From Podarcis bocagei (taxonomy: Eukaryota): DNA of 64,000 nt. Below the pieces are notes generated by a model. It did no database searches. It had not been told where the DNA came from and saw only the letters and a program-made list of their open reading frames with translations. How positions within the stretch are numbered: position 1 is the first letter of the stretch; the number at the start of each line of letters is the position of its first letter. A program made the translations under genes and the position numbers. The stretch lies in assembly GCA_964188305.1 (NCBI GenBank), contig OZ076900.1. One strand, given 5' to 3'. Of this stretch, positions 1-64,000 are shown in pieces.

Positions 1-2043
1 CGCCCCAGCACTTTCTCAAAATTTCAAATGTTCCCACTCCTCCAAAAAGCTGGCGACCCCTGTACTGAGAACTCTCAGTCTTTAGGCCTCCTATTATCAT
101 TTATAGTTTCTCTCAGTGCCTCCTAAGAATTTGAGTTCCTGCATTACACTCATTTTGTCCTTAGTAGAGGAAACTGGCTCTGTCTCTCAAATAATCATGA
201 AAGTGCACAATTACCTCCATAATCCTGTCTTCCTAGTTGTCTGTTAGGAGTCACAAAGCCATAGCATTTTCATGCAAAATTGGGGCTTTTTTGAAATTAT
301 TTTTGCACACATTGCAATATCAAAATGATGGGCCAATTTGAAGCTGTGGTATCTATTATACAGAATCCTTGTGATAATCACTTCACTTCTTTATTACAAT
401 GGGAATGACAGCAGGCAGGAAGTGACTGTACTTGGGCGCAGATGTATCCAGATGCAATTTAGTGCTTTGACTGAATTAGTCAGAGATCTTAGCTAGTTTT
501 GAGCATGATGGAAGATCCCACTGTTATTCAGAGCGCAAACAGTTCCAGAAAATGATTTTATTGGCCGAATCTTTAGAGATACATAGGATCCGGTATCATT
601 TTGGTAATAATCAAGGGGAGAGAACAGCAAAAAAACAGCCCCCCCTTCCTTCTTCCATGCTCACAATTACAAACAGAGTTTAGAATTACCATGTCTAATC
701 ATTTATTTAATGTGGGTTAATTAATCAAATGGCAGCACTCTTGACACTATGGTGATATGTGTAAGTTGGGGCCAGCCCAACATTAGCCATAGTGGGGTGG
801 CAGACCTGTGTGCGCACCACTTGGTCTGCCTCTGTGCCCTCGTAAACTAACCTGCTGTCCTCAGGTGTGGTGCTGAATGAACCTAAGAGGAGCCTATGGT
901 ACCCTGCTACTCTGAAGACAAGAAAGCTTAATTAAGAAGCTGATTTCTCCAGTCACTCCCAGACCTGCAGGATAACAATAGTAAAAAAAGATAGCGAGAT
1001 CTGCAACAAAATGTTGCAGTGTGCAGGGCTCCTGTTCTGGATTCCACCCACGCATGCTCTTTCCCAGAACAATCCATTCCATTCCCCCCCCCCTCCAGTT
1101 TTCTATTCCCTCCCCCAATAGTCAGTTAGTGCATTCCATGGCCACTGAGCATGCTCAGTCCTAATTGGCTGTTTTTGGGTTCCCTACCAACTTAGATTTT
1201 GCTTTCAAAAGGTTTTGTTTTTGTTTTGTTTTTGGTACTTCTGCAGGCCATGGGGTTGATCCAAGCCTGCTGATACCTTCCTCGTGTGCATGGATGGTCC
1301 ACAGTTTACTAGTTTAAATTAACAGTTCACTTTTAATATGTATCAGGCACAGTGCTCTCCAGATGTTGCAGACTGCATTGTTTTAAAATGTATTTTTTCA
1401 AAACAAAATCACATTTCTGTATACATTTTATCCTACAATGTGCATTTTGTACGCAATTCATTGATGGCTACACACTTTCACAGTAAGAGGAGTCTGAATA
1501 CCAGATTCCAGAAATTTCAGGAGGGTAGACTGCTCTGGGACCCAGTCCTGCTTGCAAGCTTCCCATAGGCATCTGGTTGGCCACTGTGAGAACAGGATAC
1601 TGAACTGTGTTGGGCCACTGGCTACAGAGCTGTTCTTAAGTTCCTATGAATGTGATTTATTTATTTTTAACTGTACCGGAAAATTCAGAGGAAGTGTGAA
1701 AACCGTAGTATACCTGCACTTTAATGCTCTTTTTAGTCTGGGAAGGGCAAAGCAGGAACATAGGAAGCTGCCTCATACTGAATCAGACTGTTTGTCCATC
1801 TAGGTCAGTACTGACTGGCAGACTAACTGACTGTCTACTGACTGGCGGCATCTCTACAGAAATCTCTGCCATCCATACCTGGAGATGCCCATTCAAAACC
1901 CAAGACCCCACTGTAGCAGGTACCTGGCACTGCAAACCACCTCTCTCATTCCCTGCAACCCACACTCTGCCCATGAAAAGATACTCTCTATCAAACTCCT
2001 CATCCTGGCCCCACTCCACCCTCTGCCTGTATCCCCCAATAAC

Positions 2044-2836
2044 TGTTGCTCTCACTCTTGGCTCCCCTCCTCCACTGGACTCACCCTCTGCTGGCACAGT
2101 TTGGAGGAGGAAGATGAGGAAGAGCTTGAATATGTGAAAAAAGATGCTCCGTTTGAAGTTCGAACAAGACAGGGGACTCTTTTCTCCGAAAGAAAAGGAC
2201 AGTCATGTTTTTCTAGGGACAGGTGGCAACCCTATAGACTCCCTTATAAGCTCTACTTTCAATGAAGGTTTAGAATTTGAGCAAGGTCATAAATTCATGA
2301 ATTTAGCAAGGGCAAGAAATAATGCTTGCTAGCTTCCTCATGAAACAGCTTGCTGTGGGTGGGTCTTGAAGAAACAAAAGGCTGGGAAGGACCTGGCTTG
2401 TTTGATAATGGCAAACTATTGGCAAAACATCTGACTCTCTGCCTAGTAGTTTTTGGGGTAGGAAAAAGGGGCCTTTTGCAGTGGGCTTGAGAAACAGATT
2501 GCCAGGGTGACCGGGGGGCAGGATGCTGGAAGTGGGAGGACAGGAGTTGTTTTCTGCAAGTGCTGCTGGGAAGGAGGAACAGGAAGTTGGTTGAACTAGA
2601 CGGAGTGTGTGTGCTTAATTTTGTGTTTCATTGCTGTGAAGGACCTTCTTGAGATGTAAATGCTGTGAACTCTCCATAACACACAGGTGTAAATATGTGT
2701 GAATAAACCATATTTCATAAAGTTGCTAGCATCCATTGTGTTCCATTTTCCCCAAAGAAACATAAACCCTGGTTAAGTGCCAAGACCCCTGGACTCTCTT
2801 GCTACCGCTTGGCAGAGATTGGGGTGGCCTGTAACA
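2044..2836 (+). mobile_element. Possible solo LTR
   Basis: Begins TGTTGC, ends TGTAACA, AATAAA at ~2702; no clean TSD. Confidence 0.4.
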
Positions 2837-3785
2837 ATACAAAGGATGTGTTTAGAGAGTTAATTGCTGCTGTAGTTACATGGGAGAGTAAGCTTCGTTG
2901 AACTCAACAAGGCTTGCATCTGATCAGGCATGTGTAGGATTGCACTATTAATCATCTTAAGTTATTTTGTTTATGCAGACACCCAGTTTGGGAGATTAAA
3001 TCATGTGACTGAGTAAAAAAGGAAGAAATAAAATCTTCACTATCTTTATAGTACTGTACAGAACACGGCAGATAGATAATTCTGCTCTGATTTCACACCA
3101 CATAGAGCTGAAAGCTTTCAGCTTTGCATGTGTAATTCCTGTTGACTTGAAAGCTCCCCAGGCAATTCCTAATTTTCATTTAAGACTTCCCTTTCCTCAT
3201 TGAAAGCTGAATGATTTCCTTCTGTGGTTTTATCAATGGACCAGAAGGACTGATAAGATTGCTTCCTTCCTCTGCTAGCTACTCTTGGACTTCTGCCATC
3301 CATGTTGAAAAGTAATATATTTGCCTTCCTGTCTTGAGCAGAAGCTAAATGTAGTGGGAGGCAATTTAAGTAGCTTCATTCACAGAAAGCAACCAGAAAT
3401 GTTGAACAAGCATAAACAGATTTGCATCAGTGCAAGTCAGTAAATCCCTGTTGCATCTTGCAAAAGCCTCTTAAGGTATTTTTGAGGAGCCAAAAGTGTT
3501 TGGGCTGCCCCCATTTTCCTACTCCCTCTTGTTCTAGCACAGTGGGTCTTCCAGGGAGATAACAGATGGTGTTCTGATGCACAGCAAGGATGGAAGAAAA
3601 AAAGAGAGCCTTGATATGTTCCTGTATCTGTCCATAGCCCTCACTGTGTTCCCATCTTCCTGTGCATAAATAAAGTTTCATGGTAGGGAGGAAGCTAGAA
3701 AGCTGCCTTATACAGATCCAAACCATTGTGGTCCATCAGGCTCAGTCTGGCCTGATCTGATTGGAAGAGGCTCTCCAGTGTTTCA

Positions 3786-4051
3786 GGGCTCATCCACATT
3801 TCACTTGTCCTGTACCTAGAAAGCTCGGGTCCAGGAGGTTTCCCTCTTGACCCGTGCATTCTGGGCACAGGTTGAAGCTGTTTTGTTTACTTACGCCCCT
3901 ACCACTTTCCCGGGAAAACTAGCTGTTTTCTGCTGAATCAGAGCAAATGTCAGTCCATAGAAAGTCCAATTGATGTTTGCTCCAAATCAGTGGTAAACTG
4001 CAGATTTTCCTGGGGGAAAGCAGCAGGACAAGTGGAAATGTGGATGAGCCC
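3786..4051. mobile_element. PIF/Harbinger-like MITE nested in a Squam3-like SINE
   Basis: 27-bp TIR GGGCTCATCCACATTTCACTTGTCCTG (one-base difference between arms); 3-bp TSD TCA; SINE halves at ~3700-3785 and ~4052-4145. Confidence 0.8.
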
Positions 4052-4175
4052 TCATTCAGGTGATCTTTCCAGTCCCACCTGGAGATGACAGTGATTGAAC
4101 AAGGGGCCTTCTGCAAGCAAAGCAGGTACTTTGCCACTAAGTTCATGCAGGATTAGGTGGAGAGCAAGCACCATT

Positions 4176-4825
4176 GTCTTCTTCTTCTTCTTTGGTGATC
4201 ACTTGTAGCCGAGTAAGATTGTCTTCCATAAGCACGGTTTTAACAATGAATCTGTAAGTGACTGTGGAGGCCAGTTCTGGATCCACACATCCTTCCACAG
4301 TGGGGACATAGGTTTCCGGGCAGGAGTTGATCATGGTGTGGATTTGCCAAGCATACCTTCCTCTTAGCACGTTTCTCCCTTGCATCCTGAGTTTGAGTAT
4401 CTTCAAAGCCCATGACACCATGACAGTAAAGGCTGTTCTGCAATTGAAGCGCTCACATGCAAGTGTTTCCTAATTGTTGGTGTTTATACTTCTTTTTTTT
4501 TAGATTAGCCTTGATACAGTCTTTAAACCTCTTTTGTTGACCACCAGCATTATGCTTTCCATTTTTAAGTTCGGAATAGAGTGGTTGCTTTGGAAGACGA
4601 TAATCAGGCATCCACACAACATGACCAGTCCAGCAGAGTTGATGTTGAAGAATCATTGCTTCAACACTGGTGATCTTTGCTTCTTCCAGTACACTGGTAT
4701 TAGTTTGCCTATCTTCCCAAGTGATGTGTAAAAATTTTCGGAGACACCGTTGATGGAATCTTTTGAGGGTTGGAGATGGTGTTTATAAGTGGTCCATGTT
4801 TCACAAGGATACAGTATGGGCAAAG
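4176..4825 (-). mobile_element. RTE-clade LINE (non-BovB) 3' fragment
   Basis: WTGHVVWMPDYRLPKQPLYSELKNG...KRFKD and a C-terminal C2H2 finger CPHCGRMCGSRTGLHSHLQIH; (GAA)n tail. Confidence 0.85.
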
Positions 4826-5047
4826 TTTTGAGGCGTACATGATAACCCCAGTGCCCAAGCATAGATTTTTTTCTGGGTTTGGCATAAACTTGCAAAATAG
4901 GATTCTTGTTTATGCCACAATCCCTGGCCTTTCTTTTAAAATTGGGGGATTAGTTGACACCCGTTGGCTTCTTTAATTGATTTAGCAAGATCTATCTATT
5001 ACTTAATGTTTTTTGTATAAGCAGTTCACATAAAATGGTATAAAATA

Positions 5048-5401
5048 CAGTGGTGCCTCGCAAGACGAAATTAATTCGTTCCGTGAATTTTTTCGTCTAG
5101 CGAATTTTTCGTCTTGCAAAGCACGGTGTCGGGAAAGTTTTGGAAAAGCTTCAAAAATCACCAAAGTCTTCAAAAACCTCAAAAAAGGCTACCACACCAC
5201 GTGCTATGAGTTGCTCCTCGAAGTCAAGTTGCAACTGTATTAACGGTGTTAAGAAAAAGGAAACAAACTTGCAAGACGTTTTCGTCTTGCAAAGCAAGCC
5301 CATAGGGAAATTCGTCTTGTGAAGCAGCTCAAAAAACACAAAACCCTTTCGTCTAGCGAGTTTTTTGTCTTGCGAGGCATTCGTCTTGCGGGGCACCACT
5401 G
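5048..5401. mobile_element. pogo/Tigger-like MITE, family A
   Basis: TIR CAGTGGTGCCYCGCAAGACGA, TA TSD, repeated subterminal CGCAAGACG motifs. Confidence 0.9.
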
Positions 5402-5882
5402 TATTCATTTAAAAGTAATAACACTTTCAAAGAGTAGATAAAACAGCCCCTCAGTCCCTTCCCCCACCTCCCGGAAAATCCCCCAAGAGCCGCGCTCCCT
5501 TTAAAGAGCTGTGCCTAGCATGTGTGCTCTTGGGGGCTTCTCCCTCCTCAGGGAAAAGCCTGCAAGGGCGACACACACACTCCACGCGGCTCGTGAAAGG
5601 GAGTGCTGAGCAGAGCCTGGGATGCATACAGGCTCTACTCAGCGCTCCCTTTAAAGAATTCCCCCCCTTGCAATCCCCCTCTAAAAACTAGGTGTGTCTT
5701 ATGGTCAGGTGTGTCTAATGGACTGAAAAATACGGTCTCTGATACAGATTTTAAAAACAAATGTACCTAATAAATTTACATGTCTAGGTATAGTTATTTC
5801 TTTAGCAAGATGTTAGTTCCCTCTGTTGAAATGCCTTATGATTTTGCCTAATTATAGCCACTCATGGAAATATGGTTTAGAG

Positions 5883-6067
5883 CAGTGGTTCCCAATGGGT
5901 GGTCCACAGACCCTTGAGGGTCCGTGTAACCCAACCAGAGGGCTGGTGGCACCATTTACATAACAAAACTACCATAGAGATATGATTATTTTTTTTCAAA
6001 GGTAGGGGGTCCATGGCTTGGCTTTTGAAAAACAGGTCCACAGTATTTAGCTAATTGGGGACCACTA
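5883..6067. mobile_element. hAT (Charlie-like) MITE
   Basis: CAGTGGTTCCCAA...TTGGGGACCACT(A). Confidence 0.65.
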
Positions 6068-6548
6068 GTATATAGGACTACCCTTGGGATCTATTATCAG
6101 TTCTTCTAAGCACTTTGGTAACTAGAATGCCTAACTCATTTTCTTTCCATTTTGGGGCCTGTAAAACTTAGCAGCACAGGTTTCAACCATCCCTAGGATC
6201 ACCATCCCTGAAAAGTAGTGTTTGTCCCATCCTCCTGCTGACATCTTTACCCTGTTGGCTGCTCCAACTTTTGCATGGCACATGCCAGCAGAAGTGATAG
6301 CTATGACCCTAGGTCTGAGTAGCAATTACTCAGTTTGCGGGGTGCTGTAAAATGCAGGGTTTTCACTGAAACACTGCAAAATTATTGCCAAACTTTGCCA
6401 TGCGTGTGATTTGGACACTGTTGGATTTTTGATGTATGGAGTTTGGAGGGAATCCCAAATTTTGGGGTTTGTAGTTAATTATCCTCCAGCAGGCACTGTG
6501 AATACCTGCCTCCTATTATTAAAGTGGAACACATTATCAATATGGCAT

Positions 6549-7329
6549 GTTGTTGTTTAGTCGTTTAGTCGTGTCCGACTCTTCGTGACCCCATGGACCA
6601 GAGCACGCCAGGCACTCCTGTCTTCCACTGCCTCCCACAGTTTGGTCAGACTCATGTTTGTAGCTTTGAGAACACTGTCCAACCATCTCGTCCTCTGTCG
6701 TCCCCTTCTCCTTGTGCCCTCCATCTTTCCCAACATCAGGGTCTTTTGCAGGGAGTCTTCTCTTCTCATGAGGTAGCCAAACTATTGGAGCCTCAACTTC
6801 ACAATCTGTCCTTCCAGTGAGCACTCAGGGCTGATTTCCATAAGAATGGATAGGTTTGATCTTCTTGCAGTCCATGGGACTCTCAAGAGTCTCCTCCAGC
6901 ACCATAATTCAAAAGCATCAATTCTTCAGTAATCAGCCTTCTTTATGGTCCAGCTCTCACTTCCATATATCACTACTGGGAAAACCATGTCTTTAACTAT
7001 ATGGACCTTTGTTGGTAAGGTGATGTCTTTGCTTTTTAAGATTCCGTCTAGGTTTGCCATCGCCTTTCTCCCAAGGAGCAGGCATCTTTTAATTTCGTGG
7101 CTGCTGTCACCATCTGCAGTGATCATGGAGCCCAAGAAAGTAAAATCTCTCACCGCCTCCATTTCTTCCCCTTCTATTTGCCAGGAGGTGATGGGACCAG
7201 TGGCCATGATCTTCGGTTTTTTTGATGTTGAGCTTCAGACCATATTTTGCGCTCTCCTCTTTCATCCTCATTAAAAGGTTCTTTAATTCCTCCTCACTTT
7301 CTGCCATTAAGGTTGTGTCATCTTCACCT
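6549..7329 (-). mobile_element. BovB (RTE) LINE, 5'-truncated
   Basis: ORF fragments ITLPTKV...YGSESWTIKKA and GHLMRREDSLQKTLMLGKMEG; (CAA)n tail; 12-bp TSD TCAATATGGCAT at 6537-6548 and 7330-7341. Confidence 0.95.
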
Positions 7330-7957
7330 TCAATATGGCATAGCAGCAATCAAAGTCTGAGGTAACTACTAGCAATGGCGAAGAAACTCAATTCAGTTCA
7401 GCTTACTTTCCAAAACATTATGACAACTGAATTTTGCATACAACAATAGAAAGTAGTTGTGTTGGTCAATATGAAAAAAATCCTAAAAGCCATGGTATTG
7501 TAATACCTTTACTAAATCTCACAGAGGCTTGAGCAAGCTTTCCAGTTCTCCAGTATATTTGTGATCCATATATATTTTGCTTGGTCACCTTTAACATGTT
7601 TATCTTACTTTTCTATAAAATTATACTCAAAAAGGTAAATAACACATCCACAAAAGCATTAAACAATAATAATCTATCCAAAATTTAAAATTCACTTTGC
7701 AACTAAGAACAGTATTTCCCAATGGGAAATTCATAACTGAACATGATGCGACAATTTCTCTAAAACAGCAGCAGCAGCAACATAACCACACACAAGAGCT
7801 GTCAGAATTCTAGCTCATGATTCTAGAATTCTAGCTCAGGCCTTTAAAGTCCTAAACAGGGTTGGGGAACCTGTGGCCCTTGAGATGCTGTCCAGTTCAC
7901 AAAATAAGGTGGGTACCTAATTCAGGAAACTGGTTTAAGGGCCTTTATGTTCCGTGC

Positions 7958-8480
7958 AATGACAAACCTAGACAGCATCTTAACAAGTAGAGACGTCACA
8001 TTGCCAACAAAGGTCTGCATAGTAAAAGCTATGATTTTCCCAGTAGTGATGTATGGAAGTGAGAGCTGGACCATAAAGAAGGCTGATCGCCGAAGAATTG
8101 ATGCTTTTGCATTATGGTGCTGGAGGAGACTCTTGAGAGTCCCGTGGACTGCAAGAAGATCAAACGTATCCATTCTTAAGGAAATCAGCCCTGAGTGCTC
8201 ACTGGAAGGACAGATCATGAAGCTGAGGCTCCAATACTTTGGCCACCTCATGAGAAGAGAAGACTCCCTGCAAAAGACCCTGATGTTGGGAAAGATGGAG
8301 GGCACAAGGAGAAGGGGACGACAGAGGACGAGATGGTTGGGTAGTGTTCTTGAAGCTACCAGCATGAGTTTGACCAAACTGCGGGAGGCAGTGGAAGACA
8401 GAAGTGCCGGGCATGCTCTGGTCCATGGGGTCACGAAGAGTCGGACACGACTAAACGGCTAAACGACTAAACAACAACAA
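7958..8480 (+). mobile_element. BovB (RTE) LINE, 5'-truncated
   Basis: Open C-terminal ORF fragment (...HGVTKSRTRLN); CAA tail; 11-bp TSD ATGTTCCGTGC at 7947-7957 and 8481-8491. Confidence 0.95.
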
Positions 8481-9220
8481 ATGTTCCGTGCCACACACTT
8501 TTGACATGTACTATACTAATTTCCCAGCTATTGGAAAGAGTAATGTATTGTATCAACTTGCTTCCCTAAAATGTCCGGATATTTTAAAGTGTCTAATCCT
8601 GATCCCCCACAACCCTCTAGGCTTTCAAAGAATGAAATGTATCTGACATTAATCCAGCCAACTCCACACAGTTGCGGCTGTAATAACACGGAACCAGCAA
8701 CATTCCTCACCTATGATTTGGCTAAGCTGAAAATGGCTTGGAAAAACTCTCTCTTTATTGAAAACCATCCTCGTTAGGAAGTTTAAGAGGTGAAGTCATA
8801 ATGTGGACTAGTCACAGCTAGGAGAAAACAATGCCGTCCCACACTCAAGCGCTCATTAACCTGACAGGAATCTAGATTATCAGGGTGTTAGAGCTATTAC
8901 CCTTCAATTGTGTTTGCTTTTCAGCTGTTATTTTGTTCATGATTGACGGTAAGAGCTGAGTTTTAAAACCAGACTTGGAATAATGTAATGGTTTTCCATT
9001 ACAAAGCACCATGTGGATTAATAGTCTGAACAGAGAAGCAAAGGTGCCTGTTCATTCTCCACTGATAATACTGCTATATATTCTGGCATATAAAAGTTAA
9101 TCACAACAAATACACTGTGTTTTTGTTCCTTTGTTATTGCCATTAAACTTCAAAAACACGCAGGAAGAATTAACATATAAATGCTATCTGATACTGAGTC
9201 ACATCACTGGTCCATCTAGC

Positions 9221-9356
9221 CAGGTTTTCTCAACCTTGGGTCCCCAGATGTTGTTGGACTACAACTCCTATCAGCCCTAGCTAGCAGGGCAAGCGGTCAG
9301 ACATAATGGGTGTTGTAGTCCAATAGTACCTGAGGACCTAAGGTTGAGAAAAGCTG
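9221..9356. mobile_element. Palindromic hAT-type MITE
   Basis: CAGGTTTTCTCAACCTT...GGACTACAACTCC...AAGGTTGAGAAAAGCTG. Confidence 0.75.
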
Positions 9357-9369
9357 AATTATCCTAGTG

Positions 9370-9799
9370 CAGTGGTTTTCAGTCAGTGTGCCATGGCACC
9401 CTGGGGTGCCTTGAATGATGGTCAGGAATGCCATGGGCAACATTGGCTTCTGTCCCTCTTTTCTTCCCTTCCTCCTCTGATGCCCTCTCGTGTCTCTGCC
9501 TCCCCAAGGCTTGCACAGCTGTTTGTTGCAGTAGCCCTGGCTACAAGCTCCCCAGGCGAATGGTGCCTCTGGGGCTGGCCAGGGGGTGCTCCTCAGGGGT
9601 GGGAGCTGTGGCTAACCAGAGGACTCCGAAGGGGAGAGGATAGGAGGGGAACACTCAAGGGAGGGTTTCAAAAAAGGGTGAGATGCTGCCAGCTCTGCAG
9701 GAAAGGGGTGACATCACTGGGCTCCTGATCCCCACAGGGGTGCAGAAAGAATGTAGTTGGTCAAGGGAGCCGTGAACTCAAAAAGATTGAAAACCTCTG
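9370..9799. mobile_element. hAT (Charlie-like) non-autonomous element
   Basis: CAGTGGTTTTCA...TGAAAACCTCTG; 8-bp TSD TCCTAGTG/TCCTAGTC. Confidence 0.8.
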
Positions 9800-9934
9800 T
9801 CCTAGTCTTAATACTGAGTGGCAGTGGATCTTCATGGAGTTAGATACAAAGTTCCCAGGACTGGCAAGGAGCAATTTGTTGGGGAGGGGGCACATGTAGG
9901 TACGGCTGGAAACAAGTATATGGGTGGCTCCTTT

Positions 9935-9992
9935 CTCCCTCCCTCCCTCCCTCCCTCCCTCCCTCCCTCCCTCTCTCTCTCTCCCTCTCTCT
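9935..9992. repeat. (CCCT)n/(CT)n microsatellite
   Basis: Seen directly in the sequence. Confidence 0.9.
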
Positions 9993-10629
9993 GTCACCTT
10001 CATTTCTCTGCCCCCCTGACCCTCCAACATAATGAGTCCCAAAACTGGGATGCGAGTCTTCCTGTCAGTGATCTCATGTGAGTCACATGACCCCATACCC
10101 TCCAACATTTCTCTGATGAAAATAGGGATGTCCCATTCCATAATGATAATTTTAGTATTTATATTCCACACGTGGAGTATAAATACCCAACACTGGGTTG
10201 CCCCAGCCACTCTGCACAGCTTCCAACATATATCAAAACAGAATAAAACATTAAACATTAAAAAAACTTTCCTATATAGAATTGCCTTCTGGCAGTTCAG
10301 AGGTCGGATAACTCCATACCCTCCAACATTTCTCCAATGAAAATAAGGACATCGTGCATTTGGGGGCTCCACATGAGATCATGGCAATGAAAAAATGCTT
10401 TTCTCAGGACAAGATCTTGGCACGAGATCACGCGAGACCATGGCGCCCCAAATGGCTGCCATGCTCTCACAGGAAGAAAAGAGTTTTTCTGGGATACTTG
10501 CAGGGTACGCCCCCCCCTTTCATCCATTCCCCCCCTCCTCACCATGCCCATGAAATTAGGTTAAGGGTTGTGGGTTTCCCTTAAATCAGGGTTGGTGAGC
10601 CATTATAGCTCCAAAGGCCAGGTCCTTAT

Positions 10630-11400
10630 CAGGATCATAATGCCATTGTACAAATCTATGGTGTGATCATGCTTGGAATACTTTGTCCAGTTCTGGCCTC
10701 CTCGCCACAAAAAGGATATTGTGAAGTTGGGAAAATTTCAGAAAAAGGCAACCAAAATGATCAAGGGGATAAAGTGACTCCCCTAGGAGGAAAGGTTGCA
10801 GCTTTTGGTTTAGAGAAAAGGCAAGTAAAAGATGACATGATAGGACATTATAAAGCTATGCATAGCCTGCATAGACTGCAGAAAATGGGTACAGAAAGGC
10901 TTTTCTCTTTCTCCCGTAACGCTAGAACTCATGGACACCCAATGAAGCTCATTGTTGGAGGATTCAAGACAAATAAAAGAAAGCACTTATTCACACAGTA
11001 ACTATGGAACTTGCTCCCATGGGAGGCAGCGATGGCCACCAACTTGAATGACTTTAAAAGAGGGTTGACAAATTAATGAAGGAGAAGGCTATTGATGGCT
11101 ACTGGCCATGACGACTAAGTTCTGCTTCCAAGGTCAGAAGCAGCAATACTTCTGAATACCAGTTGTTGGAAACCAGAGGCAGGCGGAGTGCTCCTGTGCT
11201 TGGCTACAAGTGATTACAGCTATGCTCATCAACCTCCACAGTTGAAGGCAGCGATGCTTCTTAATACCAGTTGCAGGGAACCACAGAACAGGAGACTGTT
11301 CTTGCTTCCAGACTTCCCAGAGAAATCTGGTTGGCCACTGTGAGAACAGGTTACTGGATTAGATGGGCCATGGCCTGATCCAGCAGGCTCTTCTTATGGT
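10630..11400 (+). mobile_element. CR1 LINE 3' fragment
   Basis: Degenerate ORF2 C-terminus (LEYxVQFW, THGHPMKL) and a CR1-type 3'UTR ending GGCCTGATCCAGCAGGCTCTTCTTATG. Confidence 0.85.
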
Positions 11401-12414
11401 CTGTCTTGGAGGCCAAATTTGGCAGGTGAGTGGGACCACCCACCTGTCACTTACCTGAGATCACAAAAATGATGTCAGGTGATTTTGCACTTTGAAGTCC
11501 TGAAATCAGCAGCAGCACCTACAAAGCACCTGTTGGGCAGGCCCTACCCTTACCTGTCCCACATGTGACCATGTATGATTGCCCAAAACAGCCTCACAGG
11601 CCAAATGGGAAAGTCCATAGATTTCTCTTAGACATATATAAGCAGAGCTGATCTAAGTCACTTTGCTGCCTAGACAAGCTAGCTTCCTCTCTCTTGTGGG
11701 TACAGATGCCAACAACAATGGTCTTATCTTAGTTTTAATACTTGAGATGGGCTAGCAGCCTCTACTGCACCTAAGGGCAGCATACTCTCTTACAGGTTGC
11801 AGGGCAGGCTGTGTGGCTCACTCACCTCCAGTATATCACTGCTTCTACCTAGCTTCCTAAATCTGCCACCTGAGGCAGCAGCAGCCTCTCTCTGCCTAGT
11901 GGTAGGGCCAGCTCCGGACAAGGTTCCTTTCCATCACCTGCAACAAAATTGACAAATGTCCTCTGCAAATTAGGGTGATTTGCATCAATAAATTTCCTGT
12001 CTGCGCAAGAACTTTTTCTGATGCTCTAGAGCAGGTCCTGTGGTCCTTCGGATGCTTTTGGATTGCCAAATGCCAGTGCCAGAATATCCAATAGTTTGGG
12101 GTGGTGGGGGTTGACGTCCAGCAACACCTGGAGGGCCACAGGTCCCCCATTGCGGCTTAATTTAGGATGTTTATTTTACTTGCATTAAAAAGCAAAGCTA
12201 AACAATATTGAACTGCCAAGCTTGCCTAACATTGTAGTTACAGTTGGCATCAATTCATTGTAACTAAGGAACTTACAAAGTGGGTTTGTTTTTGCAGAAA
12301 ACCTTCTACCCCACATCACGGACATCTATCTAGCCCTTGTTTGTTGGAGATGCTGGGAGTGAACCTGGGAGCATTTTCTGCATGTAAAACATGGGTTCTC
12401 CCATTCTGCTTTGG

Positions 12415-12612
12415 GGGAGGGCTGCAGCTAAGTGGAGTGCTAGAGCTCTGATTTGCATGCGGAAGGTCCCAAATTCAACCCACAACTTCCCCAGGTACGG
12501 TTGGAAATATTGCTACTCTGAGCCCATAGAGAGTCACTGTCAAACAATGTGGACAATACTGAGCTAGATGGACCAATGGTTTGACTAAGTACAAGGCAGC
12601 CTCCCATGTTCC
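12415..12612 (+). mobile_element. tRNA-derived SINE (Squam3-like)
   Basis: tRNA head (GCTAAGTGG...GCATGCGGAAGGTCCC) and tail CTAGATGGACCAATGG...AAGGCAGCCTCCCATGTTCC. Related copies at ~1755-1810(-), ~12340-12405(-), ~14430-14560(-) and ~61228-61345(+). Confidence 0.75.
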
Positions 12613-12779
12613 CTCCCCTGAAACTGCTGAATCTTATATATCTCATATAGAATTATATATTTTGGATATATAATTTTTGGAAATTATGAATGAAAAGCTT
12701 CTTTCTTTACAGGAAAGATGTGGCTCAAGATCATTGCTCCAGTGGTGTACCGTAATTCTCCTTACTGTGGCTCCTAGGT

Positions 12780-13320
12780 TGTCTATGCTCTGGTAACCTC
12801 TAGGTTCAATTACAGCAATGTGTTATATGTGGGCCTGCCACTGAAAACAGTTTAGAAACTGCTGGTGCAGAATTCAGTGGCCAGTTTGCTTACTGGGGCA
12901 AGACTGTCTAAGCACATAGCACCAATCCTGCCCTGATTGCACTGGCTGCCAATTAGTTTTTGGGCCTACAAACCCTTAAATGGCTCAGGACTGCAATACC
13001 TCAAGGACCACCTCTCCCCATATGAACTGACCTGGAGCCTGCAATCTGAAGCCCTTATTCATGTGCTGCCTCCACATAAGCATAGGTCTTTTCAGTGGTG
13101 GCTCCTTGTTTGTGGAGACTCACCTGGTGTCATCACAACATATATTTAGGCACACAACAAAAAAAAACCCTTTTTTGAAAGGGCTTTGGTTTTTAAGCTA
13201 TCTATGCCCTTTTTGCATAGTAAGATGTTTTATTCCTTTTTAAATGGTCTTTTAGATTTTTTAAATGTTGGTTTTGATGTTTATATGTGTTAGTTTACTT
13301 AAAATATTGTTAGTCACTTT
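12780..13320 (+). mobile_element. L2 LINE 3' fragment
   Basis: Degenerate LVTSRxxYSNxLYVGLPLK...LHWLP...KPLNGSG. Confidence 0.75.
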
Positions 13321-13551
13321 GAGTTGCTGTAGCATAAAAGTGACTAGTGAATGGAACAAGCTGACAACAGCAACAACAACAACAACAACAACGTGTTGTA
13401 TACAATGTATAGTGCAATGGTGAGGTATAAGTGTGCACTGGACAGTATGCCGGGTGGACCTGTTCATCAAATTTGTTCGCATGCAGACATGCTGTTACAG
13501 TGACTGTGCCATCACTGTTCATTCCCATCTTGGTTTTTTAACTCTCTAAAC

Positions 13552-13691
13552 CAGATTTTGCCAAACTGGTGTCCTCCATATGCTTTTGGACGACATATCC
13601 CATCAGCCCCACTATCGTACAGCCTTGCTGGATGGCACTGAAAGGATCTCTAATCCAAAACACCTGGCAGGAGCCAGGCTGGCAAAGGTTG
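13552..13691. mobile_element. hAT-type MITE
   Basis: Imperfect TIRs; 8-bp TSD CTCTAAAC/CTCTTAAC. Confidence 0.65.
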
Positions 13692-14204
13692 CTCTTAACT
13701 ACTCGACAGAACGATTTCATGCCGGTTGTCTCTATAGAGCCTTGAAAACTAAAATGTCACTGTGACACAAGAGAGAATGACTAAATCTTACTAATGATAA
13801 TGACAGGAAACGAAAAATGACCTGACTAATCTTTCAGCTATTACTTGACTATTCATATCTATACATGTTTTGCTAGAATTTGAAATGAGGGAGGTGGGAG
13901 AGACAGAGAAAGTTATCATTTTGTAACATTTCAAATGATTTGGCTTCTTTCTAGCACTTAGCTTGGAAGTACGTTCAATGATCTAGTCTCATCAAATTAG
14001 CTGCCCAGCTGAACTTTTTCAGGGAAAATGGTCACAGCACCCTGAAATGCTGTTGCCTCCATTGCTGTGATGCCGCTGTGAAATCAGAGCAGCTTTGTGC
14101 TCAGGAGGGAGCAGAACTTAAAAGATTTTAACACCAACATCAACAGGAACAAAGTTCGCAAGCAGTTTTTGTCAAATCAAGCCAGATAAACAATACCCTC
14201 ATAC

Positions 14205-14205
<1 letters not shown>

Positions 14206-14264
<59 letters not shown>

Positions 14265-14299
14265 TACTACTACTACTACTACTACAACAACAACAACAA
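14206..14299. repeat. Compound microsatellite (ATT)n(ACT)n(ACA)n, tail of a minus-strand L2 3' end (~14300-14430)
   Basis: Seen directly in the sequence. Confidence 0.9.
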
Positions 14300-15643
14300 T
14301 TTATTATCCACCCCTCAACCCAAGGTTCTAGTGTGTGTTACAGCTATTGAAACACAATATTAGTACATATTTCACACTATAAAAAACAACTTAAAAGAAC
14401 TTAAGATGACAGAAATAAGGTGGGTCCTTAACCCTGATCTAGTTCATTACTGTTTACATAGACTAGCAGTGGTTTTCCAGGATTCCAGGGAGGAGACACT
14501 CCTGGTCCTAACTGGAGATACCAGGGACTGGAGACTTCTCCATGCAAAGCAGACACTCTAACGCAATAGTTGAATCTACCTCACACTTTTCTGGAGCAGG
14601 GTGTGAACTGAAACACAGTCATTTTTTGAAATGTGTACTTCTCCAAATTTTGCAATGTCATTTAATGTTTACAAAAATGCACGTAGTAAGGTAAACTGTG
14701 CATAAAATGTATATATTAATGAAAATAATATACAAAATGCATTATGTTAGGGGAAATATAAATGTTACGGGAAATATACTTCGCAAAAACATGTATATTA
14801 GGCAACATTGCATACAAAAGGTTTGTTTATGAGGGGGAAATTCATACTGAAATGCTGTTGAATAATTTCATTTAGTATTTTGAAAGGAAGGGAGAAGCTT
14901 TTCACTGAGTTTTGTAAAGCAAACAGTTGCAGAATATGGCCAGAAATTATATGGCTGTTTCTAAAACTAGTTTATCTGCTTATCTCTTACAGTTGGACCA
15001 CAACAGAGAACCTGTCAAAAAGCATCTTCCCAATGCACATAAATAGCAGGAGAATAAAATGGTGCCCTTTAGTCAAAGCTAGTCAGTGTTTGGGTGGATA
15101 ATAAAACTAACACCAAAGGGCTCATCTAGCCATGAAGCTTCCTGCTGAGCTGAGTTGTGCAATACAGACCTGTACACATTTACTCAGAAGCAGGTTCCAC
15201 TATGCTCAAGGGGCTTACTTCCAGGTAAAGTGCATACAGAATTGCAACCTATACTTCCATGAAACTTTTGGCTGGGCTCTTTAGTGTTCATTCTCAACCT
15301 AGACGTAGCCTAAGGATGTGCAAATTGGTTTACCCACATGCACCCCAGCTCCCTCCCTGCAATATGAACCTGCCCTGCTACTCTTGAGGCCCTTCTTTGA
15401 GTTCCTCTGCCATCAGGCAGCCAGCAGAGGGGTAAAAGAGAAGGACAAGAGGCAGAGAGGAAGCTAAGAGATGCAGTAGGGGGTCACTCCAAGGACCCCC
15501 TCGTGGCTTATATTCACCCAGTAGAAATACAGCTCGTGCTTGGTATGAAAAGTTAGGGGATTTCAGCAGGAAGTTGGAGGACATGCACCGAATGGATATG
15601 AAGCAATGTGACCACTCCAAAACAAGTGCAAATATTACTGAAA

Positions 15644-18532
15644 AAAACTTTACACACAAGGGCCTCAGGAAGGGACTGCGATAGACCAATTTTTAAAAGC
15701 AAATGGATTACCAAAACTATCCCAAGAAAAGAAAACAATCTTGAATTATAGAATAACACAACAGGAAATCGAGAGTGCCATTCAGAATATGCAACTCGGC
15801 AAATCTCCAGGCCCAGACGGACTTACCTCCAAGTACTATAAGACTTTAAAAGACTATTTGATACAACCATTAATGGAGGTTTGTAACCAGATCATGGAAG
15901 GGAGGAAGGCACCGGAAACGTGGAAAGAAGCTTTCATCACATTGATTCCTAAACTGGAAACTGAAAAGACACAACTGAAGAACTATCGTCCCATCTCTCT
16001 CCTAAATGTGGATTACAAAATATTTGCAGACATTTTGGCAAGTAGGTTTAAAAAAGTGTTAAATGAAGTAATCCATAAGGACCAGGCAGGCTTTCTCCCA
16101 GGCAGACATTTGTTTGATAACACTAGGAACATTATTGACATTTTGGAACTTTTGCAAACTAACATTAATACCAGAGCAGTGTTAATTTTTATTGATGCGG
16201 AGAAGGCCTTTGACAACATTTCTTGGAAGTTTATGAAGAAAAATTTGGAAGGGATGGGAGTGGGACAGGGGTTCGAAAATGGTATAGAAGCAATCTATTC
16301 AGAACAAAAAGCTAAATTGATAGTGAACAATGTGGTGACAGAAGAGTTTAAAATCGAAAAAGGAACATGACAGGGGTGTCCTTTATCCCCTCTTTTATTT
16401 ATTTCAGTCCTGGAGGTGCTTTTGAGCATGATTAGGGAGGACCGGTTGATACAAGGAATACAGGTCGGAGTGAAACAATATAAATTGAAAGCTTTTGCAG
16501 ATGATTTGGTTTTAACATTACAGGAGCCAGAATCTAGCACAAAAAGAGTTTTAGAACTGATTCATGAGTTTGGTCGGGTGGCGGGATTCAAGTTGAATAA
16601 GCAAAAAACCAAGGTTTTGGGTAAAAACTTGACACCTTAGGAACAGATGAGTTTCAGAGGGAAACAGAATTAACTGTGGTTTAAAAAGTAAAATACCTGG
16701 GGGCCAATTTGTCTTCCAAAAATTTGAATTTATTTAAGGACAATTATGAAAAATGTTGGTTAGAAGTTAAAAAGGATTTAGAAACTTGGTCAAGATTGAA
16801 ACTTTCCTTGTTGGGTAGAATTGCAGCAGTAAAAATGAATGTATTGCCAAAGATGTTGTTTTTGTTTCAAACCCTACAGATTGTGGACAGAGTGGAATGC
16901 TTTGGCAAATGGCAGAAGGATATTTCGAAGTTTGTTTGGCAGGGCAAAAAGCCCCGAATAAAATTTAAAATACTAACTGATGCAAAAGAAAGAGGGGGAT
17001 TTGCCCTGCCAGACTTAAGGTTATATTATGAAGCTGCAGCCTTCTGCTGGATGAAAGATTGGTTACTTTTAGAGAACACTGATGTCCTGGATCTGGAAGG
17101 GTTCAACAATTCTTTAGGATGGCATGCATATCTGTGGTACGACAAAGTAAAGACTCATAAAATGTTCAAAAACCATATTGTCAGAAAAGCAATATTTATG
17201 GTCTGGACAAAATACAAAGACTTACTAGAAGGTAAGACCCCGAGGTGGTTATCACCAGTGGAGGCCAAGGCTCGAAAAAACCCCCAATATGGAGGCCGGT
17301 TGGCTGAAATATGGGGAAATAATAGAAAAAATTGGTGACAATTGGAGGTTACAGAGCTATGAAAAGTTAAAGCATAAGGTGCAAGACTGGTTTCATTATG
17401 CTCAAATTCAAGAGGTTTTTAAGTTGGACAAAAAAAACAGGATTCCAGGTGGAAAAATCGAAATTAGAGACAGAACTGTTAGAACCAAAGACTAAGGTAC
17501 TCTAGAGAATGTATAACTTGCTGCTTAAATGGAACACTCAGGATGAGACAGTTAAATCAGCCATGATAAAATGGGCTCAAGACATTGGGTACAACATTAT
17601 GTTTGAAGACTGGGAAAGGTTATGGACCACCGGTATGAAATTCACGGCATGTAGTGCCTTGAAAGAAAATATTATGAAAATGATATACAGGTGGCACATG
17701 ACCCCAGTCAAGCTTGCTAAAATATACCATTTGTCTGATAATAAATGTTGGAAATGTAAGGAGGCTGAAGGGACATTCTTTCACCTCTGGTGGACCTGTC
17801 CAAAAGTGAAGGCCTTCTGGGAAATGATCTACAATGAATTAAAGAAGGTATTTAAGTATACCTTTCCCAAGAAACCAGAGGCCTTCCTTCTGGGCATTGT
17901 CGGCCAGAAAGTGTTAAAGAAGGATAGAACATTTTTTATGTATGCAACAACAGCAGCAAGAATACTTATCGCAAAGCACTGGAAGACACAAGATTTGCCC
18001 ACACTGGAAGAGTGGCATACGCAATTGATGGATTATATGGAATTGGCTGAAATGACTGGCAGAATCCGAGATTTGGGAGAAGAGACAATGGAGGAGGACT
18101 GGAAAAAATTTAAGGATTATCTACAAAAACATTATAAGTTATATGAATGTTAATAATTTGCATGATTTGGAAAATCAAGCTCCAGCAATAAGATTTTATA
18201 TATTGGAAATTAAGATATTACTACGAAAGGATTAAAGTTTAAAATAACACTGTATTTATTTTAGGGCAAAAGTAAATTGATAATAAGTATTTTGAACCCA
18301 AAAGAGAATTATTTGAAAGTATTAATAACACATGAAACAAGGTATTAATTTGCTGATATTTTTATTGTAAAGAAAGCAGGGTGAGGGAGACGTGGGGAAG
18401 TCCAGTTGGTTATGAAAAAATGTATTGGAAAGTTGGATTTCTTTTATTTTTCTTTTCTTTTTTCTTCTTTTGTTATCTGACTTTATATTTGTATCTGGAA
18501 AAAGCAATAAAAATATTTAAAAAAAACAACAA
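15644..18532 (+). mobile_element. 5'-truncated L1-clade LINE (ORF2 RT and C-terminal zinc knuckle), pseudogenised
   Basis: ORF fragments KSPGPDG, NYRPISLLNVDYK, IDAEKAFD, KGT*QGCPLSP, AFADD and CWKCKEAEGTFFHLWWTC. AATAAA at ~18506 and an A-rich tail. 15-bp TSD CAAATATTACTGAAA at 15629-15643 and 18533-18547. Confidence 0.95.
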
Positions 18533-20247
18533 CAAATATTACTGAAAGAGGGATTGTGTATGACTGCCCTGAAAACACCAGGAGCACAAATAATCATGAA
18601 TGCACAATAAAAAAGATGTATTGAGAGGCCAAGAATGAGGGTAGGGGACACAGCAACAGTCCTCTATCTAGTCAGAGTTCCCTAGGCTGGTCTGCTCTAA
18701 ACTTCCTAAACTGCCCTACTGTTTCTGGTACAATGGAGAATGCTGTTCAATCAGCAGTGCTGAAATAAGATTCACCTGCCACTCCTTTCTGATTCTGGAT
18801 GTAGAATTGGGAAAGGGCACCATCTTATCCTTCTTCTCAGGCAGAAACATATTTGGGGGCTGTCTCCCCCTAATGTGTAAATTGTAATGTAGATTTGAAT
18901 AATAATTTAAGATTTACAATAGGAAGTCTCTCAGTCTCGTTCTTGCTCTCGTTCTTACACACCACATTTACAAACATGGGAAAGCGCAGTGTGTTTGCAT
19001 GTGCTTCCTCCATGCTCATGTTATATATATACTGCCATTTGGTGGGGCCATATATGTGTGAACCTGTGTGTGCAGAGAGAGCTCCTGTGCATGTATGAGG
19101 AGGGTTCCTGATGGTCTCCAATTTCCCATTTGTGTAAAGGAACCCCAAATGCTCTGGAGTGCATATGGTCACTTCACACAATCCAGGTGTGCAGTGGGTG
19201 TAGCTTACTGCATGTAGCAATGAGGGGTGGGACCAGTAGGTATTAAACATGTGAAGTGTGGTTGTTTTTAGCATCCCTAATATAAACTCCAGATGTTGGA
19301 CTACAACCCTCATTAGCCCCTGTCTAACTGGGGTTGTTGACAACATAAAGACATAAAAAGAGGCCTGCTGGATCAGACCAAATTGGACCATATAGTCCAG
19401 TGTCCTGCTCTCACAATGAACAGCCAGATGCAGATATGAAACATCTGGAGGGAAACAGGTAGGGGAATATAGAATAGATAGGCTGCTGTCGCCAGATAAA
19501 TTTATGGTGCCAGTGTAGGCTCAGTATTCACACATATATTTTTTTAAAAAAAGTTATCTATCTCTGTTGTTTTATTTATATTTTAATCAGGAACAAATAT
19601 TGCGTAGTCAGAACTTAATTAATGAAGAACTGACGCATGAACTAGAACAAAATGCATGTCACTCTTTCATAGATTAATGGGCTCCATAATCCTGTCAAGA
19701 CTGGTAAAACATGTTTATAAGCTAGCAAAATAAAGGCAATTGTTTGTGTGTGCACATACACACACACACACCACAACCACTTTCTTACTTCCACCTCTCT
19801 AGCTGGATTACTCACAGGGCTGTTTCAAATCAAAACTTAATGTTACATTGGATAGTTCAGGAAGAGGTTGTGAAGGAAAAAATTCAGTTTCCATGCCAAC
19901 TAGATCCTTTAAAATACCTTCTGGTACATTATGTTCTACCTTCTCCTCTAAAAAATGGGCCACATTCAGATACTATAGTGGAACATGTCCTGACTTTATG
20001 TTGTAAAGTCAGTAATGTTGCAAGTGAAACTCGACTCCAGATCAGAATTTTAATAGCTAGCCCTGACAAAGCTGAAGTGGATCATTTATTGATATTGATG
20101 GTAAAGAATTGCCAATCAACTTGTGTGTGAGACAGTTAGCATCCACATAATGTCAGAAAATGGCCGCTCCACAAATGATGTTTTGCTTACATGGAAATTA
20201 TAGTTTAGAAATGAGACCTGCAACCAAATGTTGCAGTGCTAAATGTT

Positions 20248-20410
20248 TGGGAAAGGGCTCAGTGGTGGAGCATCTGCCTTGAATTCAGAAGGTCCCAGGT
20301 TCAATCCTAGGCATTTCAAGGTAGGGTAGAGAATCATGCCTGAAATTCCAGAGAGCTGTTGCCAGTCAGTATAGACAATGCTGAGCTAGATGGTCCAATG
20401 GTCTGATTCC
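20248..20410 (+). mobile_element. tRNA-derived SINE (Squam3-like)
   Basis: GCTCAGTGGTGGAGCATCTGC...GGTTCAATCC (A/B boxes)...GCTAGATGGTCCAATGG. Confidence 0.8.
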
Positions 20411-20440
20411 AGAATTAGTTTAAGAAATTATTTCAGCTAC

Positions 20441-20605
20441 ACCAGCATGTTGTAGCAGTAATAGTGCTAGATTAGGGTGGGGGAGATCTAGGTTCAAGTC
20501 TTCACCCAGCCATGCAGCTCACTGGGAGACTTGGGACTAGTCACTATCTCTTAGCCTAACCTGTCTCAAAAAGGTTGTTGTGAGAAGAAACCGGGGAAGG
20601 GGAGG
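20441..20605 (+). mobile_element. CORE/MIR-like SINE (Squam2-like)
   Basis: GGTTCAAG B-box, GACTTGGGACTAGTCACTATCTCTTAGCCTAACC...GGTTGTTGTGAG. Related copies at ~25255-25462(-) and ~46198-46410(+). Confidence 0.65.
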
Positions 20606-20609
20606 ACTA

Positions 20610-20963
20610 CAGTGGTGCCCCGCAAGACGAATGCCTCGCAAGACGGAAAACCCGCTAGATGAAAGGGTTTTCCGTTTTTGAGCTGCTTCGCAAGACGATT
20701 TTCCCTATGGGCTTGCTTTGCAAGACGAAAACGTCTTGCGAGTGTTCCGATTTCCCCCCGCTCCCCCCCTTTTTCTAAGCTGCTAATAGCCTTTTAGCCG
20801 CTAATCCGCTAAGCCTTTAATAGCCGCTAAGCCTTTAATAGCCGCTAAACCGCTAATAGCGCTAATCCGCTAATCCGCTAATAGGGTTGCTTCGCAAAAC
20901 GAAAAAACCGCTAGACGAAGAGACTCGCGGAACGGATTAATTTCATCTTGCGAGGCACCACTG
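20610..20963. mobile_element. pogo/Tigger-like MITE, family A, with a (GCCGCTAA)n interior
   Basis: Same TIRs and TA TSD; inserted at the 3' end of a CORE-type SINE. Confidence 0.9.
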
Positions 20964-23352
20964 TATATGTATTGTCCTGAAGTTGAAAGATAGGTGGAAT
21001 TTAACCTTTGCAAATAAATACATTGCAATTCCAGAGGAGCAGAATACAAGGCAAAAGGGACCTGTGGAATGATAAAGGAATGGGCCAAGGGAGAGCTGCT
21101 CAAACCTACCCTGGCATGGAAGGGCACAAAGTCTTTCCATGAGTCCTCCACCCTCTTGGCTGGTCTGCCCCACAGTCCAATAACCTAATGCCAAAGTGGG
21201 GAGGAAAGAAGCAGCAGAGCCCAGCAGTAGCAGGAGAGAGATTGTGCCTCAGAGGAAATGCTGCTAAGTAACAACTCAGCTAATCAAGAGTCCGAACTAC
21301 CTCCCATTAAACGGACATTGTGTCTCGGTTGACAATGCAACTTCTCAGAGAGAGTGCATTTCAGAACAAGCTGTACTTGGCAGCTTGCCACACCGCTCGA
21401 GAGATCCTTCTCCCGCGGGATTCCAGAGCTTCCTCAAAATACAGCAGGTCTCTTTTCCATGAATGTGGCATGAAAGAAAAGAGATTGGAAATGTCAGTGC
21501 TGGGGTTACCATTGGTGGACAAGCAGGTGGGTTTAAAGGGATACTGTGCACAAGCCAGTTCTCCTTTCTCCTGCACACATGCTCACTGCTGTCACACTGG
21601 ACTGGAACCTTTCTTTATTTTATGAGCATGCATCAAGTTGATGGATGTCCGGGAGAGGAAACAGGAATACCAAGCCATTTAACTCTCAGGTTAAAATCTA
21701 AGTTAGCCTTTCATTCTAATACTGCAGGTAAATGTACACTGACACCCTGTCTGTCATGCTAACTTAAGCCCGGGGGGGGGGGGACCTTCCTAGGGCAACA
21801 GCACATTAAAAAGCAACCAAAATGATCAGGGGGATGGAGTTGGGATCAATAAAATCTCTCAATTTCAGTTGTCACAGTTTCTCATTTTTCCATTTTTAAC
21901 TGCAGTTCTATACATTTCTGCAGCCCATCTGCCTTTAAAAGAGAAAAAAAAGAATCCTATTGAAGATTCGTGATTTTAATGCAAACTTACACATTTTTGC
22001 AAGCATTTTCCCTGAAATATAATGCAATTTAGAGACTGTTTTTATGAAAATGTTCATTTTTATGTACATGTTTTTGTACCCAGTGCTTGGAAGAAGAACA
22101 GCATTGCAAAATTCAGAGAGGTCTATAGAATTAACTGCCACAAGAGTTGTTGATGGAAACCAGTTTAGGATTTTTTTTAAGGGAATTAGAACAATTCATG
22201 GTCTATCAATAGCTACTTGTCACAATGGTTCAGAAACAACATGTTACTTGGGTATTAATTGCCAGGGAATGGCAGAGGAAGAGGACAGTTGCCTTCATCT
22301 CCTGCTTATGGGCTTTTTAAAGGTCATCTGGGGCGTAGCTTCTGAAGCCAAAACACAAGCTTTCAAAGAGAGAGAATGCAAAACAAGAGAGTGTAGCTTC
22401 ATCTCTTCACTCTTGTCATTGCTGAGATGTTTGGAGAGGGCAGGAGAGCAGGCTGTGAAAGCAAGGAGGAGGAAGGGAAGGGGGAGCAGGGCAAGACACA
22501 CTTCTTACAACTGCCTCCTCATTACTCGCAGCAGTGGCTTGCTTACACACTGGTACTGGATGGCACCTCAGGGTGCTATCTAAGTAGTCTTGAGTCCTCA
22601 CCTCCAATTGTAGCAAGGTTCTGCAAGGGCTCCTCCTCAAGGAAAAGTCCTTGCAGAGCTGCACCACCAGGGGCGGAAATGAGGGCATGGCAGCAGCACA
22701 GTGGGGGCTGCATCGGGCATCAAAATGTCTCTGGGTGGCCCTGAGGCTAGATGACCTTGATTTAAAGGAAGTGTTTCTCCACACTTTCCATTTCTTTTCC
22801 TTATCACCTTCCTTACTGCAAAAGCCTCATCTTTTAGAGAAGTGAGTTTGTTGTGCAAAAGCTTCACATCAGCTGTAACTGAACAACCTGAATTTGTTGG
22901 TATGTGATTGAATCCCATCAGGAGAAGAAGGGGCGGTCCGTCCTGTTTCACCACCTGAGATGAAACAGTAGATGATGCCCCCCACCACCACTACCAAAGC
23001 CTTGCTAATGGCACAACTGTAGTGGCTTCTGGGTTCTGGCAAGATCTCACCATAGGTCTGCAAGATATTGCCAGAACCTGGAACCTGCTGCGGCAGCCAC
23101 TTCTCAGTTCTCTGGTGGTGGTGGCAGAGGTGGGGTGTCTCCCACCACAGGAGAAGCAAGGTGAAGGGGCACTGGTGGCTTCTGACAAGATCCTGCTAGA
23201 GTCTCACCAGAAGGCACAGCTGCTTCTGCTCACTTTGCCGGGGGAAGGGAGGGCATCCGTACTGGTGCTGGAGAAGTGAGTAGAAGCAGCAGCAGCAGCT
23301 TCCAGTGACATCTTGCCAGAACCCAGAACCCAGAAGCCACAGCTGTGGCTAC

Positions 23353-23781
23353 CAGCGGCGTAGCATGGGTTGTCAGGACCCGGGGCAAGGCAAGTAATTT
23401 GCGCCCCCTAACCCGGGGCAAGGCAAGTAATTTGCGCCCCCTAACCCCTAACCTGCTGCCGCTGCCAGCTTCTTCTTGCTGCTGCCTGGTCTGGTCTGGT
23501 GTGGTTCTCTCCCGCGCTCAACGCTGCGCTGGGCGGCCGCTGCACTGTCCCTCCCCCAGATAGTCCCTCGCTCTCTCTCCGCACCGCACGCCTGGCACCC
23601 ACCCCCTCCACAGTGGGCGGCGACCCAGCGGCTCGGATCGGATTCACACAACCAGCACTGCAGTGAGAGAGAGTGAGTGAGCCAGGTAGGGGCAGAGAGC
23701 TGCGAGTGCAAGCGCGCACCCCCCCCCAGATGTTGCGCTCGGTGCGGCCGGCCCCCCCTGCACCCCCACACTACGCCACTG
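23353..23781. mobile_element. Young hAT non-autonomous element
   Basis: TIR CAGCGGCGTAG/CTACGCCACTG; perfect 8-bp TSD GTGGCTAC (23345-23352 and 23782-23789); CpG-rich. Confidence 0.88.
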
Positions 23782-25683
23782 GTGGCTACTTCTCCTTACT
23801 TCTCTGGTGGCAGGAGGCAGCACCTGCAGTCACAGTGGTGGAGCAAAGAGAAGTGGTGGCAGCATTGGGTTCCAGGGAGACCTCATGAGATTTCATGGGG
23901 CAGGCTCTCACAAGATATCACTGGAACCTGGAAGCCACTGCTGCTTCCTCACACTTCTCTGGTGGCAGTGGGTGAGTTGACCATGGGGCTGCTGCCCCTT
24001 GGATTCTGCCCCTCCTTCCCACCTGAGGTGCCTGCCTCAGGGATGGGCAGACCATGAGAAAAAGATCCGGAAAGCTGAGAAAGCAGTGAAAGTAACTAGA
24101 CTAGGGAAATCACTTAACAGTTCACCTCTCAGGAAAGGACCTAATGCAATTTCACCCTGGTAACTGCAGTGGGGAAAATTATGAACGTGTTGAGTCAATA
24201 GATTTCAAGGCCTTTCAAACACCAGCAGGCAGGAAAACAACCCCTCCCCTTTTTCCTTTTGCATGTTTAGAATTTAATCTGTTGTTCAAACTGGCAAGAA
24301 GGTTGTGTGTATTCCATGCTGCTAATTCAAAATGCTGTCAAGCAACCAAACTTCACACCAGCCTCACGGTTTCACTATGAGATGTGGAAAGGCTATCAAA
24401 GAAAGCTAAGCAACAGAAAGCATATACATTAATATATCCATCATTTGGGTGGGAAGATGGTGATTAATTTCATCATAAGGTCCCAAGGTGGATTGCAGCA
24501 ATTAAAAAAATGCAATATTAAAAACAGTTCAAAACAGATTATAGTCACAAGAGTCAGTATTGAAATATGTATCTTCGGTGTCAAAGACTAGGGAAGCTCT
24601 CTAGTTCAAAGCTTTGATTAGATCTAAATAAGCTCTGCAAGAGGACTACTCATTTAAAACATTATTTACCACACCCTTCCAAAAAAAATAAAATACAATT
24701 CAAAGCAGGATAATGTCCCAAAAGACATATTGATATGTTTATTGCAATTTGGTTCCACCAATCAGTTAACTGAATTTCAAAAGGACCATCTTTACAAATC
24801 AACTATTCTTGGCCAGGAATTGAAAAAGAAAAAATGGCAGCAGAGAGCAAAGCAATACTGAAATTGTGAAAGACTGTAAGGGGAGACAAAACACCAATAT
24901 TTATTTAAAAACAAAAACAAAAAAAAAATGCCAAAGGAAGAAAAGCCCAGCAGAGGATGTTCCTCATCAGTAACCTAAATGAGTAATTAACATGTCTGGG
25001 CGAGCAGCTGAGCTCTTAACCAAAGCAAAACTGGAATGTTTTCTCTGTCCTCTTGGAGAAGCAGCTTCAGGCCAAGTGAAAGAAAAATGAGCAAGCAGAG
25101 TGACGCTGGTCATTCAGAAAAGAGCCCCAAGCAGGCACTTTGCTACTAGCATTTACAAGCATTCACTTGTAGTGTTTGCTTTCATAAGCTGCTTTCGGGG
25201 ACATTGTTGAAAAGTGAGGTGTACGTTTGTTTTTGTTTGTTTGTTTGTTTCATATACTTGCTACCTTCAAGGAGCTCAGGGACCACCCTGAGGTTCTTCT
25301 CTCTGCATTTTATCACCACAAGAAGTCTGTTAGGTAGGTTAGACTGAGAGGCAGTAAGTGGCCCAAGGTCTCCCAGTGAGTCACACATGTCTGAGTGGGG
25401 ATGAAAATCCTGGTCTCCCGGGTCAGGGTCCAACCCTTTAACCACTGCACCACATTGGCTCATTTCATTTTGGAATTAATGAATAAATGAAGGGGAGTGT
25501 AGAAGAATAACCAAGCCAAATGCCCTGCAATATCAAATGTTCTCCAAAAGAATACAGATATATAGATTTCTGATGCCCTGTTTTACCTGCTCACTCAATG
25601 TGCCATTGTCTCCCCTTTCAATTTATTATTATCAATAATATGATTTCAAATTATATATGAGCACAATCAACTAGAAGAATTTT

Positions 25684-25737
25684 GTTCCAGGATCATACAT
25701 AAGGTAAAAGGTTCCAGGATCATACATAAGGTAAAAG
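25684..25737. repeat. Perfect 27-bp tandem duplication
   Basis: GTTCCAGGATCATACATAAGGTAAAAG x2. Confidence 0.95.
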
Positions 25738-25829
25738 GTAACATACATTAACTATAACAACAAATAATAATTTCCTTCTTTCCTTTTTCCTTTCTCCTTC
25801 TGTAATGGAACTCCTATTTAGGGACTTCC

Positions 25830-26110
25830 CTGGCTTTTTTCTGGCCAACGTAGGACCAGTCTGGATGGCTGGCCTTGGTGAAGAGTTGACATTTTCATCC
25901 CAAAAGTTTTTGATTTTAGTTTCTACTGAAATGAGACTGCATTTTAATGTTGTACTTAATCTTGTTTTTAAGTTGTATTTTAATCAATTGTTTTTACCTG
26001 GTGTTAGCTGCCCTGAGCCCAGTCTTGGCTGGGGAGGGCAGGGTATAAATAATTTATTATTATTATTATTATTGTCGTTGTTGTCGTTGTTGTTGTTGTT
26101 GTTATTAAAT
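25830..26110 (+). mobile_element. L2 LINE 3' end with (TAT)n/(TGT)n tail
   Basis: ...GCCCTGAGCCC...GGGAGGGCAGGGTATAAATAAT followed by a trinucleotide tail. Confidence 0.7.
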
Positions 26111-29100
26111 AAAAGCAAAAGAATTACTATTTGTCTGTTGATTCAAAGAAACGTTTGATAAAGCATAACTCATTGTGGGAGCAAGCTTATGCTTAAGAGG
26201 GTGGCATAAAGGAAGCTGGTGTATGTTAACCTGGCGTAAAGTTGCACCAGATCCAAAACCTGTCCAGCAGTGGGGAAGCTGCTGCCACTCACTCTGCCTA
26301 ACCCTGGCAGAGGTAAATCAATCCTATAAAAGTCCCCAACTTTGGCTCAGCTGACAATATGCAGGTGTAATTTGCTCATCCAGGGCTCAGCTGGCAAAGA
26401 TGAGGCAAGTGTAAGTCTCCTTGCAAGGGGCGTGATGGAGGTGTGGTGTGGCATGATTAGAGGGGGAGACTTAGGCTGGATCCTAAGCCTATTCAGCCTA
26501 GTCAGATGACTTGGCAACTAGGCCTAAGCCCTAAACCACTATTTTATAGGATGAGCCCATCTGAGCCAGGAATCAGTCAGCTGAGCCAGAGATCAGCTAC
26601 ATCCTAAACTGTTCATCCCTTTGGATCTTCCCACAAGATTGCCCTCTGTGTCTACCAAGTCTATCCAGACTTGGAAGAGAAGTGGGCTGACTTATGGGTT
26701 TCCTTTAAGTGCATACAGTGCTGGTGTTCTATAGGCATCTTCCAGTTTTGCTATACACTCAATAAAGTAAAACTAAATGGTATGAAAATTATCTTTAATC
26801 CTCCCCTAGATAGTGACATTTTAGTGGTCAATATATTTGAGGCCACCAGAAACCATAACATTTTATAACTATGCTTCTGTAGAGACCCTCCAAATGTTTC
26901 CAGTGCCAATAGATTAATATTCTTCAAGTCACTTTTTTTTTAAAAAAAAATCTGACTAAAGTTTTACTTTTCTCATCTTGTTCTAGTTACTTAGCAATGC
27001 CAATGAGGGCCTTGGAAATAAGCCCTGTGTTGTTATTGCTCAAGTAGCCATTGCGATCTTCTGTGAGTACCTGCTCTGACATTACACACAACTTGCGTAA
27101 GACACCACTTGTGTGAGAAGTCTTTTTCCATGCATCAGCTGGCTCCAAATAACGTATGAACTGGCTGTAAGAAAAGAAACAAAGTTTGTTAGTTTTGTTT
27201 GACGGGATTATATGACATGCTTGAACAAACATCCTCTGATAAATGACAATGAACAATTCTTCTGCAAGTATCAAAGGAACCAATTTTTTAAAATGTAAGG
27301 GACTAGTTACTTTCAATTTAACTAATTGCATAAGCTGTTGAGTATTCTTAATCATTGTTTAATCTATTAAAGTTGTAAGTCTTTAAGGTGCCATAAAACC
27401 CATTTGTTGTTTCTTCTCAGTGATGTCTTTTCTAATGTGAAATCCTTTATATGGTAAGATATCTTAGATACTGTTTTACAAGGCATGGGAGATCAATTTT
27501 TATTTTGTCTTTAAAAGGAATATATGAGAATTAACCTCATTTTCTCCCAAACTCATGTTATAACTCTTTGGTAGGTCTTTTGCATCAGATAAGTTATGGA
27601 GGACTTCCAGAGCTTTAACAACAATCACTATTGTTTATTTTATTTATATAGGAGCCATCAATGTATGCTTCACAGGGCAATATAGGCAAAATCTTCTTTC
27701 TTTTCATTTCTTTTCTTTTCTTTAAAGTCCCTTGCACAATGAGCTTATGATCTAAATTGTGAGACAATACAAAAACAATGCTATTTTGTGCTGGATGCAG
27801 AATGACATTAGAAGCTTGGTGTTTGGATTTAAAGGAAAGTTGTTCCATGATCTGACCATTGACAGATATGAATGGAGGACAAGCCTATCAGTGGCTACCA
27901 CCCACAATTGTTGGCTCCACTTCCACTGTGCGGAAAGTGTTCTTGCACTCATGCTCTGCTTGTAGGCTTTCCATGGGCATCTGCTTGGCTACTGTGAGAA
28001 CAGAGTGTTTGGCCAGCAGGACACTTCTTGTTAGCAAAGCCACAGAAATAAATGGAGTCTGGGGAGAAAAGGCTTGATAGCACCTGATAGTACTGAGTAA
28101 ACTGAACAAAGCAGTGTATAATTTGAGGGGAAATAAACACAGAGATTTTGTCTTTCTTAATTCAGGCCTTGTACAAAGCAGGAAGACATGAAATCTCCAT
28201 CAGAACTATACAGCTAATAAGAGCATGTGCTACCTCAGTGAGGATCATCCCACTCTGCTTGGTTGCTAAGCAACACATCCACCTGTCTCCTTCTAGGCTA
28301 ATTGACTTTAACACTAACAGAACCAACCCTTAAGTTACAAACTGAATGATCTCAGTTGTTGTACTTCCAACATCTCTTGCCCACTAATGGTTTGGGCTGT
28401 GAAGGAGGCAAGAAGGCATCCCCTCAGCTTGGCAACCTGTGCGGGGAAACTGGTCATACTGCCTTAAATCTGTCTCCGTTAGGACCCCACAGAACAAAAC
28501 AAACAAACAAACAAACAAAAACCCAAGCCGGGGCAGGGGAAGGAGAGAGCAAAATCACAGTGGGTTTTTTTCTTAAATAGAAGAGGTGGTGATAAAGGTG
28601 CCCCAGTGATATTTGGTTGCTCAAAGGCCCAAAGAAACCTGGAGCCAGACAGAGAGCATATACAAGGAGCCAGACAGAGAGCATATCCATCATTTGTGTG
28701 GGCATATTCTGTCAGAAGATGTGGTGATGGTTACTAGCTAGGCTTTAAATAGGAATTAGTCCATTTAATGGAGGAGGGAGAGAGAGAGATGAATGGCTAT
28801 TAGTCTTATTAGTCAAACAGAATGCCCATGGTCAGAGTTAGCATGCCACTGAATTCTAGAGCATGGTGGGCAGTCAGTGGGGTGGGGAGCTGCAGCCTTC
28901 ATCACCTTCATCAAGGTGATGAAGAGGCATTTGGAACTGACCCACACCAGTCCACCCTCAGTTAACTCCCCACTGTCTGCTTCCTTAATTACAGTTTTGC
29001 AGGTGGCTTGGTCTGCCAGTTTCCTCCTCCTCCTTGTAGAACTCTGTAGTGAGGGGGAGGACGTAGACAAAACTAGAGTTAGTTGGTTCTGATTTCAGCA

Positions 29101-29447
29101 CACTAATTAGGGAGTAAGCTCATAAGAAAACAATGATACCTTTGATGATGCATGTACATGACTGCCCCATGGATCCCACTGAGGCAACGGGACAAATTAA
29201 CTTGTTTGATAGAACTTAGCTAGCACAAGTAACTTCAGCTGGATTAGGACAGGTGTACTAATATTTTTTGGGGGAAAGTTCTTCTATTTGTTCCTCCTTT
29301 TTGGTGCCACATAATCACCATGCAAATGTTTGCATTTAATCAGCATCAGTTTGATGTGACATAGTGCTACCAAGGTCATTTTGACATAACTTCAAGGGTA
29401 TACCTTGTATCAAAGCTGTTTACTCTTTCAAAGCACAAGTACGCACA

Positions 29448-29448
<1 letters not shown>

Positions 29449-29481
<33 letters not shown>
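29449..29481. repeat. (CA)n microsatellite
   Basis: Seen directly in the sequence. Confidence 0.95.
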
Positions 29482-29486
<5 letters not shown>

Positions 29487-30426
29487 CATGCAGTCTAGCC
29501 TGCTGCTCAAACTCTTGTCATGATGACTCAGAATGAACTTGAAAAGCTCTTGTAGTAAGGTGAGATTGCTTTCTTTTTTCTGCAAGAGCTACTCTGACTC
29601 AGTTTCAAGTAATCAAGCACAGAATAGCTGAGTATGTCCTCCAGAAGTTTTGCTAACTTTAGTCTATATTTCCCAAGGGAGTGGCTCCCATCAAAATTAA
29701 AAGGTATACTGTGAGGTGACCAGGATGGCTGTCTGCCTGTATTCATACCGACTTTTTCAAACAACAGCAGCTTAGGGCCAAACTAGATGGCATGTTAACA
29801 GTATGACTGCATTTCATAAAGACACTGCAATCTCTGCCGTGCCTCCTTTCCAAAAGGAAACGCGAACCCTGAGTAAGTGCCTGTGTTACACACCCACCCA
29901 CCCATTTCTACAGCAGTGCGAGATTTCAGGGGTCCTGGCACTTACCCAGGCTTATCCATCTTAAAACTGATAACATGGCAATATCAATCCCTACCCACAC
30001 CATACACACCCCACAGTCTTGCTGAGCAAAGGGAATTGTCAAGTGAGTTCATTCTACTCCAAACACTATATTAGAATACTGTGTATATATGGTTGCACCC
30101 TACAGCTGATTTTGTCAGGGCCAGTGGTATCATTAGGCCAATTAGGCAGCCGTCTAGGGTACAGACCTTAGTGGGGCACAGTACTGGCCTGTTGAGGAGC
30201 ACAGTTTTAAACAGATTACTTATTACTGCATTTTAAAAAATAAAAAAAATAGCAGTTTGAAGTTCCGTGCTTTTCATTTTTTTGTACAAGACACCCATTT
30301 TTGAAAATTGAAGTTAGCAATTTCTTGGGGGGTGGAGGCGTTCAAGTAGATAATTTTGCCTATTGAGCAAAATAGCCTGGAACCAGTACAGGATTTGGTT
30401 AACACAGAAAATATTATTACACACTA

Positions 30427-30713
30427 CAGTGGTGCCTTGCAAGACAAAATTAATCCGTTCTGCGAGTCTCTTTGTCTTGCGGTTTTTTCGTCTTCCGAAG
30501 CACGGCTATTAGCGGCTTAGCGGCTATTAACGGCTTAGTGGCTTAGCGGCTTTAAGAAAAAGGAAACAAACTCTCAAGAACTTGCAAGACGTTTCGTCTT
30601 GCGAAGCAAGCCCATAGGGAAATTCGTCTTGCGGAATGACTCAAAAAACGGAAAACTCTTTTGTCTTGCGCGTTTTTTGTCTTGCGAGGCATTCGTCTTG
30701 TGAGGTACCACTG
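30427..30713. mobile_element. pogo/Tigger-like MITE, family A
   Basis: Same TIRs, TA TSD, (TTAGCGGC)n interior. Confidence 0.9.
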
Positions 30714-31516
30714 TATTTACAATACTAGAGAGAGGGCAATGAACCCAAAACTGCAACACCATTTGCTCATATACATCACATTGTTATAACGGGGACTTTA
30801 TGTTTGGGCAATTCAGCTAAGGACAGTAGCTCAGGGCTGAGGTCTACCTCAAAAGTACACATGCATTAGAATTGTCTGTCATGTCTCCCTCTGTGGCCTA
30901 GATGTGTTTGTGCCCTATGGTACAATGCTACAATCATTAGATAACAGAACATGTTTTTCCACCATAACAGATCTTGTTAAAAATGCATTTGATTACTTTG
31001 GTAATTAGAGCTACAACTCATTATTATATAATCTAGTATTCATTTTTTTCTAGATGCTGGAGAAAAGTGAATCTTGAGGAGAATAAATGATTAACAAGAG
31101 TAAACAAATGTTGTCCCTGACAACAGAATCACAAGCTACAGTTACTGTAAATATTGAATGGTGCATAGTTTCCCTGTTCTTTCAACCCACTGCAAAATAT
31201 TTTTTTCCCTGCACTTGGTATCATGTTACTGCCGTAACAGTTTGCTCCCCACCACCCGCACGCTCCCCGTGAAAATATTGTGTAGATCTGTGGATATATT
31301 TTTGAGAACAGTGGCTGCTAAGGCAAGATGCCAGCCCCCCCCTTTTTCACACTAAAAATCTGAGAGAGCTTTGCTCAAATTTCTCACATTGATGGAATAT
31401 ACCACCCCAAGAGCCTATTAGGGTTGAATGATAGGATATAAATGAAATTCTTCTACACATTTCAGTGACAGTACAAAAACCTATTAGTCACAGTTGCAGC
31501 ACAAGGGGAAAAAATA

Positions 31517-31757
31517 CAGTGATACCTCAGGTTACAAACGCTTTGGGTTACAAACACTTCAGGTTACAAACTCCGCTAACCTGGAAATAGTACCTCGGGT
31601 TAAGAACTTTGCCCTAGGATGAGAATGGAAATCGCGTGCCAGCAGCATGGCAGCAGCGGGTGGCCCCATTAGCGAAAGTGCACCTCAGGTTAAGAACGGT
31701 TTCTGGTTAAGAACAGACCTCTGGAACAAATTAAGTTTGTAACCTGAGGTACCTCTA
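31517..31757. mobile_element. pogo/Tigger-like MITE, family B
   Basis: TIR CAGTG(G/A)TACCTCAGGTTA, TA TSD, repeated GGTTAAGAAC. Confidence 0.85.
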
Positions 31758-34074
31758 TATTTGGAAGGGGGTGACAAAGACTGGGGGGGGGAGCTTTATT
31801 CAAATGAGATTTCTGAAAAAAATAACAAATTTCATATTAACACTCTCATTCTTAACCTGTTTTCTCTGAAGGCCTATTGATTTTGATGAAGCTAACATTC
31901 AAGTAAGCATGCTTTTAGGAGCCCACACGTAATTTGTATGTGAAAAGCACATTTCCTTCAAGTATCTCCAGGATCCAACATTTCAAGGAGAGACTATGCC
32001 ATTGTCTATGCCCACCTGAAATCCTGGGATTTTTTTCATATGCTCTTTGGGAAACTATCAGGGCAGCTCTGCCCAGTCATCAAAATTGGCCCTCAAGGGG
32101 TAGTGATAACAGTATGGTCTGCTAGGCTATAAAGGTTTCCCATCCCAATGAAAACTGTCTTGAGTCCTCTCTGTATCCATATCCAACAGAGTAACTAGGA
32201 CCTTGAAAGGGCCACCAATGCCTACTGTAAACTCTTGGAGGGGTGGGTCCTATCAGACAATTCCTTCTCACTTATAGTACACTAGAATGTACTATGTAGG
32301 TGTCAAAAGTTGGATATTTAAACTGAAGAAAGGGGGAAAGAGAAAATGCTTAGTATCCTGTAAAGCAATCATGTTTACATGGAAGGAATACAGCAATTAC
32401 CTGTGTGAACCTGTGTGAGATTTCCCCGCCCCCACCATGCCTGAAGACTCTGTTGCAGTCAATTTCTCTTAGCAGGTGGAATGCTCATGATCATTCTACG
32501 ACATTGCACCAACTCAGCCAAAGGCTTGATAGGCATTTGAAAATCCTCCCTTCGATTAGGTTCTGGAGAGACTGGTTTCAGTCAGAAAGTAGATTATTGC
32601 AGGGTTTTCAAATGTGCAGCAAGTAACCATACCTGCCCTTGTGGACAGCAGGCTCTAGAACAACTCTAGATTGAAATCAGCATGTTGAGGACAAGCATGA
32701 ATGATTCTGGATTGAAAAAACTACATTTTTGTGTTATAAACAGGTTCACATGCAGCAGCCTATGCCTTTACTCTGAGGTAGTTGCCGGAAGCTTTCACCT
32801 GCTCCCATTTCACAGTGCATTCTGTACTAATACAAATGTCACAAACATCTATGTATGAGCATAAAGAGAGGCTCCACAGGGCTGTTTATCCTATTAGCAA
32901 GTCAGTTCGAGCAGTAGCCCCATTCCCCTATATACTAGCTGATGAAAACAAGCTTCCTGCCAGCCACAAGGGAGCAAATACGCTACTCATGGCTGTGTTC
33001 CAACATAGCATGTTCATTTATGCAATGCAGAATAAGGAATGATGACTCAGAGAGCCTTTAAGTAACAACTGTTTATCTGAGCTGCTCCCGAGGTTACCAT
33101 ATGTAGGTACACTCTGCCCAGCACTCAGGTCTACAAGGACTATCCCAGTGTAGTCATAAGAGCCTGGAATGCATAAACTACTTCAAAACATCTGGTGGTG
33201 TACCTTTCTGACAATTTGGCACATGCAAAACTTTGAGTACACAATCATTCTGTGTTCTTTATACACTGGAAAACAATAAGTAACACTTATTATTTATTTA
33301 CAGGGGTATACAGAGACTCTAGGGTTGTGATCTAGTTAAACTAATTAATTGTTATTTGCCCTGAATTAGCAACTTTGCTTTGAGTTTTATCTAGGAAGGA
33401 AACACTATTGAGCCCACTATCTTGGTTCACTTTTAAGGTGTGGAGGTGCTTCAGAATCTCCAGTGCTTTATTTATGTTGCATATCACCATCTCCTTATAA
33501 AGGGTTTCCCTTTGGATACAAGAAAGAGGAACTTATACTGTATATGGTTCCGTAGAATCCAAGAAGTTGTTACAATGCTGTGTGGATTTGTTTCAGACCC
33601 ACATGTTTTAATAACCTCTCCCTGACACAATATCTTTACTCAATGCTACTATGTTACATCTGATGGTGTTGGTTTAGCAATGCTGACCTGATCCAGGTTG
33701 CTGAGACAACCTGTATAACATCCAAAGTCACACACCAAAACAACTCTGCAAGTCATGATATTATGCAATGCAGTGTCACTGAGCCTCATCCTAAATCTTT
33801 ATATATAGCATAGAATATCTCAAAAGATATTAAATGGGAGGGGCTAATTTCACAAAGCATGTTAGTAAATCTTCAGAGTTTGGAGTTATTAAGTATCTCT
33901 CAAATGATTAGAAATTCATAACTCTTTCAAAAATGTATTTGCAAACACATTTTGTGTATAAGTGAAAGGGGTTGAAAACATCTTCCTATTAGCACCACTA
34001 CCACAATGGGTTTTGCTTCCAGTGTAACATGTTCTTCCTCCTCCTCCTCCTCATTAGTACTAGTAGTAGCAGCA

Positions 34075-34590
34075 GTATATTTGTACCCCATCCATCTGCC
34101 TGGGTTGTTCCAACAAATTATAAAAACAGAGTAAAACATCAAACATTAAAAACTTCCCCGTACTGGGCTGTCTTTCGATGTCCTCTAAAAGCCATCTAGT
34201 TGTTTATCTGCTTGACATCTGATGGGATGAAACCACTACCAAGAAGACCCTCTGCCTGGTTCCCTGTAACTTCATTTCTTGCAGTGAGGGATTCGCCAGA
34301 AGACCCTTGGAGCTGGACCTCATAGCTATCCATGGAGGCATGGGTTAATTCTTCACCCAGGACATCTCTATCAGCTACATCTGGTACACTGGCTGAGATC
34401 CTACCTGCCTGTGCACTGTTTCACCAGAGTGGTGCATGCTCTGGTTATCTCCCACTTAGACTACTGTAATGCGCTCTGTGTGGGGCTACCTTTGAAGGTG
34501 ACTTGAAGCTACAACTACCCGTAATCCAGAATGCAGCGGCTAGACTGGTGGTGGGGAGTGGTTGCCGGAAACATATAACACAAGTCCTAA
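34075..34590 (-). mobile_element. L2 LINE with an inverted 5' portion
   Basis: 34322 to 34075 (minus) encodes LRSSSKGLL...QGTRQRVF plus the 3'UTR and tail; 34330-34590 (plus) encodes the upstream VVHALVISHLDYCNALCVGLPLK...QNAAARLV...HIT. Confidence 0.75.
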
Positions 34591-35186
34591 GCACAATGGA
34601 AACAGTAATAACAGCACAATCCAATGCATATTATTAATGCAGAAGTGCATCCCATTGCATTAAGTAAGGCATTTTCCAAATAATGGTATGCATGGAGTTG
34701 TAGCCTGAGCTTTATCAATAATTTAAACCATCTACCTTTACAAAAGTCTATTTTCAACACTTCATCTTACATTCCCAACATTTTATCATATCTGATATAA
34801 CCAAGAAACAAAATGTAAGATTGGAGTAGGTAGATGAAGGATGGTTTCAGCCAGAAGTGGGTTTCCTTTACTTTCCTTTACTTTCCTTTACTTTCCTCCA
34901 TGCAAATGAACAGCTGTTATTTACTCATATGAGGACACTGTTGAAATAACTATGTGCCCTCCAACCCTTACAGTGGGTGACCTAGTTCTCACTGATAGGG
35001 ATTGGGCATGAGGTGTACTGTGACCCTATGGTCCCTGCACCTGTTAATCCCCACTCCTCTATCCCTCCACACACATACTTCTTGTAATGACAATGGGCAT
35101 TCTGCTACTAACAAATAACTGCCTTTGTAATGAAGATTGGTAAATAAATATATTGTATTGTTCAGACAAATAATTTAATTTAGTGA

Positions 35187-35342
35187 GGGGGGGTTGTTTT
35201 AATTTTTTTTGTTGGCTTTTGCTTTGTTTTGTTAGTCCATATAGCGTTTTTGTATTGTATTTGTATTGTTTTTTCTCTTTTCTTTTTTGTTTGTAGTGTT
35301 GTGTTGAAAATGTTGAAAAAGTAATAAATATCATTAAAAAAT
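35187..35342 (+). mobile_element. Very short L1-type 3' end insertion
   Basis: T-rich UTR, AATAAA and A-tail flanked by the 18-bp TSD AATAATTTAATTTAGTGA (35169-35186 and 35343-35360). Confidence 0.75.
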
Positions 35343-35892
35343 AATAATTTAATTTAGTGATAAGGCAGCATCATTTTCTCAAGTGTATATGTACAATAAA
35401 GCTGTCAATACACTAAATTCAGTTTAAGGGGGGGGAACCTGACACATCACTATTTAAAGATCCTTCTCTAAAATCATATGCTTCTGAGTCATCAAAAACT
35501 CTCAGGTGTTGGTCTCATAGAAGTTGCCAACTTCCATGGGATTCACATGATTTCAATGTGTCTTCACATTCACAAACTCCCTGCACGTAGAAAACTAAGC
35601 TAGAAACTTTCTCCCCTCAGAGCCATCTTCCATGTGCATGAATTTTGCTCTTCCTGATAGGAGTACTTCACCATGTAAGTGCCCACTTGTAGTCTGAAAT
35701 GGTACAGCATTTATCTTCTATAGCTGAGACCTGTTACAGGGTGGATCAATAAATTTTCAGTGCACTGTCCACCATCTAGGATTCCTTTCACACACACCCT
35801 GACTTTATTAAAGTTTGAAGGAAAATATACAACAGTTAATATTAACTATCCAATATATTTTTATCAAAGATAAATGAAACTAATCTGAATGA

Positions 35893-36020
35893 NNNNNNNN
35901 NNNNNNNNNNNNNNNNNNNNNNNNNNNNNNNNNNNNNNNNNNNNNNNNNNNNNNNNNNNNNNNNNNNNNNNNNNNNNNNNNNNNNNNNNNNNNNNNNNNN
36001 NNNNNNNNNNNNNNNNNNNN
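35893..36020. other. Assembly gap (128 N)
   Basis: Run of N. Confidence 1.
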
Positions 36021-36489
36021 CTGATTCTTTGTCAGCTATATATAGCAAAATTATTCAAAACATCCACTCCAAGATAACACTCAACAATTCCACTTTGCAT
36101 TAACCAGTATTTTCTTCAATCCTCAAACCCAGATATCATAAGTTCATTTTCTTTTTTGCACGAAAAGTCTATAAGGGGTTCCATCTGAATTCCTTTCCAA
36201 AAGAGTTCAGTTTATCACCTACATGGTATATAACTGGATTTTTTTTTCCTTTGGCATTCTTATTTCTGGAATGGGGATGATTATCTGTTTGTCTAGTTTA
36301 AAAACAGAATGCTGCTTTTCTTATCTTTGTATGTGTCTGTGTGATTTATTATTGTTTCGTATGTTTATTTATGAGTATTTTTACTCTATATGTCTTCAAT
36401 CCTCCCTTCCTTCCTTTTTCATCTGATAGATTCAAAGATTTCCCTCACGAAGATCTATATTATCTAAAATATTATTTGTCTTTTGTAGC

Positions 36490-36793
36490 TGTTATGTATT
36501 CAGTGGTCTATGTTCACCTGAGCTTGAGTCTGGAGCCCCTGTGTTCTAAGTAGACACATGATATCCAATCACATAGCATTATCAAGGTTTTGGCTATTGG
36601 CATTGGCTCTTAAGTTCTGAGTTACAATTCACAGCTTGGAATTTTTGACAGCCAGTCACATTGAGAGTGGGAGTGGCCCAGGCTTTCAGAAATACATTTA
36701 AGCAGTTGCTTTCCCCAGTTGTTCAGTTATGTTACCTCAAGTCTCTTGCTATTATCATTGTGTCTGGCCTCATAGAAACCCATGTACACTTCA
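36490..36793 (+). repeat. 5' LTR of the Gypsy element (304 bp)
   Basis: TG...CA termini; homologous to 41045-41217 and 42149-42247. Confidence 0.88.
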
Positions 36794-36794
36794 C

Positions 36795-36812
36795 TGGCTA
36801 CAAGCATGGGAT
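36795..36812 (+). other. Primer-binding site, probably for tRNA-Ser(GCU)
   Basis: TGGCTACAAGCATGGGAT immediately after the 5' LTR matches TGGCGACGAGGATGGGAT (complement of the tRNA-Ser 3' end as I recall it) at 15/18 positions. Confidence 0.6.
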
Positions 36813-36971
36813 GCTAGGCTAGTTATGCAGCCCTGGCTGGCTTCCACAAGCTGAAATCACTGCTGGGGAACTGTCACCTCAACTGAGCTGAAGCACAACT
36901 GGGGACTTGCCACCTGAGCTGGCTGGAATCACTGACTGCAGCCACAAGGCAGGTCACACAGAGCAGACCTC

Positions 36972-39900
36972 ATGGCCACCCAGGACCACATCAAGCAATT
37001 TGACCCCACAGTCCCAGGGAAATGGAACTCCTATGCCACCAAGCTTGAGTTTTTCCGTGTGGCCAATAACGTGACCGACCCTGTACTGAAGCGAGCCATG
37101 CTGTTCAGTGTGTGTGGGCCTGCCACGTTCAAGATTCCCCAGGCCCTCGAGGCCCCAACCAAGCTAAGTGAGATGACATTCAACACAATAATGCTGAAGT
37201 TGAGGACACACTTCGCTTCCCAGCCATTGGAGATTGCTTGCCAGCACGAGTTCTACAAACGAAACCAGGCCTCAGGCAAATCCATAGAGGCCTTCATCAC
37301 AACCTTGCGGCAGGACACCCACCACTGCAACTTCAGTGATCTGGAGATAATGCTCCACAACCGTCTTGTGTGCAACCTAAGGGATGAGAAGCTACAACAG
37401 CGCCTTTTTGCAAAGAAGGATCTAGCCTTCCAGGTTGCCTTAGACGAGGCCCTCATGGCAGAGACAGTCAACAAGATGATGAGAGAGATTCGCCAAGTGC
37501 AAAGCCCAACCATGGCATGGAAGGCCGAAGCAGTGCACTCAGAGAAGATTGTAGACAGTGAGGAAGGTGAGGAGGTCCTGAGACTGTGCCTTGGCTTGTC
37601 CAAGTGTTTTGGCCAACAGAGAGGTGCAGAGGTGAATTGCACCAGTTGCGGGGGCCAGCATGAATGCCAGTCATGCCGTTTCTGTGATGTCCAGTGTTGG
37701 GAATGTGGGAAAACTGGCCATATTGAATGCACCTGCCAAATGAAGGAGCAGTGGGGCGCTCCCTGGCATCCAACTTTGGGGACTGGGGATGGTCACTGCG
37801 GGACTCCAGGTGCAATAGAATGCCATGCCATATCGGAGTGTACCTGCACACAGGAGCCAGCTGCCACATCTATCCAGAATGCACAGCCAATCTGCGAGAA
37901 GATTCGAGTAGCCGTGATCATCCAGGGAACCCCATGCGAAATGGAGGTTGACTCCGGGTCAGCGCTCTCTGTTATTTCTGCTGAGACATACCATCACATC
38001 TGCCAGAAGGGAGGAGCCCCCTGTTTGCAGCCCTTTGAGGTGATCCTGACAGACTTCCAAGGGAAGCAAGTGCCCATTCAGGGCATTGGCATGTTCACTG
38101 TCCAATTTAAGCATTTTAGCGGACCGCTGCAGCTGGTAGTTGTCAAAGGCCACCACACCAGCCTACTTGGCCTCAACTGGTTCGACGCACTGGGCATCCA
38201 TATCACCGGGGTCCAGCACATAGGCCAGTCCAGCTATGAGGCCATCTGTGATGAGTTTGCAGCCGTGTTTGATGTGTCACTGGAGTGCTACAAGGGCCCA
38301 CCGGTCGCACTGAGCCTCAACCCGGCTGTAGTACCGATCCGCAAGAAGGCTCGGCAGGTGCCATTTGCCCTGAAGCCCAAGATTGATGCAGAGTTGGATC
38401 ACCTCATCAAACAAGGCGTCATTGAGCCAGTCCTGCATGCTCAGTGGGAAACCCCAATTGTCACTTGCCTCAAGGCAAATGGGAATGTGAGGATCTGTGC
38501 TGACTACAAGTGCACCCTCAACAAAGCCTTGCAGCAGCATGCGTATCCTGTTCCAGTCGTGAGTCACCTTCTTGCATCGCTGGCCAGTGGGAAAGTCTTC
38601 GCAAAGCTTGACTTGACCCAGGCATATCAACAACTCCCAGTTGACGAGGCCACCTCTGAGGCACAGACTATCGTGACCCACCACGGGGCTTTCCGTGTCA
38701 AGAGGCTACAGTTTGGTGTCAGCGTGGCCCCAGGCCTCTTCCAAAACCTCATGGAAGATGTCCTGAAGGGTCTCCCTGGAGTAATTCCATATTTTGGTGA
38801 TGTCCTCATTGCGGGGGAGTCCGAGGCAGAGCTTGCATGCCGTCTTCGAGAGGTCCTGTGCCGTTTTCAAGATGCCGGCCTAAAGGTGAAGAAAGAAAAA
38901 TGCCAGCTGGGGGTGCCCGAGGTTGAGTTCCTCGGGTTCCTGATCAACGCTGATGGCATCCACCCCACACCAGCAAAGGTAAAGGCCATCCATAGTGCTC
39001 CACCACCACGCTGTAAGCAGGAGTTGCAGTCCTTCCTGGGCCTGTTGAACTTCTACCACTCTTTTATTCCACATAAGGCGGCCACTGCGGAGCCCCTGCA
39101 CCAGCTATTGAACAAGAAAGCTCCTTGGATCTGGGGCTGTGCTCAGGACACTGCTTTCAATGCTGTCAAACACCTGCTCTCCTCTGACAGTGTCATAACC
39201 CATTTCAATGAGACCAAGCCTGTTGTGCTTGCCTGTGATGTCTCCCCATATGGAATCGGTGCAGTCCTCAGCCACCAGTTGCCGGATGGACGGGAGGCCC
39301 CTATTGAATTCTACTCCAGGACCTTGTCATCAATGGAATGCAATTATGCCCAGATCGACAAGGAGGCCCTGGCTGTCGTGGCAGGGGTGAATAAGTTTCA
39401 CAACTACATCTATGGCCACCACTTCACAATTGTGACTGACCACAAGCCTCTGCTGGGCCTTTTTGCTCCTGATCGGCAGACTCCTCAGATCCTGTCCCCA
39501 AGGATGCTAAGGTGGTCCATCTTTCTCAATGCATATGACTACGCACTTCAACACCGTCCTAGCAAGAGCTTGAGCCACACAGCTGCCCTAAGCCACCTGC
39601 CATTGCCAGACATAGACGCTGATCCGTCCCCAGCCCACAGCGTGATGCTGCTGGAGACTCTGCCCCAGCCACCACTTCACACCACAGATGTTGCCATGCA
39701 CTCAGCAAAAGATCGCACCCTCTCCCGTGTCCTCAACTGGGTGTGGAGAGGGTGGCCAGTGGGTCACCTTGATGCCAAGTTCTCCCCATTCATCTCCCGG
39801 CAACATGAACTGTCAGTTCACAAGGGATGCCTGTTGTGGGGGAACCGGGTTGTGATTCCTGCTAAGCTGCAGACCAGAGTGCTGGAGGCTCTGCATGTGA

Positions 39901-40988
39901 GTCACCCAGGTATCGTCCGCATGAAAGCTCTGGCCAGGAGCTATGTCTGGTGGCCAGGCATTGATGCGGAATTAGAAGAATGGATCCGGTGCTGCCAGAC
40001 CTGCCAAGAGTTCCGACCGGCCATGCCCCAGTCCCTGATCCAGCCGTGGGAGATGACGCGAAAACCATGGTCAAGACTCCACATTGATTTTGCTGGCCCG
40101 CTCCAAGGTCAGACATTCTTGATCATTGTGGACGACTTCTCAAAGTGGCTTGAGGTGGTGCCAGTCTCAGCAATGAACTCCAAGGTCGCCATCTGGGCCC
40201 TGAAGTGGGTCTTCACCACACATGGCCTGCCAGACATCATTGTGTCCGATAATGGAGCACAGTTCACATCGGCTGAGTTCCAGAAGTTCATGGCTGACAA
40301 CCTAATCCAGCATGACACATCATCACCATTTCACCCATCAACAAACGGACAGGCCGAGAGAATGGTGACGACCACCAAGGAATCCCTCACCCGGATTGTC
40401 CAGGGGGACTGGAACCAGCGCTTAGCAGATTTCCTGCTGCAGCAGCACATCACGCCCTGCACCGCCACAGACCGAAGCCCAGCAGAGCTCCTCATGAACC
40501 GGAAGCTGGCATCGCTCCTGGATCGGCTGCACCCCAAGCTTGCATCTGATTGGCCTCCAGGCCAGGAGCCTCCAGCGGCCCCCATGTGCTTCACCCCAGA
40601 TGACCCTGTCTACACCCAGAACTATGGAGATGGCCTTGCCTGGATCCCTGCTGCTACCAGGGCAACTTGGCCAGTCTCTTACAAGGTTGCCATGCAAGAC
40701 AGTCGGGTCCACCGCCAGCATGTGGACCAAGTGTGGCACCACCTAACTGATGCCCCAGCTCCAGCTGCCACCACCACACCAAAGCACAGGGATGAAGTGA
40801 ATGATCAGCTCGGCTCACAGGCTGATGCACCCAAGGAGGACCCTGTGTTCCCAGGAAGTACAGAGGAATGGGGCCCTGGCACTGCACCGCCAGACAGCGC
40901 CAAGGCAACAACACTGGTGACACCCATGACACCAGCTCCAACACAATCTCTAAATGACCCAAGGGAGCGAGCTCTGCCGCTCTCATAA
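36972..40988 (+). CDS. Gypsy gag-pol polyprotein (gag with CCHC knuckle, aspartic protease, RT, RNase H, integrase), single open frame of 1338 aa
   Basis: CWECGKTGHIECTC zinc knuckle; EVDSGS protease; RT (RICADYK, KLDLTQAY, LQFGV, YFGDV where YxDD is mutated); RNase H (ACDVS, EALA, TDHKPL); integrase HHCC plus D-D-E (IDFAG, SDNG, QAERM). Domain order PR-RT-RH-IN is Gypsy. Confidence 0.92.
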   Translation: MATQDHIKQFDPTVPGKWNSYATKLEFFRVANNVTDPVLKRAMLFSVCGPATFKIPQALEAPTKLSEMTFNTIMLKLRTHFASQPLEIACQHEFYKRNQASGKSIEAFITTLRQDTHHCNFSDLEIMLHNRLVCNLRDEKLQQRLFAKKDLAFQVALDEALMAETVNKMMREIRQVQSPTMAWKAEAVHSEKIVDSEEGEEVLRLCLGLSKCFGQQRGAEVNCTSCGGQHECQSCRFCDVQCWECGKTGHIECTCQMKEQWGAPWHPTLGTGDGHCGTPGAIECHAISECTCTQEPAATSIQNAQPICEKIRVAVIIQGTPCEMEVDSGSALSVISAETYHHICQKGGAPCLQPFEVILTDFQGKQVPIQGIGMFTVQFKHFSGPLQLVVVKGHHTSLLGLNWFDALGIHITGVQHIGQSSYEAICDEFAAVFDVSLECYKGPPVALSLNPAVVPIRKKARQVPFALKPKIDAELDHLIKQGVIEPVLHAQWETPIVTCLKANGNVRICADYKCTLNKALQQHAYPVPVVSHLLASLASGKVFAKLDLTQAYQQLPVDEATSEAQTIVTHHGAFRVKRLQFGVSVAPGLFQNLMEDVLKGLPGVIPYFGDVLIAGESEAELACRLREVLCRFQDAGLKVKKEKCQLGVPEVEFLGFLINADGIHPTPAKVKAIHSAPPPRCKQELQSFLGLLNFYHSFIPHKAATAEPLHQLLNKKAPWIWGCAQDTAFNAVKHLLSSDSVITHFNETKPVVLACDVSPYGIGAVLSHQLPDGREAPIEFYSRTLSSMECNYAQIDKEALAVVAGVNKFHNYIYGHHFTIVTDHKPLLGLFAPDRQTPQILSPRMLRWSIFLNAYDYALQHRPSKSLSHTAALSHLPLPDIDADPSPAHSVMLLETLPQPPLHTTDVAMHSAKDRTLSRVLNWVWRGWPVGHLDAKFSPFISRQHELSVHKGCLLWGNRVVIPAKLQTRVLEALHVSHPGIVRMKALARSYVWWPGIDAELEEWIRCCQTCQEFRPAMPQSLIQPWEMTRKPWSRLHIDFAGPLQGQTFLIIVDDFSKWLEVVPVSAMNSKVAIWALKWVFTTHGLPDIIVSDNGAQFTSAEFQKFMADNLIQHDTSSPFHPSTNGQAERMVTTTKESLTRIVQGDWNQRLADFLLQQHITPCTATDRSPAELLMNRKLASLLDRLHPKLASDWPPGQEPPAAPMCFTPDDPVYTQNYGDGLAWIPAATRATWPVSYKVAMQDSRVHRQHVDQVWHHLTDAPAPAATTTPKHRDEVNDQLGSQADAPKEDPVFPGSTEEWGPGTAPPDSAKATTLVTPMTPAPTQSLNDPRERALPLS

Positions 40989-41217
40989 TCTTGAGGACTA
41001 TGTGTGTTGATGGGGGTTAGGGTTCGTGCCAAAGGGGAAGGGAGTGTTATGTATTCAGTGGTCTATGTCCACCTGAGTTTGAGTCTGGACTAAGGATTCT
41101 GAGTCCCTCTCTTCTGATTCAGTACATATCCATTATCAGGGTTGGGGCTACTGGCATTGGCTCTTAAGGTCCAAGTTACGATTCACAGCTTGGGGGTTTT
41201 GACAGCAAATCACGTTG

Positions 41218-41500
41218 TTCATTTATTTCAGTAATTCAACTTAAAAGATGAAACTAATATAGGAGATAGACTCATGACATGCAAAGCATTTTATGTCAAG
41301 CCTTTATTTGCTATAATTGTAATGATCATGGTGTATAGCTGATGAAAACCCCAAATTAACAATCTCAGGGCCCAAACCAAGTACTGAGTACATATGCATG
41401 CTTCTACTTCTCAGAGGTGCAATATTGCTCTATTTGCAGTCCTTGTTTTGCTGATTTCATTTAATATTCTAATTTTCTGAGATTGTTAATTTGGGGTTTC
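41218..41500. mobile_element. Internally deleted Tc1-like DNA transposon remnant inside the 3' LTR
   Basis: Perfect 23-bp inverted repeat AAACCCCAAATTAACAATCTCAG (41346-41368) / CTGAGATTGTTAATTTGGGGTTT (41477-41499); the AT-rich context resembles Tc1 terminal regions. Confidence 0.5.
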
Positions 41501-42065
41501 TGCTTATTAAAACAATGCACTTTCAAGTCAGATATTTGACAAATCTTCCATCTGCCTCATTAAGTGTCACCTTCACAGAACGCTTTCAATCCATGCCCTT
41601 ATCGGTCATAGATGGATGATACAATGGAATACCTTTTGAAGAGAGACTCTGTCTGTGTGGGCAACAATTTGTAGAGGACATTTGCCATTACTTACTGCAA
41701 TGTCCACTATACAAATTGATTCATAAAACTGCTTTTCATGAAGAAAACAAATCTAACCAGGGTGGAGAGGGTGAAATGGCTGCTGAGTGATACTGATGGC
41801 TTTGTGACTTTTAAGGTGGCTCTCTATGCCACCTTATAAGGCAGCTAGGAAGATTAGTAATAAAGAACTGGATGGGCTAGAGGTCAATTGCAAAAGAGTC
41901 TCTGAGATCTAATCTGCACATTTTATTTGAGAATTACTTTTTATTCTGTGTAATAAGAAATTTTGGTAGATTTAATCATGGTTTTACTGCATATGTAGAG
42001 ATTACTGTCTGCTTGTTTTTCTTCTTTCTTCTTTGAACGTTGCCATGGCCTTTGGCTAGTGCAAT

Positions 42066-42150
42066 AATATTATAATATAATATAATATAATATAATATAA
42101 TATAATATAATATAATATAAGATATGATATGATATAATATAATAATATAA
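42066..42150. repeat. (TATAA)n microsatellite, probably the tail of a LINE 3' fragment (~41920-42065)
   Basis: Pentamer array TATAA/GATAT preceded by a T-rich, 3'UTR-like segment. Confidence 0.75.
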
Positions 42151-42914
42151 GCAGTTGCTTTGCCTTTGTTGTTCAGTTATGTTAGCTCAATAAAGTCCCT
42201 TGCTGTTATCACTGTGTCTTGCCTTGTAGAAACCCACGTACACTCCAGTAGTTTCTCTAGATTGTTAGGAAAAGGGGTGCATACACCCCTATCTTGTTGT
42301 GCTGTTTCATAACCATCTATAACAAATTTTCAAAAGCTTTATGGTTTGCAAAATTGACAATATGGCAGAATGCAGTCATAGAATATGCTTTTATGGTCTT
42401 ATTCACAAAGCGTTTTCACATTAACATGATTTTCTTTTTATAATATGTATACTATAATTCTAACTTAATGATAATGACAATTAGTGATACCATAAACTAA
42501 GCACTATATGACAAATCTCTCCCCCCACAATTTGAAAAGCATAACTCATTATTTTAAATTTAATGTTACCTTTCTTGGGTTGACAAAGAAAAACTAGAAC
42601 CACACACTTTATCAGTTGTTATTAAATTGTTTTGCACTCTCCGTGCAGTTATATGTAGGGTTTTTACCACAAACATAAGATCTGGAGTGATGTCACAATA
42701 TAGCAATTAGAATCAGGGGTAATGGCAGCTTTCCATTTTTAGCAAGAGTTCAAGCTGTGCATCACTTTGATGTTTTTCCTACATCTATATATTAAGTAGC
42801 TCACTATAGTAAATTATGCTAAATCTCGGTAGCATATACAAGAGACATAAGGTTAGAAAGTCAAATATTTTTCAAAACCTTGTTTCTTTTTGCCTCATGT
42901 ATAGGTAGCACCTT

Positions 42915-43005
42915 TTGATGAAACTGCGGGAGGCAGTGGAAGAAAGGAGTGCCTGGCGTGGTCTGGTCCATAGAGTCACGAAGAGTCGGACACGACTAAA
43001 CAACA
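42915..43005 (+). mobile_element. Ultra-short BovB 3' end (or BovB-tailed SINE fragment)
   Basis: GAAACTGCGGGAGGCAGTGGAAG...GTCGGACACGACTAAACAACA; 14-bp TSD ATAGGTAGCACCTT at 42901-42914 and 43006-43019. Confidence 0.9.
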
Positions 43006-45762
43006 ATAGGTAGCACCTTATCACTTCAGGAAAAGAAGTGTCGGATGGGGATTGTAGTGTTATTAGAATAAGAGGGCAATCTTAAGGCAAGAGCACCTTA
43101 GGATGCTAAAATCTCCAGCTCAGTCAGTTTTAAGTCTTCAACCCCAGCTTAGTCAAAAATATGCTGGAGTAGTTTGCTCATCCCAGCTAAGCCAAGGCTG
43201 GTGTAAGTCCTCCAAAAGGGGGGAAGGTGAGACCGGGGGTGGGTGGAACTGAGGCTGGATCCTAAACTTGTTCAGCTTGGTCATGTGACTATGAATCTGG
43301 CACAAAATGTTATTTTAAAGGCTTGTTTTCTCTCTGTCAGGGTTAAACAGAGCAGCAGCCTTGCTGCTGGATGGGGTTTGGATCTGATATGACATTACAC
43401 CAGCTGAACTTACACTGGCTTCAGGTTCATGTGCATAGCAATGCTCCCTATATTGCAAGAGCAGCATGCCTTAAGAAACTGAATGTGGAGGGACCTGCCC
43501 TTTTAAACAATGAAAAAATGGTAAGTCTGGCTGCTCAAACTACCATACTTTTGACCCTTCTCTCCCTTTTCAAAATCTCTTTTTTCTTACCTGCAAATAT
43601 TATAGCTTTCCTACCATTGGTATTAAGGTGAAGCACTGTGCCTAGTGTATTAAGAATCACATGGTGCTTGGCAATCCTATGGTCACACCATACTGGTGGC
43701 CAACTTACACCAGTGTAACAATGCCAGGGTAGCATAGTTGAAACTTTATTGACCCCAGCCCCAGCAGCAAAGTTGAAATAAAACAATGTAACAAACAGCA
43801 GTGAACATAGCAACTTCATTGGCCACTTCCTTAGTGACCATAGCACCACCAATGACTCCCACCAACCTGAGAGTAGCATGTCAACAATGTCTACAGGCAT
43901 TAAAACACCCAGGCATGAAAGCAACCAACCCATGCACGCCAAGGGGGAAATACTCCCATAAAACCATTGTCCCACATTACTTTCCACAGCAGTATTCCAC
44001 TGGTACGAGAACGAACCTCCAAAATATGGCTTCAGTCTGGAGGTCCCTGCACACAAGTTAAAACTAACACTGGGCCAAATTCCCCTCCTGGAAAATGGGG
44101 GAGGGGACAATTTTGTGCTATTTTGTGCAGTGAGGGAGAAATGTATCCAAACTTTTCAGGATTCATGCACCTTCCTTGTTTTTGCAGAAAGTGTTGTTGG
44201 TGAGACACTGTCGAGAGAACCTTGCACTGCTTACTGCCAACCACACTTCCCAGAATGCCTCAGGAATAATGAAGTGCAACATGGCATTACTCTCAAGGCA
44301 TTCCACGAAGTGCAGCTGACAAACAGCAGGGGAGGGAACCTTACACTGTCATGAGCAGTATGAGTCATTTTTAAGTTAACAAACAAGAAGAAAATGGAAA
44401 ATCCTTTGGGAAATCATATGGTTAAGTAAGGTAACCAGAAACCTGCTCCTGAAAATTTGGAGAAATTTATTTTCTCCACATATTTTCAAGATGGGCTGAT
44501 GCCTAAGGGGGTTTAGGATTTGGACTAAGCCCATACATTTCCCTGTGTCCATAGAACTGTCCATTTTATCCCATTTGGAAGAGTGAGCAACAGTAACCTT
44601 CTACAGTACCTTGATCACTTAAACAGGTGGGTAAAATGCACACATTCCCTCTAACTGTATCCCTTTCAGTATTTTTAAAACTAAAATAATTATGTAAGAT
44701 TACATATAGTTTACTGACTTGCTTGATAAAAATATGATTTGTGTAATCCTTGTGACTGTAAACAGGAAATGCTAATAAAGCATTTATCTTCCTGATAGGT
44801 AAAAGCAGGTCTGTCATAGTGACTGTCAAAACAAACCAGTGGACTCAGATGAAAGAGCAAGTAAACAAATATTTTCTGGGAAATTTCTTCCACATTGCCT
44901 TCAGCAAAAATTCAGTTCTTGTAGCAGACAAAACAAAATCAATTTTATTCACAAAACCAGTCTCTTTCTTTCCCAGTGTTTGTAAAACTGTATCATTTGC
45001 TCTGCAAATCAGTAACAATAATGAGTGATTCTCTTCTAAATGTTCATATAATTTCTCATCCTTATAATTTCATGTGTTACTGTCTTTTCTGAAGATACCT
45101 TGCTTATGTTTACTAATAAAAAAAACCTTCGTAATTTTTAAATTTTCAAGATGCCTTTTCTGGGATGCATTTGATATTTGAGTATGTACTGGATGAATAA
45201 AGGAAGCAGAAAAGGGGTGTGTTAGTAGCAGAACCACATTCTACTATTTTCACACAGTGCATAAATACTAAGCAGCTCCCCAAGAGCTTCATCCACAGTA
45301 CATTCTTATGGACTATGTATTAATCAGGAATTTTTTTAGACCTTTAACAACTTTGGCTGCAATCTTTTACACACATTTAAAACTCCCCTTGAATCCAATG
45401 GGACTTAATCCTGAGTAAGACAGCAACTGGAATTTAAGTGATACAAAGTTCTGTAATCACTTTATTATAAAGTATAGTAGACTGATTAGAGAATCCACTG
45501 TAGGAAGTAGCATTCATTTTCTTCTGTGAAGCGCTTAAATGTCATTCTGTTAGCAAGCTGATGGAAGCAAACTACTTCTCCCAACTAAGAATGGCTAGTA
45601 TAATGCACAACATCAACATTTTTCAAAATGAAGCCATTACACCTTTAAAATATTATTTCAAAATGGTGACACAGAAACACATGTAATACTGCACATAGGC
45701 AGCATGTTAGCATCACATTAGTTCAAAATAAAAAGAAAAGCTACAGATGGCAGCATATCTAC

Positions 45763-45826
45763 TCATTGCAGGGGGTTGGAATAGATGACCAACGAAGTCG
45801 TTTCCAACTCTACAATTGTATGATTC
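45763..45826 (+). mobile_element. CR1 extreme 3' end
   Basis: GCAGGGGGTTGGAATAGATGACC...TTCCAACTCTACAATTGTATGATTC. Other CR1 3' fragments at ~1490-1645, ~22100-22330, ~27860-28020 and ~28700-28930. Confidence 0.7.
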
Positions 45827-46997
45827 CCTTAAAAGACCCAGGGAGCAATTCTAAAACCTGTTTAGGTTCAATTGGTATAAAATTTTGCTGCCATCTACAG
45901 AGATGCCTCAGCTCTCCCACATGGATACAGCCCTGGTTCTTCAGCTTCACCTGTAGACAAATGGAGAGCTGTGTGAGAGCATAACTTAAGAGCCTTCTGT
46001 CCCTTCACTGTTCATAGTAAAAGGTAAGTTGTAGTGGTTGTGTTAAATGGAACAGTACAGTTTGAAAGGCAAGCCAGATTCTTGCTGGAGAACCAACTCT
46101 GAACCTATTCATTGTAGGCAGGTACATGAACAGGACTTTCATCTTTCTCCTTTTGTAGGAAGTCATAAAACAGAACAATAGTGTACTCATATCTGATAGC
46201 CAGAGTGACATATTAGTTTGAGTATCAGGCAAAGACCAGGGAGATCCAGGTTCAATTCTCTCTTCAACCATGAAGCTTACTAGATGACCTTGCACCAGTC
46301 ACTACCTCCCTGCCTAATCTACTGCACAAAGGTGTTGTGAGGATAAATGAGTAGGGGAAAGCTTTGTAAACAACATCATGTTCCTCAAAGGAAGGCAAAA
46401 AATAAATATATGAACCTGCTTTCAGCTGTTAATAAATTTATTTCCAAACTGTCTACAGTAACTCAACACTGTACAAATATAAAACTTCTAAAGTACAGCA
46501 TCCTTTTGGAAGTCCTTACTTGCCCCTGAAATCTTGAAACTTGAGTGTGAGAAACTTGGGACTGAATATGCCATTTAAAATTGATTCCTGAATGTGCACA
46601 TTAACTATCTGAATCTCAAAGGCACATAACACAAGCATTGCTTTTGCATTTTGTACCTTAGTTTGTAAAAAAATTGTCAGGATCAAGCAAACACTCTAAT
46701 TGCAAATGATGAGTTATATTATGAACATACAAATGTTCATTGTGATCTCTCGATCTGGGTGGAGAGGAAAATAAGTTTTCTTCCTCTTAAATAATAATTT
46801 GAACTGCAGATCTTCCAATGAAACAAATTAGCCACAAATCAAGGATGAACAAAAGGAAGTACTACTTGCATAGCATATAATTTGTAAAATTCACTGTCAT
46901 AAGATGTGGTGATGCCTAGAATTGTAAAGGGGTTTAGACAAATGCACAGAGCATAATGGCTGTATGCAACCTCAATGTTCAGGAGCATTATTGCTTG

Positions 46998-47164
46998 GGC
47001 TGCATTCAAGCCATACATTTAAAGCACATAACTTCCCTCAAATAATCCTGGAAACTTTAGTTTACTCATCACAGAGCAACAATTCTCAGTAATCTGAACA
47101 AACCAATTTCCAAGATTCTTTGGGAGGAAATCATGTGCTTTAAATGTATGGCTTGTATGCAGCC
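46998..47164. mobile_element. Harbinger-like palindromic MITE nested in a CR1 3' fragment (~46900-47300)
   Basis: 31-bp TIR GGCTGCATTCAAGCCATACATTTAAAGCACA with 1 mismatch. Confidence 0.75.
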
Positions 47165-48014
47165 ATAAGGTATGTTTCTGGGAAGCAACAATGGCCGAAT
47201 GTTGCTGCCATTATGCTGTGCTTGTGGGCTTCCCAGAGGCATTTGGTAGTGGGGTGGTGCTGCTGAACTAGGTTGGAATTTAGTCAAATCTAGCAGAGCA
47301 TTTACATTTGTAATCATTTTAATATCCAGGACTGATAGATTTGCATTTACATTGCATTTTTGGGGAGCCCATTGAAAATGGCTGTGAGGGTGGCATTTGA
47401 ACTTGTAGAATACAGTGGTTCCCTAAAATATAGAACAGTGCAATCATAACCATCTCTATTGTGAAGTCTTGCTGATTACAATGGGGTTTATTCCATCAAG
47501 GATTGCTACCTAAATATGTCTTCCCAAGTACTTTCCACAAAGTGATATCCTCTTCGTGTTCTGTTCAACCTTTTTACCTCAGATCTTATTTTACTCCTTA
47601 ATATCACCTCCCACATTCTACACTACAGATACAAAATCAGCTTGGGAAGGGTGATCAGAATAATTCACTACTCTGAACAAATCTGCAGCTTCTCAGATGT
47701 ATTGTTTTGAGTGCTTTAATTAATTTTGAATTTAAATTGTGAGGTTATTTTTCAAGAATAGCTTTTAAAAAAGCAACACTTAAAAAACCTGAAAAGCAAA
47801 CATATCTGGTAACACTACCATCCACAAAGAAAGCTCCTAATGATTAAAATATGTCTTTGCTATGAGCTTTTAGCCTAGGCAAATGACACAGCCCTATGTT
47901 AGGACACAAGGCTAAGTTCAGAAATCATGTTTCTTTTCTGTTTCCTTCCCATTTTTATGATATTGTTACACAGGTTAATAAGCTCCTCTTCTTGTTTGTT
48001 GTTATCCTGAAAAA

Positions 48015-48292
48015 CCCCCCATCCTGAGGTAAAAATTTACTCCCACCTACCTGCTGCATGAAGGCAGATATTGCCCCATCTGAAGCAAATTTCTTCCCAT
48101 CTACCTATTGCGTGAAGAGATATTGCCCCACTTGAGGAAAATTTACTCCCCTCTACTTGCCGTGTGAAAAAAGGTACAGTATTGCCCTACCTGATGTAAA
48201 TTTCCTGCTGTGTGAAGAGAGAAATCCCCCTCCCTTCTCCCCCCCCTTGAGGTAAATCGTCCCTCCCCATCTATCAACTGCGAAGGAAATGC
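48015..48292. repeat. Degenerate minisatellite, about 5 copies of a ~53-bp unit
   Basis: Recurring CCC(A)xxTGAGGxAAATTT...CCCxxCTACxTG...GTGAAG...TATTG. Confidence 0.75.
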
Positions 48293-50650
48293 GCGCTTGC
48301 TGTTTATGAGGGAACACCATCGGAAACAAGTGCTGAACTACATCCGCTAATTTCGGGGACAGGGGTGCACCCCCTCCCCCCCCCCCGCGGCCTGAGGGGC
48401 GTGGCTGTGGCGGGCGGGAGCGTTCGGAGAGCCCCCGGCACTCCAGGCAACGTGGACGCGCCTCTCCCCCCCGCTCCTCCACAGCAGCGGCAGCTGGGAC
48501 GGTTAATTTTGCACACATCCCTCCTGCTCCTCCAACGGTCGCCCGCGCGCTGACGAGTTGTTTACTTCCTCAGCGGCTCCACCCCTCCACCTCCCCTCGG
48601 CTCTCGCGCTCGCCGATTGGCTCTTCCTTTGGCCAACCACGACGCCTCTCAGGTCATCAAACCTGTATGGGGCGGGGAGTGCGGTCGTAGGGAAGGAGGG
48701 GGATTACAGGAGTGCCTAAAAAAAAGAAAGAATAGCAGCAGTATAAGAAAGTGAACCTTCATTTCTTTAACGCTGATTGGGCAACTCGTGGAAGCATCGA
48801 GGACTGATTGGTAGATTACGGTGCTACTCATTTTCATCCCTTGTGGCCTTTTCTGTGTATGTGTTGTTTTTCACTCATTCCTCTGTACACGCAGGCATTG
48901 AAGGGTCCCCGCCTCCGCCCGGCGTATGTTTCAGTGTGTGAGGCGGTGATTGGCCGACTCCCAGAGCCCGCCTCCCACTTCTCCCCCCTCCTTCTCCCTT
49001 TCCCCCTCCCACCTTCTCACACACAAACACATCTTCACTGCATCCCGCGCCCAGCCGCCCGCTATTAATTACCTTCGCCTCTCATTTGTCCCGCCTCCCG
49101 CCTATCATTATGAAAGGCACGCGCACGCACACAACCCGCCGACCGGGAGTGGGGTGTGCGTGGCAGTGACTGCGGATTGGACCACTTGCGAAGCGGACTT
49201 CATCTCCGATTGGTTCCTCGCCCGCCGGCTCCTCCATTCTCAGAACTTTGCTCTCCGGCCCACCACACACACACTCACACACAAACACACGCACAAACAC
49301 AGCCCCGCCCCCGGGCTGAACGAAGCACCGCCTCTCGCTGGAGCGGGTTTTTTTTGGCTTCTTTTTCTTTTCTTTTTTTTAAAGCGGCTCCTCTCCCTCC
49401 CTCCCGAAGGAGGCGGGGTCACGTGATGTTTTCGCCGTGGTGCCGCCGCGGCTGCTTGCCTGTGTGGAGAGCGAGCGAGTGAGGCAGAGCGGGGCGAGTG
49501 GACGAGGAGCCCTGCGCGCTCCGAACGGCTGGCAGTGAGTGAGCGGGTGGGCGCACGCCCCGCCGGTGGGCCGGCTTCGCGCCTCCCCCTGCGGGGAACG
49601 GCCGGCGTGGACGCAGACTGGGGCCACCCATGTCCAGCCGGGCCCGGGAGACCCTTCGCCTCTGAGGAGGGCGGCTCTTCCACCCCCCTCGCGCTCCCGC
49701 CCTCCCCCCCCCCCGCTGCACAAGCGCGGCGCCGCCTGGCTCGGCGGTCCGGACCCTGCCCTGGCCCCTTAAAATGGCGAGCGGGATGCTCGGCGGAGAA
49801 GGCGGCTGCACCGTGCTGGAGGCGAGAGACCAGGCTGCGGGCATTGCCGCTGGAGCACCAGGCGGCGGAGGCGGCTACAGCCACAACCAGCGGGCCAGCG
49901 CGTCCAGGCTTGCCGCTACTGCTGCTACTACTGCTGCTGCTGCTACCGAAGAGGACCAGGAGCTGATGGAAGGCGCCCCTTGCCCGCCGCCCGCGCAGCC
50001 CCCGCACCATCTGATGCTGCTTCTGAGGAGATCCCCCAGCAGCTCCCTCTGCCTCGTCCAGGAGGAGGACGCCTCGGCCACCGGGGGCAACGCTGGCGCG
50101 GGGCGAGGGGGCGCCGTGGCTTCATCGCGAGCCGGCCCCTCGGCGCCCTCAAGCCGGGCAGCTGCCCCACCAGCGGCGTCCGCTGTCGCCTTCGGGGACG
50201 ACGTGAGGAAATGCGGCTACCTAAGGAAGCAGAAGCATGGCCACAAGAGGTACTTCGTGCTGCGGGTGGAGAGCCACCTGGCCCCGGCCAGGCTAGAGTA
50301 CTACGACAGCGAGAAGAAGTTCAAGAGCAGCATGAGGGCGGCGGCGGCAGCGGCGGCGGCTGGTGGGAGCGCAGCCCTCTGCTGCCCACCCCCGAAGCGG
50401 GTGATTCCTCTGTACCAGTGCTTCACGGTTAGCCGGAGGGCAGATGCCAAGCACAAGCACATCATCGCCCTGTACACCAAGGATGAGTACTTTGCAATGG
50501 TTGCCGAAAACGAGACTGAGCAGGAAAGCTGGTACCAGGCAATCAGTGAGCTCATGAGCCAAAGCAAGAGGGGCTTCTTGGAGCAGGAAGACCAGGCTGA
50601 TCCGCAGCTGGATGACGACGACGAACATTACGGGACTGCTCTTCGGCCAG
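48290..50650. promoter_or_regulatory. CpG island and promoter of IRS4
   Basis: Abrupt switch to very GC- and CpG-rich sequence. Six ATTGG (reverse CCAAT) boxes at 48616, 48776, 48807, 48949, 49176 and 49209; GC boxes (e.g. GGGGCGGGG ~48669, CCCCGCCCC ~49303); E-box GTCACGTGA 49418-49426; TTGTTTAC 48558-48565. Confidence 0.85.
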
Positions 50651-53371
50651 GGACCGTCTTCAAAGAAGTTTGGCAAGTAAATGTGAAACCCAAGGGACTG
50701 GGGCAGACAAAAAATTTGACTGGGGTGTACAGGTTGTGTCTTTCCACCAAGGCCATCCACCTTGTTAAGCTGAATAGTGAGGTGCCCTCTGTCCACTTAC
50801 AGCTAATGAACATTCGGCGGTGTGGGCATTCAGAAAATTTCTTTTTCATTGAGGTGGGCAGATCTGCCTCCATTGGGCCAGGTGAGCTTTGGATGCAAGT
50901 GGATGATTCAGTGGTGGCCCAGAATATGCATGAAACCTTCCTAGAAACCATGAAAGCTTTGAAAGCCTTCTCTGAGTTTAGACCTCGCAGTAAGAGCCAG
51001 TCTTCCGGTGGTGGTAGCAGCACCAACCCCATTTCCTTCATCAGTACTAGGAGGCACCTGGGTAACCTGCCACCTAGCCAAACTGGCTTACAAAGAAGAT
51101 CCAGAACTGAAAGTGTTACTGGGGGGACCCCTCCAACCACCAAGAGTAGTAGCTCTTACCGTTTCAGAACTTCCAGTGAAGGGGAGGGGACAATGACCAG
51201 ACCATTTAGGTCAGTTACTGGAAGTTTGATTCATCTGAATACTGCAAGGATGAATTTGGGGCGTCAAGAAGGAAGTGGACGATATGTTAGAGCAGCATTT
51301 AGTGCATCTTATCACACCAGGTCTGCATCTCTACCAGTGTCTCACTTCCCTTCCACTACTAGCCCCATCAGTGTTTCTTCAAGTAGTGGCCATGGATCAG
51401 CTTCCGATACCTTCATCAGGCCTTCCAGTTCATCCGTCTGTGGGTCCCCAAGTGATGGAGGTTTCATTTCTTCCGATGAATATGGTTCCAGCCCTGGCGA
51501 CTTCAGGTACTTCCGTGTGAGGAGTAATACCCCAGATTCCTTGGGCAATACGCCTCCAATCAGAGAAGAAAATTGTTTAAGTGAATATATGTCTATGAGC
51601 AAGCAGCAAATGGATAATAATAGTTCAAGAGATGATTACCGGGAGGCTGAAAAATGCTTCAGAAAAAGAACTTACTCTCTAACTAAGCCTGCTTCTATAC
51701 CAGCACAGCAGAAAACAACCCAAACAGCAACTTCATTAGATGAAGTTTCTTCAGGAAGCCATGGACGCCTGCCTTTTTCTGAATCGCCAAAATTCAAAAA
51801 TAACCCTGAACCAGTGTATGGGGAATCTGCCCTTGATTCTGTATGCAATCAAAGCAGGAATAAAGCCAGAGATGATGGATACATGCCAATGATGCCAGGA
51901 GTTGCATCTTCTTTTGCAAGCAACAGTGATTATCTGCCAATGACTCCTAAAAGTGTGTCTGTTCCAAAGCAGATAAACAGTTCCTGGCCATCATCACAGG
52001 CTGATTCCAAAGGATATATGATGATGTTTCCTAGGGCTATCTCTTCACCTGTACGTAGTCCTTTAACTGGCTTTAATAAAAGTGGCAATGAGAAGTTGGC
52101 GAACAATGAGTATATGGATATGTCACCTGGAAACTCAGCTGCTCCAAAGCAACCTAGTGATTCAAATTATATGCATACCAACACCAGTTCCAAAAACTTT
52201 AGCTCATATTTCTCTCTCCCACGAAGCTTTAAGACTCAGTCAGAAGAAAATGGTGAGCATGATGAATACGTTCCAATGTCATCACCAGGAAAATTATTGT
52301 ATAGTGGAGCTGAAAATGACAACAATATCAGTAATGATGTTCTGGCTAATGGCCATTCCAAATCATCTATGCTGAAAGCTTCAGATGAAGGACTTGAACA
52401 GAACAAAATTACCAGGCCTACAAGACTTCCATTAGGCACTAGAGGTAGTAACACTATACCAAGAATGTATGATCGTACAATTCCACTTGAGCCATCTAGT
52501 CCTGGTGAATATATAAATATCGACTTCGGTGAAAAGGCAAGTAATACACCTTATTCTTTATCTGCAGAAGGATCGCCATCATCTCTTGGCTCCAGTAGTG
52601 ACCATAGGCAGTCACCACTTTCTGACTACATGAGTGTTGATCTTGATGTTCAGTCACCAAAGGTTGCTAAAGAACTATCCAACTCCTTGACAGATATTTC
52701 AATTTATGCAAGTTCTAGTATTCCCAGAAATCCACCTGATTCAGATTATGCTAGGCTCTCGTTTGGTACTGCTTGTGTTAGCAAAGGAAATGGTAGGATT
52801 GATGACTATACAGAAATGACCTTCAACATGGCAGCAATGCCACCTGGACCATTTACCACCGAAAGCAAAAATGGCTTAAAGATTGATAGTCCTCCTTCCA
52901 TTGTTAATAGACTGTGCATTGTTGACCAATATGCTGGTAGCAGTGAGTTCTCAGTTCCTAGTCCTGATCCGCCAGTAGTACCTAAAGTTATTCGTGCTGA
53001 TCCACAGGGAAGGAGAAGGCATAGCTCTGAAACATTTTCTTCCACTGGCACTGTTACCACTTCCTCTTCTTTCTTTACTGATAGTAGCAAAAGGCACAGC
53101 TCTGCCTCTTTTGACAATGTGTGGTTGAAACCTGAAGAACACATTTCAGATGGCCATGAAAGCAAGATGTCCAGAGATACTTCAACTGGATTTCAGAATG
53201 GCTTGAACTATATAGCTCTAAATTTACAAGATAATTCTCTAAACTGTGAGGAGAGCCCTAGTTCACCAAACTGCCACCTCCCAAATGGTACTTTGAATCT
53301 GGAAAGTGGAGTGTATGTGAGCATAGACTTCAGCAGATCAGATGGTTTGAAGTGCAACTCTGCAAGAAAAG
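49774..53371 (+). CDS. IRS4: Insulin receptor substrate 4, large first coding exon (about 1199 codons); the last codon(s) and stop are probably on a downstream exon not identified in this window
   Basis: PH domain (DDVRKCGYLRKQKHGHKRYFVLR...EYFAMVAENETEQESWY, which matches the IRS4 signature), IRS-type PTB domain (FKEVWQVNVKPKGLGQ...NIRRCGHSENFFFIEVGRS...MHETFLETMKAL), many YxxM motifs (YMSM, YMPM, YLPM, YMMM, YMDM, YVPM, YTEM) and a YINI Grb2-type site. Good Kozak context (aaaATGG). IRS-like sequence ends at ...SARK, followed by AAG|gtttgt (phase-1 donor), as in the IRS1/IRS2 gene layout. Confidence 0.93.
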
Positions 53372-56300
53372 GTTTGTATTTTTTTAAATCACTCACACAA
53401 ATTAATGCATGTATAATTTCAATATATTATTGTAAATCACCATTTTCTTCTTTAAATTTGCCCCTTTTCCTATTTAGTGCAGTATTTTCACTGGCAGCAT
53501 CACATAAGGAGTGTTCTGCATGCACAATTCAGGCCCAAGTGTTTCCTATCTTTTAATTTGAAAACATGTATTGACTGCTTTTTTTGTTCAATTGTCGTTA
53601 TGAGTATGGGGTAGTAAAATAATCACAGAATATATGAGAAGCAGTAAATTGTTCTCATACTTGTCTTCATTACCAACTTTGGGGTCACTGCCACACTCCT
53701 TTTTCAACATTCTAATAAAATATAGACATCAGTTCATCTAAATAACAATAATTTATTTGGAATCTGACTACTTTAGTTTTTATGAATGGACTGGAATTTA
53801 TCCCCTGGTGCATGGTTGTGGGTACCTTTTAAGGGAGGAATCTGCTTTCTGAGGTTCTGCGGAACAAACCTGCTACTTCCAGCCACAATTCCCCTTGCTC
53901 CCTCTACAATGAAGTCCAACTTAAAGCCACATCAAGGCTGAAGTTTACCTTGAGATGTGCAGAATAAAGTGATTTTATTCATGTATAGCAGTCTTATGTA
54001 ATTTTTTAAAAGTCACTGTTTTCATAACTGCATTATACATATAATCTGATTTTTAACAAGGGGTTAACAGTTGTGGTTTCCCTTGCAAAGCTTTCTGGGA
54101 AATGTAGTTTTGTGAAGAGGTTGCAGGTTTCAGAGCATTATGAAATCTCTTCCTCGTTCCAAAGAGAGAGGTGTGTGTATGTGTATTTGAGGTGTAGGTA
54201 ATTCTGACAGTTAAACTGGCATGCATTTCTAATGTAGATGCTAATTTGGAAGGCATACTGTACCATTCTCTCCATACTGTATTTTACAGAAAAGTAAATG
54301 GAGTTCAGTGGGCTTGCTTCCTAGTATGCATACATAAAATTGCAGCTTTAACAATGGTTTTCTCATTTGTCCTGTGAGTTCAGTGACAATTTTTTAAGAA
54401 GGCTTGATTTAGTTGTGCATCACAGACACTTCTGCTGTGATACCCTGGTAATAGCTCCTTTAGAATGTAGCGATGCAGAATGGAAGACATGAGAAGGCTG
54501 TTAGTACAGTATTCTGACAGTCGTAAGCATTCTAGATTACTTTAGCTAGAATCTTACAGCTGCAATAGTGTTATAGTGCCTTGATCAAACCCTTTCTTTT
54601 AAAACCTAATAACATGTCTGCAGACTTGGTCTTAGTTTATAGTTTGTTTGTTTTTTAGCTTTTTCTGGAGGAAAAAGTGGAAGTCAGATGTTTTCCACTA
54701 TAAATCTTAATCTAAATACTGTTTTAATGGAGAGTGACTATTCAGTCATTGTAGCTAATTATTTGTGCAAATAGTACTTTTAAAATCCAATATAACACAG
54801 TTGAGTACTGTAATAGGTATCCTGCTTTTGTTACTTAGAAAATTATACCTGTATCGCTTGATACAAAGACATGCAAAGAATGTACTGGACTTTGATAAAC
54901 TGTCTGAAATGCTGAATCAGGGCTTCTAGGTACCCCTTAACTCAATCTGAATATATTCAGAGGCTTTAAGAGATTGTATGAGTTTAGATTCTTTGGCGAG
55001 TCTCCTATTGGGAAAAGATTACAGTATATAAAAGACAAGTCAGTCTGTTAGCATTGCTTGGGGGTTTTGAAAAGTTTGTTATTTCCTTTGGTATACTTTT
55101 CTCTTTGCCCCTCTTTTTGCTGTGGTTAAATCCAAGTTGTTTGACTGCTCTTCTAAACCAGTGAATGACAGCATACTTGGAGTATCTTCCTCTTGTATGT
55201 TAAACTCCATTAAATTAGAAACAGAAGTGGTAAAGAAATGTACTGAATTTGGCCTTCTCTTGAATTTTTCAAACTTGGATTGTACTTTGCTCAATATAAT
55301 TCCAAAAAACACCAGTGTAAGGGGGGGGACTTACCCTCCAGCTCTGATCATACTACCAGTTTTAAACTTTGGACGCTTTCATCAGTTTTTTCAACATCTG
55401 TTGAAAACATTTGCCTGTTACTGCTGCAACTGAAGCATAACCAAGATGATTACAAGTTAAGTTTTTTAAAAACATGCCTGACAGCGGTTTGCATATGGCT
55501 AATCATGTGTGTCTATGTACTTCTTTATGTGAATCTTTGGTCCCGATAATCTTTAAAATATGGAAGTGGTTAAGAAAATTCAGTCATTGGTAATAGTAGC
55601 TGAGTCTGCTAGGTAGATTTCAAGTTAGTAAGTACTTCATTGAAAAATTCTTTTAAAGTGTATATAAGGAAGAGATTTTGCTAGAGGCAGGGGGCACAAT
55701 CCAGCAGAGACTTTGAGAGTGCTTAAGCTCATTGACTTTATGCTGGAATGTGGCCAAATCATTCATTATTTTCATCTGACTGTTACATAGCCAATCAGTA
55801 GATTCAGACAAAGCCCTGGTTTCAGACTTAAAAGAAATGCCTTGGTAGTTGAAAATAGTAATGAGCTTTTGAACTCCTACAAGTAGAGATTTGAAGCATC
55901 TCCTCAGTTAGAACAGCAGAGCGGGCGGGGAGGCCAAGCAAAATAATGAAATGTTAGAGTTCCACAATAGGTGACTTCTGCCTTTTGGGGCTGCTATATT
56001 CTCACTTCACCAGCAAGAGCAAAAATTGCAGAACTCAACAGCATGCCTGTCCCATGCACAAGTCTACTTGAGTTCCTTCGAGGGTGGGGCAGGTACAACA
56101 TTGTTTATGCATTCTGTAGATTACTAATGATCCCAGTTTGACCTTGGAGGTGTAGAATTAACTTCAGTATACTGTGATAAAATTCAGCCATGAAACATGA
56201 CGGATGTAGTCACATTTATTTTTCAGGTGCTTTCTCTAATGTGACAGTATTTTTCAAAATTTTAAATAATTCTTTTTTTATTAGAAAATTTTGACTTGTA

Positions 56301-59070
56301 GGTAAAATCTCAGTAGTGTCTCAGATGTATGAGATAGGGCGGGGGAACTGTGACCTCACACTCTGAAGCATCATACCATTCTTGTTGAGACAGGTAGCTT
56401 AGAGTGTGTGCATTTCTGTTTAAAACTCTACAGCAAGGTTTGAGTTTCTGGTCACTTTTGTTGAACTCCACATTTTCTCATCAGTTTGTATACGGTCTTG
56501 TAATAACATATGCAGTTTTATTTCCCTCTTGAAACAGATTACTGCTCTTACAGCAAAGCTCAAAAAGTTTCATAAGATACCTGGAAATAAAAATTGAAAG
56601 TGCTTATAATTCAACACTGTAAAATTGTTAACACAAGAACTGTTGAACGTCTGTGAAGTTTCATTGTTAGAAGCCTGGGCCCCTCTACTTACAGTGATTG
56701 CAAAAGCCTCAAGTTCCCATTTTACCTTGATCCACATAAAAAGCTTGAAAACAGTTCCTCCTCTGTTGAGGTTATTACTCTGCTCCTCCTCCATCAGTTT
56801 TGTGAATGGGAAAAGTTGAAAGGGTTGATTCACATCTCTGAATGACTGAAACTAGGGAAGTAGTACCATATAATTTTGTGATAAATTGAAGGTGACTTCT
56901 TATAGACTTAACTAAACATTATTCACAAGTGAGTGTAACATAAAACACCAACCACTTGTGTCACAGAAAATCCATTTTAGGAGTAGGAGAGGGGGTTTCT
57001 AACCTTTTCTGTTTAACTCCCCTTCCCCCCCTCCCATTCCATATACATATTTATCCCTGTAAGGAATATTTATCTTTTAGAATGCCACTGAGGTGTTCTG
57101 GGGTGGAGCTAGAAAAGCATCAGGCAGGGAAAAGGTTAAAGACCCTCTCAATGATCTAATATTTCTCCACTCCAAATTGTTCCCTCTGAAAGGAGGTTTT
57201 CTGTAATACAAGTAGCTGCTAGAGTTAAGTTAGATCCTTTGGTCCAAGCTGACGTGATTTAAATTTATTTAAGCTTCACTGATGTAAGGTTTTCAAATAT
57301 AGCAACCCTTCAAAATGTTTGCTTTTGTTATAGATCACTTTCCCCAACTAATGTGCTTAAAATATGTTCATCTACTTCTCCTTTCTTTATGTGTAACAAC
57401 ATCTTTTAAATATATAAGCTCTGGTTGCAAATGGCAATAAAGATGTTATTAAAAAAAAAAAAGTACAAGAATGCTAAAAGATTTGGAAATATTGGAAAAA
57501 AGAATGGAAGCCAGCCAAGTGCATTACCAAGTTCATAATTTACCTGAAATATCACAGTTCATCTAATATATTTTCCCTTACATGAGCTCTGGCTGTTACA
57601 TGAGCCATGCATGTTCCCCTCCCCTTGGTCTCAACAGATCACTTTCTGGTTTGCCAAATTACTGTTCACAGTTTGATTGTGATTTGTAATCTTGGCTAGT
57701 AGGAATTGCTTAACTTGCTGTTTGCCAGTTTTGGCACCCCAGCACACAGTGATTTAGAAAGCTGAGAAGAGAGTACAGGAGGGGAAGAAGACCTTAAGCA
57801 GCTATTATATCAGGTTGTCATAAAGAAATGGTGTGGGGCTATTCCATCTGCACAGCTGGGAGACCAGAAACTTTTGCTCCCTTCATTAGAAGTGCTTATA
57901 ACTGAGTTTTCTTATATCCTCATGCCCCAATCCATTTTCCTTTTGTGTCATGTCTTTTTAGATGATAAGCCTGAGAGAAGAAACTGTCTTCCTTGTTAGT
58001 GAGCCATTTTTGCTGCAGAACTGGGTAAAAATGTTTAGATAAATTATATTGTATTGTTTGAATGACTCTGAATGAACTATCTGAATACTTGGCTTGAACT
58101 TGTACCTGCAATCACAGTATATCTCTTCACCTGCAATTTAAGAACCTTCCTGTGAAACAGAATAGGTTTGCTCACTAATGTGAAAGTGAATTGATTCTTG
58201 ACTTTAAAAGAAAAAAAGTTGTATATATGGAACATAACAGAAAAACCTGCAACAATATTAAACATTACAGTGCCCATTTAGTGGTTGTGTTGCATTTCTG
58301 ATATTCTTCTAGTTGGTGTTCAGGCATGTTGTTCACAACTTTCTTTAAACTTCTTTGTTGTATCTCCTTTACCAAAGCAAAGTACAGAACCCGTTACCTT
58401 TTACTGATGTTGCTAATCAGCACTGGAAAACGTAGCATGTTGCTGGAAGCTGCATCATTGCATGCTAAGTCAATACTTTTTTGCTGCTTAAGAAAAACAA
58501 AAACAAATTGTTTATCAACATTGGGAGTCCATTGTAACTAGTTAACTAGGCAAATTCACATGCTGAAAACTGCACCCTTGTATTCTGGTACACTTGTCTC
58601 CTTGAAATGCTTGGAACTTCAGTGTAAGCATAACTGAGCACTGGATTTTGGCCTTTGATGAGAGCTTAACTGAAGATAATGAAAAGCATTTGGTCACTTT
58701 ATTGCTAGGACACTGTTAGGACAGGAGATCAGAGTGACTGAAGGAACAAACAAGAATAAGGCAGCAGGAGGCAAATAACAGATATGTAGTTGCCACAGGA
58801 ACTCAGTTACATAGGACCTTTAGATCCTGTATATTTTGTTTGTAATTTTGTGCAAGCAAAAGTGTCATTCAACCAGAAGTGACAAAAGCATTGTACCTCC
58901 ATGAATTTGGGAAGAATTTATTATTGGCAAGGGGAGAGAAGGGGAGGAGGAAGACTGTGTTTTAGCAGATGGTGGGTGAGCTGGGCTTGAAATCCTAGCT
59001 TGTATCACTTATTCATTATAATTAGATACCTGGGATCAGTTTTTCCCACCAAATCCTTAGTTTGCTTATA

Positions 59071-59309
59071 CAGTGGTACCTCAGGTTAAGTACTTAATTC
59101 GTTCCTGAGGTCTGTTCTTAACCTGAAACTGTTCTTAACCTGAAGCACCACTTTAGCTAATGGGGCCTCCTGCTGCTGCCGCGCCGCCGGAGGCCAATTT
59201 CTGTTCTTATCCTGAAGCAAAGTTCTTAACCTGAAGCACTATTTCTGGGTTAGAGTGTGTAACCTGAAGCGTATTTAACCTGAAGCGTATGTAACCCGAG
59301 GTACCACTG
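59071..59309. mobile_element. pogo/Tigger-like MITE, family B
   Basis: CAGTGGTACCTCAGGTTA...TAACCCGAGGTACCACTG, TA TSD. Confidence 0.9.
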
Positions 59310-60940
59310 TAGTATAAAAGCAAGACCTGGTTTTCTAAAGTAAAATGTTTTTAATATTTAAGGGAGAATATTTGCAATTAAGAATGTCCAAACATTTCTT
59401 TATAAGAAATAGGATGGTATTGACAGCTTCTGTTCAATGTAGGCTAAAGTTTTTAAAAGAGTTGCACAATCTTACTTTGTGGCTGAGGGGTGGGAAGGAG
59501 GAAGGATAAATCTTTACCACTGTTTGTCCTAAAACTGTGACTCATCTTTAAAAGGTCTGTATGACCCAGAGTGCCTCCGCCTTGGCCCACCCTGCAAATT
59601 GCTGTTTGTTTTTTAAGTTTAGTCACATGTAGCTTTATTAGGCATCTTAAAGGCAACCTAATGATCACCTTCATACTATACATGTTGAAACAGAAACATC
59701 CGTGTTTTAGAGAAGCAAATTGGCATATACTGGATACTGTAGCATCAGATTGTGAGACAATTATTGGGGTGGTCATCTTCTTCCTGGCGGGACTTCTGTG
59801 CCTTTAACACCTTTATGCCAAGAAGCACTTCAGCAGCTGGAGCTTGTTACATTGTTTTGACTATGCAAGGCACTTTATCTGTTGCAGGCGCAGAATTACA
59901 TTAGGGAGGCATAATAGCTACGTGCCTAACTGCCTTACATCTGATTGCCCAGATGTAGATCTCCTTTTTTTCTGAAGAATTAATACAACTTTTATATTTG
60001 GTTTTTCAGGCTGTGTACAAATGTGCACACGTATACCAAGAAACTCCCTACCCTGTCCCGTGGTTGGGTAGGGAGGGGAAACATTGAGAGTGTTTGAAGT
60101 AAGAGAGGTGTCTGTGGGAGGTAGGTTTAAGAGCCAAATTGCTGATTCAGAGATATCAGTGGTGCAGCATTTACACCACTGTCCCTCTTCAATCTCTCCA
60201 CTCCCTCCCTCTCCCTCTCCTTCTTCCTTCCTCCCGCCCCTCCTCTGGATGTGTGTCACGTACACCTTCCACATGCATTTCAACCTAAGCTAGAACTCCC
60301 TATCCTGACATACTAGCTTGTACAGTGAGAAGTATTTGATCTCAGGCAACATTCAGACATGCTGCCCACTTCCTGAAAGGGCTATCCTGTAGGTTATTTC
60401 ATAACATGCCTTTCAATACTTTAGTGAAGTGAGAGAAATGTAGGTACATAATAGACTTAGTGGTATTGGAAGGGGGTCGGTTTTAACCAATTCAATAAGT
60501 GGCTTTTGTGGAAGGAAAAGGCAGAGAGATTTTATGGAACCATTGGAAATGTACTGCATAAAACACTTAGCATAATAAAAACATGTGGGTTTCTACTGTT
60601 TTAATGTGTGGCAAATGAAATCTCCAAAGTAAAAAAGGAAAATCTCAGTAAAATATCCAGGAGAGTAACATTTTGATGCATTTCTTTCCTCCCTTTTCCT
60701 CCTACAAACAGTAGCAGAAAGATGTTGCAAATGAAGTAAATGTTTGCAAAACCTTTTAAACTTGCTTGTCCCATCAAGCACTGGTGGGCAGTAAGGAAAT
60801 TTTACCATCAAGAAAGATGCATTAGTGGGCGGGTGATAGGTATAAAAAGGTTGACTACCCCTGATGTATACAGCTGTAGGCACTTCAAGACTTAATGTAA
60901 GAGATACCTATATCTATGTATCTATGTATCTATAACTATA

Positions 60941-61134
60941 CAGTGGTACCTTGGGTTACAAACACTTCAGGTTAAGACTCCACTAACCCAGAAGCAGTAC
61001 CTCGGGTTAAGAACTCAGGATGAGAACAGAAATCGTGCGCCGGCAGGAGGCCCCATTAACTAAAGTGGTACCTCAGGTTAAGAACGGTTTCGGACCTCCG
61101 GAATGAATTAAGTTCGTAACCAGAGGTACCACAG
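60941..61134. mobile_element. pogo/Tigger-like MITE, family B
   Basis: Same TIRs, TA TSD. Confidence 0.85.
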
Positions 61135-61808
61135 TATATATATAGAGAGAGAGAGAATGTCCATGCCTTACTGAATGTTGATCCTTCTTATATTTAGTTT
61201 GGGGTGATGGATGATCTGCTCTCATTTAGGAAAGAGCTGTAGTTCAGTGGCAGAACTCATGTTTTGCATGCAGAACCTTGCAGGTTCAGTCCCTGGCACT
61301 TCAAGGTAGAAATAAGAAAGATATGATCTGACTCAGGATAATATAACTTACTATGCCATCATGTTCTTTTTCTTTTTTCTTATATCCTTCTTAATGTATT
61401 TTTTGCTATTTAGGACTTTCCCTTATATAGTAGCTCTAGTGTTTAAGTTGTTGTAGGCAGAAGTTGGATCCACTGGTAAATCTGAGTGATTTGCAGATTC
61501 TGACTACAAATTGAGTAACGAGTAACACCTTGTTCCTTCATTATAGTAAGTGTATTTCCCCAATCACCATCAATTTTTGCACTTGTCTCCAGTTGATGGA
61601 TCTTAGGAGTCTAGTAAAAAATAAAAGACATTTTCCTGCACCTGGTTTAAGTGCTTACTGAATCCTAATATTTCCTGCTCCCTGCTCTTTTCCATACTTT
61701 TCAGCCATTACAGCTCTTAATCCTTCCCATGTTTATTTCTGCTTGAAAAAAGTCCTTCAAGAATATTGCAAGCTAGGCTGTAGTGATATTTTCTAGCTAC
61801 TTTTAGTA

Positions 61809-62754
61809 CAGTGGTACCCCGCAAGACGAATGCCTCGCAAGATGGAAAACCCGCAAGACGGAAGGGTTTTCTGTTTTGGAGGCGCTTCGCAAGACGAATT
61901 TCCCTATGGGCTTGCTTCGCAAGACGAAAGCCCATAGGGAAATCTCCGGGGGCCTGTTTTAAATGCTGGTGGTGGGGAGCAAAGCCTTTCCCCCCCTCCG
62001 GCCTTCAGAAGAGGTCCAGGAAGGCCGGCGGGGGCCGAAAGGCTTTGCTCCCCACCGCCAGCATTTTAAAAGCAGTCTGGCATAGCAGGGAAGTGCTTCC
62101 CGCTATCGCCGACGGCTTTTGAAGGCAGGCGGGGGGGGGAAGACTTTCGCCCCCCGCCGGCCTTCAGAAGAGGTCCAGGACCTCTTCTGAAGGCCGGCGG
62201 GGGGCGAAAGTCTTTGCTCCCCCCTGCCTGCCTTCCCGGGAGAGCAGAGAAAGGCAGCGCCTTTCTCCGCTGTCGCCGACAGCTTTTGAAGGCAGGCGGG
62301 GGGGAAGACTTTCGCCCCCCGCCTGCCTTCAGAAGAGGTCCTGGACCTCTTCTGAAGGCTGGCGGGGGGCAAAAGTCTTTGTCCCCCCTGCCTGCCTTCC
62401 CAGGGGCTTTTAAATCGCCCCGGACAGTGGAGAAGTCCTCCGCTGTCCCGGGGCGATTTTAAAATGCCGCCCGCCAGCATTTTAAGATCGCCCCGGACAG
62501 CGGAGAAGTCCTCCGCTGTCCCGGGGTTTTTTAAAATGCTGGGGGTGGGAAGAAAAGCCCTTGTCCCCCCCCCCAGCCTTCAGAAGAGGTCGGGGACAGA
62601 CTGTCCCTGGACCTGGTCTGAAGGCGGTTTCCCTAGGAACGCATTAATTGATTTTCAATGCATTCCTATGGGAAACCGTGCATCGCAAGACGAAAAACTC
62701 GCAAGACGAAGAGACTTGCGGAACGAATTAATTTCGTCTTGCGAGGCACCACTG
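61809..62754. mobile_element. pogo/Tigger-like element, family A, long 946-bp version with a palindromic GC-rich interior
   Basis: Same TIRs and TA TSD; internal hairpin arrays. Confidence 0.9.
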
Positions 62755-63673
62755 TATTGCTTATGAGGGCATGCTCTGGAAACTTGTTGTTCAAGGTATC
62801 AGAGACAGATGTTCTTGGGTTCTTCTAAATTTGTGTGTGTGTAATCATTAATTCTAGTTACTTAAGATAACTGTGCAGCTGTGTATATCTGTGTTCAGTT
62901 GTTACATTATGAAAACATGGAAATTCACAATCAATGGTGGAACTCTGTAGTTTTAGACACTAGTCTTTGGGGGAGGGGCTTTAGATGGCAGGTGTTAATT
63001 AGCAATTAGCATTTATCTCCCTCCAACACTTGTTCTTTACATTGGCTTTGACAGTACTGATAGGTGAGAGAGGAAAAAAACAAATTTGCCAACTGTAATT
63101 TAATAAAGAAACAATCTGAACAAGTGCAGTTTTGCACTTTAAACTCATTAAATTGTAGCTCTATCATGACTACAGAAAATAAATGATGTTTGCTCCTGCT
63201 CTCCTGATACTAAACAGATTTACTTGGGAATGAGACCATGTTGTTGTAGGAAACTATAATGTTTTTTTAAAAAGGAACGAATGTTTTGTTGACAGTATCA
63301 ACTCCTGTGGGCCATAACATGCCCACAGCGGCCCAGCTGCTGATGCTGGGCTTGTCTGCTGCTGCCTTCATCACCTGCCATTCTTCTGAGTGGTGATTTG
63401 GAGGCCTCCAGAGCTACAGGACTCTGGACCTCAGCCCTGGCTATCAGCCCTAGTGGCACCACTAATTAGAATTAGGACTGGTTCAGTTATGCTAGGAATT
63501 TATATCTTAGTCAAACATGAAGGGTCAGCACTGTGAATGCAGCTCTGTGTGGAATACATATATAGGCTTGAGGTGTGAAGGACTAGATTGTGCCCTTTGT
63601 GCATTTAAACTTCTGAGAAGATCTTCATCATTGAGATAGGATCACCCTATTAGTTGCTATGAATGCTCTACAA

Positions 63674-63760
63674 CAGTGATGGCCAAACATGGCCCTCCAG
63701 CTATTTTTGGACTACAGCTCCCATCATCCCTAGCTAACAGGCCAAGTTTGCCCATCACTG
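63674..63760. mobile_element. Internally deleted hAT MITE (87 bp)
   Basis: TIR CAGTGATGGCCAAAC/GTTTGCCCATCACTG; perfect 8-bp TSD CTCTACAA. Confidence 0.85.
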
Positions 63761-63790
63761 CTCTACAACATTGCTTGTGCTGATGGAATA

Positions 63791-64000
63791 CAGTGGTGCC
63801 CCGCAAGACGAATGCCTCGCAAGATGGAAAACTCGCTAGACGAAAGAGTTTTCCGTTTTGGAGGTGCTTTGCAAAACGAATTTCCTATGGGCTTGCTTCA
63901 CAAGACGACAATGTCTTGCGAGTTCCTGCTGGTTTTTTCCCCTCCCCCCCCTTTTTCTAAGCCGCTAAGCCGCTTATCAGCTGATCCGATCAGCAGATAA
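63791..64000. mobile_element. pogo/Tigger-like MITE, family A (cut by the window end)
   Basis: TA followed by CAGTGGTGCCCCGCAAGACGA. Confidence 0.85.

Follow-up and report, generated by a model that had tools for sequence, protein, structure and literature searches.

The genes that hosts have made out of Metaviridae are numerous in mammals and reportedly few in sauropsids (ARC and GIN1/2; PMC3670739), and most known cases centre on gag. Eutherian RTL1/PEG11, of Metaviridae descent, has Gag- and Pol-like sequence in one ORF and is incapable of retrotransposition (PMC10570562), its CA being accompanied by further pol domains (PMC11011659). In these respects it is matched by the lizard locus considered here, which lies in a 64,000-nucleotide window of Podarcis bocagei DNA (the window being the whole stretch that was analysed). 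Why RTL1 keeps a polymerase-dead Pol region is, to our knowledge, an open question. The K02A2.6-like Ty3/Gypsy elements of squamates, ticks and amphibians have the same gag-PR-RT-RNase H-IN single frame, the same TG...CA LTRs and the same 5-bp target-site duplication. Unlike them the lizard locus is single copy, has lost an RT aspartate, has LTRs that differ by 13% and are interrupted, and is probably common to several species rather than spreading. A literature search over openly available papers and the main texts of surveys found no paper on this locus; the main text of a survey of gag co-option (PMC8321522) has no lizard.

Our best reading, made from sequence comparison, is that the locus would be a lacertid RTL1-like domesticated gene with recognisable LTRs. 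It occupies one old Gypsy LTR insertion that spans 36490-42247 of the window, adjoining IRS4, with the following features.

36485..36489, no strand: 5' target-site duplication GTAGC, from flank reading
36490..36793, + strand: 5' LTR, TG...CA, TATA box decayed and AATAAA absent; likely transcript start region (LTR comparison; the X1 contig begins at 36762)
36794..36971, + strand: primer-binding-site region and leader, the primer-binding label being given from position and on what we take to be the family's anatomy
36972..40988, + strand: open single-frame gag-pol ORF, 1338 aa, no stop (ORF translation and Pfam)
36972..37886, + strand: gag, aa 1-305; predicted capsid-type helical fold, two zinc knuckles; near-neutral evolution
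37887..38246, + strand: aspartic protease, aa 306-425, with DSG (37950-37958) kept in 7/7 sequences
38247..39131, + strand: reverse transcriptase domain, aa 426-720; YFGD at 38790-38801 in 7/7 sequences; 2 N : 7 S
39132..39836, + strand: RNase H and tether, aa 721-955; 3/4 acidic residues here; 4 N : 5 S
39837..40571, + strand: integrase, aa 956-1200; HHCC and DDE both retained here; 3 N : 6 S
40572..40988, + strand: C-terminal tail, unconstrained, 5 N : 1 S; its end out of register with the native tail
40990..41010, + strand: native LEDYV-type tail, lying here in the +1 frame; the Lacerta agilis protein has it in frame
41031..41044, + strand: polypurine tract
41045..42247, + strand: 3' LTR, interrupted; AATAAA at 42189-42194
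41218..42144, no strand: later insertions inside the 3' LTR, among them an (ATA)n microsatellite
41218-41499: young inverted-repeat element in the 3' LTR
about 41495-42060: older repeat in the 3' LTR
42248..42252, no strand: 3' target-site duplication GTAGT, 4/5 match

Two TG...CA LTRs, a polypurine tract and a target-site duplication identify an LTR element, and the domain order, together with a best solved match to Ty3 Gag-Pol (E 1e-76), gives it a Ty3/Gypsy origin. It is not an active autonomous Gypsy, given its YFGD, an LTR K2P of 0.13 and a closest long-matching copy at 86%. A sequence-only reading had put LTR divergence at roughly 28 of about 220 positions (about 13%); the recount gives 26 differences in 217 well-aligned sites. 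The poorly alignable LTR block that it reported is placed at about 36533-36576, the 4-bp gap that takes out the 5' AATAAA is seen in the LTR alignment, the 3' LTR is broken between 41217 and about 42145, and the flanks do read GTAGC and GTAGT, which with the LTR pair fit the single insertion event it proposed. As AATAAA is absent from 3/4 other LTR copies too, its loss from the 5' LTR is not special, and a promoter/poly(A) specialisation of the two LTRs was rejected. The leader carries short upstream ORFs of 3-41 codons, with five ATGs including those within the LTR. A recombinant or young interior was also rejected: the window branch has dS 0.16-0.36 in 20 triplets, which exceeds half of the distance between the LTRs, and other copies stand equally far (about 75-86%) from interior and from LTR. 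The triplet omegas (0.19-0.45) include the element's active past and are not taken as proof of selection. Mis-assembly fell away likewise, a close relative's contigs and database proteins agreeing with the frame.

The frame itself is as first described: 36972-40988 runs without a stop, eight CGA codons are retained, the only break is at the C-terminus, where LEDYVC* lies in the +1 frame, and the knuckle, DSG, YFGD, HH/CC and DDE motifs were re-read in the protein. The nearby L1 is indeed disabled, its region at 15.6-18.2 kb being broken into pieces of at most 242 codons. Pfam finds RVT_1, RT_RNaseH, Integrase_H2C2 and rve. The RT reads as polymerase-dead because YFGD lacks the first aspartate of YxDD, which is essential in Ty3 (PMC5371799); the fourth RNase H acidic residue is lost as well, and among catalytic motifs only that of the protease is intact in all seven sequences.

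Close proteins, with 91-98% identity and YFGD in every one, are found in Podarcis muralis, P. raffonei, P. lilfordi, L. agilis and Zootoca vivipara, and have in common 23 departures from family-conserved columns. The same insertion site is seen in a close relative, where a contig spans the flank-LTR junction (36127-36534); beyond it orthology would follow from identity, the shared changes and, where given, location on 47-51 Mb contigs. The frame is full length in the window, P. muralis and L. agilis (1345 aa). The sequence-only reading would have been undone by disrupted orthologues, and this is partly what the databases hold: two of the six models are full length and four, from three species, are gapped or truncated, as read from protein models rather than the underlying DNA. 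That of P. raffonei has a 28-aa gap, that of P. lilfordi ends at residue 1146, and two Zootoca models have different gaps each and a short tail. All of these apparent breaks are private, none recurring in a second assembly; where one Zootoca model has a gap, the other is unbroken. L. agilis has further lost one integrase and one more RNase H catalytic aspartate.

How do other copies fare? Nine of 10 same-family copies from the genome are broken (the tenth spans just 48 codons). Over the 5047 aligned codons of all ten there are 47 stops and 70 indels that shift the frame, a rate of about 30 disruptions of either sort per 1290 codons. The locus is single copy among the best-scoring candidates, a lower bound on copies, and the genome copies examined included no intact member of its own family. 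In a young related Gypsy family, with copies about 98% identical (18 and 5 loci compared), 37/132 scored copies have the full frame. Identity to full-length K02A2.6-like relatives is 50-58% in protein; among the 240 matches listed none outside lacertids exceeds 70%, and the nearest non-lacertid matches are ordinary elements. The lack of a close non-lacertid match among these 240, with LTRs still 87-88% alike, speaks against common descent with mammalian SIRH/RTL, as judged from identities. A search for shorter proteins gave no extra orthologue in the best 120 of 1485 matches (8000 candidates scored). The closest paralogue (on C19) was considered as a sex-chromosome counterpart and rejected, the shared flank being only short repeats; the locus itself is probably Z-linked.

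Substitutions between the window and one close relative (one species pair, 57 differences) are unevenly distributed. The protease-to-integrase core has 10 N : 21 S, an omega of 0.20 (CI 0.09-0.45; p 2e-5 to 6e-5), which for this one pair amounts to purifying selection after insertion, while gag has 14 N : 6 S and an omega of 0.91 (CI 0.33-2.9), with no sign of the selection on a capsid domain seen in genes of the ARC, PNMA or PEG10 ORF1 type; gag and tail together (19 : 7) differ from the core (Fisher p 0.003). Dead-copy controls give 0.64-1.51 in five pairs. The silent excess in the core remains when CpG sites are left out (8/10 transitions silent, p 0.005), as it does when the protease is removed (9 : 18, p below 4e-4); transversions show none (1/7 silent). 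In the protein, 106 variable states fall in 895 core columns versus 115 in 395 others (0/20000 shuffles), and on deep branches the core is moderately slower than gag and tail (3.8 vs 5.7%, 3.2 vs 4.7%, 2.6 vs 8.3%). Orthologue changes weakly avoid family-conserved core columns (18/234 vs 78/660, p 0.05), with no avoidance in RT or RNase H. At its 22 conserved columns the protease departs in none of the seven sequences, a signal that taken alone is not significant (0/27 vs 10/92, p 0.07). Constraint on the gene is best read as moderate and patchy. With the frame open, sister copies broken and a silent excess in pol, selection is therefore likely to be keeping the frame open, by acting on pol, as these comparisons suggest.

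One contig of probable RNA run X1, 4485 nt long and free of gaps, covers 36762-41246, the whole frame, and X2 and X3 contigs also cover 38790-41090, all three runs being from one study and their RNA status a tool's guess. None of X1, X2, X3 and DNA run X8 has an indel or stop at the listed differences. In two runs on record as RNA, of which 12% and 6% were read, no read fits the ORF throughout. No run recorded as RNA was among those listed as containing the sequence, a blank to which we give no weight. As for splicing or fusion to IRS4, the probable RNA contigs have no joint or splice within 36030-42050, an interval that stops short of IRS4. At 36231-36632 X8 has cover and X1 none, a contig hole that carries no weight. 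Transcription presumably starts at the 5' LTR, the X1 contig start at 36762 not fixing the position.

The 5' LTR would then drive transcription in a limited set of tissues, and the transcript would yield a gag-pol polyprotein that the intact protease motif would cleave, freeing folded, polymerase-dead RT-RNase H and integrase parts. These probably act for the host in binding nucleic acids or as scaffolds, the way RTL1 and PEG10 are put to use in mammals, with gag likely needing just to remain in frame so that pol gets translated. That the Gypsy insertion has been domesticated we regard as highly probable, and the broken paralogues, the close proteins of other lacertids and the pol omega support the suggestion, made from the letters alone, that selection holds the frame open. 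A host role for protease plus dead Pol stands at about even chances; as an explanation of the whole, a self-cleaving lacertid gene with its polymerase-dead Pol parts used by the host has the balance slightly in its favour.

A different use, for defence, has been envisaged, in which RT and integrase subunits, dead yet still folded, would be expected to poison complexes formed by mobile Gypsy relatives. Fold-level constraint over RT, RNase H and integrase while catalytic residues are dropped would suit it, as would a young related family, 70-72% identical in RT and present in at least 132 copies in the same genome, the homodimeric action of Ty3 RT (PMC5371799) and a patchy loss similar to that of DRT2 (PMC13709905). 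However, no intact own-family copy has been found though selection is recent, co-assembly is doubtful with a young copy only 40% identical in gag and 64% in pol and with gag drifting, Drt2 is specific to its subfamily and shares 91.5% identity with its target (PMC13709905), and the young family expanded regardless. The dominant-negative factor first proposed is thus conceivable and the weaker idea; we think defence unlikely. Fading domestication, of a gene useful in the lacertid ancestor, now weakly held and lost lineage by lineage, could be seen in the gaps and truncation in 3/5 named species, the catalytic losses in L. agilis and the moderate deep-branch constraint, but the most recent comparison shows the strongest constraint, the breaks are those private ones noted above, and the four runs lack indels and stops, all of which makes it improbable.

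A neutral relic open by luck, or a frame kept just to stabilise a cis-acting RNA near IRS4, draws on CpG-decay-type substitutions throughout, on 23/329 conserved core columns departed and on orthologues being known only where annotators called long ORFs. Over the tree neutrality predicts about 50 disruptions, and at most 7 are observed. About 9 nonsense changes are expected at 6.5% divergence, with a chance of none (stops only) of about 1e-4 at LTR divergence; extrapolation from the young family gives about 2e-4; neither luck nor RNA stability accounts for a replacement deficit confined to pol, and the contig without joint or splice adds to what makes either very unlikely. The least probable alternative has gag forming particles and pol as a passenger, in a capsid gene of the ARC or PEG10 kind. 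Gag does model as a two-lobed helical capsid fold (pLDDT >90 over most of aa 11-170) whose best hits in the PDB are capsids, dArc1, Copia and PNMA2 among them, all at E >0.001, and most sequences retain the knuckle cysteines. Yet the model leans on the alignment of intact relatives, one knuckle is broken in P. raffonei, and gag changes show no avoidance of conserved columns (14/64 vs 52/211). With gag evolving at roughly the neutral rate and 9/46 family-conserved positions lost on the stem, in every orthologue, as in dead copies, the capsid-forming role suggested earlier is not supported; that constraint would sit on the pol core had not been foreseen.

Setting these aside, we return to a young lizard gene, likely recruited from a retrotransposon. 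Its fuller portrait, as a provirus midway to a Z-linked, LTR-driven gene in which copying-dead RT, RNase H and integrase are selected while the capsid decays, in convergence with RTL1, is tentative and falls a little short of an even bet. Restriction factors (Ty1' Drt2, Fv1, enJSRV Gag) resemble it in fixed locus, purifying selection on the ORF and lineage-specific losses (PMC13709905), which in the lizard case are apparent ones, but they derive from gag and lie close to their targets, whereas the lizard gag drifts and our searches turned up no close active target. In GIN1/2, CGIN1/NYNRIN and ASPRV1, too, selection falls on integrase or protease and not on the capsid (PMC3424704, PMC3670739), but these are ancient and of a single domain where the lizard locus keeps a whole polyprotein and its proviral frame. 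The DSG protease motif, essential in mouse PEG10 (PMC10570562), is kept here too, but PEG10 uses a -1 frameshift and is without RT, RNase H and integrase motifs, while the lizard locus has one frame and constraint across pol. From RTL1 it differs in independent origin, in lacertid lizards; in having LTRs (RTL1 has none), a polypurine tract and a target-site duplication that can still be made out; and in a whole integrase kept, an unconstrained gag, far younger age and patchy breakage. With LTRs present, broken sister copies as neutral yardstick and apparent keeper and loser species, early domestication would become measurable and the reason for keeping a polymerase-dead Pol testable. The lacertid case would centre on pol and, if true, an LTR-run provirus midway to a gene would show what dead Pol does for its host.

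The Gypsy element is a real, unusual feature. In lacertid lizards it probably represents a young domestication centred on pol. The sequence-only reading had described an open gag-pol frame between old LTRs, a 3' LTR later inserted into, a terminal tail out of register, an RT with an altered YxDD motif and a disabled L1 nearby, all of which is borne out by the anatomy below.

Features of the window (the IRS-type ORF is on the same strand as the element)
7947-8462 and ~42900-43000: LINE 3'-end-like fragments, presumably an RTE/BovB-type 3' end
15600-18200: broken L1-type ORF2, in several pieces
36490-42247: single LTR element, flanked by GTAGC / GTAGT
36972-40988: ORF of 1338 codons, zero stops
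40990-41010: native tail of the ORF, +1 frame
41218-41499: young inverted-repeat element with perfect 23-bp arms (41346-41368, 41477-41499), in the likely 3' untranslated region; many copies, most halves 88-99% alike
~42060-42150: (ATA)n microsatellite where the LTR TATA box would be, out of which it may have grown
49774-53556: IRS-type ORF with PH and PTB domains, 7.5 kb downstream of the element's 3' LTR, with a GC-rich promoter region from ~48.3 kb; we take it to be IRS4

Over 217 well-aligned sites the two LTRs show 26 differences (K2P 0.13). A polypurine tract precedes the 3' one, which has later taken in the young inverted-repeat element, the microsatellite and an older repeat. The ORF matches models of RT, RNase H, integrase zinc finger and integrase core, its best solved relative being Ty3 Gag-Pol. 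Its YFGD aligns with Ty3 YLDD and alters the first aspartate, and since Ty3 polymerase activity is reported to require that residue (PMC5371799), the RT is predicted to be polymerase-dead. The fourth acidic residue of RNase H is also lost, a change described for Ty3 as merely lowering activity (PMC5371799).

Could so long a frame have stayed open by chance? Given the ORF's codon make-up, a divergence of 6.5% per LTR should have brought ~9 nonsense changes, and the probability of none is ~1e-4. Own-genome DNA searches gave, among the best 40 candidates of each, just a few interiors of the same family, none above 86% identity over long matches, and many LTR-like copies (74-86%). Eleven stretches were retrieved; the ten containing ORF sequence, four of them in a single cluster and hence not independent, have 47 stops and 70 frameshifting indels over 5047 aligned codons, or ~30 disruptions per 1290 codons. 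In a related family that is younger (RT 70-72% identical to the element's, own copies ~98% alike), just 37 of the 132 copies scored retain the whole frame. Among copies of the same age open frames are thus uncommon, so that the proposed comparison with other copies went in favour of the earlier suggestion; nor is the interior younger than its LTRs (window branch dS 0.16-0.36), as a converted LTR or mis-assembly might have made it. The cluster (L034, L035, L036 and L039, at G000:C9:78.03-78.13 Mb of the same genome) served as the neutral control, and in three of its members a common internal deletion fuses the start of the LTR with the end of RT. At L032:3587-7302 a young-family element is nested, on the opposite strand, in a broken old-family copy.

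Among the protein matches listed, local alignment gave 98% identity for P. muralis, 84% for Z. vivipara and at most 69% for the next.

Cluster of probable lacertid orthologues
P. muralis: 1338 aa
L. agilis: 1345 aa
P. raffonei: 1310 aa
P. lilfordi: 1146 aa, partial
Second Zootoca model: 1114 aa

Labelled uncharacterised K02A2.6-like in the databases, these proteins are 91-98% identical over aligned columns; the contig sizes available for them are 47-51 Mb (the window's is 54 Mb). All have YFGD, and 23 departures from family-conserved columns, common to all, mark them as apparent descendants of one decaying copy. L. agilis has the native tail in frame, and the shift is therefore probably confined to Podarcis. 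Synteny was seen for organism A, a close relative, only: its contig spans the flank-LTR junction at the same site. The insertion is probably older than 18-20 Myr, the age given for the P. muralis/P. lilfordi split (PMC10214862). Against a clean story speak gaps or truncation in four of six database models and the loss in L. agilis of one integrase and one RNase H aspartate. The disrupted orthologues that were to count against selection are thus present in part; visible disruptions, in the species with an annotated long ORF, number at most seven (two in the tail), against a neutral expectation over this tree of ~20 stops and ~30 frameshifts. Two tick proteins (P0005 and P0008, from Rhipicephalus and Ornithodoros) are 55% identical to the element, no more distant than lizard Gypsy families of other kinds, which hints at horizontal transfer within the wider clade.

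Organism A contigs differ from the window at 65 positions in 4485 nt, with zero indels. The 57 listed ORF differences were classified, with at most two further ones outside the list.

Replacement (N) and silent (S) differences, window versus organism A
Gag: 14 N, 6 S (omega 0.9-1.0)
Core (protease to integrase): 10 N, 21 S (omega 0.20-0.23 under two mutation weightings)
Protease: 1 N, 3 S
RT: 2 N, 7 S
RNase H and tether: 4 N, 5 S
Integrase: 3 N, 6 S
C-terminal tail: 5 N, 1 S

The core value (CI 0.09-0.45, p 2e-5 to 6e-5) sets it apart from the rest of the ORF (Fisher p 0.003), and five pairs of dead copies, counted alike, give 0.64-1.51; the suggested dN/dS check, on this one pair, thus supports selection. 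A silent excess remains in non-CpG transitions of the core (8 of 10) and was not seen in its transversions (n=7). Across seven proteins variation is 0.12 per core column versus 0.29 elsewhere (0/20000 shuffles), and the core is slower on all three deep branches, by just a third on two. With conserved columns defined from 61 of 118 listed relatives, picked by length, the window departs at 23/329 in the core (dead copies at 13-26%) and at 9/46 in gag. In integrase, changes among orthologues fall less often on conserved columns (5/83 vs 28/162, p 0.01), and the same perhaps holds for protease (0/27 vs 10/92, p 0.07); no avoidance was found in RT, RNase H or gag. These patterns make it likely that the frame is under selection to stay open, with constraint spread broadly over pol and gag free to drift. 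Of the earlier suggestion, selection on the frame is supported and a capsid-forming role is not; the modelled capsid-type fold, whose structure matches all have E above 0.001, tells of past identity, not present use.

Four runs of one study, probably RNA, contain 29-62% of the words (organism A whole DNA runs, 60%). One, X1, yields a single gap-free contig from 36762, inside the 5' LTR, to 41246, in the 3' LTR; contigs of X2 and X3 cover 38790-41090, and no joints were seen in the three within 36030-42050. Two recorded RNA runs (12% and 6% read) gave no read fitting the ORF throughout. Together these runs suggest that an unspliced, LTR-to-LTR, tissue-limited transcript may exist.

IRS4 presumably belongs to the chicken 4p block. 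Chicken 4p genes are reported on the lacertid Z (PMC6534595), so the element is likely Z-linked; the P. lilfordi Z scaffold is given as 50.7 Mb (PMC10214862). Of the 132 matches to the young Gypsy family, 44 (hand count) fall on a single contig, G000:C19 (96.5 Mb, 6% of the genome), which may be the W, with the window's G000:C20 as Z.

What, then, might the protein do? The protease motif is the sole catalytic motif intact in seven of seven sequences; a protease-only gene would leave the 9 N : 18 S from RT to integrase unexplained. Defence, the dominant-negative restriction factor of the sequence-only reading, fits a fold kept without catalysis, but that proposal weakens in lacking a target: no intact own-family copy was found among the best 40 candidates of each own-genome search, and identity to the young family is just 40% for gag and 64% for pol, whereas the known yeast example is described as acting specifically on a target that it closely resembles (PMC13709905). 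A host role like that of RTL1 and PEG10 is therefore favoured over defence. In such a role the polyprotein would likely be self-cleaving and, purely by analogy (PMC10570562, PMC11011659), its dead Pol products might bind partners or nucleic acid.

Literature searches listed no description of this locus; one survey reports few such domesticated genes in sauropsids (PMC3670739) and the main text of another does not mention lizards (PMC8321522). By descent the element falls outside the SIRH/RTL family; its resemblance to RTL is at the level of gene anatomy.
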